DNA of 64,000 nt from Octopus vulgaris. Its lineage: Eukaryota. The translations under genes were made by a program, and so were the position numbers. Of the stretch, positions 1 through 64,000 are shown piece after piece (positions within the stretch are counted from its first letter, which is position 1; each line of letters opens with the position of its first letter). The stretch is from the NCBI GenBank assembly GCA_951406725.2, contig OX597825.1, forward strand, positions 64,790,001-64,854,000, given 5' to 3'. Under the pieces are notes generated by a model, which made no database searches, was not told the origin of the DNA, and saw only the letters and a program-made list of their open reading frames with translations.

Positions 1-949
1 TTATCAGCTAATATCACTCATTAATCAATAAAAGAATTGATACCGACAATCAGAAAACAAAACAAAAAATCCTTTAATTTCATCCGATATACTTTCATTT
101 CCTTTCTAATCTGTATCAATAGTCTTCACCTCTACCCACTCCAACCTCCATCACTTTTCCATATCATATAGAAGTCATCGTTTTCAGAGACGACTATATA
201 ATTTTCGTTAGCAACAACAACGATTGGCGCACCTGTAAAAAAAAGTGTCTGATAATTAATCTTATCTTCCTATTGACATGCATGTCATTTGAGGAGGATA
301 TTTAATACTTTATATATTTATTTGATTTCCAATTCCATTAATTATAGAATGCACATCTCTGTTTTATTATCTCCCGTTAACTATATCACTATATCGCATT
401 TCCTTCCAATATCTCACCCATAATGGAAGCCTTATGTAAATACACACAAACAGAGAGAAGGAGAGAGAGGGAGACAAGGAGAGAGAGGGAGAGAAACGCA
501 CAACGTTATACGTGTGTGAGTGAATTTTCATCAGTGATGGTGGTGAGCAAACCAATTGTGCGGTGAAGTGAACTGCCTACTCTTTGAAGTCACGTATAGA
601 TGGAGTATCCTATAGACGCGTAAAATCTTAACGTAAATCTCAGACTGGAGTAAGTATGATGCAGTGTGTAACAAAGCTGGTACTTCTGAATTACAAGTCA
701 AAGTCATTGTATGGGTTACCAACTTCCATACAATTTCTGCCTCTGAAATTTAATCCTGAGGCATATAAATTTAATCTGAGCATATGGTGGTGGAGACTTG
801 GCCAAGGCGCTTCTCAGAGTAACTGAACACGATATCCTATAGTAGACCACATACGGCTTGCCTTTTTGAGTGTCTGTGTGTCTCTCTCTTCCACTCTCCA
901 TATATGTATATGTGTGTGTTTGTGAGTGTGTGTGCGTGTGTGTCTGTTT

Positions 950-1060
950 AGCAGAAGCAACGCAGTAACTCAAGGACCGAGAGTTTCAGGAGTTGGCACT
1001 TATTTGATAAATGCCAACGCACGAAACTCCCCGCCGCCGAGTTGCTGTGTTGCTTTTACT
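950..1060. repeat. Fold-back palindrome built from a hammerhead-like motif (Penelope-like remnant)
   Basis: agcagaagcaacgcagtaactc..gagtttc..gttggcactta mirrors ataaatgccaacgcacgaaactc..gagttgctgtgttgcttttact; a related single arm lies at 28413-28510. Confidence 0.7.
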
Positions 1061-1280
1061 CTCTTCTACTCTTTTACTTGTTTCAGTCATTTGACTGCAG
1101 CCATGTTGGAGCACCGCCTTTAGTCGAGCACATTGACCACGGGACTTATTCTTTGTAAGCCTAATACTTATTCTATCAGTCTCTTTTGCCGAACAGCTAA
1201 GTTACGGGGACATAAACACATCAGCAGCGGTTGTTAAGCAATGCCAGGGGGAAAAAACACACACAGACACACACACATAC

Positions 1281-1316
<36 letters not shown>

Positions 1317-1489
1317 ACATATATACGACGAGCTTCTTTCAGTTTCCGTCTACCAAATCCACTCGCAAGGCTTTGGTCAGCCCGAGGCTATAGTAGAAAA
1401 CCCTTGCCCAAGATGTCACGCAGTGGAACAGAACCCGGAACCATGTGGTTGGTAAGCAAGCCACTTACCACACAGCCACTCCTGCGCCT
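1054..1489 (-). mobile_element. tRNA-derived CORE-type SINE (family C) with internal microsatellite
   Basis: Minus strand reads aggcgcaggagtggctgtgtggtaag (A box)..gggttc (B box)..cttgggcaag (CORE-like)..(TG)n/(TA)n..tail gcagtcaaatgactgaaacaagtaaaagag; many copies in the window. Confidence 0.9.
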
Positions 1490-1552
1490 AAACATTATTA
1501 TATACGTTCTCATATTTTGTGTTCTATTTTCCTGTTTCCATCACCATACCTA

Positions 1553-1746
1553 TGCACACACACACACACACACACGCGTATATATATATATACATACCTA
1601 TATATATACATACATATATATACATATATATATATATATATCATACGTATATACATACATATATATATATACATACATACATATATCTACATACATATAT
1701 ATATATACATACATACATATATACATACATATATATATGTATATAC

Positions 1747-1803
<57 letters not shown>

Positions 1804-1805
1804 CT
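1553..1805. repeat. Compound (CA)n/(TA)n/(TACA)n microsatellite
   Basis: Directly visible. Confidence 0.95.
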
Positions 1806-2505
1806 ATAACATAATATAATGTAATATAAGCGCGCACACAAACAGAGGAATAGACAGTAAGATAAACAAACGGATAGGAGAAGAGCAAACATATAAGATT
1901 AGTTCATAGATTTCTTGCAAGTAATCTCTATTCTGTTTCTCATATTTTACCATATTGTCTCTGCCTCACACCTACTACACCATACGTTAACAAACAACCC
2001 AATATTCTCCTGTTATACTGTGTACTTTAATTCTGATTTTTGCTTTTGATTATTTCATATCGTGTTGTTGCTTAATGCAATTGTTAAAGTAGGTCAACTG
2101 TCTGAAAGCATCTATCATGACCCTAGCCAAGAAAAGGATTTTAACTTGGCAATCCAAATAAAGTCACGATCGTAAATTTATACAATACTCACCATTTTGA
2201 CATCTCTGTTGTAGTAAACCATCCTAGCTATTTACAGTTAGGTGAAGAATTGAGCCAAGTTAAGAAGATATTGGAAACCAACCTAGTGATTGGCTGTTCC
2301 TGGCACAGAGTTCTGTCCATGACAAAGACAATTAACTATGAATAGATGAGACGGCTTCCCTCTAAATAGGCAGTGTAGCGGCATAATACATTGCTCTATG
2401 CTGTAGCAACGAAGCTAGAATACGTTAGCTTGTAATACCGAGTTCTAAGTTCAATTCGTGAAACCAGAAAAAGGCACTTCTAGTAATTCAATGTTCAGCA
2501 GTTTA

Positions 2506-2507
2506 TG

Positions 2508-2554
<47 letters not shown>

Positions 2555-2741
2555 CATTATTATTATTAGTAGTAGCAGTAGTAGTAGTAGTAGAAGTAGT
2601 GTAGTAGTTGTTGTGGAAGTAGTAGTAGTGTTATCATTATCGTATTATTGTTATTATTACTAATTTTTTTTTATTACTTGTTTTTCTTCTTTCAAATTTG
2701 CTTCCATTTCTTGCCGAGTGTCTTCCCGACTCCTATTATCC

Positions 2742-2794
<53 letters not shown>

Positions 2795-2949
2795 ATTATT
2801 ATTATTGTTGTTGTTGTTGTTATTATTATTATTATCATTATTATCATTATCATTATCACTATTATTATCATTGTTATTATTATTATTATTACTATTATTA
2901 ATATTATTATTATTATCATTATTATTAGTATAATCATTATTATTATTAT

Positions 2950-2996
<47 letters not shown>

Positions 2997-3010
2997 TTGT
3001 CATTAGTATT
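2506..3010. repeat. (ATT)n/(AGT)n/(GTT)n trinucleotide arrays
   Basis: Directly visible; source of the poly-I/poly-Y ORFs. Confidence 0.95.
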
Positions 3011-3019
3011 ATAGGAAGT

Positions 3020-3235
3020 GAGAAACTGGAAAAATCGTTAGAGCGTCGGCTAAAACGCTTGGCAGCATTTCTTCCGGCTTTATGTTCTGGGTGCAAATCT
3101 CACTCAGATCGCCTTTGCCTTTCATCGAATCGGGGTCGATCACATAAGTACGAGTTGACCACTGTTAGTCGATGATGTGGCCTTGCCTCCTCACCTTAAA
3201 ATTGCTGTCCTTATGCCAAGAATTCAAAACAATTA
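3020..3235 (+). mobile_element. Old MetaSINE-like copy (family B, old tail)
   Basis: ctttgccttttcatc..ggggtcgat..taagtac core, aligning with the younger copies. Confidence 0.7.
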
Positions 3236-4599
3236 TTTTCATTGCTGTTCTTGTACGTATTAATAATGTATAGACTGAGACTTCCAAGAGTGCTCTCTAA
3301 ACTTCCATGTAGCAGGAATTTTTTCCTATCAAGAAATGATTTAATCAGATAATAGAACTGCGATTCCCTCCTGCGGTTTTCGTGTGACTATACCAGCAAA
3401 TATTAAATATATTAGCTAATAGTTACAGATTACAGCTTTTGATTAGATTTAAAGCAGCTTAATCGAAGTTGAACAGTAGACCGTCGGTATGTTTTATTCT
3501 GTAGCACCCTGGAAACTCAACTAAGTCTAGTATTCGTCTCTACTTATATCAGAATGCTAAAGTTCTGATCAAAAGACGGAAATTAATCTTAGTCACAGCA
3601 GTGAAAATGATTTACATGTGAAATATCTGAAAGAGGTAAATAGTCCAGAAAGGTACGCTTTCTGAGTAATGAGAGTTCATTATTTAATCTCCATGTAGTA
3701 AAATTACAATAGTTTATGTTCTCACTTTCAGCATTCATCAATATGTAGTTTACTAAAGATTAATCCGATACTATCATGACTTACCATGGTAAAAAGGACT
3801 CTCGTTGCGTAATTGGGTGTTCAGGAAGCTAGCTAAATATTTTGGTGTTTGGAATTTACATAATCTTTAAAATTAAGGTGAAATGAAAACTAGACACTAA
3901 GTGTTGGGTAGTCAACTAACGTTTCTATTCAAACTCAAGTTCTGTTATGTCGTGATAGTTGTAGCCATAACATCGTGACGCAGTTTAGTGAAGACGAAAT
4001 CAGTACTAACGTGCCGTGGAGGCAACACTGACGAACTTGGCATCATTTTGTTCACCGAGGGCAAACTATATTCTAATCTCATACTTTGTCTCATGGGATT
4101 GACGATTGCTATTTTGCATTTAAGCATTTTACTGGGAGAAAAATCAGTTATAAATCTCTCAAGATTGCATCACTGGTTTGATTCAGTAACATTTTTACCC
4201 TTATGCAATCTATTGAGGGCAACTCAATGGTAACTCTAACACTTTGCATCTTGGGGATAAAACAAAATAACCTGGCTGTAACTGCAACAAGTCTAATTAG
4301 GACAAGTCATTCTGCCACGATTCCCTCCAACTCGAGGGATTAGCTGATATTTAGCACAGTAGGCTAACACAACACGTAACATTTTCAAAACATTATGACG
4401 GCTTAGAATGGTATGGATTACTAAGCTAGTTAGTTGCTATTTACAGATCTGCGAACTTTGTTATATGAGCGATAAGTGGCTTCTGCATGAACGCCGGGCG
4501 CGGCTACTACTAAACGATATGAACTAGCAACCATTTGAATGCACCCAGACAAGATCTTCACACGGCTGTCTGCAAATTTATAATTCTATACTTCTGTGT

Positions 4600-4825
4600 G
4601 TGATTATGTAAATACATATAAATATACATAAGTTTATAAGTGTATGGATACATATGTATTCATATAAATGCATATGCATACATACATACATACATACGTA
4701 TATATATACATACATATATACATATATATATATACATATATATATGCATATATATACATATATATGCATATATATGTATATATATATATATATATATATA
4801 CATGCATATATACAAATATATTTAT

Positions 4826-4856
<31 letters not shown>

Positions 4857-4985
4857 CATATGTGGGTGTGTGAGTAAGTATTAACATAAATATGTATGCA
4901 TGTGTGTCGTATGAATATATTCAAACTCACACACACACACACACACATACATGTATATATATATATATATATACATACACACACC
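4600..4985. repeat. Compound (TA)/(CA)/(TACA) microsatellite
   Basis: Directly visible. Confidence 0.9.
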
Positions 4986-5414
4986 CTTATATGCGTGTGT
5001 GTTTTCAATCTACGCACACATAAGTATATACGTAGTAATACTTAATCAATTCGATATACGCATTGTTCCGTTGTTTCTTTCTGCAATTCGCCAAATAATG
5101 CTATTACAGTATTACAAGTGTGTGCTACCAAGTCAACACTTACAACAGCCAAAACTACTATTACCAATGTAGTAATTCTGACACAGTACTATTTGCCAAC
5201 ATCAATTGCACAGACTATTTTATCATTGCTCTCCCTTTTCTGGTGCATCGCACTGTATGTTTTCACTCAATATGCTGACCCTGTAGCAGTTACAAAATTA
5301 CGGAACAATAAAGTAAGTTTTAATCAAGTTATCTAGCACTTTATGCCAGAAGGCAGCGATAGAATCAGCTTCACCCGTTCTACTTTGGATTTCATGCCAA
5401 AGAATTACGAATGT

Positions 5415-6183
5415 ATAGAAAGAAAAGGGAAAAACAAATGCAATAAAATAGAACGGAAGAAAGAAAATAAAAGAAAAAAAAGGAGAAGTGTACAAAGGAG
5501 TAGAATGAAGAATTAGGAAGAAGGTGAATGAAAGAATAAAAGAATAACAGAAGAAATGAAGCATGAAGAATATGCTGAAGAATGAGGATGAAAAGTAGGA
5601 ATGAATGAAGGTGTGAATTAGTGATGGAGTAGAGTGAGTGAAGAAATGAGTAGAGAAGAAGGATGTAGAAGAAGCAAAAGAGGGAGTGAATGAATGAGGA
5701 AGAAGAATAAATGAGTAAGTGACGCATGGGGTGTAAGAAAATGAATAAGGGCAACTCATATGAATAAATGACTTGATGACGGATGGAGAAGCGATAGTGT
5801 GAATGGATGAAAGAGAAGAAGAGAGAATGAATCAATGAATGAATATAGGAATAAAAGGTGAGGAAAAAGCATAAGAGTGAATGAATTAATTGGGGAATAA
5901 TGATGAAGAATGGAGAAGAAGAATGAATTAGTGAATAAAAGAAGTGGAAGAATTATAAGAAGGAATGAATGGAGAAGAAATAGTATGTATGAATGAGAAA
6001 TAATGAATGAATGAATAATGAAAGAGAAGAATGAAAGAAAGAAGAATGGAAATTAAATGATGAATGTTTAAAAAGAAGGAACAAGAAAGAAATAAGGGTA
6101 AGAAGAAAGAAATAATAATGAGAAGAATTAGAAATGATAAGAAGAAGAAGAAGATGATGATGATAATGATGATGATGATGATG
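5415..6183. repeat. Purine-rich degenerate (GAAT)n/(GAA)n low-complexity tract
   Basis: Almost no C on the + strand over about 770 bp. Confidence 0.85.
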
Positions 6184-6185
6184 GG

Positions 6186-6397
6186 GAATTTTGGCATAAG
6201 GCCAGCAGTTTGGAAGGAAGGGACAAGTCGATTACATCGGCCAGAATTCTTGACTGTTACTTCTTTTATGAACCCTCGAATGGGATTAAGGCGAAGTCAA
6301 CCTCGGTAGAATTCGAACTCAGAACTTACACTAGGCTGAAATGCCGCTAAGCATTTTTTTTTCTGCCATGGTAACGATTCTTCTCGCTTGCCGCGTC
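6186..6397 (-). mobile_element. Old MetaSINE-like copy (family B)
   Basis: Head remnant ..tctcgcttgccgc, B box gaattcgaactc, tail ttttggcataaggccagc. Confidence 0.75.
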
Positions 6398-6416
6398 AAT
6401 AATAAAAATAATAATA

Positions 6417-6966
6417 ATCTTTTCTACTCTATGCACAAGGCCCCAAATTTTTTTGGGGAGGGGTCCAGTCGATTAAATCGACCGCAGAACACAACTGCTA
6501 CTTAATTCACCGACCCCGATGAATTAGAACGTAGCGGCAGACGAAATACCTATCTCTTTACTACCCACAAGGGGCTAAACACAGAGAGGACAAACAAAGA
6601 CAGACAAACGGATTAAGTAGATTACATCGACTCCAGTGCATAACAGGTACTTATTTAATCGATCCCGAAAGGATGAAAGGCAAAGTCGACCTCGGCGGAA
6701 TCTGAACTCAGAACGTAGCGGCAAACGAAATACCTATTTCTTTATTACCCACAAGGGGCTAAACACAGAGGGGACAAACAAGGACAGACATAGGTATTAA
6801 GTCGATTACATCGACCCCAGTGCGTAACTGGTACTTAATTTATCGACCCCGAAAGGATGAAAGGCAAAGTCGACCTCGTCGGAATTTGAACTCACAACGT
6901 AACGATAGACGAAATACGGCTACGCATTTCGCCCGGCGTGCTAACGTTTCTGCCAGCTCGCCGCCT
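6417..6966 (-). mobile_element. Multimeric MetaSINE-like element: head + two 184-bp young units + one old-type body
   Basis: Head ggcggcgagctggcagaaacgttagc; core gcctttcatcctttcggggtcgataaattaagtaccag; units at 6550-6733 and 6734-6917. Confidence 0.9.
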
Positions 6967-6982
6967 TAATAATAATAATAAC

Positions 6983-7024
<42 letters not shown>

Positions 7025-7651
7025 GACAACAACAACAACAGCGGCTTTCTTTTGCCGATGTTTTTCTCCAAGAATTCATGTTGATATCCAGGCACATTGC
7101 TTAAAGAATTATCGATTTTTCCAACCTAAACCTGACATTTACGCGTTAGCTATCTATCACTAATACTACTACGACTACTACTACTACTGCTGCTGCGGCT
7201 GCTGCTGCTACTACTACTACTACTACTACTACGACTACCACCAACAATACGATTTCTGCTTCTTTCGTTATTGCTGTTGTAGTTGATAATATTAGTGCTG
7301 TTAATGGCGAGGGTTGTTAGAGGAGATGTTGATGGGGGTTGAGGCGGTGGTGGTGGTGGTGGTGGGGGTGCTGCTGCTGGTAATTGGGGTTCCTACTGTT
7401 GCTGCTGCTGCTGCGGCGGCGGCTACTGATGTTGTTATTGCTGCTGTTGATGCTGCTGCTGTTACGAATACTAGTAAAATGTCAGGTTACTAAAGAAAAT
7501 TACGATTTATTGTACGGTTTATTACGCACTCCAACACACCATCTCTCCCTCCTCTTTTCCCTCTCTCTCTCTCTCTCTCTGTGTGTCTTTCCCTCACATT
7601 GATATTGCACGCGTGCACACACACTTTACGCCACAGAAATCCATACTAATA

Positions 7652-7806
<155 letters not shown>

Positions 7807-8750
7807 TACAACAATTCGTATATTGTTACAAATATTCATTCACGTATTTTGAATATATATTTGCGTACAGGAGTATGCTAATGTAGGCGTTTGTATAAAG
7901 TGCCCTGTACATGAATGGATGCATATGTATAGTCGCAATCTTTTATGTTTATATATGCGTATATATGTCATATGTGTGTGTATGTATGTCTCATCATTTG
8001 TATATGCATACGCACAGATACACAGAGAAAGTACATTCTTTGTTTAAAATTTCTTGTATTGAAATAATACTATTCTGTTCTACTTTTATTTGTTCGAGTG
8101 TTAATTTTCTTAGTTTCGTATGAGCTGCTACTTCTATTTTTTTCTTGTTGTCGGAGAGATGTTAAGAAATTTTCTTAATCTATCACTAAAGATTATATAT
8201 CATCATACACTCAAGTATTTCGCATAAACATTCATATCGCTAATGACAGCTAGGTCGCGTCCTTTTACACCATTGACACAAATATACTACTCATATGCTT
8301 ACATCGAAGCAAAAAAAAAAAAAGAAAAACGTCTACACTGCCTCTCAACTATCAATGGTAATGTATCTAATGTGAGGTTCATTTAGATTCTCTCGCACCA
8401 GCGAAGTACTAAGTGAAGCTAAAGAGATCGACAGTGCGAGACAAAGACTAATCAACAACATATATTATTAATAGACCAACAGAAAAATACAATACGAACA
8501 CGAAGAGAACAATGTAAGAATAATAGTTGAGTGCATTTTAGGTGTATTAAGGAAACTGATAGGAAATCCGATGAAAGTGAAAAAAGAAATAATTTTATAA
8601 AGAGAACGCGTAAAATCGTTTATGATTATTAACATATATTCCCCATTATACATCTTCCATAGTCACTTACTTGTAAAGTAGCTTATAGTGATAGCTTAAG
8701 AATTTCGAAACTGTAGCCGAGGTACACCGCCCCAATATATTATCGTTTAT

Positions 8751-9053
8751 GCGCCCTTTTCAAGCCTAGCCAGGCTCATGAGCCCGGTTTCCCTGCTTCT
8801 GTGGCGTATGTGTTCCCCCCAGCTCGACGAGGCGCCAGTCCTTCGCAGCGTTACTCAAGAAACAGGAAGAAAGAGTGAGAGAAAGTTGTGGCGAAAGAGT
8901 ACGACAGGGGTCGCCACCACCACCCTGCCGGAGCCTCGTGGAGCGTTAGGTGTTTTTGCTCAATAACCACACGCAACGTCCGGTCTGGGAATTGAAACCA
9001 CGATCCTCCGACCGCGAGTCCGCAGCCCTAACCACTGGGCCATTGTGCCTCCA
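8751..9053 (-). mobile_element. tRNA(Arg)-derived SINE (octopus OR-like head) with V-domain-like tail
   Basis: Head tggaggcacaatggcccagtggttaggg..gactcgcggtc..ggtttcaattcc; tail gctgcgaaggactggcgcctcgtcgag. Confidence 0.85.
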
Positions 9054-9621
9054 ATGTATGATACACAACATATTTATGATTGTATTTATAAAATAGATGT
9101 AGGGTTTCCACGCTGTATAAAATATATGGTTGCTCTCTACAGTGGTCATACTACATAGGTTTTATTATGAAATTATCAAATGTCACTGACGTCACTTCTG
9201 GTCTATGTATCTACATTTCAAAACCCCTGGACTATATGCTGACCAGAACACACAAAGCGCCGAAGATAACATCCGATTATAAAACGAGATGTCAGGGGAA
9301 AAATTCCAACCATTTGGTTTCTGGAATTAGGGTGTAAATATATTATTATTTCACAGGTAAGGGTACCCTAAATGTGATTCTAAGTAGAATCGGCGTGAAA
9401 ATGTGACTAGGCGGAGTCTGTCAGTTTCACTTTCACTTACAAAATATGAATCGACTCGAAGATATAGAAAATTGCACTTGTCCAAAGTGACATGTCGCTG
9501 AATTGGTACCATGACGTAGTGGCGGAAAGACGAACTCCAAAACATTCGGCTACACTGTGCCTACTATTATCAGCTGAAAACATTTAAATCTGATAAATAA
9601 ATGAAACGATTTTTCATACAC

Positions 9622-9667
<46 letters not shown>

Positions 9668-9814
9668 TAGATATATAACCTATTCTGTATATATATACAT
9701 ATACGTACAGAATGGGTTAATCATTACCAAAAGCCTGAAACAATAGACAACAAGAAACATTAAACTACATCACAAATTAACACTACATATTAACGTATTA
9801 ATATATCAATATAT

Positions 9815-10019
9815 TGATTTCAAATTTTGGCAGAAAGCCAGCAATTTCTGGGTAGGAGATAAATCAATTACATTGGCCCCGGTGCTCAACTAGTTCTTAT
9901 TTTATCGGTCTCGACAAAGTCTCGACCGCAGCAGGATCCGAACTCAAGCGGTTTGGCCAGACGAAATGCTGCCAAGCATTTTCCTCGGCGTGCTAACGTT
10001 TCTGCCAGCTCGCCGCCTT
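9815..10019 (-). mobile_element. Old MetaSINE-like copy (family B)
   Basis: Ends ctgccagctcgccgcctt; tail caaattttggcagaaagccagc. Confidence 0.8.
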
Positions 10020-10396
10020 AATACATCAACATATAAAAATGAGTGCGCGTTACCTAGTGGATAGTGTTGAGTACTTATGATTGCACCATCGTAGGTTCAA
10101 ATCACCTGTACGGGCAATATCAATTCGATGGAGGCAGGGAACTAATGTGCAGCAGAAATATTTTATCAAAGCATCATTGCAGATTGATCAGCAAGAAATC
10201 GTGGAGGCTTAGTTTATCCGCAAAGACAGGAGAGTCAATGAATATATTAAACTCATTAATATATTTTAGACAAAAATGCTATAATACATAAAATCTTCAA
10301 GTCATTTGGGAAACTGCAGTCTTTAGTTCAGCCACTAATGGTCATTACGTTTCAAAAATTCAGTTACAAATGTGGAAGTTCTAAACTTAATGACTG

Positions 10397-10735
10397 TAAT
10401 TTCGGGGGAGGGTTAATTCGATTACATCAACCCCCAGTTCCCAATTCGAGATTATTTTATCCTGTCCGAAAGAGTGAAAGGCGAAGTAGACCTCAGCGGA
10501 ATTTGAACTCAGAACGTAAAGACGAGCGAAATACCTCTTTCTTTACTACCCACAAGGGGCTAAACACAGAGGAGACAAACAAGGACAGACAGACGGATTA
10601 AGTCGATTATATCGACCTCAGTGCGTAACTGGTATTTAATTTATCGTCCCCGAAAGGATGAAAGCAAAGCGGACCTTGGCGGAATTTGAACTCAGAACTT
10701 AGCGGCAGACGAAATACCGCTAAGCTCGGTGTGCT
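10397..10735 (-). mobile_element. Family B SINE: young 183-bp unit (10535-10717) joined to an old-type body
   Basis: Junction gcgaaatac|ctctttctttactaccc matches the other multimers. Confidence 0.85.
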
Positions 10736-11361
10736 CACAATTAAATCAACTCGATGCTTTATAACTATGGCTGTATTGTCCTTGTAATTATGATACAGTC
10801 TCGCCGGTTTAATGATGACGCAATGCATTGTACAATACAAGAAAATGTAAGTAAACGGGAAAAGAACAGTGGACAGTATATCTCGACGGAATTCCTTACG
10901 AAAATAAACGATTAATTACGGAACCGGTACACGTATCTCGTTACAAAGATAAAAAGAGGATGGTTGAACTGAAAGAAAAAAAAATCACTTTTTCGATATT
11001 GCGGTACTAACAACTACACCGGTAGCATTGGCCCTGGCTACTACTCTAGAACAGAGAACAAAACACACATTATCCTGGGGAAGAATCTTGGAAAGTCAAC
11101 AAACATCTATGATATAGTTAGGAATTTAGCTATCTGAACCTGCAAGGAGTTCGTACTACTGGGAAAATGATAGAAAAAATATTACAGACGCTATTAGACA
11201 AGGTATAGACACATACCACATATGTACACCGAAACAACACACACACACTCACACACACACACACACACACGTAGAGAAATGTTTAACATTAAAACTGTTT
11301 TATTTTAACTTCATATGCGAAGTGCACCAGGAAATTTTCGTTTGATTTCCTTTGTGCCCCG

Positions 11362-11388
11362 ATGTCAAAAAAAGATTGAGAACCACTG
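11362..11388. mobile_element. hAT/Charlie-like terminal remnant
   Basis: ttgagaaccactg is the reverse complement of CAGTGGTTCTCAA; a similar terminus starts at 62823 (cagtggttctaaac). Confidence 0.4.
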
Positions 11389-11812
11389 ATGTAGGGAATT
11401 TAGTATAGAAAAGTTAAATGTTGATGCCGACAAAATTGACATATACGAGAAAGAATGGAATTAAGAATGGGTAACTGGCTGCAATCAAATATGTCTCTAG
11501 ATACCTTCGTACATTAATCCATATAGCTGAGGAAAAATTTAGATATAAAACGAGCTTCTATGTATATCTTTGAAACACTATTTTTCTTTTATCTCAGCGT
11601 AATTGCCTTTTTTTTTAGAAAGGGTGTCTTGTTTACAACTCTCAATAGCCGATACCGCTTTACAATGCACTTTCATATACGGTCTCCGTGTCTGTATCAA
11701 AAGAGAGTTGGAATATATAAGCGTACAGACACAAAAACTGATTTCCTCCCTCTCTCTCTCTCTCTCTGTGTCTCTCTTACTCATAAGCATACGCATACAT
11801 AATACATACATG

Positions 11813-11859
<47 letters not shown>

Positions 11860-12130
11860 ACACACATACACAAACGCACACACAGAAAGAGAGAGATGTA
11901 TGTAATGTGCATACACACATACAGTTATTCTCTAGACAATATTACAGTAAACACTTGCTCAATTTATCTAATATTTCTTTCTACCCAGAAAGCACCCACC
12001 TTCACTGCTCACGCTTTTCCTACAGACATTTATATATATAGTGGTTCTGACTGAAATACCAACCGCCGAGCACCAAAGTGAGAGAGGGCTTGCAAAGGTC
12101 ACGCGCACTACATCTCCTACTCTGATAAAT

Positions 12131-12132
<2 letters not shown>

Positions 12133-12199
<67 letters not shown>

Positions 12200-12297
12200 G
12201 TATACTAATACATCATTCCGCATGTAGCTTTTGATATCACATATATCATTTATCAATCATGTTACGTTATATCTACGTATGTGAAGAAATATACATG

Positions 12298-12333
<36 letters not shown>

Positions 12334-12450
12334 CACACATATATATACACATTCATATACGTATGTATATATGTATGTATGCATGTATGTATCGACGTAT
12401 GCGGATATATATATGTATACACACACATATTCATATATGTATGTATATAT
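12133..12450. repeat. (CA)n tract followed by (TA)/(TATG) microsatellites
   Basis: Directly visible. Confidence 0.9.
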
Positions 12451-13723
12451 TTATACTGAAGTTAAGGGATACACATATGGCATTGGTAGGCAATACATAC
12501 ATTGTCAGCGTGTTTAAATCGAAATTATTGTATTTCTTACATATATATCTGCAAGCTGATATTTGTAATAAAACAGCGAACTAAATGTATTTGTCGGTCA
12601 GAGCTTGCCAGATGTATTCCTCTATTATCCGATACTCTCTACAAAATAACAATGCTTTATTTCCAATGAATAAAGTTTCGTTTGCTTGAAACGACTGTAT
12701 TGTTGTCGATCGAGCCAATATTATTATATGTCTGCTACTCCGTCAGTAGCTAAACGACGTAATCGAGAACTGGGTGTCCAAGCCGATTGTTTGCCGGATA
12801 ACCAGTAGAAAGTGCTGGAATTTCTGTCTTGTTACTAACGATGAAACACAAGTGTTGTTTGGCCAGTCCACTTATGTTTGAATAAGTATTACATGGAAAC
12901 AACACATATTAATGTAAAAAAAAAGAGGATCAGCTCCACAAACGTCTTTTTTTAATGGTTATCTCTAATGGCTGTTTTCAGAAAGTTCATTAATATTCGG
13001 TTATTCTGCTTTTTATATTTACGCGAAGGGCTGCAAAAGTCAAGACCCCTTTGTCCGTTTGCATTGTACGTATATTTGTGGCGTCACATTGTAATGAAGA
13101 TGTAAACGTTTTCGTTCATGTTGGCTCTGTTATATCTAGTAAATTAGAGCGACCACCTAGAGGCTTAGCTCGTTTGCCAGTAATGAAAGAGATTCGAGTA
13201 AAACGATCGATTTCAACTGCTCTACCTCCTATTTTGATCTTGCGCCAAAACAAATAAATATATAATTGATTCATACACAGATATGAATCTACAGATATTG
13301 TAACAGAATAGTGATAAAACTGTAGCTGGGATGTCCATGTATGTGTAAGTAAGTATATGTTTTACTCTTAAATAGCTTTAACCAGCAAGCAAAACTAGGG
13401 TATGGACTACTTCGACGACACCCTCGCATCACATTCGTCACATTTTCTTGTAACAAGGTCAATAGTCAATCCTGTATCGATCTGTCTCATATCAGTCGAT
13501 CGCATCAATTAATTAAGTTTTTAACACCCGCGTTCTCATGCACTTGTTATTATTGTTATTTAGGTGAGCAGAAATATAATCAGAAGCTTTCCAATCATGA
13601 CTAACCCAAATATCTTCCCTAGCATTTTTACCCGGAAAATGTTATCTAATGCATCCGTTTTAACACAATATGTGTGATATATTCAATAAGTCATGCGATA
13701 TCCTAGAAGCACATTCATTTGCT

Positions 13724-14139
13724 TATTTCTTTACTACCCACAAGGGGCTACACACAGAGGGGACGAACAAGGGCAGACAAACAAATTAAGTCGATTATAT
13801 CGACCCCAGTGCATAACTGATATTATTTAATCGACCCCGAAAGAATGAAAGACAAAGTCGACCTCGGCGGAATTTGAACTCAGGACGTAACGGCAGACGA
13901 AATACCTATTTCTTTACTACCCACAAGAGGCTAAACACAGAGGGGACAAACAAGGATAGACAAACGGATTAAGCCGATTATATCGACTCCAGTGCGTAAC
14001 TGGTACTTAATTTATCGACCCCCAAAGGATGACAGGCAAAGTAGACCTCGGTGGAATTTGAACTCAGAACGTAACGGCAGACGACATACGGCTATGCATT
14101 TCGCCCGCCGTGCTAACGTTTCTGCCAGCACGCCGCCTT
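13724..14139 (-). mobile_element. Dimeric family B SINE (head + two units)
   Basis: Second unit 13906-14089; flanked by a probable TSD tcatttgctta. Confidence 0.9.
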
Positions 14140-15041
14140 CTCATTCAATCATTTGCTTATGTTGGATTACGTCGCTTTACGTAGGACACAATAACGAACG
14201 CTTGTCATATCTCTTTAAGTAAGCACTGGGTGATTCTTTGTTCTATCAGGATACCAGTCAAAACTAAAATATCCTAGGATCGCTGCTTCTCACGCATGTA
14301 GTTTGGCAAGTAATACGAAGAAAATTCTCTTGTGATATTCAGGTATAATCTATTATCTAATGAAACAGAGAAGGTAGGTTGGTGGACACCAAAATCAATC
14401 GATCAGATCACATTCAATATTTAGAGGTGCCCTGTGGGGTGGGGTCGTGCTTGAGCGCCGGCGTGTGCGCGTCTGTGTGTGATTTTGTGTCTGAATGCAT
14501 ATATGTATAGCCATGGTACTGTGCTACGAAATAGAATAAGTGTGCTGCTGCCCTATCGGACGCTTTCACCATAACTTAACTCAATCGCTCATCCTTATTA
14601 AACTTTTAGCTAATTAAGGGAAAGCCAACGTATGATGAGGATGGTAATTCGCAAACACCTAGTATCAGTCAATGGCATTGCATCGACAGACAATCGTGGT
14701 AATCAATTGGTAACCAGTTCGTATGCTTCAATGTGAGATTAAAGACACTCAGATACTTTGCTGGTGAATTATGCGTTAGATGTTGAAACCAAACACGCGA
14801 ACAAAAGTAATTAAAAAATGAAGGTATAAACAAAAACTTCTATCCTGTTCACTTCTTTTGGTCTTCTTGCTTGTAGTAGGAAATAAGAAGAATGAATTTG
14901 TTAAAACAAGAAAGAAAAACTGTAAATCAACCATCGTAGGAATAACAACAGACACGTGTAAGGCTGGACGATAATGACAATCAGAAGCAAAAAGTGGTGG
15001 AAGAAGCAAGGAATGAATAATGACATGGATATGTCCTCATG

Positions 15042-15176
<135 letters not shown>

Positions 15177-15346
15177 GCACAGTTAGTCAAAGTTAAATTT
15201 AAGCATCAAGGGAAAGATAACTTGTCAGTGAAAATATACAAAGCGAAGGCTTAGAAAAGAGTTGGGAATATTGTTTTATGGACGTAAGAAGGTGAGAAGA
15301 CTGTTGTCCGAGGTGCTATTGTTGTACGCCGTTGACTAATCAAAAG

Positions 15347-15561
15347 TTTAGTTAGAAGAGTCATTAGGAATCCTATTAACAAATGTTAGCCATAAAATTT
15401 ATGGTATTGGTATGGCAACACTTTCTGTATATACCAAATTATTTCATTTCGTTCGTTTGGTATATATAGAAAGTTTTGGCATACCAATAGTTCAATCGTC
15501 TTTATAAATTTTGCGACTAACATTATTAATAGGATACTTAAACACCCTTCCTCTAACTAAA
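15347..15561. repeat. Imperfect fold-back palindrome (about 95-bp arms)
   Basis: tttagttagaag..atcctattaa..tgttag..tattggtatg..ctttctgtatataccaaa versus tttggtatatatagaaag..cataccaata..ctaaca..ttaataggat..tctaactaaa. Confidence 0.8.
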
Positions 15562-15880
15562 TGATTAAACCTAGATCTAGGGAGGTATCAAAGAAGTCAA
15601 AGTAAGTGAGGTTTGTATCTACTCTGATTTTAAATTCAATGTTAAACACGAATATGAGGTATTACCTAGATACATGCTGCTCTTAAGTTACCTTTACAAC
15701 GTCCACACGCCTTTGCATAAAACGTGTAAAGGTAATTTATGGACACACTGTATATCTATTATATGACCATGTAGATATGGGATGTACCTAATAACCCATG
15801 TCGCTATACATTTCGTTATAAACCAATATAAAGGGAAAGGAACATAGTTTTCAAGATATATAATATATAAAACGCACTTA

Positions 15881-16212
15881 AACTAGAGCACTCAGAGAGC
15901 GCAAACCTCCGCCAAGTCAGCACCAACGTCCTCTCAACTTTTAGCCAGAGATGATTCTTAAAATGAGAATAACTGAAATAAACTCGGCTGCTCTCACAAA
16001 GGAGAATACTAAAAATGAACCTGACCGCTCTCGAAAATTAAGTAACAAAACAGTAAACATAAACCAGATTCCTTGTCCGGTACCGGATCGATCACAAAAT
16101 CTAACCGGTTCGTGCCAGCCACAGGCAAACATTCCTGAAAGTTTCTTTTGAATCCATCCAGCTGTTTTTGAGATATCTTGTCTACGGACAAACAAACAAA
16201 CAAACACCACTG
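15881..16212 (-). mobile_element. Non-autonomous Helentron-type element (HINE/DINE-like), 5' sub-TIR lost
   Basis: Minus strand has (GTTT)n GTCC near the 5' end and ends cttggcggagg (sub-TIR), hairpin gcgctctctgagtgc, then ctagtt. Confidence 0.7.
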
Positions 16213-16368
16213 ATACATATATGAGCATTACTATGTGAATGCATTGACACGTCAGAATGTTTGCCCGGCTCTAATTAGCTGGGCTGTTCCTAGTATTTCC
16301 TGACAGTCTGTGTTGTGATGATATTTAAGCCTGAACTATTATTGAATCGAGAACCATACACTACGGAA

Positions 16369-16758
16369 GTGGAGGCGCAATGGCCCAGTGGTTAGGGCAG
16401 CGGACTCGCAGTCATAGGATCGCGGTTTCGATTCCCAGACCGGGCGTTGTGAGGGTTTATTGAGCGAAAACACCTAAAAAAAGCTCCACGACGCTCCGGC
16501 AGGGGATGGTGGTGATCCCTGCTGTACTCTTTCACCACAACTTTCTCTCACTCTTACTTCCTGTTTCTGTTGTACCTGTATTTCAAGGGGCCGGCCTTGT
16601 CACTCTCTGAGTCACGCTGAATATCCCCGAGAACTACGTTAAGGGTGCACGTGTGGAGTGCTCACCACTTACACGTTAATTTCACGAGCAGGCTGTTCCG
16701 TTGATTCGGATCAACCGGAACCCTCATCGTCGTAACCGACGGGGTGCTTTCTTTTCAG
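16369..16758 (+). mobile_element. Full-length tRNA(Arg)-derived SINE (family A, OR-like)
   Basis: A box tggcccagtgg, B box ggtttcgattcc; TSD acactacgg(g)aa; near-identical to copies at 18259 and 24141. Confidence 0.92.
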
Positions 16759-17023
16759 ACACTACGGGAACTCGTTCGATAAATGAGTTACTCGAGAATG
16801 AACCTTAAAGCGGTTAATGTATAACACTTCTATTCATTAAATTCTGTTTGTATCTTTGCGCGTGAATTTACGTGTTTTTATGCTTGTGTGTGAGACAAGG
16901 AAAGCTTCACCCTTGAAATTTTGACCATGCACGATTCATCACTCTATCAAACTGGCAGTCAACACTTTCCTTGAGATTAGCGAAAGGTGTTCAGTGATTA
17001 TTCAATTTAATGTATAATAATAC

Positions 17024-17280
17024 ATAAATGCGCCATTTTAAATCCCAGCCAAGATCATGGGCCCGGTTTCCCAATTTCTATGGCGTACGTGTTCCCCAGC
17101 TGGACAGGACGCCAGTCCATCACAGCGTTACTCATTTTTGCCAGTTAAGTAAGTGGACTGGGGCAACGTGAGATGAAGTGCTTTGCTCAAAAACACAACG
17201 TGTCGCCCGGTCCAGGAATCGAAACCAGAATCTTACGATTATCATGCTGACACCCTAACCTCTAAGCTACGCGCTTCCAC
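17024..17280 (-). mobile_element. tRNA-derived SINE with CORE-like and V-like domains
   Basis: Minus strand gttgtgtttttgagcaaagcacttcatctcac (CORE-like) followed by gctgtgatggactggcgtcctgtccag (V-like). Confidence 0.8.
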
Positions 17281-17316
17281 CAATTTAATGTATTCTTATA
17301 CATAAAAATAAACGTC

Positions 17317-17409
<93 letters not shown>

Positions 17410-17701
17410 TGTCTGTCTGATTGTGTGTGTGTTTGTGTATGAAATTAAATCGTTCTTTAAAAACGCCCAAAACATGTAACGCGCTCTTTTCTTTTATTAC
17501 TTGATGCTTCACATCTTCAGCGCATTTCCGCCATCTGGACCCAAACGCACTTCAACTTCGACTTGTTGAAAAGTATCTATCGGCATTTTTTTTATACAGC
17601 ACAGATTTTTCACTTCCTACATTTCTATACTCTCCTGCTCCTTTTACGCCTTAGTCTCTTCGGTATATACATATGTGTTTGTGTATTTGTGTATATATGA
17701 T

Positions 17702-17751
<50 letters not shown>

Positions 17752-17855
17752 AAAGTTATTTGAAGAATGCTTGTGTAAATATATATGTGTGTATATATAT
17801 GTATATATTTAAACATCAAAATATAAACAAGATTGTGAGTGTATATATATATATA

Positions 17856-18037
17856 TATTTCTTTATTGCCCATAGGGGGCTAAACATAGAGGGGACAAAC
17901 AAGGACAGACAAAGGGATTAAGTCGATTACATCGACCCCAGTGCGAAACTGGTACTTTATTTATCGACCCCAAAAGGATGAAAGGCAAAGTCGACCTCGG
18001 CGGAATTTGAACTCAGAACGTAACGACAGACGAAATA
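17856..18037 (-). mobile_element. Headless monomer of the family B 184-bp unit within (TA)n/(TG)n
   Basis: Runs from tatttcttt to gacgaaata, the multimer boundaries; no tRNA A-box head. Confidence 0.88.
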
Positions 18038-18038
18038 A

Positions 18039-18080
<42 letters not shown>

Positions 18081-18258
18081 GTGTGTGTGTCTATATTTGA
18101 GCGTATATGTCTACACCGCTATATGTGTGAGCATTTACGTATACACATAAGATACATACGTTGGTATGTATTTTATTATTATATTTATATATATTTTTTT
18201 TATATTAGCCTGTTGCTGTATGAATATATCCAGTATTATGATGGTAGTAAAATTCTAG

Positions 18259-18656
18259 TGGAGGCGCAATGGCCCAGTGGTTAGGGCAGCGGACTCGCGG
18301 TCATAGGATCGCGGTTTCGATTCCCAGACCGGGCGTTGTGAGTGTTTATTGAGCGAAAACACCTAAAGCTCCACGAGGCTCCGGCAGGGGATGGTGGTGA
18401 TCCCTGCTGTATTCTTTCACTACAACTTTCTCTCACTCTTATTTCCTGCTTCTGTTGTACCTGTATTTCAAAGGGCCGGCCTTGTCACTCTCTGTGTCAC
18501 GCTGAATATCCCCGAGAACTACGTTAAGGGTACACGTGTCTGTGGAGTGCTCAGCCACTTACACGTTAATTTCACGAGCAGGCTGTTCCGTTGATTCGGA
18601 TCAACTGGAACCCTCGTCGTCGTAACCGACGGAGTGCTTCCACAAAAAAAAAAAAA
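18259..18656 (+). mobile_element. Full-length family A SINE with A-tail
   Basis: 13-bp TSD agtaaaattctag at 18246-18258 and 18657-18669. Confidence 0.95.
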
Positions 18657-18879
18657 AGTAAAATTCTAGAATTAATATTTATTTATAGTGCTGTACGTTC
18701 TGGGTTCAAATCTCACTCTGGTTAGATTTGCCCTTTCAGTTTACTGTGGGGCTGCATCTACCAGCCACAAGTACCAGTCTAGTGTTAGTCTCGATCTTAT
18801 CATTTACAGTCCTCTTTCAAAATTAGAGGCCTTGTGTCTATGCTAAAAATCGATATTATTGTCACCAATTATGCAGTTG

Positions 18880-19640
18880 CAACCATTACTCTTACTGCTG
18901 CAGTCGTCACTACTGCCACTACTACTACTACTACCTATTCTAATCACCACTGATACCAGAACACATCCACCCCCGCTGCCACCCTTACCCCTCCCACTCA
19001 CGAAAATTGGTTAGAATCGGAGCTGGCACACATACACACACACTTTGCTACCACCACCACCACCACCACCACATCAGTGTCATCTCCACCTCTAATCACA
19101 ACCATCTCCATCACAATCGTTATACAGCTACTACCGCATGTACTACACTCCCGCACTCACCTCCCACTAACTCCATCACGGTCAATACCACCCTTACTAC
19201 CACCAAAACTACAAGAACCCTAGTACTAACCCCTGCCACCGTCACCAGCAGTACTACGCCCACAACCACTAGAACTACACAAATGTCACCACGAATAGCT
19301 AGTAATAATCATCGACATACCACTCTTACTGCAACCTGTACTACATCAGTTTTTTTTTTCCACTAACCACCTCGCCTGTCGTAACACTACCATTCCCATT
19401 ACCACCTGTTTAAACAGCGGCTACACTAACTGCTACCACTATCCTCGCCACACATCTACTACCACCGGTACCAGTTCCACCAAATCTCTAACTACTATCA
19501 CTGTCACTGTGTCCATCGATGCCAAGTCTACTACCGCCACCACCACTATATCAACAATGTTATTAACCACAACTGCCAATACTATCTTCATTACCAGTAT
19601 CACCATCATCACCCCTACCACCTATATTTCTACTATTACC
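18880..19640. repeat. Degenerate (ACC/ACT)n low-complexity tract
   Basis: Thr/His-rich ORFs arise from decayed triplets. Confidence 0.8.
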
Positions 19641-20591
19641 TTTCTTACTTTTCTATATAAACATTATCCCTACAGCAAGAAACCATCTTAAATATTAATT
19701 TGCTCTGTGCGTGTATGTATGTGTGTGTGTGTTTGAACGCATGTGTGTGTGTGTGCTTGAATATATGTAGATATGTGTGTGTGTTAACTTACTTTACTGA
19801 AATTTCCTTTATTGTTTTTGAGGGATTCTGTAAAAATAATTTCAAAGTGATATATTACAATTAGCGTTTCATTACATTTCATTAAGTTTCTTTTCTTATG
19901 GTATTGTATAACTCATTTCGATCATATATAACTTGTTTTCTTTCATTATATTATATTATATTATTTTATTTTATTTGTTTACTTATTCGTTCATTATAAT
20001 ATCCGCCCAGCTATATTGCAACACTGACATCAAGTCAAGAACTCATATAACCAAATGTCAAGGTAACCTTTAGCTTCCTTTTAAAGTAACATTTCCTGTC
20101 TTGTGCGGGAAGCTGTGATGTGGTAAAGAGTTAGGCTGTCAACAAACTGTTTCTCCTCCAGCACCAGCAGCACCGCCACCACCACATCCAGTTTTGTTTG
20201 ACAGTACCTATGAAAGAAACGGGGTATTTTTATATGCCTTTTCAATGGCCTTGGGAAAGGCTGGAGCACCCAAACATCTGATTTGATTGCTACTAACCAA
20301 TCTTAGCATTCATGTCTCCGTCACTAGCATTTATTTTTGTATGTTATACAGGAGTGTTTTTTTTTTCCTGATTTCCTTTCAAGTCAGAATTACATTTGCG
20401 CTTTGGAATTTGTAAGGTACAAAAGTCAGGTGTTGGTAGTGGTAGTAGTAGTAGTAGCAGCAGCAGCTGTTGTTGCTGCTGTTGCGGAAATCAGTCAAAC
20501 GGTATCTTATTTGTAGTGTCAAACATCGAAGTTCGAATTTCAGCGCTCACTTTGACTTTATCTTTGAGTTATCTAATAGAGGGGGTTTATT

Positions 20592-21193
20592 TAACAATAG
20601 TTTCAAATTTTGGCACAAGGCCAGCAATTTCGAAGGATAAAGTATGTTAACTACTTCAACCCAAATACTCATCCCGAAACGATGAAATGCAGAGTCGACC
20701 ATTGGGAAATTAGAGATCGTAAAGCATTTTCGAATCTTTTCGGTTTGAACGGCAGTTTTTTCTAGCGGTGTCATATGAAATTGTCACCCATAATTATGAC
20801 TCTAGTATCGATCTATTGCATTTCAATCTGTTTTAGGGTTAAGGTTAGAGGTGGGGATAAGGGTATCTTTTTTTCTTCACAAATGTAAATAAACCGAATC
20901 TGTTTCTTAAACGAGGGACATATTCATACGGCACAGAATGTTTTTTTTACCTCAATAGGCGTCAGTGATTGGTTGAAATTGCAGAAATTGAAGAAAAAAA
21001 ACAACAAATATCTTACAAACTATAGAATTTTCTCAATAAAGCCAAGAGAAAAAGATGTTTTACAAACACATTCTACCAGTATACGAAGTTTAAAATTTGT
21101 TAGTTACCTAGAAATTATGTTAAAAACTGCTATTCAAACCGAAAAGATCCGCATTTTCCCTGTCCTGCTAATGATTTTACCAGCTCGCTGCCT
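20592..21193 (-). mobile_element. Old family B SINE interrupted by a MITE
   Basis: Tail at 20592-20731, head at 21151-21193 (..ccagctcgctgcct). Confidence 0.75.
20732..21150. mobile_element. MITE / non-autonomous DNA transposon, possibly Merlin-like
   Basis: About 28-bp TIRs gaatcttttcggtttgaacggcagtttt / aaaactgctattcaaaccgaaaagatcc; 8-bp TSD gcattttc at 20724-20731 and 21151-21158. Confidence 0.85.
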
Positions 21194-21217
21194 ATAATAA
21201 TAAGTTTCTGTAATAAT

Positions 21218-21645
21218 CGTATCAAATTTTGACACCATGTCAGAACATTCAAGGGAGCGAGCGAGTACGTCAATTATAGCCATTTCATTGCTCAGTGTTA
21301 CTATTTTATCGACTCCGCAGTGATGAAAAGTAAAGTCGACCTCGATGGAATTGAACTCAGATCGTAAAGACGGAGGAAATGCCACTAAGCATTTTGTCCG
21401 GCGTGCTAACTATTCTGCCTAGAAGTATTCTTAATAATCCTTTCTACTATAGGCACAAGACCTGAAATTTTAGGGAAGGGTCAGTCAATTGCATCGACCC
21501 CAGTACTCAACTGATACTTATTTTATCGACTCCGAATGGATGAAATGCGAAGTCGACCTTGGTGACATTTGAACCCAGAACATAGAGACGAAATGCCGAT
21601 AAACAATTTGCCCGGCGTGCTAACGATTCTGGCAGCTCTCTGCCA
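21218..21645 (-). mobile_element. Two adjacent old family B SINE copies
   Basis: Two core+head sets, about 21218-21420 and 21433-21645. Confidence 0.8.
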
Positions 21646-22060
21646 AGAAGTATCTTTAATAATGATTGTATCTCAAGCAATGCTGTTACTTAGCTGTAAG
21701 TATGCGTGCATATTCATACATTTGTATTCGTATTTCTACTTAAGAAAACATCTCAATAAGTTGACTTATTTACGTGTTTATATTCTTGTGATTCTATAAA
21801 AACACACTCACACATAAAAAAAAAAACGCACACACATACACATGTGAATATATTTACATATGACTTCATATACACCTCTTCGCCCTTACTGTCCATCTTT
21901 CAATCTAAAGACATCTAAAATGATAAATACAGAGTGACCAATCTCCTCTAATCATTTGAAGATCTTTCACTATAGAGTTAGGTTCTTTCAGTCATAGTCC
22001 AACATGAGGTACAATATAGTAAGATCTGCTTCATGCATATCATGTTTTCTTAGTGATATA

Positions 22061-22574
<514 letters not shown>

Positions 22575-22575
22575 G

Positions 22576-22849
22576 ATAAACGTCGCCCTTTTCAAGCCTA
22601 ACCAGGTTCATGAGCCTGGTTTCCCGGTTTCTGTAGCGTATGTGTTTCCTCCCAGTTGGACGGGACGCCATTCCATCGCAGCGTTACTCAAGAAACAGGA
22701 AGAGAGAGTGAGAGAAAGATGTGGCGAAAGAGTACAACAGGGGTCGCCACCACCCGCTGCCGGAGACTCCTGGAGCTTTTTAGGTGTTTTCGCTCAATAA
22801 ATACACACAATGACCGGTCTGGGATTCGAAACCGCCATTGTGCCTCCAC
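22576..22849 (-). mobile_element. OR-head SINE with V-like tail, head partly deleted
   Basis: Collinear with 8751-9053. Confidence 0.85.
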
Positions 22850-23297
22850 GATATATATATAGACTGTCTGGTAAAAGACATTTTTAAAACCAAATAACAT
22901 TTTCTTGAAATATTTACGTAAGAATTACACTACAGGAAATATTTTTGCGTTCTCCCACTTTATAATACGTACACACGATGCAGCTGTCTGCTAGAGTCAA
23001 AAACTGCAAGATGTAAATAGTGAGCTTGCTGAGGCCTGCCTGTTTTTACACGTGCTGTCATTATGTAATTTCTTGGAATAAGTTTATTTCGCTGTTATTT
23101 AACTGAAATTAGAAACACCAACCTCATCCTATTTTAATAAATGTTGCTTCATGGCATAATAGCTTTGTCCCGAAATGATTTAGCCCTTGATGAAGTTTGT
23201 CTCGGTATAATTTCATTGTATCCATATAATAAAAAAGAAGGATAATTTTTTTGACATTTCATAGCAATTAAATGTGTCGTTATTTAGTTCATAACTA

Positions 23298-23690
23298 AGG
23301 CGGCGAGCTGGCAGAAACGTTAGTGCACCGGGCCAAGTGCTTAGCGGTATTTCGTCTGCCGTTACGACCTGAGTTCAAATTTGCCGGGGTCGACTTTGCC
23401 TTTCATCCTTTCGGGGTCGATAAATTAAGTACCTGTTACGCACTGGGGTCGATGTAATCGATTTAATCCCTTTGTGTGTCCTTGTTTGTCCCTCTATGTT
23501 TAGCATGATTCTTAGCGATGTTTCGTCAGTCTTCACGTTCTGAGTTCAAATTTCGCTGAGGTTAGCTTCGTCTTTCATCCTTTCAGAGGTCGATAAATTA
23601 AGTACCAGTGAAACACTGGGGTCGATGTAATCAACTCGTCCCATCCCAACAAATTTCAGGGCTTTGTCCCTTTAGTAGAAAGGGTTATTT
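23298..23690 (+). mobile_element. Family B SINE: young head+body fused to an old-type body
   Basis: Young part ends at atgtttagc (about 23504); an old body and tail follow. Confidence 0.85.
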
Positions 23691-24140
23691 AATTTGTTAC
23701 CATGTGTATCTCGTATAATATTTTCATTTCACTTACATCTAAAAAGCTGACGTTTATGATTAACTGATATATTTCTCTTCGGTTTTCTTCGATGTTCTTT
23801 GAGGTTCCACGTTCCAACCATGTTGTTCGTGGAGATTTCTCAGCATAATGCATTTAAGGATAAGCTGAATAACGTTAGGATTTGGGAAAACATTTCTTTC
23901 AAAGAATCTCATCTGAATAATAAGTAGCAAGTTAACAAAGCTGATAGTGGTGGAATCCATGTTGCAGATGGTATTCTTCGTAACTTCAATGAAAAGATGC
24001 CCATTTGAAAAATGCATTTCTTTTCACCGAATGGAAATGCGTATGCAGATACGAATGCCTGTTTGCGTGTGTGTATGTATGTATAAATAAATGTGTGTAT
24101 ATACGTATCTACGAATGCATTTAGATATGGATCTATCTAT

Positions 24141-24526
24141 GGAAGCACTCCTTCGGTTACGACGACGAGGGTTCCGGTTGATCCGAATCAACGGAACAGC
24201 CTGCTCGTGAAATTAACGTGTAAGTGGCTGAGCACTCCACAGACACGTGCACCATTAACGTAGTTCTCGGGGATATTCAGCGTGACACAGACAGTGACAA
24301 GGCCGGCCCCTTTGAAATATAAGGTACAACAGAAACAGGAAGTAAGAGTGAGAGAAAGTTGTGGTGAAAGAGTACAGCAGGGATCACCACCATCCCCTGC
24401 CGGAGCCTCGTGGAGATTTAGGTGTTTTCGCTCAATTAACACTCACAACACCCGGTCTGGGAATCGAAACCGCGATCCTATGACCGCGAGTTCGCTGCCC
24501 TAACCACTGGGCCATTGCGCCTCCAC
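24141..24526 (-). mobile_element. Full-length family A SINE
   Basis: TSD tggatctatctat on both sides. Confidence 0.95.
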
Positions 24527-24619
24527 TGGATCTATCTATATATGCTGCATGTATGTATGAATTTGTATGGGTTCAAATAGTATTTCTGTAAGTGCTTAAG
24601 TGATTTTCATTATGTGATG

Positions 24620-24995
24620 ATGCTTGAAAAACTGCAAGAAGTTTGCTTTTCAACCAAATGGTTCCAGGTTCAATCGCATTGCGTGAAACCTTTGGTAAGC
24701 GTCTTCTATAGACGCGGGCCGACAAAAACCTTGTGATTGGATTTAATCTACAGAAACTGCAAGAAGCCAGTCGTACATTAATGTGTGTGTGTATCCTTCT
24801 GTCTATGGTTGTCCGCCTTCCTACCCCTTAAGAAACTCTGTTGGTATGTTAATGGCCTCGTAACTTACAGTTCAGCAAAAGGGTCCATAGAATAATTACC
24901 AAGTTTTAAAAAATAAGTGCTTCCTTGGACTAAAATTCTTCAAGATGGTGCCCGAGCACGGCAGCAAATAAATGACTGAAATACGTAATATATAA
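24620..24995 (+). mobile_element. Old family C SINE
   Basis: Degenerate but collinear (ggttccaggttcaatc..aagaagccagtcgta..atgactgaaa). Confidence 0.7.
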
Positions 24996-25207
24996 ATGAC
25001 AAACGTTAAAAGAAATATATATAGAGAGACAGACAGACATCACGAAATTTTGTCAGTGAACAGGTAGCGATCTCATAGCAACGAAAATATTTTGACAAAT
25101 TAAATTTAAAAGTTGAAGTGAATCGAACGGTTTTTGTGTGTTTCTTAAATGACTTATAAACACCTTCCACGCTACAATTTTATAAATATATATATATATA
25201 TATATAT

Positions 25208-25354
25208 AGTTGAAATTTACAGAACGACAAAAGACGAAGACAGGTATATTAACAACAATCAGGCGTATAAGTTTGACGCTCGGGAAGGTGAGAAAGTCTT
25301 TTACGTTTCGAGTCTAGGCTCTGCAACAGAAAGGAACACAAGTAAATAAAACGA
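25208..25354 (-). mobile_element. Penelope-like terminal remnant with degenerate minimal HHR (25298-25333)
   Basis: cttt CTGTTGC a gagc ctag actc GAAA cgta aaag; adjacent to (TA)n; same family as 28230, 57870, related to 37825. Confidence 0.65.
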
Positions 25355-25618
25355 GAGAGGTATCCTGGGTCTAAAGACGTCTCCTATGTCGTAACCCGTA
25401 AGAATTGTTGCTTCAATAAAATGAGGCAGCACATTTTTTTACCTCTAAAAATTCCAAAGACTTGGTGGCTCCAGTTTCGTCAGCAGCATAACCGGAGGAG
25501 CTCCAGTTTTGAGGTGCAGTTGCTGTGGCGGTAGTCCAGAGGGGTCCAAGGAAATGAGGAATTCTGTGAGAAAATTAACGGTCTCTTCTTGGTCCAGAAC
25601 AGTGTCCACAGACTTGTA
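25355..25618 (-). pseudogene. Helitron-type PIF1-family helicase fragment (stop plus frameshift)
   Basis: Manual translation YKSVDTVLDQEETVNFLTEFLISLDPSGLPPQQLHLKTGAPPVMLLTKLEPPSLWN*..KNVLPHFIEATILTGYDIGDVFRPRIP matches the Helitron motif EFLNSL.P.GLPPH.L.LK.G.P+MLLRNL.P..LCNG..IEA.ILTG....VFIPRI. Confidence 0.9.
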
Positions 25619-26225
25619 GGTGGGAATGTGTGTGCGTGCTTATGCGTATAGGTGCGTGTCTGTAGCGATAGATATATAGATAGATTAGATATTGGAGAGT
25701 GATGGAAGACCTGAATAAAAACATGTTTTTATAATGCACAGCGAGATAATGGAAAGAAAATGGTGAACGTAGTTGTTGGTGGACTTTGTCTACGAGTGTG
25801 CGCGTACTGGAGAGAATGCTTGTTGTTTGTATGCATGGGTATACGCGTGTATGTCAACTTGAAGTATAAACATGTACCCGATGTGGATACAAACTGTGGA
25901 TGTGCAAACTGTTGTTATGTGTTTGGGTGTGTAAATATTAGTGACGTTCATGTATATGTTTGCGTGGTTGTGTATGTGCATGCATTTATGTGAGTATTTC
26001 TAGGAGAGCATTTGCATGAACAAGTATGTGTTTTGCGGCTGGCTGTATACTCGCAAATATGCGTTCTACGGGTGTTTCATAATTGGCATGTGTTTGTATT
26101 AATATATGTTTGCATGTATGTATGTATCTATCTATCTATCTTCATGCATGTCCCCAAGAATATATCTGAGTGCGTTTCTCTCTCTTTCTTTCTCTCTCTA
26201 TTTTCTCTCTCTCTGTCTGTCTTTC

Positions 26226-26258
<33 letters not shown>

Positions 26259-26356
26259 TCATCTATATATCTATCCATCTATCCGTATGTATATGTGCGT
26301 GTATGTGTGTGTATGTTTAATTGAGAACTAGAGTGAGGTGAAATGTAAGTGTATAT

Positions 26357-26408
<52 letters not shown>

Positions 26409-26815
26409 ACACGCACACAAACTGTATAGATCTAGCAAAATAGCTAAATGGCAGTGATATATCATCTATTTTGACCTTATCGACCGCATTCAGATTGAAT
26501 TATCAATAATCTTGTTGTTCTGGTTGCAGTTGTTATTGTTGTTATTCACTGCACAGAACGATGGAGACGACTGGGACAGCAGACAGAGTTTATCGCTGGC
26601 TAAATCGGAGAGGGCGCGGGGACCAACTATGGCGTTTATTGAAATACTAGATAGCTAAGAGGAAAATCTGTCTCTGAATGAAAGCCTCGTCTATATCGTA
26701 TCCACGGAAAGACTTTCTAACAGTTGCTCAGCCTGTTTCGAATAGTCGCGTTAAATACCATTAAATCATGTTCTTCCCTTTTTACTGAAAAGAAAAGACC
26801 CGATAGAGTTATTTA

Positions 26816-27103
26816 CTTACTTGTACTTGCGATGGCGTTCACCCAGGGCGGGTCGAGCCGGCTTCTTCTCTGGTCCTGATAGCATCTCGAACCATAGAAG
26901 AAGTTTCGTGGTAATATTGAATTCACAAGCGGTCCCGGACATCCCGCATGCATATCCCGAGTGACGGGACCGCCTGTTTGCCGCGGAGTCTCCACAGACT
27001 CAGGGACAGAACGACCTCGAAGCCGCCGGTTGTCGATCAGATGCCTCTTGGAATTATCACCAGAGCCCCGTTGGCCAGGCTGCGGCCCTAATACCGCTCG
27101 GTA

Positions 27104-27143
<40 letters not shown>

Positions 27144-27246
27144 GGCCTTGGGTGGCTCTATCAGGAACCGAAGTTCCCGACGGCATAGCTCAGACACTGC
27201 CCGTTTACACCACCCTACCGCTTTGAGGTGTTGGACTTTAGGGTAG
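26816..27246 (-). mobile_element. Complete short non-tRNA retroposon with RTE-like 3' end
   Basis: Perfect 14-bp TSD gatagagttattta at 26802-26815 and 27247-27260; GC-rich; 3' end gccggctcgacccgccctgggtgaacgccatcgcaagtacaagtaag; internal (TATC)n. Confidence 0.8.
27150..27215 (-). ncRNA. Structured three-way-junction RNA near the retroposon 5' end (candidate ribozyme)
   Basis: Stems gggtggt/gccaccc, ggca/tgcc and gtcgggaac-TTCG-gttcctgat; G.U pairs form only on the minus strand. Confidence 0.5.
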
Positions 27247-27434
27247 GATAGAGTTATTTAGTCCTTTATCATTTAAAACGCATACATCTGGATAAGGTTT
27301 TCTACTTGTATGTTCAAACTAGATAGATTCTCCCTCCGACACTTACCAACCGATATCGTTCTAAAAAAAAAAACAATCGCAACATCAAAATTTCAAAACA
27401 AAACGATATTAACTTCACACCTATGTGAATTGAT

Positions 27435-27476
27435 AAGCATTACACTTGACAGATTAATCTGAGTGCTAAAGGGTTA
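27435..27476. mobile_element. piggyBac-like MITE terminus
   Basis: Reverse complement taaccctttagcactcagatt: CCC terminus beside a degenerate TTAA; partner end not found. Confidence 0.4.
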
Positions 27477-28173
27477 GTATGTCGCTTGACTAAACACTAT
27501 CTGCTGATATTTTGGCTACCTTTATCAGAGTTCAGGGAGATCAGGATAAAATATTGGGTTATGGATGCCACCTCTTTCCTCCACCAGCTCTAGTTTTTCA
27601 TAAATTATTTTCTCAGAAAACCTACTCAAATATCGTTTTTATTCCCCAACCTTTCTTATCGTATTGACAGTTACAGCTATTTCCTTCAAAGCGCAGGATT
27701 AGTAGTCAGTTATCTCTAGTTAAGATCAAGTTAGAGTCAACCATTGGGGATAGACCCATTTCTTTAGAAAATAGTATAAAACATCATTGCTCTCATTTTT
27801 CAATAAGATTCCGACGTTGATCGACAAACAAGAAGATATAGTTTCAATATGAACAGTAACATAAGCGATGTTATCATAGTCCCCGATGCACCAATTTAAG
27901 CTGTTGTGTAGTGTTTTTCTTATTTCCTCTCTTGTATTCTTTCTATACAAGACCCACTTTATTGCTATGCAATGACATACATTTGTTGGTGTCTCATTCC
28001 AGTGCCCGTAATAGAGCTTATTATTGCATGGAAGTTATAGTGGTACCTGTCAAGATGAAATGTAAACCATCCAGCTCTTGTTGAAGTGTCCAACAAGCTA
28101 TCAGCTTGTTTAGTATTGTTAATGTGTCTTGCTCTATACGGAGTCTTAATGGCTTCTCTATCTACCTACCTAC

Positions 28174-28229
<56 letters not shown>

Positions 28230-28232
<3 letters not shown>

Positions 28233-28385
28233 ATTTTCTCTCCTTGTTTCTTTCTGTCTTCCTTTCTGTGGAGGAGCGTAGGCTCCAAACGTTAAAGACT
28301 TTTTCCCCTCCCGAGTGTTATAATAATACACCTGTTTGTTGTCTACACCACCTCTTTTCGTCTTTTGTTTAATTGTGAATTATCC
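28230..28385 (+). mobile_element. Penelope-like remnant with degenerate HHR (28262-28297)
   Basis: cttt CTGTGGA g gagc gtag gctc CAAA cgtt aaag. Confidence 0.65.
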
Positions 28386-28412
28386 ACTATCTATTTGGTG
28401 ATATATATATAT

Positions 28413-28510
28413 GTCAGAAGTAACAAAGTGACTCGAGGTTGGAGAGTTTCGTGCGTTGGCACTTATCAAAGTAATCTCAGGTCGAAGCGCAGTTCGTCTG
28501 CTAAATATTA
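28413..28510 (-). mobile_element. Penelope-like remnant with U3:A8 HHR-like motif (28430-28470)
   Basis: TTGATAA gtgc caac gcac GAAA ctc..gag TC; stem I is poor. Confidence 0.55.
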
Positions 28511-28667
28511 ATAAAGATATACATATACTCATATTTTGAGTTCTATTTTTCCTATTTGCATTAATATATATAGATATATACATATATATAAAGCGTAAGG
28601 CTTAATTTCGAGGATTTGGGGATTCTGTTTCTAGTTCAACGAGAAATAACGTCGTGGTTCTTTGAAT

Positions 28668-28866
28668 GTATTCGTTTATTTGTTTCAGTCATTTGACTGC
28701 GGCCATTCTGGATCACCGCTTTTCGTCGAGCAAACCGTCCCCAGGACTTATTCTTTGTAAGCCTAGTACTTATTCTATCGGTCTTTCTTGCCGAACTGCT
28801 AAGTGACGGGAACGTAAACACACCAGCATCGGTTGTCAAGCGATGTTGGGAGGGGGACAAACACAG

Positions 28867-28927
<61 letters not shown>

Positions 28928-29078
28928 CGACGGGCTTCTTTCAGTTTCCGTCTACCAAATCCACTCACAAGGTTTTGCTCGACCCGAGGCTATGGTAGAA
29001 GGCACTTGCCCAAGGTGCCAAGCAGTGGGACGGAACCCGGAACCATGTGTTTCGTAAGCAAGCTACTTACCACACAGC
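28668..29078 (-). mobile_element. Family C SINE
   Basis: Collinear with 1054-1489. Confidence 0.9.
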
Positions 29079-31484
29079 GAAAGAAAATTGACGAATATTT
29101 AGAAGAATTATCTATCTCCAGGCACCAACCGGATCAAATCGAATTCTATAAAACATATGCTGTCATATGTCTCCCAATGAATAAATGAATACATTAATAT
29201 ATTAACATTGGTAATGCGATTCCATAAGTACAAATGCGATTCCACATGGTGCAAATGTGAATGACCACGTCCCCATGCAGTAAACCATATTTTAGCACAT
29301 TATCAGTGTTGCAGTATATTTTATTGTATCTTTTTTATTGCGTTACCAGAATGACTCCATCAGAGTTATAATTCCTTATTGATCGTTGATTCCATATTTA
29401 CGTCTACGAATTTGGAAATGTAGAATCGTATTTGCTTTGCCGCGAGCTATCATAATACCAAGTGAATGATAGTTAGAGGAACTTCACATAATACTGTAGT
29501 TCTTCTTAATTCTATAGACCCAGAGTCTAGTCATGGAGGAATTAGCACCAAGTGATTTATAACGATTGGGTGCCAACACTCAAAATCGAAACAGACGTTG
29601 GTATAAATCATTCCTGGACTCACATACAGGCATGCAAACAAACGCACAGTCACATTTACACGCATATATGTATATATATGTATGTCAGTGTGTGTGATTG
29701 TATGAATAATGGATATTAGAATTGTGTTAAGGAGTGTGTTTATAACTGTGTGCGTATGTGTATGCATTAATATGTACATGATGTTCATCTTTATGTATTT
29801 GTAATTACAAGATTTGTTGATAAAATCTTTCTATATACTACATAAAATTGATATCTATTTACGTGTATGTGTTTTTAACACAACATTGAAATATGGAATT
29901 GATTAAATAATTTAAAATACATGTGTCTGCATATGACTATATATGTATATGCATGAGAACGTGCTAATAAATATGCTACGAGAGTATATGCAAATTTGCC
30001 TTCTGTCGATTTGTATGCATATATATATATACATATATATATATATATGTATATATATATATCATATGGAGGGTTGCACACGTGTGTGTGGTTATATGCG
30101 GTATTTATGTAAATAATGACATACGATATGCGTGTATGTACTTATAAAGTCGTGGTCGTGTTTGAGTGTATGTCAATAAAATATAATTGTACAAGGAAAC
30201 GTGTAAATGTATGCATAGCCATCATATGCGGTAAAACATATAATAACATACATTTTTTATGTATAAATTATTATTCATAAAAGAATATATTAAGAAATAC
30301 ATGCATAGGCTGTCAAAAAAAGGCACACGCATTCATATACACACATGCGAGCATGTACAGAGATATACGTATTAGTAGATTTCTTTATTAGATAAAAAAA
30401 AACAACAGAATCTGTACAATGAGACGCCAATATTTCATTATGCCTGCAGTAATAGATTATTCATTCAGACTGTATATTCGAAAGAATGTAAATCTGAAAT
30501 GAGCTTTTGCCCTGGATTCGGTGCATGTTTCATGAATCTCTTAATAAATATTTAAATTTTTACTTCAGACTATGACACACACGACCGGATTTCGAATAAA
30601 GGAAACATCTTGAACGAACAAAAGAATCAGATCATAGTCCTTTTGTTACACTAGAAATAGCGACTAAATTGTTCTGATATAGCGTATTATGTATTAAGGA
30701 AAAAGGAAGAAATATAGGTTAATGTAGACGTCGGTGTACTATATTTCAAAATAGAAGTAGGGAAACTGCAAGCAGGGAAATGCCTACATTGGATCCTCTA
30801 CATCCACGACAAGCTCGCTAGAAATAGTAGCTAAATAACCCTCGAATTTTTAAAAAGTGAAAAAAAATGCAATTTGTATAATGTAATTCTAGATGCATTA
30901 CGTACAATGAGATGAGGCTGCTTACCTGAACCGAAGAATAACAATGAGTAAAAATCTCTTGACCCTCGAGTTCTGGTGAAGTCTGAGGCGCAACGTTGGA
31001 ATACGTTGATTTATTTAGGCAAATAAAACCTATGCGGAGCTTATCGCCCTCTTGCCCATTTCTAGAGAGTGAACGGAAGAGAGGAAGGAAAGAAACGAAG
31101 CTACTAGGTACTTGCCTTATGCAAATTTTGTCGGCTCCAGATAGGATGAAAAGCAATGTACACATTCCGAGATCTCGAACTCAGAGTAGAGGATCCAGAA
31201 TATTTTGTCCGGCTCTGTAATGTCTCTGCTAACCCTCCATTTTAACAAACGTTCAACATTATATACTTATATACGACTCTGATCATGGGATTTCTGTTTG
31301 TTAGTGTGAAACAAGCAAAGTGATAAAGTACGAATGAATAATTATTTCACTTCACAAATCTATTCATAAATATCCATCCACGAATTGTGACACTATGGTA
31401 CGGTTTCGAGTCTGACCTCCGCTACTTGAGACAACTCTATTAATGCTCATTTTATTTTCTTGATTTGTTAAGGTTATTTAAGCA

Positions 31485-31780
31485 TGGGTGTGTAGTTAAG
31501 AAACTTGGGTTCAGTCCCAGGTCGCAGCAGCAGAGTAACCTGTTTTTATTATAGCCCAAGTTCATTCAACCAATGCTTTGTGAGTGAATTTGCGAAGCAG
31601 AAACTGTATGGACATGTCTGTAGGTGTATATACGTGTGTGGATGTGTGCGTCTGTCTGCCTGCCTATTTGTTTGAGTTCGCACATATGTATGTCATCACT
31701 ACATGGGAACAACTGTTGGTTTGTTTGTCTTCGTAAACTAACAGCTGTGTAACAGAAATACATACAATAAATACTAGACA
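31485..31780 (+). mobile_element. Very old family C SINE
   Basis: gggttcagtccc..tatagccc..tttgtgagtgaatttg..gaaactg. Confidence 0.55.
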
Positions 31781-32332
31781 TAGAATAACTACTGAGGTAG
31801 ATTTGTTTCACTTAATCCTTCATAGTTCAATGATTGGAACCGATAAGAGGTTAAACAAGATAGTATATGGAGCGAATTAACATGTTACGTGGATTGGCAT
31901 AGATTCTAATTAGCTACAAAGAAACAGTGGACTAACTGATACCTAAACATTCCGAATGTTAAAAAGATAATTAAGAATATCATAGAACGGGTTGACTTAA
32001 TGCTTTTCAAATATTTTGACATGGACACTTCGCAAGCGGATGATAATCCCAAAACTTTTCTGTTATCATGACATAATATTTTGTTGTACAAAATTGAGTG
32101 TTGCCAAAAGCATTTAGAAACTTCGAGAGAGCGTGGAATAAGAAATAAATTCGACAATTCAATTTGTTGAATTCAATTTGTCGAATGCTATATAGCTTTT
32201 CATGTTTACAAAGATTATGGGTTCAGGCGACACAACCAGCCTGTTTGTCTATCCAAAGAAGATATACCTGATTTGAGATTTACCGTTCAAAATAAGCACG
32301 TGTGGGGGCGTGTGTGTGTGTACATATATGCC

Positions 32333-32487
32333 TATTTCTTTATTACCCACAAGGGGCTAAACATAGAGGGGACAAACAAGGACAGACATAGGTATTAAGT
32401 CGATTACATCGACCCCAGTGCGTAACTGGTACTTATTTAATCGACCCCGAAAGGATGAAAGGTAAAGTCGACCTCGGCGGAATTTGT
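32333..32487 (-). mobile_element. 5'-truncated young family B SINE
   Basis: Tail and core near-identical to 6734-6890. Confidence 0.9.
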
Positions 32488-32504
32488 GTATATATATGCA
32501 TTGT

Positions 32505-32706
32505 CTTGTTGTTGTTAAGCAACAAGACGGGTAAGGATGATTAGGTGGTGGTCTAGGGCTTAGGGGCGGGAGACCCCAGACCATGGAAAAAAATCTTTGG
32601 TCGTCATGTTGTAATCGAGGGCTCTTCGTTGACGCCCAACACCACTGTGAGGTGGCCCTCGAAGTCGCTGGAAATGGAAAACTCCAGGTTCAAAGTCTTG
32701 AACGGC
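32505..32706. mobile_element. Unclassified ~200-bp structured interspersed repeat
   Basis: Inverted paralogue of 36137-36335. Confidence 0.8.
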
Positions 32707-33109
32707 GTTCCGTTGTCTATATATCTTGGGTATAAAACAGATCTACGCATTTATTTCTGGAATCGTGTATTTTGCTATAAGAAGAATTTCTACATCACTA
32801 TCTGTCATTAACAGTAGTAAATGACAAAGAGAAATTAGATTTTACTCATGAGTTTGCTCATGTCCAGACGAAGCCTAACAACTACAGCGCGCAAAATAAA
32901 TTTTTACAGATGAAGTATTAGTACAGTATTACGATTTCATTGATTTTTGGTATTTGTTGTTTTCCGCTCATTCCACCTCTTCCCCTCTTTTTTCTCTTCG
33001 CTTTTTCTCTCTTTCTCTCTATGTCGCTCTCTATTTTCTTCGATGTTCATCAATTTTTTCTGTATTTGAGAGTGTAAAGGTGTACATGAGGTGTACATGT
33101 GAGTGAGAG

Positions 33110-33155
<46 letters not shown>

Positions 33156-33222
33156 GATATACATATAAAATGGCGGTGCCCCAGCATGGCCACAGCTCGT
33201 GAGCTGAAACTAGAATCAATCA

Positions 33223-33264
<42 letters not shown>

Positions 33265-33502
33265 TATGTATATAAAGAGAGAGAGAGGGGGGAGGTGCAT
33301 ACAGACGCAGTATGTGCACACCGCACCTGCGTATGTTAATCATATATGCGTGTGTGTGAATGCGTGCGTCTATAGATATGTCAATATAAATATAAAGGTA
33401 TAACTGCTTACTTATTTGTCTATACATATGTGCATATATATATTTATAAACACATGTATATACCCTTATATATGTATATATTAATATATATATGTATATA
33501 TA

Positions 33503-33650
33503 TCAGATTAGTTTTTCATTGGGGCTGGCCTGATTGGAGCAATCTCAAGATTAATCAACCGAAATTGTGTGGATGATCCGATTCTTGATTTTTGTATCAT
33601 CTATTTGGATGTTTTGTTGACCCTTTTTATATCATTTAGCTGTCCGGATA
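33503..33650. repeat. Unclassified (TA)n-flanked repeat
   Basis: Reverse-complement similarity to about 59930-60112 (ttggggctggcctgattggagcaatctc..ccgaaattg). Confidence 0.65.
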
Positions 33651-33663
33651 TATATATATATAT

Positions 33664-33765
33664 AGCTGTAAAAGCCATACCAGTTCAGACTGGAACTTGA
33701 TGCCGCTCTTCGACTTACCAGTTCCAGTTAAGCCGTCTAACCAATGCTACCATGGAAAGCGGACC
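33664..33765 (+). mobile_element. Retroposon 3' fragment (RTE-related tail)
   Basis: gccgtctaaccaatgctaccatggaaagcggac resembles a common octopus retroposon tail; recognition from memory only. Confidence 0.4.
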
Positions 33766-33946
33766 GCAACCATAGGTACATCGATACAATCATATATACA
33801 TAGTCACTTCTACTTTTATTGTAATCATTTTGTTGACTACGATACTAGATTTCCGTACTTTTTTAAGGTCTTGTAATCTTGTAATATCTATACGTATCCA
33901 CGCTTATATATATAAGCATATGTATACATATACATACATATATGTG

Positions 33947-34016
<70 letters not shown>

Positions 34017-34468
34017 GCTACAGGACAACTTTATAACTTCCTTTATTTGTGAAGGTCAAAATAATTGCACTACGCCTACACGACGTTTTCTCATTGACCT
34101 CGCAATAATAATAATAATAATGATAATGATAAGAAGAAGAGGATGAAGAAGGAGGAGGAAGAAGTGGGGGAGGAGGAGGATTTAACTCCTATTTCGTATT
34201 TAGTTATTGTTAACGTTCTTGTCGTCGCTGTTGTTCCTATTATTATAAACGTCTTTGTCTGTTTGACTCGAAATTCTCCATAATAGTTAATCATTTGTTT
34301 GTTACCCTTTTGTAGAGTTTAGCTTTGTATTTATTTTAACATATATTCGCTTGTTTATCTCTAATTCTTTCATGTTTGTTTTGTTTCATTCATCTTTTCG
34401 TTCAATATATTTTTTTTTATTTACCTTTTTTTTATTCAATATTTCTTTGGCTGCATCTTCTTAATCTT

Positions 34469-34469
<1 letters not shown>

Positions 34470-34562
<93 letters not shown>

Positions 34563-34710
34563 TGTGTATATATGTGTGTATATATGTGTGTATATATATG
34601 TGTGTATATATGTGTGTATATATATGTGTGTATATATGTGTGTATATATATGTGTGTATATATGTGTGTATATATATGTGTGTATATATGTGTATATATA
34701 TGTGTGTATA

Positions 34711-34757
<47 letters not shown>

Positions 34758-34830
34758 CGGTCACACATATATATATGTATACATATATGTATACGTGTAT
34801 ATATGTATGTTTATATATATATATAGATAA
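34470..34830. repeat. (TA)n plus (TATATGTGTG)n 10-12-bp minisatellite
   Basis: Directly visible. Confidence 0.9.
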
Positions 34831-35421
34831 GTGTGTGTGTATATATGTATTATATATGTGTGTGTATGTATACATTATATATGTATGGGTGTGTTCGTGT
34901 TTATTTTCTTGTGTTTGTTTTGCTGATCTCTTAATCTTTAATTCCATTTTCGCTCACAGAATATTTTATATTCTTTCTTCAAATCTTTTGTCGCTCCTAT
35001 CAACCTCATCTTTGTTGTCATCTTTCTCGTATTCTGGTTCTTCCTATCAATTTTATTGTTATATAATGCCGATGTTTACTATTGTTTAGCTTCTTATTGA
35101 TATTGCTCCGACTCTTGTTGATTTTCTTGTTGTTCTTGGCGTTTGAGGTTCTTTTTCTTCACCATTTTTCTTGTTCTGCTTCTGCTTTCATACCGTAATC
35201 TTCTGCACCAGTTCTTTTACCTTTATGAATACACAGTTCGTTCTATAATCGCCATTATCTTTATTAACTTTTTTTTTTAATTTAATGCTGAACTTTGATT
35301 AAAAATATGTGTTTACATAATTCAAAATGGCAGTGTACCAGTGGGAACAACAATATCAACAACCAACAATAACTACTACTACTACTACCACTGCTCGGCA
35401 TAATGTATAGGGTATGTTACT

Positions 35422-35836
35422 TATTCGTTTACTGCCCACAAGGTGCTACACACAGAGGGGATAAACAAGGACAGACAAATGGATTAAGTCGATTATATCG
35501 ACTCCAGTGCGCAACTGGTACTTATTTAATCGACCCTGAAAGGATGAAAGGCAAAATCGACTTCGGGGGAATTTGAACTCACAACGTAGCGGTAGACGAA
35601 ATACCTATTTCTTTACTACCCACAAGGAGCTAAGCACAGAGAGGACAAACAAGACAGACAAACGGATTAAGTCGATTAGATCGACACCAGGGCGTAACTG
35701 GTACTTATTTAATTAACCCCGTAAGTACGAAAGGCAAAGTCGACCTTGGCGGAATTTGAACTCAAAACATAACGGCAGACGAAATACGGCTACACATTTC
35801 GCCCGGCGTGCTAACGGTTCTGCCAGCTCGCCGCCC
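35422..35836 (-). mobile_element. Dimeric family B SINE
   Basis: Second unit 35605-35787 with junction gacgaaatac|ctatttc. Confidence 0.9.
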
Positions 35837-35859
35837 TATGCAGCGAAGTTTCTAATTAT

Positions 35860-36038
35860 TTTATCTCACATGGTTTCAATTTTCAGTTGTAGCCACTGTA
35901 ATTATGATATAGTGTTAATGAGCTTGATTGCGTGTCGTAATATATCATATTTATGGCAGCTTCCCAACTGCCCGATATTATAAAACACAGAGCTTTGATC
36001 TTGACAATATACGGTTAGCTATAACATGCGTTTGACAT
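35860..36038 (+). repeat. Local ~180-bp direct duplication, copy 1 (copy 2 at 37274-37483)
   Basis: tttatctcacatggtttcaattttca...gtttgacat in both copies. Confidence 0.9.
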
Positions 36039-36136
36039 GTATAGGGTATCTTGCTGTCGACTATTACAGTTATACTGTCATGCTAGTCCTCGTCAACACC
36101 TCAAATTTATCATCAACATCATCATCAGCAGCAGCA

Positions 36137-36335
36137 GCCGTTCAAGAATTAAGACCTGGAGATCTCCATTTCCAGCGACTTCGAGGGCCACCTCCCAGTG
36201 GTGTAGAGCGTCAACGAAGAGCCCTCGACTACAACAAGACGACCAAAGATTTTTTTCCAAGGTCTGGGGTCTCCCGCCCCTAAACCCTAGACCATCATCT
36301 AATCACCTTTACCCGTCTTGTTGATTAATAACATC
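36137..36335. mobile_element. Unclassified ~200-bp structured repeat in a CAG/CAT tract
   Basis: Paralogue of 32505-32706. Confidence 0.8.
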
Positions 36336-36807
36336 AACAGCAGCAGCAGTAGCAGCGATGTTTTTAATATCGTCATGACAACACATAAACATCATACACT
36401 TTAGTTTCCTTATTATGATATTCATTATCATAGTGGTAGGCATCGATTACCATCATCATCATCGTCCTGATCACCATCTTCATTTCTTTCATCACCGTTG
36501 TTTTCATCTTCGTCACCGTCATCACGGTCTGCCAATCTTCACCACAGCTGTCATTACTATCAGCGTCGTTATTGCTCCTACAACCAACACTGCCGTCATT
36601 ATCTCTCTTAGGGGAAGACAAATCAATTAAACATCTTCCCTGCTGTTTATAAACTCTAAAATAAATAAAACATCATCTGAGCGTACAATTATCTGTGATT
36701 CCAGACAAACCAATTCCCACCAGCCAACATAAACCTTTCTTTCCAAAGATTGACGTAGAATGTTGCCCTTTAAGGTAAAACCTACACTGTATCATACATG
36801 GAATATC

Positions 36808-37207
36808 AGGCGCCGAGCTGGCAGAATCGTTAGCACGCCGTGCAAAATGTGTAGCAGCATCTTATCCGTCTTTAGGTTCTGAGTTCAAATTCCGCTGAGA
36901 TCGACTTCGCCTTTTATCTTTTCGGGGTCGATGAAATAAGTAGCAGCGAAGCCCTGAGGTCGATGTAATCGATTATTGTTGTAAGTAATAAGGGAGTGAG
37001 CAGACAGAATCGTTAATACACCGAGTAAAATGCTTAGCAGCATTTCATCTGTTTTATGTTCTGAGTTTAAATTCCGCTGGGGTCGATTTTGCTTTTCAGG
37101 GTTCAATGAAATAAGTGCCAGCTTAGCGCTAGAGATGATACAATCGACTAGCCCACTCCGCTCAAATTTCAGGCTTTGTGCCTATGTGCCTATTGTGGAG
37201 AGGATTA
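36808..37207 (+). mobile_element. Two adjacent old family B SINE copies
   Basis: Heads at 36808 and about 36992, each with B box and Meta-like core. Confidence 0.8.
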
Positions 37208-37824
37208 TACATAGCATGCTAATAAAAGTACACGTGGCTTGAGAAATGCCGTATTGGAGCGAATACTGATTACTTTATCTCACATGGTTTCAATTTTCAT
37301 TTGTCGCCACTGTAATTATGATATAGTGTTAATGAGCTTGACTGCGTGTCGTAATATATCTATTTCTTTATTAAAAATGTCGTAATATATCATGTTTATG
37401 GCAACTTCCCAACTGCCCGGTATTATAAAACACAGAGCCTTGGTCTTGACAATATACGGTTAGCTATCACATGTGTTTGACATTGGCTTTTCAGCATATA
37501 CCATGTTTCCGTTAAAATCTATTCGGAGCATATATAGTCGCAAGTAGACATTGGTACGTTCTGCTCTTCTTCAAATTTAACCCAACACAAACAGGATGTA
37601 ACAGATGGAAGGGGAAAGTGCGTGTGTGAGAGAGAGAGAGAGAGAAAGAAAGGGAGACAGAGAGAGATAGATAGAAAGGGAGTCAGAGAGAGAGAGGAGG
37701 AGACACCAGCACACCAGATTTTAGGACTAACATTGTATTTCTCATATATTTCTATGAATTTGCGTTACTTCCAAATGCATGGGTATATATATGTAAGATT
37801 TCATATAAAGTTAATCCAAACATG

Positions 37825-38012
37825 AAAACACAAAGAGAAAACACAACAACGCGAGGATGTGGAACAAATATAGTATTATTGGACGCTCAGGAAAGAAGGA
37901 AAGAGGGAGGGTTTAACGTTTCGAGCGGAGCTCTTCGTCAGAAACATAGGAAAAGGAAAGATCCAGAGAAGGGAAAACGGAGGGAAAAAATCGCCAACGG
38001 TACACACGCGGT
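37825..38012 (-). mobile_element. Penelope-like terminal remnant
   Basis: Contains a canonical-core minimal HHR; layout similar to 25208-25354. Confidence 0.65.
37911..37945 (-). ncRNA. Minimal type I hammerhead ribozyme
   Basis: gttt CTGACGA a gagc tcc gctc GAAA cgt t aaac: 4-bp stem I, 4-bp stem II, palindromic stem III region (aacgtt), as in Penelope dimeric HHRs. Confidence 0.75.
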
Positions 38013-38015
38013 CGT

Positions 38016-38062
<47 letters not shown>

Positions 38063-38756
38063 GTAATATTCGCTAATAATGATATCTCAGTCAGTAAATT
38101 GATTCGAAAATTAATTCGTAATGAAAGATTTGCGATTGTATTTTGTCTACCATGAAACTTACAAGGAAGTTATTCTCAGTTGGCAGGAACTTAAAATGAA
38201 CTGAACGCTCACTAACGACACAATGGTAATAACGAATACCACAGCACAACACTAATACCACCACTAACAAAACCAACAACAATAAATAGATTTACTATTT
38301 CTATTGCTCTTATATTAATATAGACCATACATCTCAACAGAAAGATAATAAAATACAGAGAATCTTCACGTTTTTAAATGGAAATATCTTCCAATATTAT
38401 TTTTCTCTATATTAATAATAATTCCACTTAAGTCTGTCGTCTCGATCGTGATAGGAACACTATAGAATTAGAAAAGAGATTACTAGAATGATCTACGCAT
38501 GAATAAATGATATTTTCTAACAAAAATATTATATTTTATCGCATTATAACTCGTCAGTATTATGTCCATATCTCTCTATTTATAAAAGAAATTCGAATAA
38601 GTCTTGTACATCAATAGAACTATGTCCAGGTTAGGCGTTGTGACAACATTATGATGTCGTGAAATTGTAGCATACACCAGTGACCATCTGATAAGTCCAA
38701 CGTTGTACCTCCTTACTGAAATTACAAGGTATTTATTTCATCGCAAATTACATGTA

Positions 38757-38828
<72 letters not shown>

Positions 38829-39026
38829 TATATATATATATATATAATTAATAATATCAGGGTAATAGAACATGGTCCAGGAATTAGATGGTAAATGTTT
38901 TTATTTTTCATTCCCTTCGAGAATTTATCCCTAATTAGTGGTTTGGACTTTAACTGTTCTTTCTAGCGTCAAGGATTCCTATGATAGAAGCCTCTTAATG
39001 TGTTTTAATGTACACTGTATTTTATA

Positions 39027-39094
<68 letters not shown>

Positions 39095-39146
39095 AACCGA
39101 CATATACATACATAAATGTGTGTGTAAGTTTTTTTTTTTTTATCAT

Positions 39147-39515
39147 CCATCTTTTACTTGGTTCAATAATTAGACTGCATCCATGCTGAGGCACCGCCCT
39201 GAAGACCTTTTAGCAAAACGAATCGACCCCAAGATTTTTTTGTTGTTAAGCAAGTAACAGGGACGCAAATACAACACCGCTTGTCAAGCGGTGGTGAAGG
39301 ACAAGTACAGACACGCCATCACACACACACACACCCACACACCCACACACACATATATATATATATATGCACACACATATAAATAACTTTGAGTTTCCAT
39401 CAACCAAAACAACTCGAGGCTTTAGTAGAATACACTTTCCCAAGATGACACACGGACTGAACTCAGAACAATGTGCTTGGGAAGCAACCTTCTTCCCAAA
39501 ACAGCTACGTCTGCA
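39147..39515 (-). mobile_element. Old family C SINE
   Basis: ccatgctgaggcaccgcc..ttgtcaagcgg..cccaagatgac. Confidence 0.75.
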
Positions 39516-39929
39516 GCTGATATAGATATTTGTGTATACATACACGTACCTACACCCATATATACTATTTCATAGTCTGTACATTTCGACGTGAGCAACT
39601 ATAAGTTTCATACTCTAACCCTAGTTTAGTCGGACGTGCTTGTATAGAGCCTACATTTGGAACCTGGAATATTGCAAGGTAGTAAATAGCACGCTACGAA
39701 AAATCTTTCGCTTACTGAAATCATGTGGCTTGAAAATTATAGGTGTTCTACCTCTCACTTGAAGGAGGGAGTACATGCTTTATTCTTGTTCTACCATTAA
39801 TAGAACGATAATATATATGAAAAGGTTTGTATTATATATGAAGAGCCTTGTGATATAAGAGAGTACATAGCGGTTTCTGGCTTCAAATTATTCATTAAAT
39901 GATTTTTCTGTTCGGTTTATACACACTGT

Positions 39930-39999
<70 letters not shown>

Positions 40000-40551
40000 T
40001 ATATTCTGCATATGCATATAGACGCACATGACATAGAAATATAAAAGTCAATGCTAGACACTCGCATAAGAGATTGATAAATATTAATCTATGCAAAATT
40101 CTATATTGCGTAGTTTCACTTTCTCTTTCCGCACACCTGCTTCTTAAGAACAAGTGACATATATTAATATTAAAGCGAGATATGCAGACGAATATCATTA
40201 ATATAAAATATATAGGAGTCATTTCGTTATAATAGGTGCTGTAGGATATTTCCGTTCTTAAAGCACCAGTAATGACACATTAAATCTATAGAACAGAATG
40301 TTTGACTTCTCTCTTTTCTTCTGATTGTACATCACACGTACTACGATAAATCTTGGTTTATATCCACATATGTTGTATTCGAGAAATCTAACATTTTGAA
40401 CTTAAGTAACCTCTTCCATTTTTCTGTTTTCTTTTCTTCCTACATTCCCCGTCTCTCTCAATATTTTGCTGCTCTCTCTCTCTCTCAGCTCATGTCTCTA
40501 TCTCCAATTATATCTATCTACCTCTCTATCTGTATGTCCCTCTCACACCTC

Positions 40552-40584
<33 letters not shown>

Positions 40585-40586
40585 GC

Positions 40587-40634
<48 letters not shown>

Positions 40635-41263
40635 CACTGGAAACCTGACAGTGTCTTCGAAGTTTCAGTCAAATTAATAGTCTACATGTTTTGGCTGCTA
40701 ATAAACCAGCACTTTGAAGTCACGGCCAAAGTAGTTTCCTTGCAAAATATAAGAAAAAAAGTACTCTACTGAAGAAATGTTTTGGATAGTCTTCCACCTT
40801 AATGTTACGTAATTTTATATATAACTTCACATAAAAGAAAACATGAACATATATATATATACTTATATAAAAGAGTATATATATATACACACATAATGGT
40901 ATTTTTATATAAACTTAAAGCTTACGGTGATCACCGTGCAATGATTAAGGAAAATAGTCTAATAAAGCGGTACATAAGAGCTCGATAGGAAAAAAGGTAG
41001 TTTTTTCCTATCCGCCTGGGAGTCCAACTCACATCTCTTTGTTAACGCGATTGAGTGTTACCTTTACACCAGCAACTCGGCCACCCCATTTCTCTCAAAT
41101 TTAAGAACTATAATAATTCGTGCTTCTATATGCTTATGGTGCGAATGGTCTATATACGGCGCCAAGTTTACAATCCTGTAAATAATAATAATTATTTCCT
41201 CCACCTCACCCTCTATTTTATATCTGATCTAAATTAACTATTTCTTAACCATCCTCTCACACC

Positions 41264-41352
41264 ATCTCCGATGATAAATATCGTGGAAACTACTGTAAGA
41301 CCTTCTATCTATAAATGTTCTAAAATCTACACAGCCTTGGTTTTTTTATCTC
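41264..41352 (+). mobile_element. Penelope-like remnant with degenerate HHR
   Basis: tct CCGATGA..GAAAc tact gta aga; downstream sequence matches the right arm of the 45191-45374 palindrome. Confidence 0.55.
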
Positions 41353-41369
41353 ATTACGAAATAAAATTT

Positions 41370-41401
<32 letters not shown>

Positions 41402-41402
<1 letters not shown>

Positions 41403-41628
41403 GGAGGCGCAATGGCCTAGTGGTTAGGGCAGCAGACTTGCGGTCGGAGGATCGCGGTTTCGATTCCCAGACCGGGCGTTGTGTGTGTTTATTGAGCGAA
41501 AAACACCTAAAAGCTCCACGAGGCTCCGGCAGGAGGTGGTGATCCCTGCTGTACTCTTTCACCACTCTAAAGGCGGTGCTGCAGCATGGCCGCAGTCAAA
41601 TGACTGAAACAAGTACAAAAAAAAAAAA
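41402..41628 (+). mobile_element. Chimeric SINE: family A head fused to family C tail
   Basis: ..tactctttcaccact|ctaaaggcggtgctgcagcatggccgcagtcaaatgactgaaacaagtac(A)n. Confidence 0.85.
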
Positions 41629-41893
41629 AGATAGATAGATAGATATAGATAGATAGATAGATAGATAGAGAGACAGACAGACAGACAGACAGACATAAAT
41701 ATGAGTGATAACAGGTATTCGTTAAAAATTTAAGCTTAAATTATTATTTGCAGGTCTATACTATACGAAACCCTCGGTATGAAATATCTAGACATAATGA
41801 TCTATAAAACACGATAGAATGTATATTCGCGTATTAATACGATCATATTAACACTCGCCCTACGAAGATACATATGTGCGTGTGTATATGCGT

Positions 41894-41926
<33 letters not shown>

Positions 41927-42157
41927 GTGTTTCTGTTATACGTGAGCATGAATTAGTAAGTATTGTGTTTTCTTTTTTGTAGAAGATAAGCAGCATTTCT
42001 TAAGTCGATGAATTAATAGAATGTTAGAGAAAGACAAACTGACAGATACAAAGAAATTCAATAAAGCATTATAGATTCATAAAAATAATTGATATACACA
42101 AAAAATATTTTCTCTCTCTTCCTTTCTCTCCCTCTCTCCCTCTCTATTTCTCTCTCT

Positions 42158-42232
<75 letters not shown>

Positions 42233-42435
42233 GTGTATTGACATGCATGCCTATACCCGGTTAATATCGCTTTAGATATGTATGTATACATGTATATAAT
42301 AAATATTTATCACTCCTGTCTTAGGCTGTATTTGTAAATGTCTTATACACAGACATAAATATATATACACACGCACTCTCTCTCTCACACTCTCCACACA
42401 CACACACACATGTATATATATATATATATGTTTGT

Positions 42436-42736
<301 letters not shown>

Positions 42737-42991
42737 GCATATTGACATTTAGTCTTTCTCATTTATATATTTTTATCAAAGCAATGTTTTGGGTGTGTAT
42801 GCTTAATGATCTGTAAATAAAGCGCAAAAACTAGTTAACTCGTTAGTACTAGTAGAAAAAGAAGTGGAGTGGAGGAGGAGAAGGAAGAGGAGGGAGTAAA
42901 GAAGAAGAAAGAAAGAAACATGAAGTACAAAAAAATACAAAGTATAGTAAAGTGATGTCAGCAGCAGCAACAACAACAGCAACGCATCAAG

Positions 42992-43025
<34 letters not shown>

Positions 43026-44858
43026 GCAATAATAGCAAAGTAACAACTAAAGTCTAACAAGCACACAAAAAGAATCGATGTATGTTCAAAATACAATCAG
43101 GTTTTCTTCGCTTCTGCTGTTTTCTTGCTTTATTTCTTTTGTTATGTTTCTTTCTCTTTTCCATCTTGTATTTGCATCATTGATAAAAGAAAAAGAAACG
43201 AAAGGTGATGAGTTCAGATATTTTGCTAAAATAATTTTATTTTCTTTACAAATTGCGTTGATTCCTTTTATACAAAATATTAGGAGTTACTCTTGTTTAA
43301 GAGTCATTTTTTTTTTTACTCTTCATATTTATTCATATATCTTTTTTCCTACTGTTCTTCCTTAAAAAAATCGGTTCATTATGTTTTTATTAATTTTGTA
43401 TCAGTTTTTTTTCTTTTGTTTTTCGCTCTTTTGTATTACGTCTTTGATTCACTTTTTAATAACTCTTGCTGTTTTTTTTTTCTTTTGTATGTGTGTGCGT
43501 GTGTTTTCTGTTTTTGACTCCCACCCAGTCTCTTTTCTTTTTATTGTGATTCCATTTCACACTGAAGTGAAACTCTTTTCTTTCAACTTTGGGGTGGAGT
43601 GTCCGTGTCTGCTATTTCACCGTTTCTAACACCACTAAAAATGTTCAACTCTTTAAGTATGATACATCTAGGCGGATTTCTATTCTCAGTTTACGCCCAG
43701 TTTTGACAAAAACAATAAAAAATATTACTAATGGTAACAAATTAGTCATCAATCACTAAAATAAAACAATGACTGTTTTTCTGTAGATGTAGTAGTGACG
43801 ATGGTATCAGTGGTATTGGTGGTATTAATGGTTACAGTAGTGTATTGTTGCTGCCGTTCTTGGTATTATGGCTACCTTCTGTCTCTTCTTCGTTTCGTTA
43901 TTATCTTTTTAACTTTGTGTGTGTGGTGTGTGTGTGTGCGTGCGTGTGTTTGTGTGTGTGTGTGTTTGAATGTGTGTCTGCACATCTACTCACATCCACA
44001 TAAATGCGCACAAGCACACCTATATACTTCTATCGATTAGGAGTTAGAAACTCTGATCATTCGATGGAATTTCTTTTTATCACGTTTTTTTTTCTTCTTT
44101 TGGTTGTTGCTGTTGTTGTTTCTTCTTTAATTAGCTTAAACTCAATTATAAAACAAATACGCCGAAAAAAAAAACTTAGGAGAAAACATAAAGACAAAAA
44201 AGCAAGAAAAACGAATGATGGAAACGTGAATAATTGAAGTAAATCCCAAAATATAAATAAAAAAAATATTTAAATAAATATACAAACAATAACAAAAACC
44301 ACGTCAAAATATACATGTGTAACCTAACATTATATGACTAACTAACAGCACATTTGCTATCAACTTGGTCTGCTTTAAAAACTCTAACATGTATTTTAGC
44401 TGATGTGCTGGCTACCATATTGCTGTTGCGATTTTACTTCAGATATGATAATAAAAAGCTAAAGAATAAAAATCAAGAACTAATACATAGGAAGAAATAT
44501 AATTTAATAAAAGTATGATATAAAGTTTTTGAGTAAATATTAAAACATAAAAATTAGAAGTAAAAGTATGGTTTTTGTTGTTTTTACAGATTTGTTTGCA
44601 TAAAATGTCTACAAAGTAAAAAGTAGGCAAGGTTTTAATTATTGAAATTTATCTCGCTTCTTTCTTTGAAATATATTCGAGTCAGTACTGGTCATAAATT
44701 ATTTCCAAATATCAGTGTACATATTATGCATATACATAAAAACGCACTTATGCACACATGCACATACTTGCATATAACTCTTTATAAACTTACGTGTATA
44801 TGATTATATATATGTATATTCATACAATATACAGATAGATAGATATACATATACACAC

Positions 44859-44917
<59 letters not shown>

Positions 44918-44991
44918 CATGTGTGTGCATATATATATGTATTTGTGTATATAAATTTATATATAAATATGTATATATACATGTATATATG

Positions 44992-45035
<44 letters not shown>

Positions 45036-45190
45036 CATATAGGTCATGAAAGGTATCCTTGACAGAAGACCCAAAAGCTATCGGGTAAACGTTAAATAAG
45101 TGCTATGAATAGAACATGGTTAAGAACCAGACTCGATAATGATACGTGTGAGGAGTGCAACGTGAGTCATGTATTAGCGTGCATATATAT

Positions 45191-45373
45191 AAATTGATAG
45201 AAGGAGATAAAAAATCCAAGGCAGTAAATGAGTTTATAACATTTATAAAAAAAAGGGCCTTACAGCTGTTTCCGGGATATAAAATATCCAGGAAACAGCT
45301 GTAAGACCAGTTCTTGGTAAATGTTGTGAAATCTATTTGCTGCCTTGGATTTTTTTATCTCTTTGTCTCAATT

Positions 45374-45374
<1 letters not shown>
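45191..45374. repeat. Fold-back palindrome centred on HHR stem II / GAAAC-AGCT-GTA
   Basis: cttacagctgtttcc gggatat aaa atatcc aggaaacagctgtaag, with outer arms gagataaaaaatccaaggcag / ctgccttggatttttttatctc. Confidence 0.85.
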
Positions 45375-45433
<59 letters not shown>

Positions 45434-46834
45434 CACACATATATATATACCAAAAGTGAGGAAGGTCGGTTTATGAGATTACCCTCGCTTTCCCTTTCAT
45501 AAAAGGTTTCATCAGACACCGAAACCTGGTGGCGTAAGACCTCTTCAAAATATAGAGGGGGGAAAAGGCTCGCTAGAAAGGTAAACAATAGAGGACTATC
45601 TCCCTCTTATTGGTTATCGACTTCCGACTGTGCCGCCATCTTGCGGGACCCAAAAGGCTAGCAGGGATTTCCTAAAATGTAGGCATGACCCGCAAGTCTC
45701 CGTTCTAAGGTTAAGGACGTCCGCTGGCTTCAGCGAATCTTGTAGGATTCTCGTGCGTTCCGCTATGGATAACTTGCAACGCTTCGTCCCGTTGATATAG
45801 GAACCTGGGGTCTCGAGGATTTTGTGTGCATGTGTCCGTCAGTATGTAAGTTAATGAAAATAGCCATCTGTATTTATATCTATTTGTCTGAAGCGAACAT
45901 ACACTGGAAGCGTAATGGAAAGCAGTTTCCCTTTCAATTTTCGAGACACCCCTACATTCTAGCTTTATTACCGCTAATATCAATGTGAATGGATTGAAAT
46001 CACAACATTTCGTCATCGCATCGTATAAAACATAGCAGCAATATTGCATATCAATGGCAAAGATTATTTATTCTACCGAATGTTTGTCGCTTGCAAACTT
46101 TGACACAGCATTATTTTCATTGACATATTCTTCAAAGGTTTACTGTTTGTTATTATGTCGCACACTTCAATTATAATGTATTTAGCTTCAGTAAATAACT
46201 GTCTGTCGCCTGTAATTACACAAACTTGTTTCGTGGGAACGAAAGCGTCTTAACCATAATCCAGTCCGTGTTTATACTGTAAACAAACTGAAAGTCGCAA
46301 ATCTATAGATGTTTAAAACAAAGAAAGCATTTGTAATTATGAAATCCTCTAGGGGTCGAATCTGTGATCATCTTTAAAGATGTTAAGGTGAGAATTAAAC
46401 CAAGTAATTAAATTTATAGTCCCAGGCCATTCTTAGTTACTTCCCTTTGCTCATTTTTGTTTTAATTTATATAGATTACAATAGGTTATGAAATTTCTCC
46501 ATTCTTTGTATACACTCCAGAGCATTTTGTGTGTTGGAGTCAAAAGAAAGAATTTTACTTTTCAGATGGAATCTCTTGAGGGAGAAACCCAACTTCATAA
46601 TTGTCCTCCTGCTTGCAGATTTTCGGTTAATCTTCTCAATGTCATTTCCAGTAAATTCATGATTTGGGGGATTATTATTCACTTCAGTCATTAAAATTTC
46701 TCCATAGTTGGTATCCTATCTATATACTTCTTACGCTGAAATATATCATAGTTTGTACATCTTGTGGAAATTCACGCCACTGGCCATTCTGTAGTGCTTC
46801 TCTTCGCTCGTTTTTCGTTTAGTCCATACATTCA

Positions 46835-46988
<154 letters not shown>

Positions 46989-48378
46989 CCAGTCTGTCTG
47001 TCTATATATTTGTATGTATGTAAGTATGTATGACATAGAAAAATGAGCTAATGTTAGTATTCACCGTCCAAAACTACTTAACGCTCACTTATCCAATTAT
47101 TCTACTTTATTTCCATACCAAAAGTGTTGCAACAAACGACTGGTTGTATTGATGTTGCTTTGTATACAATATATAAGTGACTATTAGATTATTGCAGGAA
47201 CGTTTTGGTTCTTTTGAAGCGTCAATGTGTGTGTGTGTGTATGTGTGTGCGTGTGTGTGGGTGTGTGTTTCATGAATATACTACATGACACTATTAAAGA
47301 ACGACACTTCGACATTATAGGAAAGCGGATGACACTACGCAACCTTTGGGTTAGGTAAAAATGGAAACCAGTTTGTATTCTCATCATCCCTACTTCCACA
47401 AGTATATATGAAATATTGAGTAATTTTAGCCCTAGTTACACTAGATCTGAAAATAAGCATTGATTGCATCTTATCATAGATTTTTTTCATTCAGAACTGA
47501 TCTTGAGGAAAAGAGGTGCCAATGTATAAATCTCTTCTCCATAACACTGAACAATTTAGCATAGCTTTTACAAATCACTGATGCTTCGGCTGATTATAAA
47601 TTTATCTTTTTTCTAACAAAATATCAACAAATTCACAAACGTCAACAAAAATTTTCTCATTTTACGTATCACATGTCCTTCAACGCTTCTGCAACATACA
47701 TATCAGGTCTAGTATATTGAGGACAAAAAGCAAAACTATACACAGCCACCATTAAGACATTCCTTGGTTCTATGTAAGGCCCCGCAAAAGGAAAGAGTAA
47801 CCTTAAATTACAAGCAATGTATTAGAATTATGGGTTCTTATGTCCTCCACAAAAATCAAAGCGAGAAATAAAAGGAATAACTATACATTACAACACTTAA
47901 ATCCCGAGAACTACGTTCTTATGCAACAGGCGTGTTTTATTTTTTTTTTACTTCAGAATGTCATAACGATATGGTTCAGTACTACAATAAACATGTCTAC
48001 ATCAATCCAGATTATTGCTACAAATTTAAGATAGTAGTGTCTGCGTCTTAAATTTCCCCTTGTTATTGCAAGATTTGTTATTGCAAGATTTATCATAATT
48101 TTACTTCGTCATTCCCATTTCAACAATTTAGAAAATGCTTTCACTATATCAAAACAGCGTATCCCATAACTTTAACTGCACTGGTGAGCAGAAATAAACA
48201 AATATTGTTGCATACAAACAATATACAGTAGATCTATAATGGCGTTTGCTAGTCCTGCTTGAGCATCACATCACAATAAACGGCGAAGATCATAAATCAG
48301 TGTACTATTCTCTGTAACAGGTTGTGATGTTGCATAGTCAGAGATATAAGGACGAGAGTAAACATGAAAACCGCCGAC

Positions 48379-48541
48379 AGGTGCAGGTGTAGCTGAGTGG
48401 TAAGAATTCTGCTTCTTTTAACTGCATGGTTCCAGGTTCAGTCCCGTATAGAGTGGGACCTTGGACATGCGTCTTCTGCTATAGATTCGGAGCGACCAAA
48501 GCCTGTGAGTAGATATGGTAAACAGAAACTGAAAAAAGCAC

Positions 48542-48605
<64 letters not shown>

Positions 48606-48803
48606 ATTGTTTGTGCCTGTGTCTGCATCCACATAGGTTGGGGGGTACGTCAAAGGTAACTGATGTAATAAGTACCAGGTTTGAAAAAGAAAAAAAAACA
48701 CAGGCATCGATTAGTCCGATGAAAATGTATCAAGTCGGTCCCCGAGCACGGCTGTGCAATCTTACGACAGACACAGTTAAAAAAATAAGAAAGAATATAA
48801 AGT
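48379..48803 (+). mobile_element. Old family C SINE
   Basis: aggtgcaggtgtagctgagtggtaag..ggttccaggttcagtccc..accttggaca; internal (TA)n(TG)n. Confidence 0.8.
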
Positions 48804-51615
48804 AACCGGTCTGATATAGAAGCTTTTAAAATACTATCTCCGCAATTTCCTAGAATCAGAACCACTCTAAATTAAAGGAGATATTATATGGAAGCTCTTT
48901 GTACAATAATTGTTGGAAGGTTAATCATCTCGCTTTTTCTATATACACAGTGCTTAGTATTCTAGCAACAATAATACGTGCAACGGAATAGAGATTATCC
49001 CACTTTGATTAGATCATTATACATGGATTTTGCTATGGCTACTATGGGAGTCACTAGGCATACAAGACATCGCAGTCTGTGGCAACAACTTGTCCGATTC
49101 GTCAATACCTCTGGCAATCCCCTCTTTCCAAGAATCACTATTTATGGTACTCTATTGTAAAATTTTGAGTGATCTTTCAATTTAGTATTCAAGTATATTT
49201 ATATCAAACTAAGAATAAAAACGAACATTAATATAATACTCACAAACACAAGCCTTACATATAATATATATGTATGTGTATGGTAGTATTGATGTTGCCC
49301 ATACATTCTTTTGTGTAGAGCTATATATATTAATTTATGTATGTATGTATGTACGTACGTACGTATGTATGTATGTATGTATGTATGTATGTATGTATGT
49401 ATGTATGTATGTATGTACGTATGTATGTATGTATGTTACTACAAATAACTAAACCGCTTTTCAACAATAATCACGTGTAAAATCTTAATTAAAATGACTG
49501 GAAAATATATTCTTAAACGTTATATTCACATACTTATCTATTCATTTCCCAAATTAACCTCCAAGAAAAACAACATCATAAGCATCACCGTGGAAAAAAA
49601 AAACATCATTTAAATTATATTTTTATCGCTTACGATAATTTATGCAGAATTTTCAGCTAACTGTTACTGAGACGGTTATCGATTTCTCTGATTATCTTAG
49701 AACAAATAGGGCCATTTTTATTTTTGTATGAATAGATCTGGAGAAAGAATCATTCTAAGAATGCTAAAACCGGCTTCAGAGAGAGAGAAAAGAAGAAAAA
49801 AAAAGTGCCTAATGATATCAACAACGCGCTACATATTACAAAGATTGAGAGATTGAGGAGTCATTTAATAATTTTAAAACAGAATATTTCCTGTGAAACC
49901 ATATCAGTCTGTCTGTATAGTACGCCTCATCAATTCCACCATGACTATGGCATTCGAGAAATCTACTTCAGTTATTCTAAACGGTTATAGAAGAATAGCA
50001 TTTCCCATAAGTGTTCAGAGAAAGAACATTTTGAATCGAACCAATTTAAAGAAATCATACAAAGTTGTTGAGGCAAAATGTCTGCCGTCAACTAAATCAT
50101 TTCACCATTAAAATGTATTGAAATAAATGTATGTATGTATGTATGTATGTATGTATGTATGTATGTATGTATGTAGGCAGGTAGATATATATATATACAC
50201 ATATATATATATGTATGTATATATGTATACATACATATATATATGTATGTATATATGTATACATACATATATATACATGTATGCATGCAGGTATATGTGT
50301 ACATATCCTCTCATACATGTATACACATGTATATAAAAGATAACTAATGCACATACACAAATATGCATATGGAAACACACAAGCTCTGGAACGCGCTCTC
50401 TTACACAGATATATATATATAACATTCACACACATATGTCTATACACAATTACACATACTGATGTTGAAATATTTTACAATAAAAATTGCTTATATTGCT
50501 ATAGTTCGGTTTGTCATCGAATCATAATTTTGCAATGGATGACTACTATAGGCTATATATAACATATATATTGGGGGAGGGAGATGAGATAGTGTGAACT
50601 AAGTGAAAGTAAGGGAACAAAAGTTACATATATATATATAAAGTGGTGATAACGGAGTAGCAGTGAGATCGATCAAAGCTGACAGATTTAAAGAAAATAA
50701 AGAGATGTGATATATATTTAATTAGTGAAAAATCTGCTTGATTTGAGAAATCCTGTAGTGTCGCGCATGATAGTTATATGTTGAGAACAGTCACGTATGT
50801 ACGATATTTTCATTAGGTACGACATTTCTCGGTATAACATTATGTAATCTACGTGCCTAGACCTATAATTTCTTTCAACGCATCTTAATCCACGAAAAAT
50901 TAAGAATATTGTCTTTTAATATTTCGAACACACCTACTTCGCGAAAAAAATTCTGGTACATACATGCTCACCCTAAATACGTAAATCTATCTATCTATCT
51001 AACTATCTATCTATCTAAGTATCTATCTATCTGTATGTCTGTCTGTATGTCTGTATGTCTGTCTGTCTGTCCCGTGTATATATAAACGGATCTGTTAGGT
51101 CGGAAATCTTGTCTTGGGATCTGCGTTGATTCGTTGCCTTTTAACAGCAACGCCTGTGCCACCGCTGGTCTCGCGCTGTATTGGCTTATGTTGTCGGAGT
51201 TCCCTTGTGTATGAGTATCGGTGGCAAAAACAAAAATAATTTTGCACGGTCAGAAAAGAGTCAGGTGCCTTGACTAACAGGCGTTTCACCCTGAAATGTT
51301 TCAGCTCCGTGAAGTTAGTCAAGTTTTACTGGTTAGTGTATTTGATATAATAATCAAATAACTGCGTATTAATTTTGAAGCAGATTTAGTATCTACTGGC
51401 AGCGTCTCCAGGGAAAAAACAGCAATATTTTAGAATCAACATACTGCTGCGTAAATTACAACCGATTATATTTTAAAATACAGTTCCGTGTATACTGACT
51501 GCGCAATAAAAGAAAGGATGTTTACTCCTAGAGATCATTTAATAAGGATTTGTGCGTCAATCACAGCTGATTCTAGGCGAAGTCAAACGAAAATTCTGGG
51601 CAAAGTGAAGCCCAG

Positions 51616-51725
51616 CTATAGTATGTATGCAGCACAACTATAGTATGTATGTCAAGCACAACTATAGTATGTATGCAGCACAACTATAGTACGTATGTCA
51701 AGCACAACTATAGTATGTATGCAGC
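51616..51725. repeat. Minisatellite of alternating 22/24-bp units
   Basis: ctatagtatgtatgcagcacaa alternates with ctatagtatgtatgtcaagcacaa. Confidence 0.95.
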
Positions 51726-51807
51726 GAAGGAACATTGTTACATTACTATTGCTTCCTGTTTGTTTATTTCAGGAAATGGTTTAGGGTGTTTATGGTTATT
51801 ATCTATG

Positions 51808-52420
51808 CTTATCTTGTTCCAGAGCTCCGCTTTGAAGGGCTTCCGTAGATCGAACCGATCCCAGATTTTTAAAGCCTGGTACTTTTTTCTATCAGCTTCT
51901 TTTTGGCAAACTGCTAAGTTACGTGGACGTAAACTAACCAACATCGGTTGTCAAGTGGTGGTAGAGGCAAATACGAGCGCGAAGACACAGTTATATGTAC
52001 ATATATACGACGGGCGGCGAGCTGGCAGAAACGTTAGCACGCCGGGCGAAATGCGTTGCCGTATTTCGTCTGCCGTTACGTTCCGAGTTCAAATTCCGCT
52101 GAGGTCGACTTTGCCTTTCATCCTTCCGGGGTCGATAAATTAAGTACCTGTTACGCACTGGGGTCGATGTAATCGACTTAATCCGTTTGTCTTTCCTTGT
52201 TTGTCTCCCCTGTGTTTATCCCCTTGTGGGTAGTAAAGAAATATATATGTACATATTTACGACAGGTTCTTCCCCTTTTGGACTACAGTATCCGCTCAGC
52301 AGGGCCTAGGCGCCTGGGGGGCTATGGCAAAAGACACTTGCCAACGGTGCCACGCAAAGAGATTGGCCTGAAAGCTGCATCATTCGAAGAGCTAGCTTCC
52401 CAACCACACAGCGACGCGTA
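51808..52420 (-). mobile_element. Old family C SINE interrupted by a young family B SINE
   Basis: Tail half 51808-52012, head half 52244-52420. Confidence 0.75.
52013..52243 (+). mobile_element. Full-length monomeric young family B SINE
   Basis: ggcggcgagctggcag...gtagtaaagaaata; about 20-bp TSD tatatgtacatat(a/t)tacgac. Confidence 0.95.
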
Positions 52421-52876
52421 ATCCTACAGACACGCATACGACTATATATAATGAAATCCTGTATTCAGCCAAACGCTAAACTAATAATATTTTTAAAATT
52501 CGGTCGCTGTTTCTTGACATCTTAAGTATAGCCAGTGTTGACATTATTTGTAATCTATCCTAGCTCGATAACATCATTAGGTCTAAGAAATTGTACACCA
52601 CCTATTGTTGAATTTGGTTGTTTATTGACTTTAGCAAATGTGTTAATATATTTTACACCACTTAATATTCTATGAACAAACTCTCTTCTATTGTTTCTAT
52701 ATGTACTCTATGACCTCTAGTAAGTAAACTCAAAATAAACTAGATGTCTTTTGCATAGATACCGTTCAGATGTCTAGAAATACAAATGGTGTTACAAATA
52801 TTGGTTATTTGTCAAACGATAAAAATTACAATTCCACCACTTGTATAGGAATATACGCGCAATATATATATTCAAA

Positions 52877-53030
52877 AGAGTGGCTGTGTGATAAGACCCC
52901 AACCACATGGTTCCGGGTTCAGTACTACAATGTGGCACTTTGGTTAAGTGTCTTCTACTATAACCTCGAGCCAACCAAATCCTAGTTAGCGGAGTTGGTG
53001 GACGAAAACTGAAAGAATCCCGTCATGTAC

Positions 53031-53093
<63 letters not shown>

Positions 53094-53280
53094 TGTGTGT
53101 ATGTATGTATATATGCATTGTGTGTCTGTGTTTGTCCCCCCACCATCGCTTGACAGCTGATATTAGTGTGCTTATGTCCCCGTACAAAGAGTAAGACCTG
53201 GGGTCGATTCGTTCCACTAAAAGAGGTGTTCCAACATGGCCGCAGTCAAATGACTGAAACCAGTAAAAGAATAGAAGAAT
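52877..53280 (+). mobile_element. Family C SINE
   Basis: gagtggctgtgtg..ggttccgggttcag..gcagtcaaatgactgaaac. Confidence 0.85.
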
Positions 53281-53525
53281 ACATATATATATAATTTCAG
53301 TAAAACAATTAAGATTCAAGTGAGTTCCAATGAATTCACATAAATGTGGTACTTAACTTAGATGCACCAGAAATCTTTATGGCATTAACCATATATATAT
53401 ATATATATATAAGAAAAATGCAATTTAAACGATGTTTATTTACTTAACCGGTTTCACTCTTTTGTAAAAGTTTGTCAAAAGTTACATTTAAGGAAACATT
53501 GAATAATATGGGTTCACATATATAA

Positions 53526-53572
<47 letters not shown>

Positions 53573-53654
53573 CACACGCACACATACATACATAATATAA
53601 ATATCACACAAATACACCTAGCATATATATACACACATACAATACACACATACA

Positions 53655-53900
53655 GTGTGTGTGTATGTGTGTTATATATCTGTGTATGTTATATATAGAT
53701 ACATGTTATATTTGTGTGCTGTGTGTATATGTGATATATGTGGGTGCGTTGTGTGTGGGTGTGTGTGTTCTGTGTGTGTGTGTGTGTGTTATATATCTGT
53801 GTATGTTATATATAGATACATGTTATATTTGTGTGCTGTGTGTATATGTGATATATGTGGGTGCGTTGTGTGTGGGTGTGTGTGTTCTGTGTGTGTGTGT
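53655..53900. repeat. Tandem duplication of a ~118-bp degenerate (TG)n unit
   Basis: gtgttatatatctgtgtatgttatatatagatac..gtgttctgtg occurs twice. Confidence 0.9.
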
Positions 53901-54412
53901 GTGTTGTTTGTATGTGGTGTGTGTTTGTATACTACGTGTGTGTGTGTGTTGTTGTGTGTGTGTGTGTGTGTGTATATATATGTGTGTGACAAACAGACGC
54001 TATCTGACCAGCAGGCACGGACACATCTGTTCACACCCGCATACTAACCTCCTGATAACCCCAAAATCATTCATGCATAAAGGGGAAGTATACACCACAT
54101 TGGCTACTTCCTCTTTTCTCTCAGTTCAGCCTTTCTGCTAATACCGACAGGTCAGTAAAAACATATTCTCGCCTTGAACTTAAAATATTCTGAGATGTAT
54201 AAAAAATCCATTTTAATTTTTGCTGTCAAAAGGCTGTATATATATACCAAAGATTGTATATATATACATGTAATGTGACAATTTGCGACAACCAATAATT
54301 AACGCAACCAATTCCCAATAATATATTTGTTTTATCCTTTTCTGCCAAATTTTCCCAAATACTCTCATCACACTATTGAACTTCTCTGTTACCAAACACT
54401 ATATTTATACAT

Positions 54413-54555
54413 GTAATGTGACAATTATGTATAAAAAAACATTTTTGAATTCATAATATCCAATGTGACAATTATGTAAAAAACTTTTTTGAATGCATAA
54501 TATTCAATGTGACAATTATGTAAAAAACTTTTTTTGAACCCATATTATTCAATGT
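54413..54555. repeat. ~43-bp tandem repeat, three copies
   Basis: aatgtgacaattatgtaaaaaactttttt gaa..cataatattc; merges into the right inverted-repeat arm. Confidence 0.85.
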
Positions 54556-54694
54556 TTCCTTAAATGTAACTTTTGACAATTTTTTACCAAAGAGTGAAAC
54601 CGGTTAAGTAAATAAACATCGTTTAAATTGCATTTTCAAACCTTTTTTCTTATATAATCCCACTCGTGCGATACCCCACAACTCAACTTTTATA

Positions 54695-54741
<47 letters not shown>

Positions 54742-54758
54742 CGCTTTTCCAATAGAAC

Positions 54759-54802
<44 letters not shown>

Positions 54803-57164
54803 TGCATGCACACACCACGCATACTGAAATTTGTATACACATTTACGCACAAAAGTATATAAATGTATATGTATGTATGTATTCGTGTGTATGAACGTTT
54901 GTATGCACACATGCGTTCAAAAGATCTCTACAAGGCGCCATAGCAAAACATTATAATACTGTGAGCAAAATATAAGTACCAGACAAAACAGTTGATAAAA
55001 CTTCCACGATATAGAATTCCACCTAAAAACTAGATTAGCGATGAAGCTTTAGAGAAGCGAAATAGAAAACAAATATCAAGAAATAAAGCACAATAAACAA
55101 AGCGAGAAACGATGATTTAACACTCAAAGAATGCTAAATGCGGCGTTGATGATTTTATCAGTCGCAACATCATTCCTGCCATCTACTAAAAGCGCATCAG
55201 CTTTTGCCCACTATCATTATAACTTTAAGGTAACGTTAGAAGTTCTTGAGATGTCAATGAACTGAGAAATATTATTGTTCTAAACGAAACATAAACGACA
55301 CATAAAATATATTAAAAAAATCTTCGCAAACAACAACAGTAAAAGAAATAAAAACATCCATCACATTTGAACATTGTCATATCTTTAACTCTATATCCTT
55401 GAAAACTGTTACATGTATACATTTTTGTGTCTGTCTGTATGTGTATATATATGTGTCAAACGTACGTATGTATATATGACATATGTATATATATGTATGT
55501 ATATATATATGTATATAAATATATGTTACATACACACACATATGTATACACACACACATATTTATATATATGTATGTATGTATATGTATACACATTTATC
55601 TGAGTGTTAGCATGGGTGTATGTGATATCCATCGTTGTGTATTGTTTTGTTGTTGTCTGTCAATGTATAATATTCTTAGCTATATTAAAATCTGTGTGGG
55701 TTCCTGTCTGTGCACACACCTAATTGAGTGATAAGTAATCACACTCTGACATCTTTTCGTTGCTGTGTGCTACAATGGAAAACTAGAAATACTTTGAATA
55801 AATTAATAAAAACAGTAGCCAAATTATGAAGAACAAACCATCAAAAAGATGTATTGAAAGAAATGCACAATTGAGCGGTAATATATTTATAGACTAGACA
55901 CCCGTTATGATATTTGCATTTATTACCCCAGACAATTATCAATCACTAATTACTCACTGAATTCAAGAGATATGGGTGGATGTGGTGAAACCGAGAGAAG
56001 AGTTCGCTTGATTAGATAATTAGAAAATTGATAACGTTGTCAGTGATGCTCTAAGAATACACAATGCGAATTGTTTACCATCTTAGACAGTGCCTTTAGA
56101 AAGCTAAAGGCAGACAGAAGAGACAAGGAAATTATGTAGCAACGCCTGACGAATGAATATTACGAAGAGATTTAGTGCAAACACCTACATTTCGTTAATA
56201 GCATCTACTCGAAATAAAACAAGACGAAGAATATAAACGAAGAAACATATATAAAAGATAAAATGTAAAGAAAAAGAAGAGTTCTTCAACACATCTCCCC
56301 ACCAACAATCCCAACATCGTATAAAGGAATCGTACATTTATATATATATAGATTTGGCGATGTATGGTATACACTTTTCTTCTGCGCTGGTGACTTTGCT
56401 GTGTCTCGTTTATGTATTTTTGTTTCTTAGATGGCTCTACAAGAATGTCTACAGAAATAAATCATTTAAATGAAAACGTTAATTGACTGCTAAATAAGAC
56501 TTTGATTTTTCCCGCTGTTTCTCTCTTTGCTTACTTGTCTCCTACATGACAAAAATAAACCTCACTCGCAGACATTGCGTTATTTCAATTCCATTGACAT
56601 TGAGAAATGGTTCCACAGTTTACTTACTTTCATATATATTTATCCCATTCCCTGTACTGCTTCTCCAGCTTTCTTACTTTACGTCTTTTGGTTTCTTAGT
56701 TTTTATTCTTTGCTTCTATTTATTTTTACTCCGTTTCATTCCTTCAGTCTCTTGTTTGGCAGTATTCTTCAACTTTCTTCACCACATATCTATATACTTA
56801 TCTAATTTTACGCCTTCTTCATTCGCGTTTTTGTACGTCATTGTTTCATTCAAATTCTTTTGGTTCTTTCTTACTAGATAGCTACCATTCGGACTATTAT
56901 ATATATATATTATATTTCTATATAGTTTCTCCTTTCTTTTCTCTTTTCTTCTTCGTTCTTTCTTTCGTAACATTTTTCTTCTTGCTACGTTTAGGTATCC
57001 AACTACAATTTCCGCTGGGTAACATTAATCTTCTTATACTATTTCGAGACTATTAAATAATATTCTCTTTATTATTAACGAACATCACTACAAGAATATA
57101 TATATACATTACGTAACAATTATCTAAACTTAGCTTCTCAAAAGCAGAAATAATATCAGCTTGT

Positions 57165-57455
57165 TTATGAATATAGTCGTTCAAAACTAGCATGAAATGG
57201 TGTGCAAACAATTTGCCTGATATAGCTTTCATTTTCTGAGATTTTTGTCTCCTGATGATTGACCGGAAGTAAAGCATCAATCTTCGGATGTTCTTCATCC
57301 TTCGCTATTTTTCTCTATTCGATAATGTTCTTGCATCTAAGAAAGAGACATTTAATGGTTCTTAATCGCTTGCAGATGATTATTATATAATGGTAGCACT
57401 CATGTATATAATTTTATCCAGTAAATATCTTTCTATTGATATTCACTGCCATGCT
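57165..57455 (-). pseudogene. Decayed LINE ORF2 C-terminus (Rex1/Babar- or L2-like)
   Basis: Frameshifted ..ERYLLDKII.MSATII..RTLSNREK/IAKDEEHP..LLP.. resembles the KII..RTL.K..I..D.SHP motif. Confidence 0.4.
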
Positions 57456-57772
57456 ATGTACTGATACACAAATGAGAGAGGTCCTTGGTGGTTGCCTTCT
57501 AGCGTTTTTTCATGATGAAGTCTTACCCCTGTTTCTCTGTAGCTGAAGAGTGATAGAAGTAAAGATTTTCATGTGTTGACAATGATCAGATGATGTGTTT
57601 CACCACTCAGACAGGAAAGAAAGGGCAGCGCCATGGCTTCTTGATCAAGGGTGCCAGACCATTATTCTCAATCAGGCTACCAGTCCAGGATATAAAGGTG
57701 TGAAACAGTAGTTGTTAATGTAATCCGATATATAGACATAGGTACGTATATACATACGTACATTCATACATT

Positions 57773-57855
<83 letters not shown>

Positions 57856-57869
57856 GCTATGATAGATCG

Positions 57870-58037
57870 CTAGCCACTACACATTCTTTATTTTCTCTCC
57901 TTGATTCTTTCTCTGTTCCTTTCTGTGAAAGAGCGTAGGCTCAAAACGTTAAAAACTTTTTCACTTCCCGAGCGCTATACTAATACACCTGTTTGTTGTC
58001 TACACCACCTGCCTTCGTATCGTTTTTGTGAATCCCA

Positions 58038-58040
<3 letters not shown>
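57870..58040 (+). mobile_element. Penelope-like remnant with degenerate HHR (57919-57954) between two (TA)n tracts
   Basis: cttt CTGTGAA a gagc gtag gctc AAAA cgtt aaaa; collinear with 28230-28385. Confidence 0.65.
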
Positions 58041-58096
<56 letters not shown>

Positions 58097-59700
58097 AAAC
58101 CAGTAATCATATCGGTAAAAATATGGAGTCCGGTGTCTTCCTCAAAATCTATTTCGTTTTATTTTATTTTACAACGTTATACAGCATATGTTTATGGTTA
58201 CGATGACCTACAGGTGTTTCTACTGCACAGAGTATGGGCAGTTGCATGTGCGAACGAGCATAATTTTGTGTGCAGCTACGTTCAGGGTTTTCAACCAAAT
58301 TGGCTGCAAGCGTGCTGAATTCAGTTAGTTGTTTATTAGTTAGGGTCTGGTGGGAAATGAGGGAAGGTTGTTTTGAATCGGAAATCTGATCTGTATGTAA
58401 AAGCGTGTGGGGAAATAAATTTCAAATTTCATATACGTAATAATGGTCTCTAGGGGCTTGTAGAAAAAGCTTTCAATATGGTGCAACAGCAAAACCAGTA
58501 AAAGAAAAATATTGTTACATGATGGCGAGTGAGTACTCGAAATCAAGTGCTATCGATAAGTAGGCGGAATTTAAGTCAAAACGTAAAGAGCTAATATTCA
58601 AACAATTATACTTATCCACTGCCCTCATCCTGTTTTCCGTATTTCTCGTATCGGAAAAGAAAAGGGGAGACTTGGTCTCTGAATTACCAATTAAAAGAAC
58701 TTGCAATATTTTACTACTCCTTCAAAAATTAAAAATTATATGCATTAAAGAAATGTAAGGATATTTGTTGCTGGAATAGGGCATAGCGCTTCTATGATTT
58801 GAATTTTCTTGTAATTAACTGGTTGATTAAACTCGTTGCACTAATGTCTACAATTATTTTTTGGATAGTCCAAATAGACATATAAACTGCATATGATCAA
58901 ATAATTACATAGTAGAATGTAGACATCATTGCTAATGCTATAATTCTTATTCGACAGTTCAGCCTCTCTCTCCCACACTTTTCTTATTCACTGTTTGTCT
59001 CTCTCTCTCTCTCTTTTCTTCTATTTCTTTCTCTTTCTCTCTATCTCTCGAACTATCTCACTTTCGATCTGTCTCTCTGTCTTGCATGATACCTATATTG
59101 TTCATGATGTTATTATTGATTGTAAAGAAAGTATGTCGTGATGCTATTCTCAAGTGGTTCTTAATTCAAGGAAAAATAAATCCAAAATTTTATTTATGGA
59201 TTTCATTAGTTGAGTGCAATTATTTTCATTAATTGAAAAAAATGCTGTTATAATTAAATAACAATAAAATTATTTTATTTCTAAACAAAGTCATTGATTT
59301 TTAAAATGTCAATGTACTAGATGATTGAAGTTGGTATTGATTTTTAAGGTCTTTTCTGTAAATATTACATCTTATATTTTTTTGATTTTCTTTCCGCTTC
59401 TCAGTTAATTTTATTAAACTAGAAAACATCAAGTGTACATTGTAATAAAAGAGATAATTCTATTCCTCAATTTCCTTCAAGCTATAATAGATATATTATC
59501 GGTTTCGATTGATTATAAAACGTTGTAGATCTCGAATCTTATACTAGCTTAGAATTAGAGAAAATAATATTCAACTGTCCATGAATAAATACACATTTGC
59601 ATACATGAGCATAATGAAAATACTCACTCTCGCGCACATACATAGATATAATATGATATGTGTGTATGTGTTTATGATATATATATATATATATATATAT

Positions 59701-59762
59701 ATGAATATTTACACATATAGATATATTTACATGTGTATGCATATATATAAACATACATACAG

Positions 59763-59795
<33 letters not shown>

Positions 59796-59855
59796 GTATG
59801 TATGTTTATATATATGCATACACATGTAAATATATCTATATGTGTAAATATTCAT
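59701..59855. repeat. Perfect 61-bp inverted repeat with (TA)n spacer
   Basis: 59701-59761 is the exact reverse complement of 59795-59855. Confidence 0.95.
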
Positions 59856-59897
59856 ATATATGTATATATATACATACATACATACATATATATATAT

Positions 59898-60610
59898 AAG
59901 ATACAAAAATGGACAAGAACGCAAAATATACACACAGTTGGGTGATACAAAAAAGGGACAACTGAACAACAAGACAGACGATACAAAGAAAACAAGGACG
60001 GGTCATTCGGAGTTTTCTATCCTCAGTCGAGTTCCAGATTATCTTTGCAATTTCGGCTGGTTATACTCGAGATTGCTCCAATCTGGCCAACCCCAAGGAA
60101 AAACTATTCTATGAGAATTAGATTCTTTGGAAGAAAGCAGCGAATATGTACGAAAACATGGACGGAAAAAATAGGAGAATGTTACAAAAATACAAATGCA
60201 ATTAACAGGACATAACAACAGGTGTTTTTCGACTAAGGACGAATTAAATTAAGCTGGCGTGTGTGGAAGTAAAGCCTTAAGGCAGGGATATATGTTTTAA
60301 CAAGCACAGGGAGGAATATAGATGTTGCGCGGTTGGTAGTTGAACCAAGAAAGAAAGGTCAGGCTTGGCCGAACACCAGTCGCGTGGGGAGATAAGAGAG
60401 AGAGTTAGATGCAGAGGGATAGAATAATTAAGGAAGGGCGAGAAGAAGATGAAAGGGACACAGTGAAGTGAGGGAGGACGGAAAGTGAGCATGACAAGAT
60501 GGCCAGGAAATGTGAAAGAGGGTGAACGAAAGAACGAAGAGTGGAATGAAGGAAGTAAGCGTGAAAGGGCTGGTAGAAAGAAGGAAAGAATGAAAGAATA
60601 GAAAGAAGAA
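59898..60610. mobile_element. Unclassified (TA)n-flanked repeat, longer copy
   Basis: Shares sequence with 33503-33650; purine-skewed; right boundary approximate. Confidence 0.5.
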
Positions 60611-60689
60611 TATATATATAGATAGATAGATATAGATATACATATACATATATATACATATAAATATATATATATATATTTGTGTGTAA

Positions 60690-60736
<47 letters not shown>

Positions 60737-61084
60737 TGTGTGTGTGTGTGTGTGTGAGAGTGTGTAAATGTATATATATTTATATATATATATATATATA
60801 TATACATTCCTGTCACAACTAGAACCTTGAAAACTGCTTAAATGCAAGAAAGTATACTAGTCCCTAAATATTTGATATTCAATAAATAAGACAGTGAATA
60901 CTTCATTTCATTTTACTATCCTTAAATTCTTAAAATTGTTTTAGCCCGAAGGTCGCGGCCATGCTGGGGCACCACCGCTATATTCTACATTAATATTATA
61001 AAGAATATGAATAAAACAAAAAACAGACAGAGTTGGAATTCCTTTGAATAATATATATCCCTCTATACACAATCATACAAACCC

Positions 61085-61153
<69 letters not shown>

Positions 61154-61916
61154 CATATAAATATATATAAGTCATAGTATAAATAGCCCCCATTGTGCAG
61201 ACAGATCTATTATGATCTGAAGCATTCCAGCCGTGAACATCCGAGCATGCTATACTTAATCGTCTTACGTTTATATATAAATAAACACAAACGCTTATTA
61301 TTCCTCAGTCTGAAAGAGGTTCATTGTTTGTCTTAACTTTTCTGCTTTTATGTATGACTAATACTTGTAATTGTCGTTGATTTCTATTGACACACACTTT
61401 CACTTTCTCTCTCTCTCACACTCACATACATACACAGAAACGTTTCTTTAATCCCCCGCTCTTTTCTCTTTCTTCTCTCTCTTTCTTTTACTATCTCTAT
61501 CTTTTTTGTTCCTTCAGCGATGTTGAAATCCAGTCAAGAAGGATTGCAAGTGATTTGATAGGTTAAACAGTTTATTACAGCATAATTTAGACACAGGCAC
61601 ACACACATATACATACACTCACAACATACATATACTCACGCACAATATATATATATTTTATATACACACACACACACATACACTCATATTTATATTTATG
61701 TATGTATATGTATATATGTATGTATCTGTATCGATCTATCTAACGAAAATGCTATTGTCTCTCAGGTTTTGCTTTTCTACGTACGCCGTGGAATGGAAGT
61801 CTGAACGAAAATATTATATTTGTGTGTGTGAGTGTTTATGTATATATGTGTGTGTTTGTGTGTGTCTGTGTGTCTATGTAATTCTGTATTTTTATCTACT
61901 CGTTTCACTTCATTTA

Positions 61917-62008
61917 TTTAATTTCTCTTTTCCACTTTCTTTTTAGGTAAGTACATCCAAACCAGGAATTCTCTCCTCTTGTTTTTTAAAGTCATCGATG
62001 AGGTAAGG
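61917..62008 (+). promoter_or_regulatory. Candidate recursive splice site with 56-nt cryptic exon
   Basis: tttctcttttccactttctttttAG|GTAAGT, then a second donor GAG|GTAAGG at 62002/62003. Confidence 0.45.
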
Positions 62009-64000
62009 TGCATATGCATATATATATATATATATATATATTCATAAGAAACTAATCAAAATATTTCCTTTAATTCAATTACGAGAAAAAAGAAACGATA
62101 GTCAACTCTTTTCGAAATACCTGTAACTCTAAGACAATACTGTAATTTATCGATTTAAATTAATCTTTGAATAATCTTCTGTATGAATATATCAATGAAT
62201 CTTTCTATTATTACATGTATTCATCTAACAATCTAACAATCTGAAAATCCGTATTCGTATTTCTCTGCCTGGTTGTGTATATGCATGTTTGTGTGTATGT
62301 GCGTGAGTGGCAATTGTGTGTGTATCTTCTATATGATTTCTAAATAAACACATCAGACGCTGCTAAGCGTGATGCCGCCGTGAAGTAAAAAAACAAACAA
62401 AAAAAAACCAGAGAGATAGCGAAATTGCAAGTCTCTGAAATAACTAAACAGTGTCTTCATTGAAATGTCTACACAATACCCTGACAAAATAATATGGAAA
62501 TAATTATACATTAAAAATAGATAGAATAGATATTTATGAAACGCTTTATATTTAATTTTAAATATTTCGAATCATACACCTACTGACGTTTCATTTGAAA
62601 ATCAATGCGAGACATTACAAGATATTCAGGCAGCAATAGAAAACTGGCCAAATTGAAAATGATTAATTTCTTTTTACACTGACACAATTTACTCCTTAGA
62701 GACACGTAGTTTGTATGTGCACAGAATTTGTATATTTCCTAACAGTATGCAACCTTCGTTCTAATGCGAATTAACATTTCAGAACTTACCATACATCAGA
62801 TGACCTTATGTAGATTTTATATCAGTGGTTCTAAACGTTTGTTTGTGCAGCAAGGACACTTTACAAACGCTTCTTTTTAGCGTTTTGCCCGTAACATAAA
62901 GCAATATTTTAGTTAAACACGAGCTACCTTTGCGCAATTGTTCTAATAGATACGAATCCAATAGTTATCTATTCTTTAGATATTCGCGCAGACTAGTTCC
63001 TCTTATGTTGAGAATATGGGGGAAATTAATAAAGAAGATGAAGTCGTATATTTAAATAAGGAAATGTGGCTCTTCATCAATCATGTGCACAACTGATAGA
63101 AAAATCCTCCGCATATTTTTCTATGGACAACATTCAATTTGTTTTCAAATGTGTTAAAATAGTAAAATAATGTAGTGTACCCGGTTCATATATTACATTT
63201 CTAAGAAAAATAAGGATCCTTTGAAGCAACTAACTCCCTTGTCATTTACAGTGCATTCGTGAGCGAACAACGCCCACCACTGTTGCAGATGGATATCAAT
63301 TAACTGGAGGCCACATTGCATACTGGCATATTGTATACTGATATATCAGCTGCTACAAACAACAACGTCAGCAACCAAACAGTTTTACAATTTTGTGATG
63401 AAATTCTGAGAGAATATTAAACGAGAAAATGTTTTACGTTCGAAATATTTAATAAATTATTTTCCTTATTGTCACTGTATGTAGATATTTTTCCCATCTG
63501 TTTTCTCTTTTTTGTTGTGCAAGGAATTTATTATTGATTCCAGTTTGTAGCCATATTGTTATGTATCTCTGAAGGTCAATTATCAGGAACGAATAAATGG
63601 TGACTGTCATAGTTATACTTCACCGAACCCTGAACTCAGATATTAAACTGGCTAGGAATTCTATTATTCTATAAGAGTCAATTTGATTGATCAACAAGTT
63701 TGACTCTTGTAAAGAGAAGAATTTCTTTCATTCTCAATACCATTCTACATTGGAATTTTAATTAGGATAGCTACGAAGTAGCTAAGTATAACCAAATTAT
63801 ACAAAGGAATTATATTTCTCACAAATTTAAATGGAGAAGGCCAATAAAATTTGCCTTCATTCCAAAATATGTCGGTGGATCTCCGTCATTCGACGGTGAG
63901 GATTCAGTTTTTCGACGAACTGAATAACCTACTATTAAATTAATGTTGGAAACGCGGAGTATTTTAGAAATATGTATATCTTTAATTTAATTCTTAGACT

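What the first reader, a model, noticed from the sequence alone, without database searches (positions are those of the whole stretch)
26816..27246. Complete 430-bp non-tRNA retroposon with a strand-specific structured 5' RNA (candidate novel or twister-like ribozyme)
Seen: a perfect 14-bp TSD, a GC-rich body, no A/B boxes, no meaningful ORF, and a (caagta)-type tail. Near the 5' end the minus strand folds into a three-way junction (gggtggt/gccaccc; ggca/tgcc; 9-bp stem with a C(UUCG)G loop). Its G.U pairs would be A.C mismatches on the other strand, which points to selection on the RNA. A 9-bp stem gcggtcccg/cgggaccgc lies internally. Known: RTE-clade elements can process their 5' ends with HDV-like or twister ribozymes. 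Inference: the order of elements (stem, GU-AAACG, stem with loop U-GUCU-GA-GC, extra hairpin, stem, AAGGC able to pair with GUCU) echoes twister topology, but the canonical UAA and GA catalytic residues and the 4-bp P2 are absent, so it may be a variant or an unrelated structure.
Basis: partly seen in the sequence, partly recalled or inferred. Interest (0 to 1): 0.7.

Follow-up and report, generated by a model that had tools for sequence, protein, structure and literature searches.

The report
Ribozyme-headed, internally deleted RTE retrotransposon
This is a damaged copy of a short jumping element made of the two ends of a longer RTE-type retrotransposon in the same genome; its first 190 bases match a hepatitis-delta-type (not twister) RNA fold predicted to cut the element's RNA free, an arrangement already known from related elements.

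Summary
The element is real: 431 bp with a 14-bp TSD. It is the 5' UTR plus the last ~77 nt of a 3.4-kb APE+RT LINE (likely RTE clade) in the same genome, joined at an ATG microhomology. Only its UUCG hairpin covaries, and the internal 9-bp stem is perfect only in this copy. The conserved fold is an HDV-like nested double pseudoknot that starts at base 1. P1 covaries in five families (own pairing ranks 1 of 120). L3 U/G and the J4/2 C-N-R-A are kept. In this copy, P2 has a deletion and a microsatellite replaces a P4 strand, so it is probably dead. Cleavage was not tested. Bolder lead: deletion and inversion breakpoints cluster at the start codon, next to a short helix that may pair the two ends of the LINE RNA. 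The scan found this kind of element and a similar end-joining stem before, on other DNA.

The parts
26802..26815 (.). Target-site duplication, 3' (tail) side
26816..26829 (-). CAAGTA-type microsatellite tail of the RTE family
26816..26895 (-). 3' end of the parent LINE: last ORF codons, stop at 26841-26839, short 3' UTR, tail
   Evidence: matches positions 3294-3367 of full-length copy L081; translation
26862..26868 (-). GAAGAAG (Glu-Glu codons), 3' strand of the candidate end-joining helix
   Evidence: pairing is inferred
26893..26895 (-). Deletion junction: ATG microhomology between the parent's start codon and an internal Met codon; gives an 18-codon in-frame mini-ORF at 26895-26839
26897..26903 (-). 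CUUCUUC just 5' of the start codon, 5' strand of the candidate end-joining helix
26929..26973 (-). Internal 9-bp inverted repeat, perfect only in this copy; the family has an imperfect stem
   Evidence: 1 of 28 copies parsed
26896..27246 (-). 5' UTR of the parent LINE (positions 1-322 of L081)
27060..27069 (-). Predicted P2 3' strand (GGGG) and distal UGG extension
27070..27075 (-). Predicted J4/2, G-C-CAA-C; putative catalytic C at 27074
   Evidence: kept in 5 of 5 families; aligns with Rfam HDV consensus GGCUAA in the relative L082
27076..27203 (-). Predicted expanded P4: base helix CGGGC/GCCUG, a helix whose 3' strand is destroyed here, the UUCG hairpin (27178-27163) and a hairpin at 27097-27082
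27104..27143 (-). (TATC)10 microsatellite, private to this copy, replacing a P4 helix strand
27208..27219 (-). Predicted P3 3' strand (GGU), P1 3' strand (AGGGUGG, 27216-27210) and P1.1 3' strand (UG)
27220..27226 (-). Predicted L3 (UCAAAGC): U20 and G25 kept, C24 replaced by A family-wide
27227..27239 (-). J1/2 and the remnant of the P2/P3 5' strands; a 3-nt deletion plus a substitution removes most of the CCCC strand in this copy
27240..27246 (-). Predicted P1 5' strand (CUACCCU); base 27246 is the element's first base and the predicted cleavage point lies just 5' of it
27247..27260 (.). Target-site duplication, 5' side

Best explanation
The element is an internally deleted copy of a 3.4-kb APE+RT LINE, likely of the RTE clade, and its first 190 nt are predicted to form an HDV-like double-pseudoknot ribozyme that would cut the family's RNA just before base 1, though this copy is likely inactive. 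Shown: both ends match a full-length partner; the junction joins the start ATG to an internal ATG; P1, the UUCG hairpin, a P4 hairpin and the P4 base covary between families; copies begin at the first base of P1. Inferred: read-through transcripts are trimmed at the 5' end by self-cleavage (general acid at the J4/2 C), the partner's protein then inserts the RNA by target-primed reverse transcription, and the deletion arose by a template jump from the ORF end to the start-codon region.
For: Partner: L048 and L081 carry both ends and APE and RT frames. 5' end: in 29 copies with a TSD of 8 nt or more, the TSD ends exactly at base 1 in 11 and within 1 nt in 20; the base before an intact start is C6/A6/T6/G3. 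P1: each of five families' first 8 nt pairs best with its own 8 nt after GGU, rank 1 of 120 permutations. On an unedited MAFFT alignment of 32 copies, 4 of 7 P1 pairs change on both sides; the whole structure has 70 two-sided cells vs 29.7 in shuffles. Core: U20, G25, the J4/2 C and the last A of C-N-R-A are the majority base in all four genomic families and present in L082. A model built from the four families finds the distant metagenome LINE L082, not in training, at E 9e-7. Among 4227 Rfam families, the highest-scoring weak hits on L082 are the two HDV families and on family C the top hit is RF02682, all in my register. Cleavage before a C1 has precedent in trypanosomatid elements (PMC4035085, passages).
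Against: No cleavage was tested. The Rfam hits are far below gathering (E 1 to 9.6), and the window copy itself gives no ribozyme hit. This family departs from the HDV norm: C1-G instead of G1-U, a U-U mismatch in P3, C24 to A in L3, and A22-U38 in P1.1. An R2 ribozyme with C-to-A plus G-to-A changes in L3 was inactive (PMC3774820, passages). Nested folding of the family majority gives P1 a probability near 0.01, because the P2 5' strand pairs with the P1 3' strand instead; these programs cannot model pseudoknots. The 32 aligned copies represent only four families, I derived the structure from them, and the count of pairs with a two-sided change (12) did not exceed shuffles (173 of 500). MAFFT leaves families B and D one column out of register in P1 and the P4 base. 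RTE membership rests on architecture and recalled motifs, not on a tree.
Confidence: 0.82

Rival explanations
1. The HDV-like fold is ancestral, but family A's version is no longer catalytic; the sharp 5' end comes from an internal promoter or from RT stopping at a stable structure.
For: Family-wide deviations C24A, P3 U-U and C1-G. A perfect 7-bp alternative stem competes with P1 in family A only (-12.3 vs -10.1 kcal/mol). L1Tc's ribozyme region doubles as a promoter (PMC3185411, passages).
Against: P1 of family A carries compensatory changes relative to B, C and D, so pairing was maintained on its own branch. U20, G25 and the J4/2 C are kept. R2 ribozymes tolerate P3 mismatches and shifted L3 spacing (PMC3774820 section 16).
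Confidence: 0.25
2. The 5' RNA is a twister-like or new three-way-junction ribozyme.
For: The junction is the minimum-energy fold of 27145-27220 in this copy (z -2.87), and its UUCG hairpin covaries.
Against: 0 of 15 pairs outside the UUCG hairpin change on both sides; the closing stem pairs in 76% of cells and one pseudoknot pair in 0 of 32. The closing stem falls to -4.5 and -5.3 kcal/mol in families C and D. The whole region is absent from the relative L082, which keeps the HDV core. The twister pattern finds nothing.
Confidence: 0.03
3. The short copies come from a few SINE-like master deletions made by DNA recombination, not from repeated template jumps during insertion.
For: Some junctions recur: one in 6 and another in 3 of 19 bipartite copies from the 5'-only search. 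For R2 SIDEs recombination was judged the more likely origin (PMC3414825, passages).
Against: About 30 distinct junctions among 45 parsed family A copies and 13 among 17 family C copies (approximate, allele shifts can inflate this). Inverted copies, whose breakpoints are set at insertion, also stop at the start codon.
Confidence: 0.3

Closest known systems
Bipartite non-autonomous RTE LINEs (Bov-A, RTESINE1/2, WALLSI3; Kojima 2018, PMC5786205, passages read)
   Same: Only the 5' and 3' ends of an RTE-type LINE, no RNA-derived head, original 5' end kept, microsatellite tail, TSD.
   Different: Here the junctions are many and cluster at the start codon; that paper says the reason few clades make such elements is unknown. 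I could not compare with Repbase entries.
HDV-like ribozymes at the 5' end of non-LTR elements: RTE (Ruminski 2011, not held, known only through PMC5786205 and PMC6765202), R2 (PMC3774820), L1Tc/NARTc/SIDER (PMC3185411, PMC4035085)
   Same: Nested double pseudoknot starting at the element's first base; P3/L3 with U and G; J4/2 C; C1 start as in the trypanosomatid ribozymes.
   Different: P4 carries a ~95-nt branched insert conserved in four families; P1.1 second pair is A-U; family A has C24 to A and a U-U in P3; P2 has a distal 3-bp extension.
R2 SIDEs and NARTc/RIME (PMC3414825, PMC3383444, passages)
   Same: Short internally deleted elements that keep the parent's 5' ribozyme and 3' recognition end.
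   Different: Not site-specific; APE-type parent; many independent junctions and twin-priming-type inversions.
Twister variants of Perere-3 RTE in Schistosoma mansoni (PMC8501958, passages)
   Same: Ribozyme at the 5' end of an RTE, with the TSD next to the cleavage site.
   Different: No UAA/P2/GC/L4/GA arrangement here; copies start at a P1 strand contained in the element, not at AA.

Membership tests
HDV-like ribozyme | P1 of 6-7 bp starting at the cleavage site and pairing just 3' of P3 | tested here: met
   7 bp in A and D, 8 in C, 6-7 in B; own pairing rank 1 of 120; TSDs end at base 1; criterion from PMC3774820 section 16
HDV-like ribozyme | P2 crossing P1 (pseudoknot 1) | tested here: met
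   CCCC/GGGG in A, B, C and L082; CCCUU/GAGGG in D. Met for the family; the 5' strand is mostly deleted in the window copy
HDV-like ribozyme | 3-bp P3 | tested here: inconclusive
   3 bp in D and L082; 2 bp plus U-U in A, B and C
HDV-like ribozyme | L3 with U20 and G25 (trans wobble) | tested here: met
   majority base in 4 of 4 genomic families and present in L082; signature per PMC3386971
HDV-like ribozyme | Conserved C in L3 (C24) | tested here: not met
   A in 43 of 43 family A copies; C in B, C, D and L082. It is a conserved R2 site per PMC3774820. This lowers confidence for family A's activity, not for the fold
HDV-like ribozyme | P1.1 of 1-2 bp (pseudoknot 2) | tested here: met
   C-G plus A-U in A, B, C; A-U plus C-U mismatch in D; two C-G in L082
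HDV-like ribozyme | Catalytic C first in J4/2, followed by N-R-A | tested here: met
   C-CAA, C-UAA, C-AGA, C-UAA, C-UAA; Rfam consensus GGCUAA. The N-R-A rule itself is recalled
HDV-like ribozyme | G1-U37 or purine at position 1 | tested here: not met
   C1-G in A and D, G1-C in C; C1 ribozymes are active in trypanosomatids (PMC4035085), so the feature is not universal
HDV-like ribozyme | Mg2+-dependent self-cleavage | not testable with these tools
   needs an assay
HDV-like ribozyme | Rfam gathering score for an HDV family | tested here: not met
   window: none; relatives 15.6-18.9 bits vs cut-offs 44-50
Twister ribozyme | L1 UAA, 4-bp P2, GC, L4 of GUCCCAAGC type, GA before RRR | tested here: not met
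   pattern from the table in PMC8501958 finds no match on either strand or in any family, allowing 2 mismatches in L4
Hammerhead ribozyme | CUGANGA and GAAA core around three stems | tested here: not met
   no CUGANGA; the look-alike in this copy comes from two private G-to-A changes
Bipartite non-autonomous LINE | 5' and 3' ends shared with an autonomous LINE, ORF deleted, no RNA-derived head | tested here: met
RTE clade | Single ORF with APE then RT, short 3' UTR, microsatellite tail | tested here: met
   relatives are ~1030-aa APE+RT proteins, 77% identical over 395 RT residues
RTE clade | RT phylogeny groups with named RTE elements | not tested
   no named RTE reference was available from the tools; the clade label is inferred

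The most novel reading that the evidence does not exclude
The LINE's RNA holds its start-codon region against its own 3' end, partly through a short covarying helix (CUUCUUC/GAAGAAG in families A and C, CUCCUAU/AUAGGAG in D, UCCUCA/UGAGGA in B). During insertion the reverse transcriptase jumps, or the second strand primes, at the start codon, so ribozyme-capped two-ended miniatures are made again and again. This would explain why RTE elements in particular spawn bipartite derivatives, and the expanded P4 would be an active, selected ribozyme domain that current models miss.
Probability: 0.35. Interest if true: 0.62.

Novelty: new member of a known kind. Interest (0 to 1): 0.36.

Why it matters
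The copy itself is ordinary and probably dead. The family matters in two ways. First, four related LINE families in one animal genome give a natural covariation series for an HDV-like ribozyme that Rfam misses, with testable departures (A-U in P1.1, C24 to A, a large branched P4). Second, breakpoints of both direct deletions and inversions sit at the start codon. That makes an open question directly testable: why only a few LINE clades produce two-ended miniatures (PMC5786205). It also bears on which 5' and 3' parts RTE-based gene-insertion templates need (PMC13708176, passages).

Tried and rejected
Hammerhead reading of the window copy: dropped, since the family lacks the core. My first HDV register, with P2 at the AGUCCAA stretch: dropped when L082 showed that its supposed partner lies in an insert. 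Rfam on the window: nothing at gathering, three chance hits at E up to 10. Viral contigs: 0 of 83 candidates confirmed. Metagenome contigs: 1 of 150, so only one outgroup, and its 5' end overlaps an inverted repeat that may have altered P1. Sequencing runs: no RNA holder listed; the four runs laid were contigs only and say nothing on RNA ends or expression. End-joining helix as a dominant fold: not supported, since 52 of 208 windows in full-length L081 pair as well with the 5' UTR end, and own pairing ranks 2 of 24. RNAalifold did not recover P1. Not held: Ruminski 2011, Webb 2009, Webb and Luptak 2011; they may already describe RTE ribozymes with large P4 domains. Nine literature searches listed no paper on this ribozyme in cephalopods; 'ribozyme' does not occur in the main text of PMC9115989 or PMC13282606. 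No supplements were read. Rows dropped: duplicates L056 and L074, L030 (no 5' part) and L051 (the query locus L048) were left out of the family A counts; L060 and L061 are one insertion counted twice; family majorities used 43 of 50 A, 14 of 15 B, 18 of 20 C and 11 of 12 D parsed copies, and only 12 of 24 D and 15 of 24 B loci parsed.

Full report
Observation. The minus-strand element runs from 27246 to 26816 between 14-bp direct repeats that occur exactly twice in the window and never in 100 shuffles. It ends in a CAAGTA-type tail and has no tRNA or Rfam match.

Family and parent. A search of the 2.8-Gb own genome scored 40 of 1799 candidate places, all matching; this is a lower bound, not a copy number. 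Longer copies carry the C-terminus and the start of an ORF. Two loci, L048 and L081, hold both ends about 3.0 and 3.4 kb apart, with broken APE and RT frames between them. The window element matches positions 1-322 and 3294-3367 of L081. The junction fuses the start ATG to an internal Met codon in frame, leaving an 18-codon mini-ORF. Relatives are ~1030-residue APE+RT proteins, including cuttlefish proteins. I infer the RTE clade from this architecture and tail; no tree was built. The genome is likely an octopus (my inference; earlier scan notes say the same). With a 5'-only query, 19 of 27 copies were bipartite by BLAST and two more proved so on inspection. This is the known bipartite non-autonomous RTE type (PMC5786205, passages).

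The fold. Protein and DNA searches found three more families in the own genome (B, C, D). A hand-anchored parse gives the same order in all five: P1, J1/2, P2, P3, L3, P3', P1', P1.1', P4, J4/2, P2'. Each family's first 8 nt pair best with its own strand after GGU, rank 1 of 120 permutations. On an unedited alignment of 8 copies per family, 4 of 7 P1 pairs change on both sides; the UUCG hairpin, a second P4 hairpin and the P4 base also show two-sided changes. U20, G25, the J4/2 C and the final A of C-N-R-A are kept in every family; these positions are signature features in PMC3386971 and bioRxiv 2022.09.22.508989 (passages). A covariance model of the four families finds L082 at E 9e-7. Rfam's highest-scoring weak hits on L082 and on family C are HDV families in the same register, though far below gathering score. 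TSDs end exactly at the first P1 base in 11 of 29 copies and within 1 nt in 20, and the base before it is free, as expected if the RNA starts there.

Limits of that evidence. The copies represent four families plus one outgroup, so there are few independent events. I drew the structure from these sequences, and the number of pairs with a two-sided change did not beat the shuffles. Nested folding programs do not recover P1 for the family majority. Family A has C1-G, a U-U in P3, A22-U38 and C24 to A. A C1 start is active in trypanosomatid ribozymes (PMC4035085), but an R2 ribozyme with two L3 changes was inactive (PMC3774820). Activity is therefore predicted, not shown.

Outside the UUCG hairpin, 0 of 15 proposed pairs change on both sides, and one pseudoknot pair forms in 0 of 32 sequences. 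The closing stem is perfect only in family A, where it competes with P1. Twister and hammerhead core patterns find nothing. The internal 9-bp stem is perfect in 1 of 28 copies.

This copy. A 3-nt deletion plus a substitution removes most of the P2 5' strand, and the microsatellite replaces a P4 helix strand. It is probably inactive.

How the deletions arise. Family A shows about 30 distinct junctions in 45 parsed of 54 copies, and family C 13 in 17 of 20. The 5' part ends between -4 and +51 of the start ATG, and no parsed junction cuts into the GAAGAAG near the ORF end; the anchors flank this region, so larger deletions would not parse, but most unparsed copies were inverted or long. In family B, 13 of 24 loci are inverted in the twin-priming manner, and all 13 stop between -8 and +32 of the ATG, while their 3' parts vary in length up to about 300 nt. 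The queries covered only the first 126-200 nt, so they did not select this position. Complementary 7-mers sit at homologous places, just before the ATG and in the last codons, with three two-sided changes between A/C and D. But the helix is weak: own pairing ranks 2 of 24, and 52 of 208 windows of the full-length copy pair as well. Some junctions recur as subfamilies, and the templates of inverted copies may already have been deleted. I rate a tethered-ends mechanism at 0.35.

Known context and verdict. HDV-like ribozymes at RTE 5' ends and bipartite RTE elements are both described (PMC5786205, PMC6765202, passages; Ruminski 2011 not held). Earlier scan notes, seen after my own inference, report the same element type and a similar end-joining stem in other genomes; they are unchecked and are not independent support. 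Verdict: a new member of a known kind, twister rejected, interest 0.36.

Noticed in passing
L123, L126-L129, L133, L084 (upstream of the family B L3): A subfamily of B has lost its P1 and P2 5' strands and is fused behind a different ~200-nt 5' sequence, whose reverse complement also appears in L106. It looks like 5' UTR switching; the new head may hold its own ribozyme.
   Followed up: partly
L161-L180: Family C is younger (1.5% mean divergence from its majority) with a more canonical ribozyme: G1, 8-bp P1, GCAA before P4, L3 with C24. It is the best candidate for an assay. Contig depth over the shared hairpin is about 50 times that of family A-only parts.
   Followed up: partly
window 26929-26973: Three private changes turn the family's imperfect stem into a perfect 9-bp inverted repeat in this copy, as a DNA template-switch at a quasi-palindrome would (inference).
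   Followed up: partly
L005, L006, L017, L060, L071, L115, L163, L179: Short duplications of the first 10-25 nt at the 5' junction, and an inverted 5' start in L012, typical of RT jumps at the RNA end.
   Followed up: no
L082 1-147: A long inverted repeat encloses the ribozyme of this metagenome LINE and overlaps its P1 5' strand; it may be an inversion or an assembly artefact.
   Followed up: no
P0001-P0032 N-termini: Many relatives share a TAS/FPxxDAP motif about 12-20 residues into the ORF; family A lacks it, while families B and D seem to have it.
   Followed up: no
window 6526-6917 and 35428-35787: Two tandem dimers of a ~184-bp repeat unrelated to this element.
   Followed up: no
L049 870-1607 (-): An RT fragment of the parent family that covers the part deleted in L048.
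   Followed up: no
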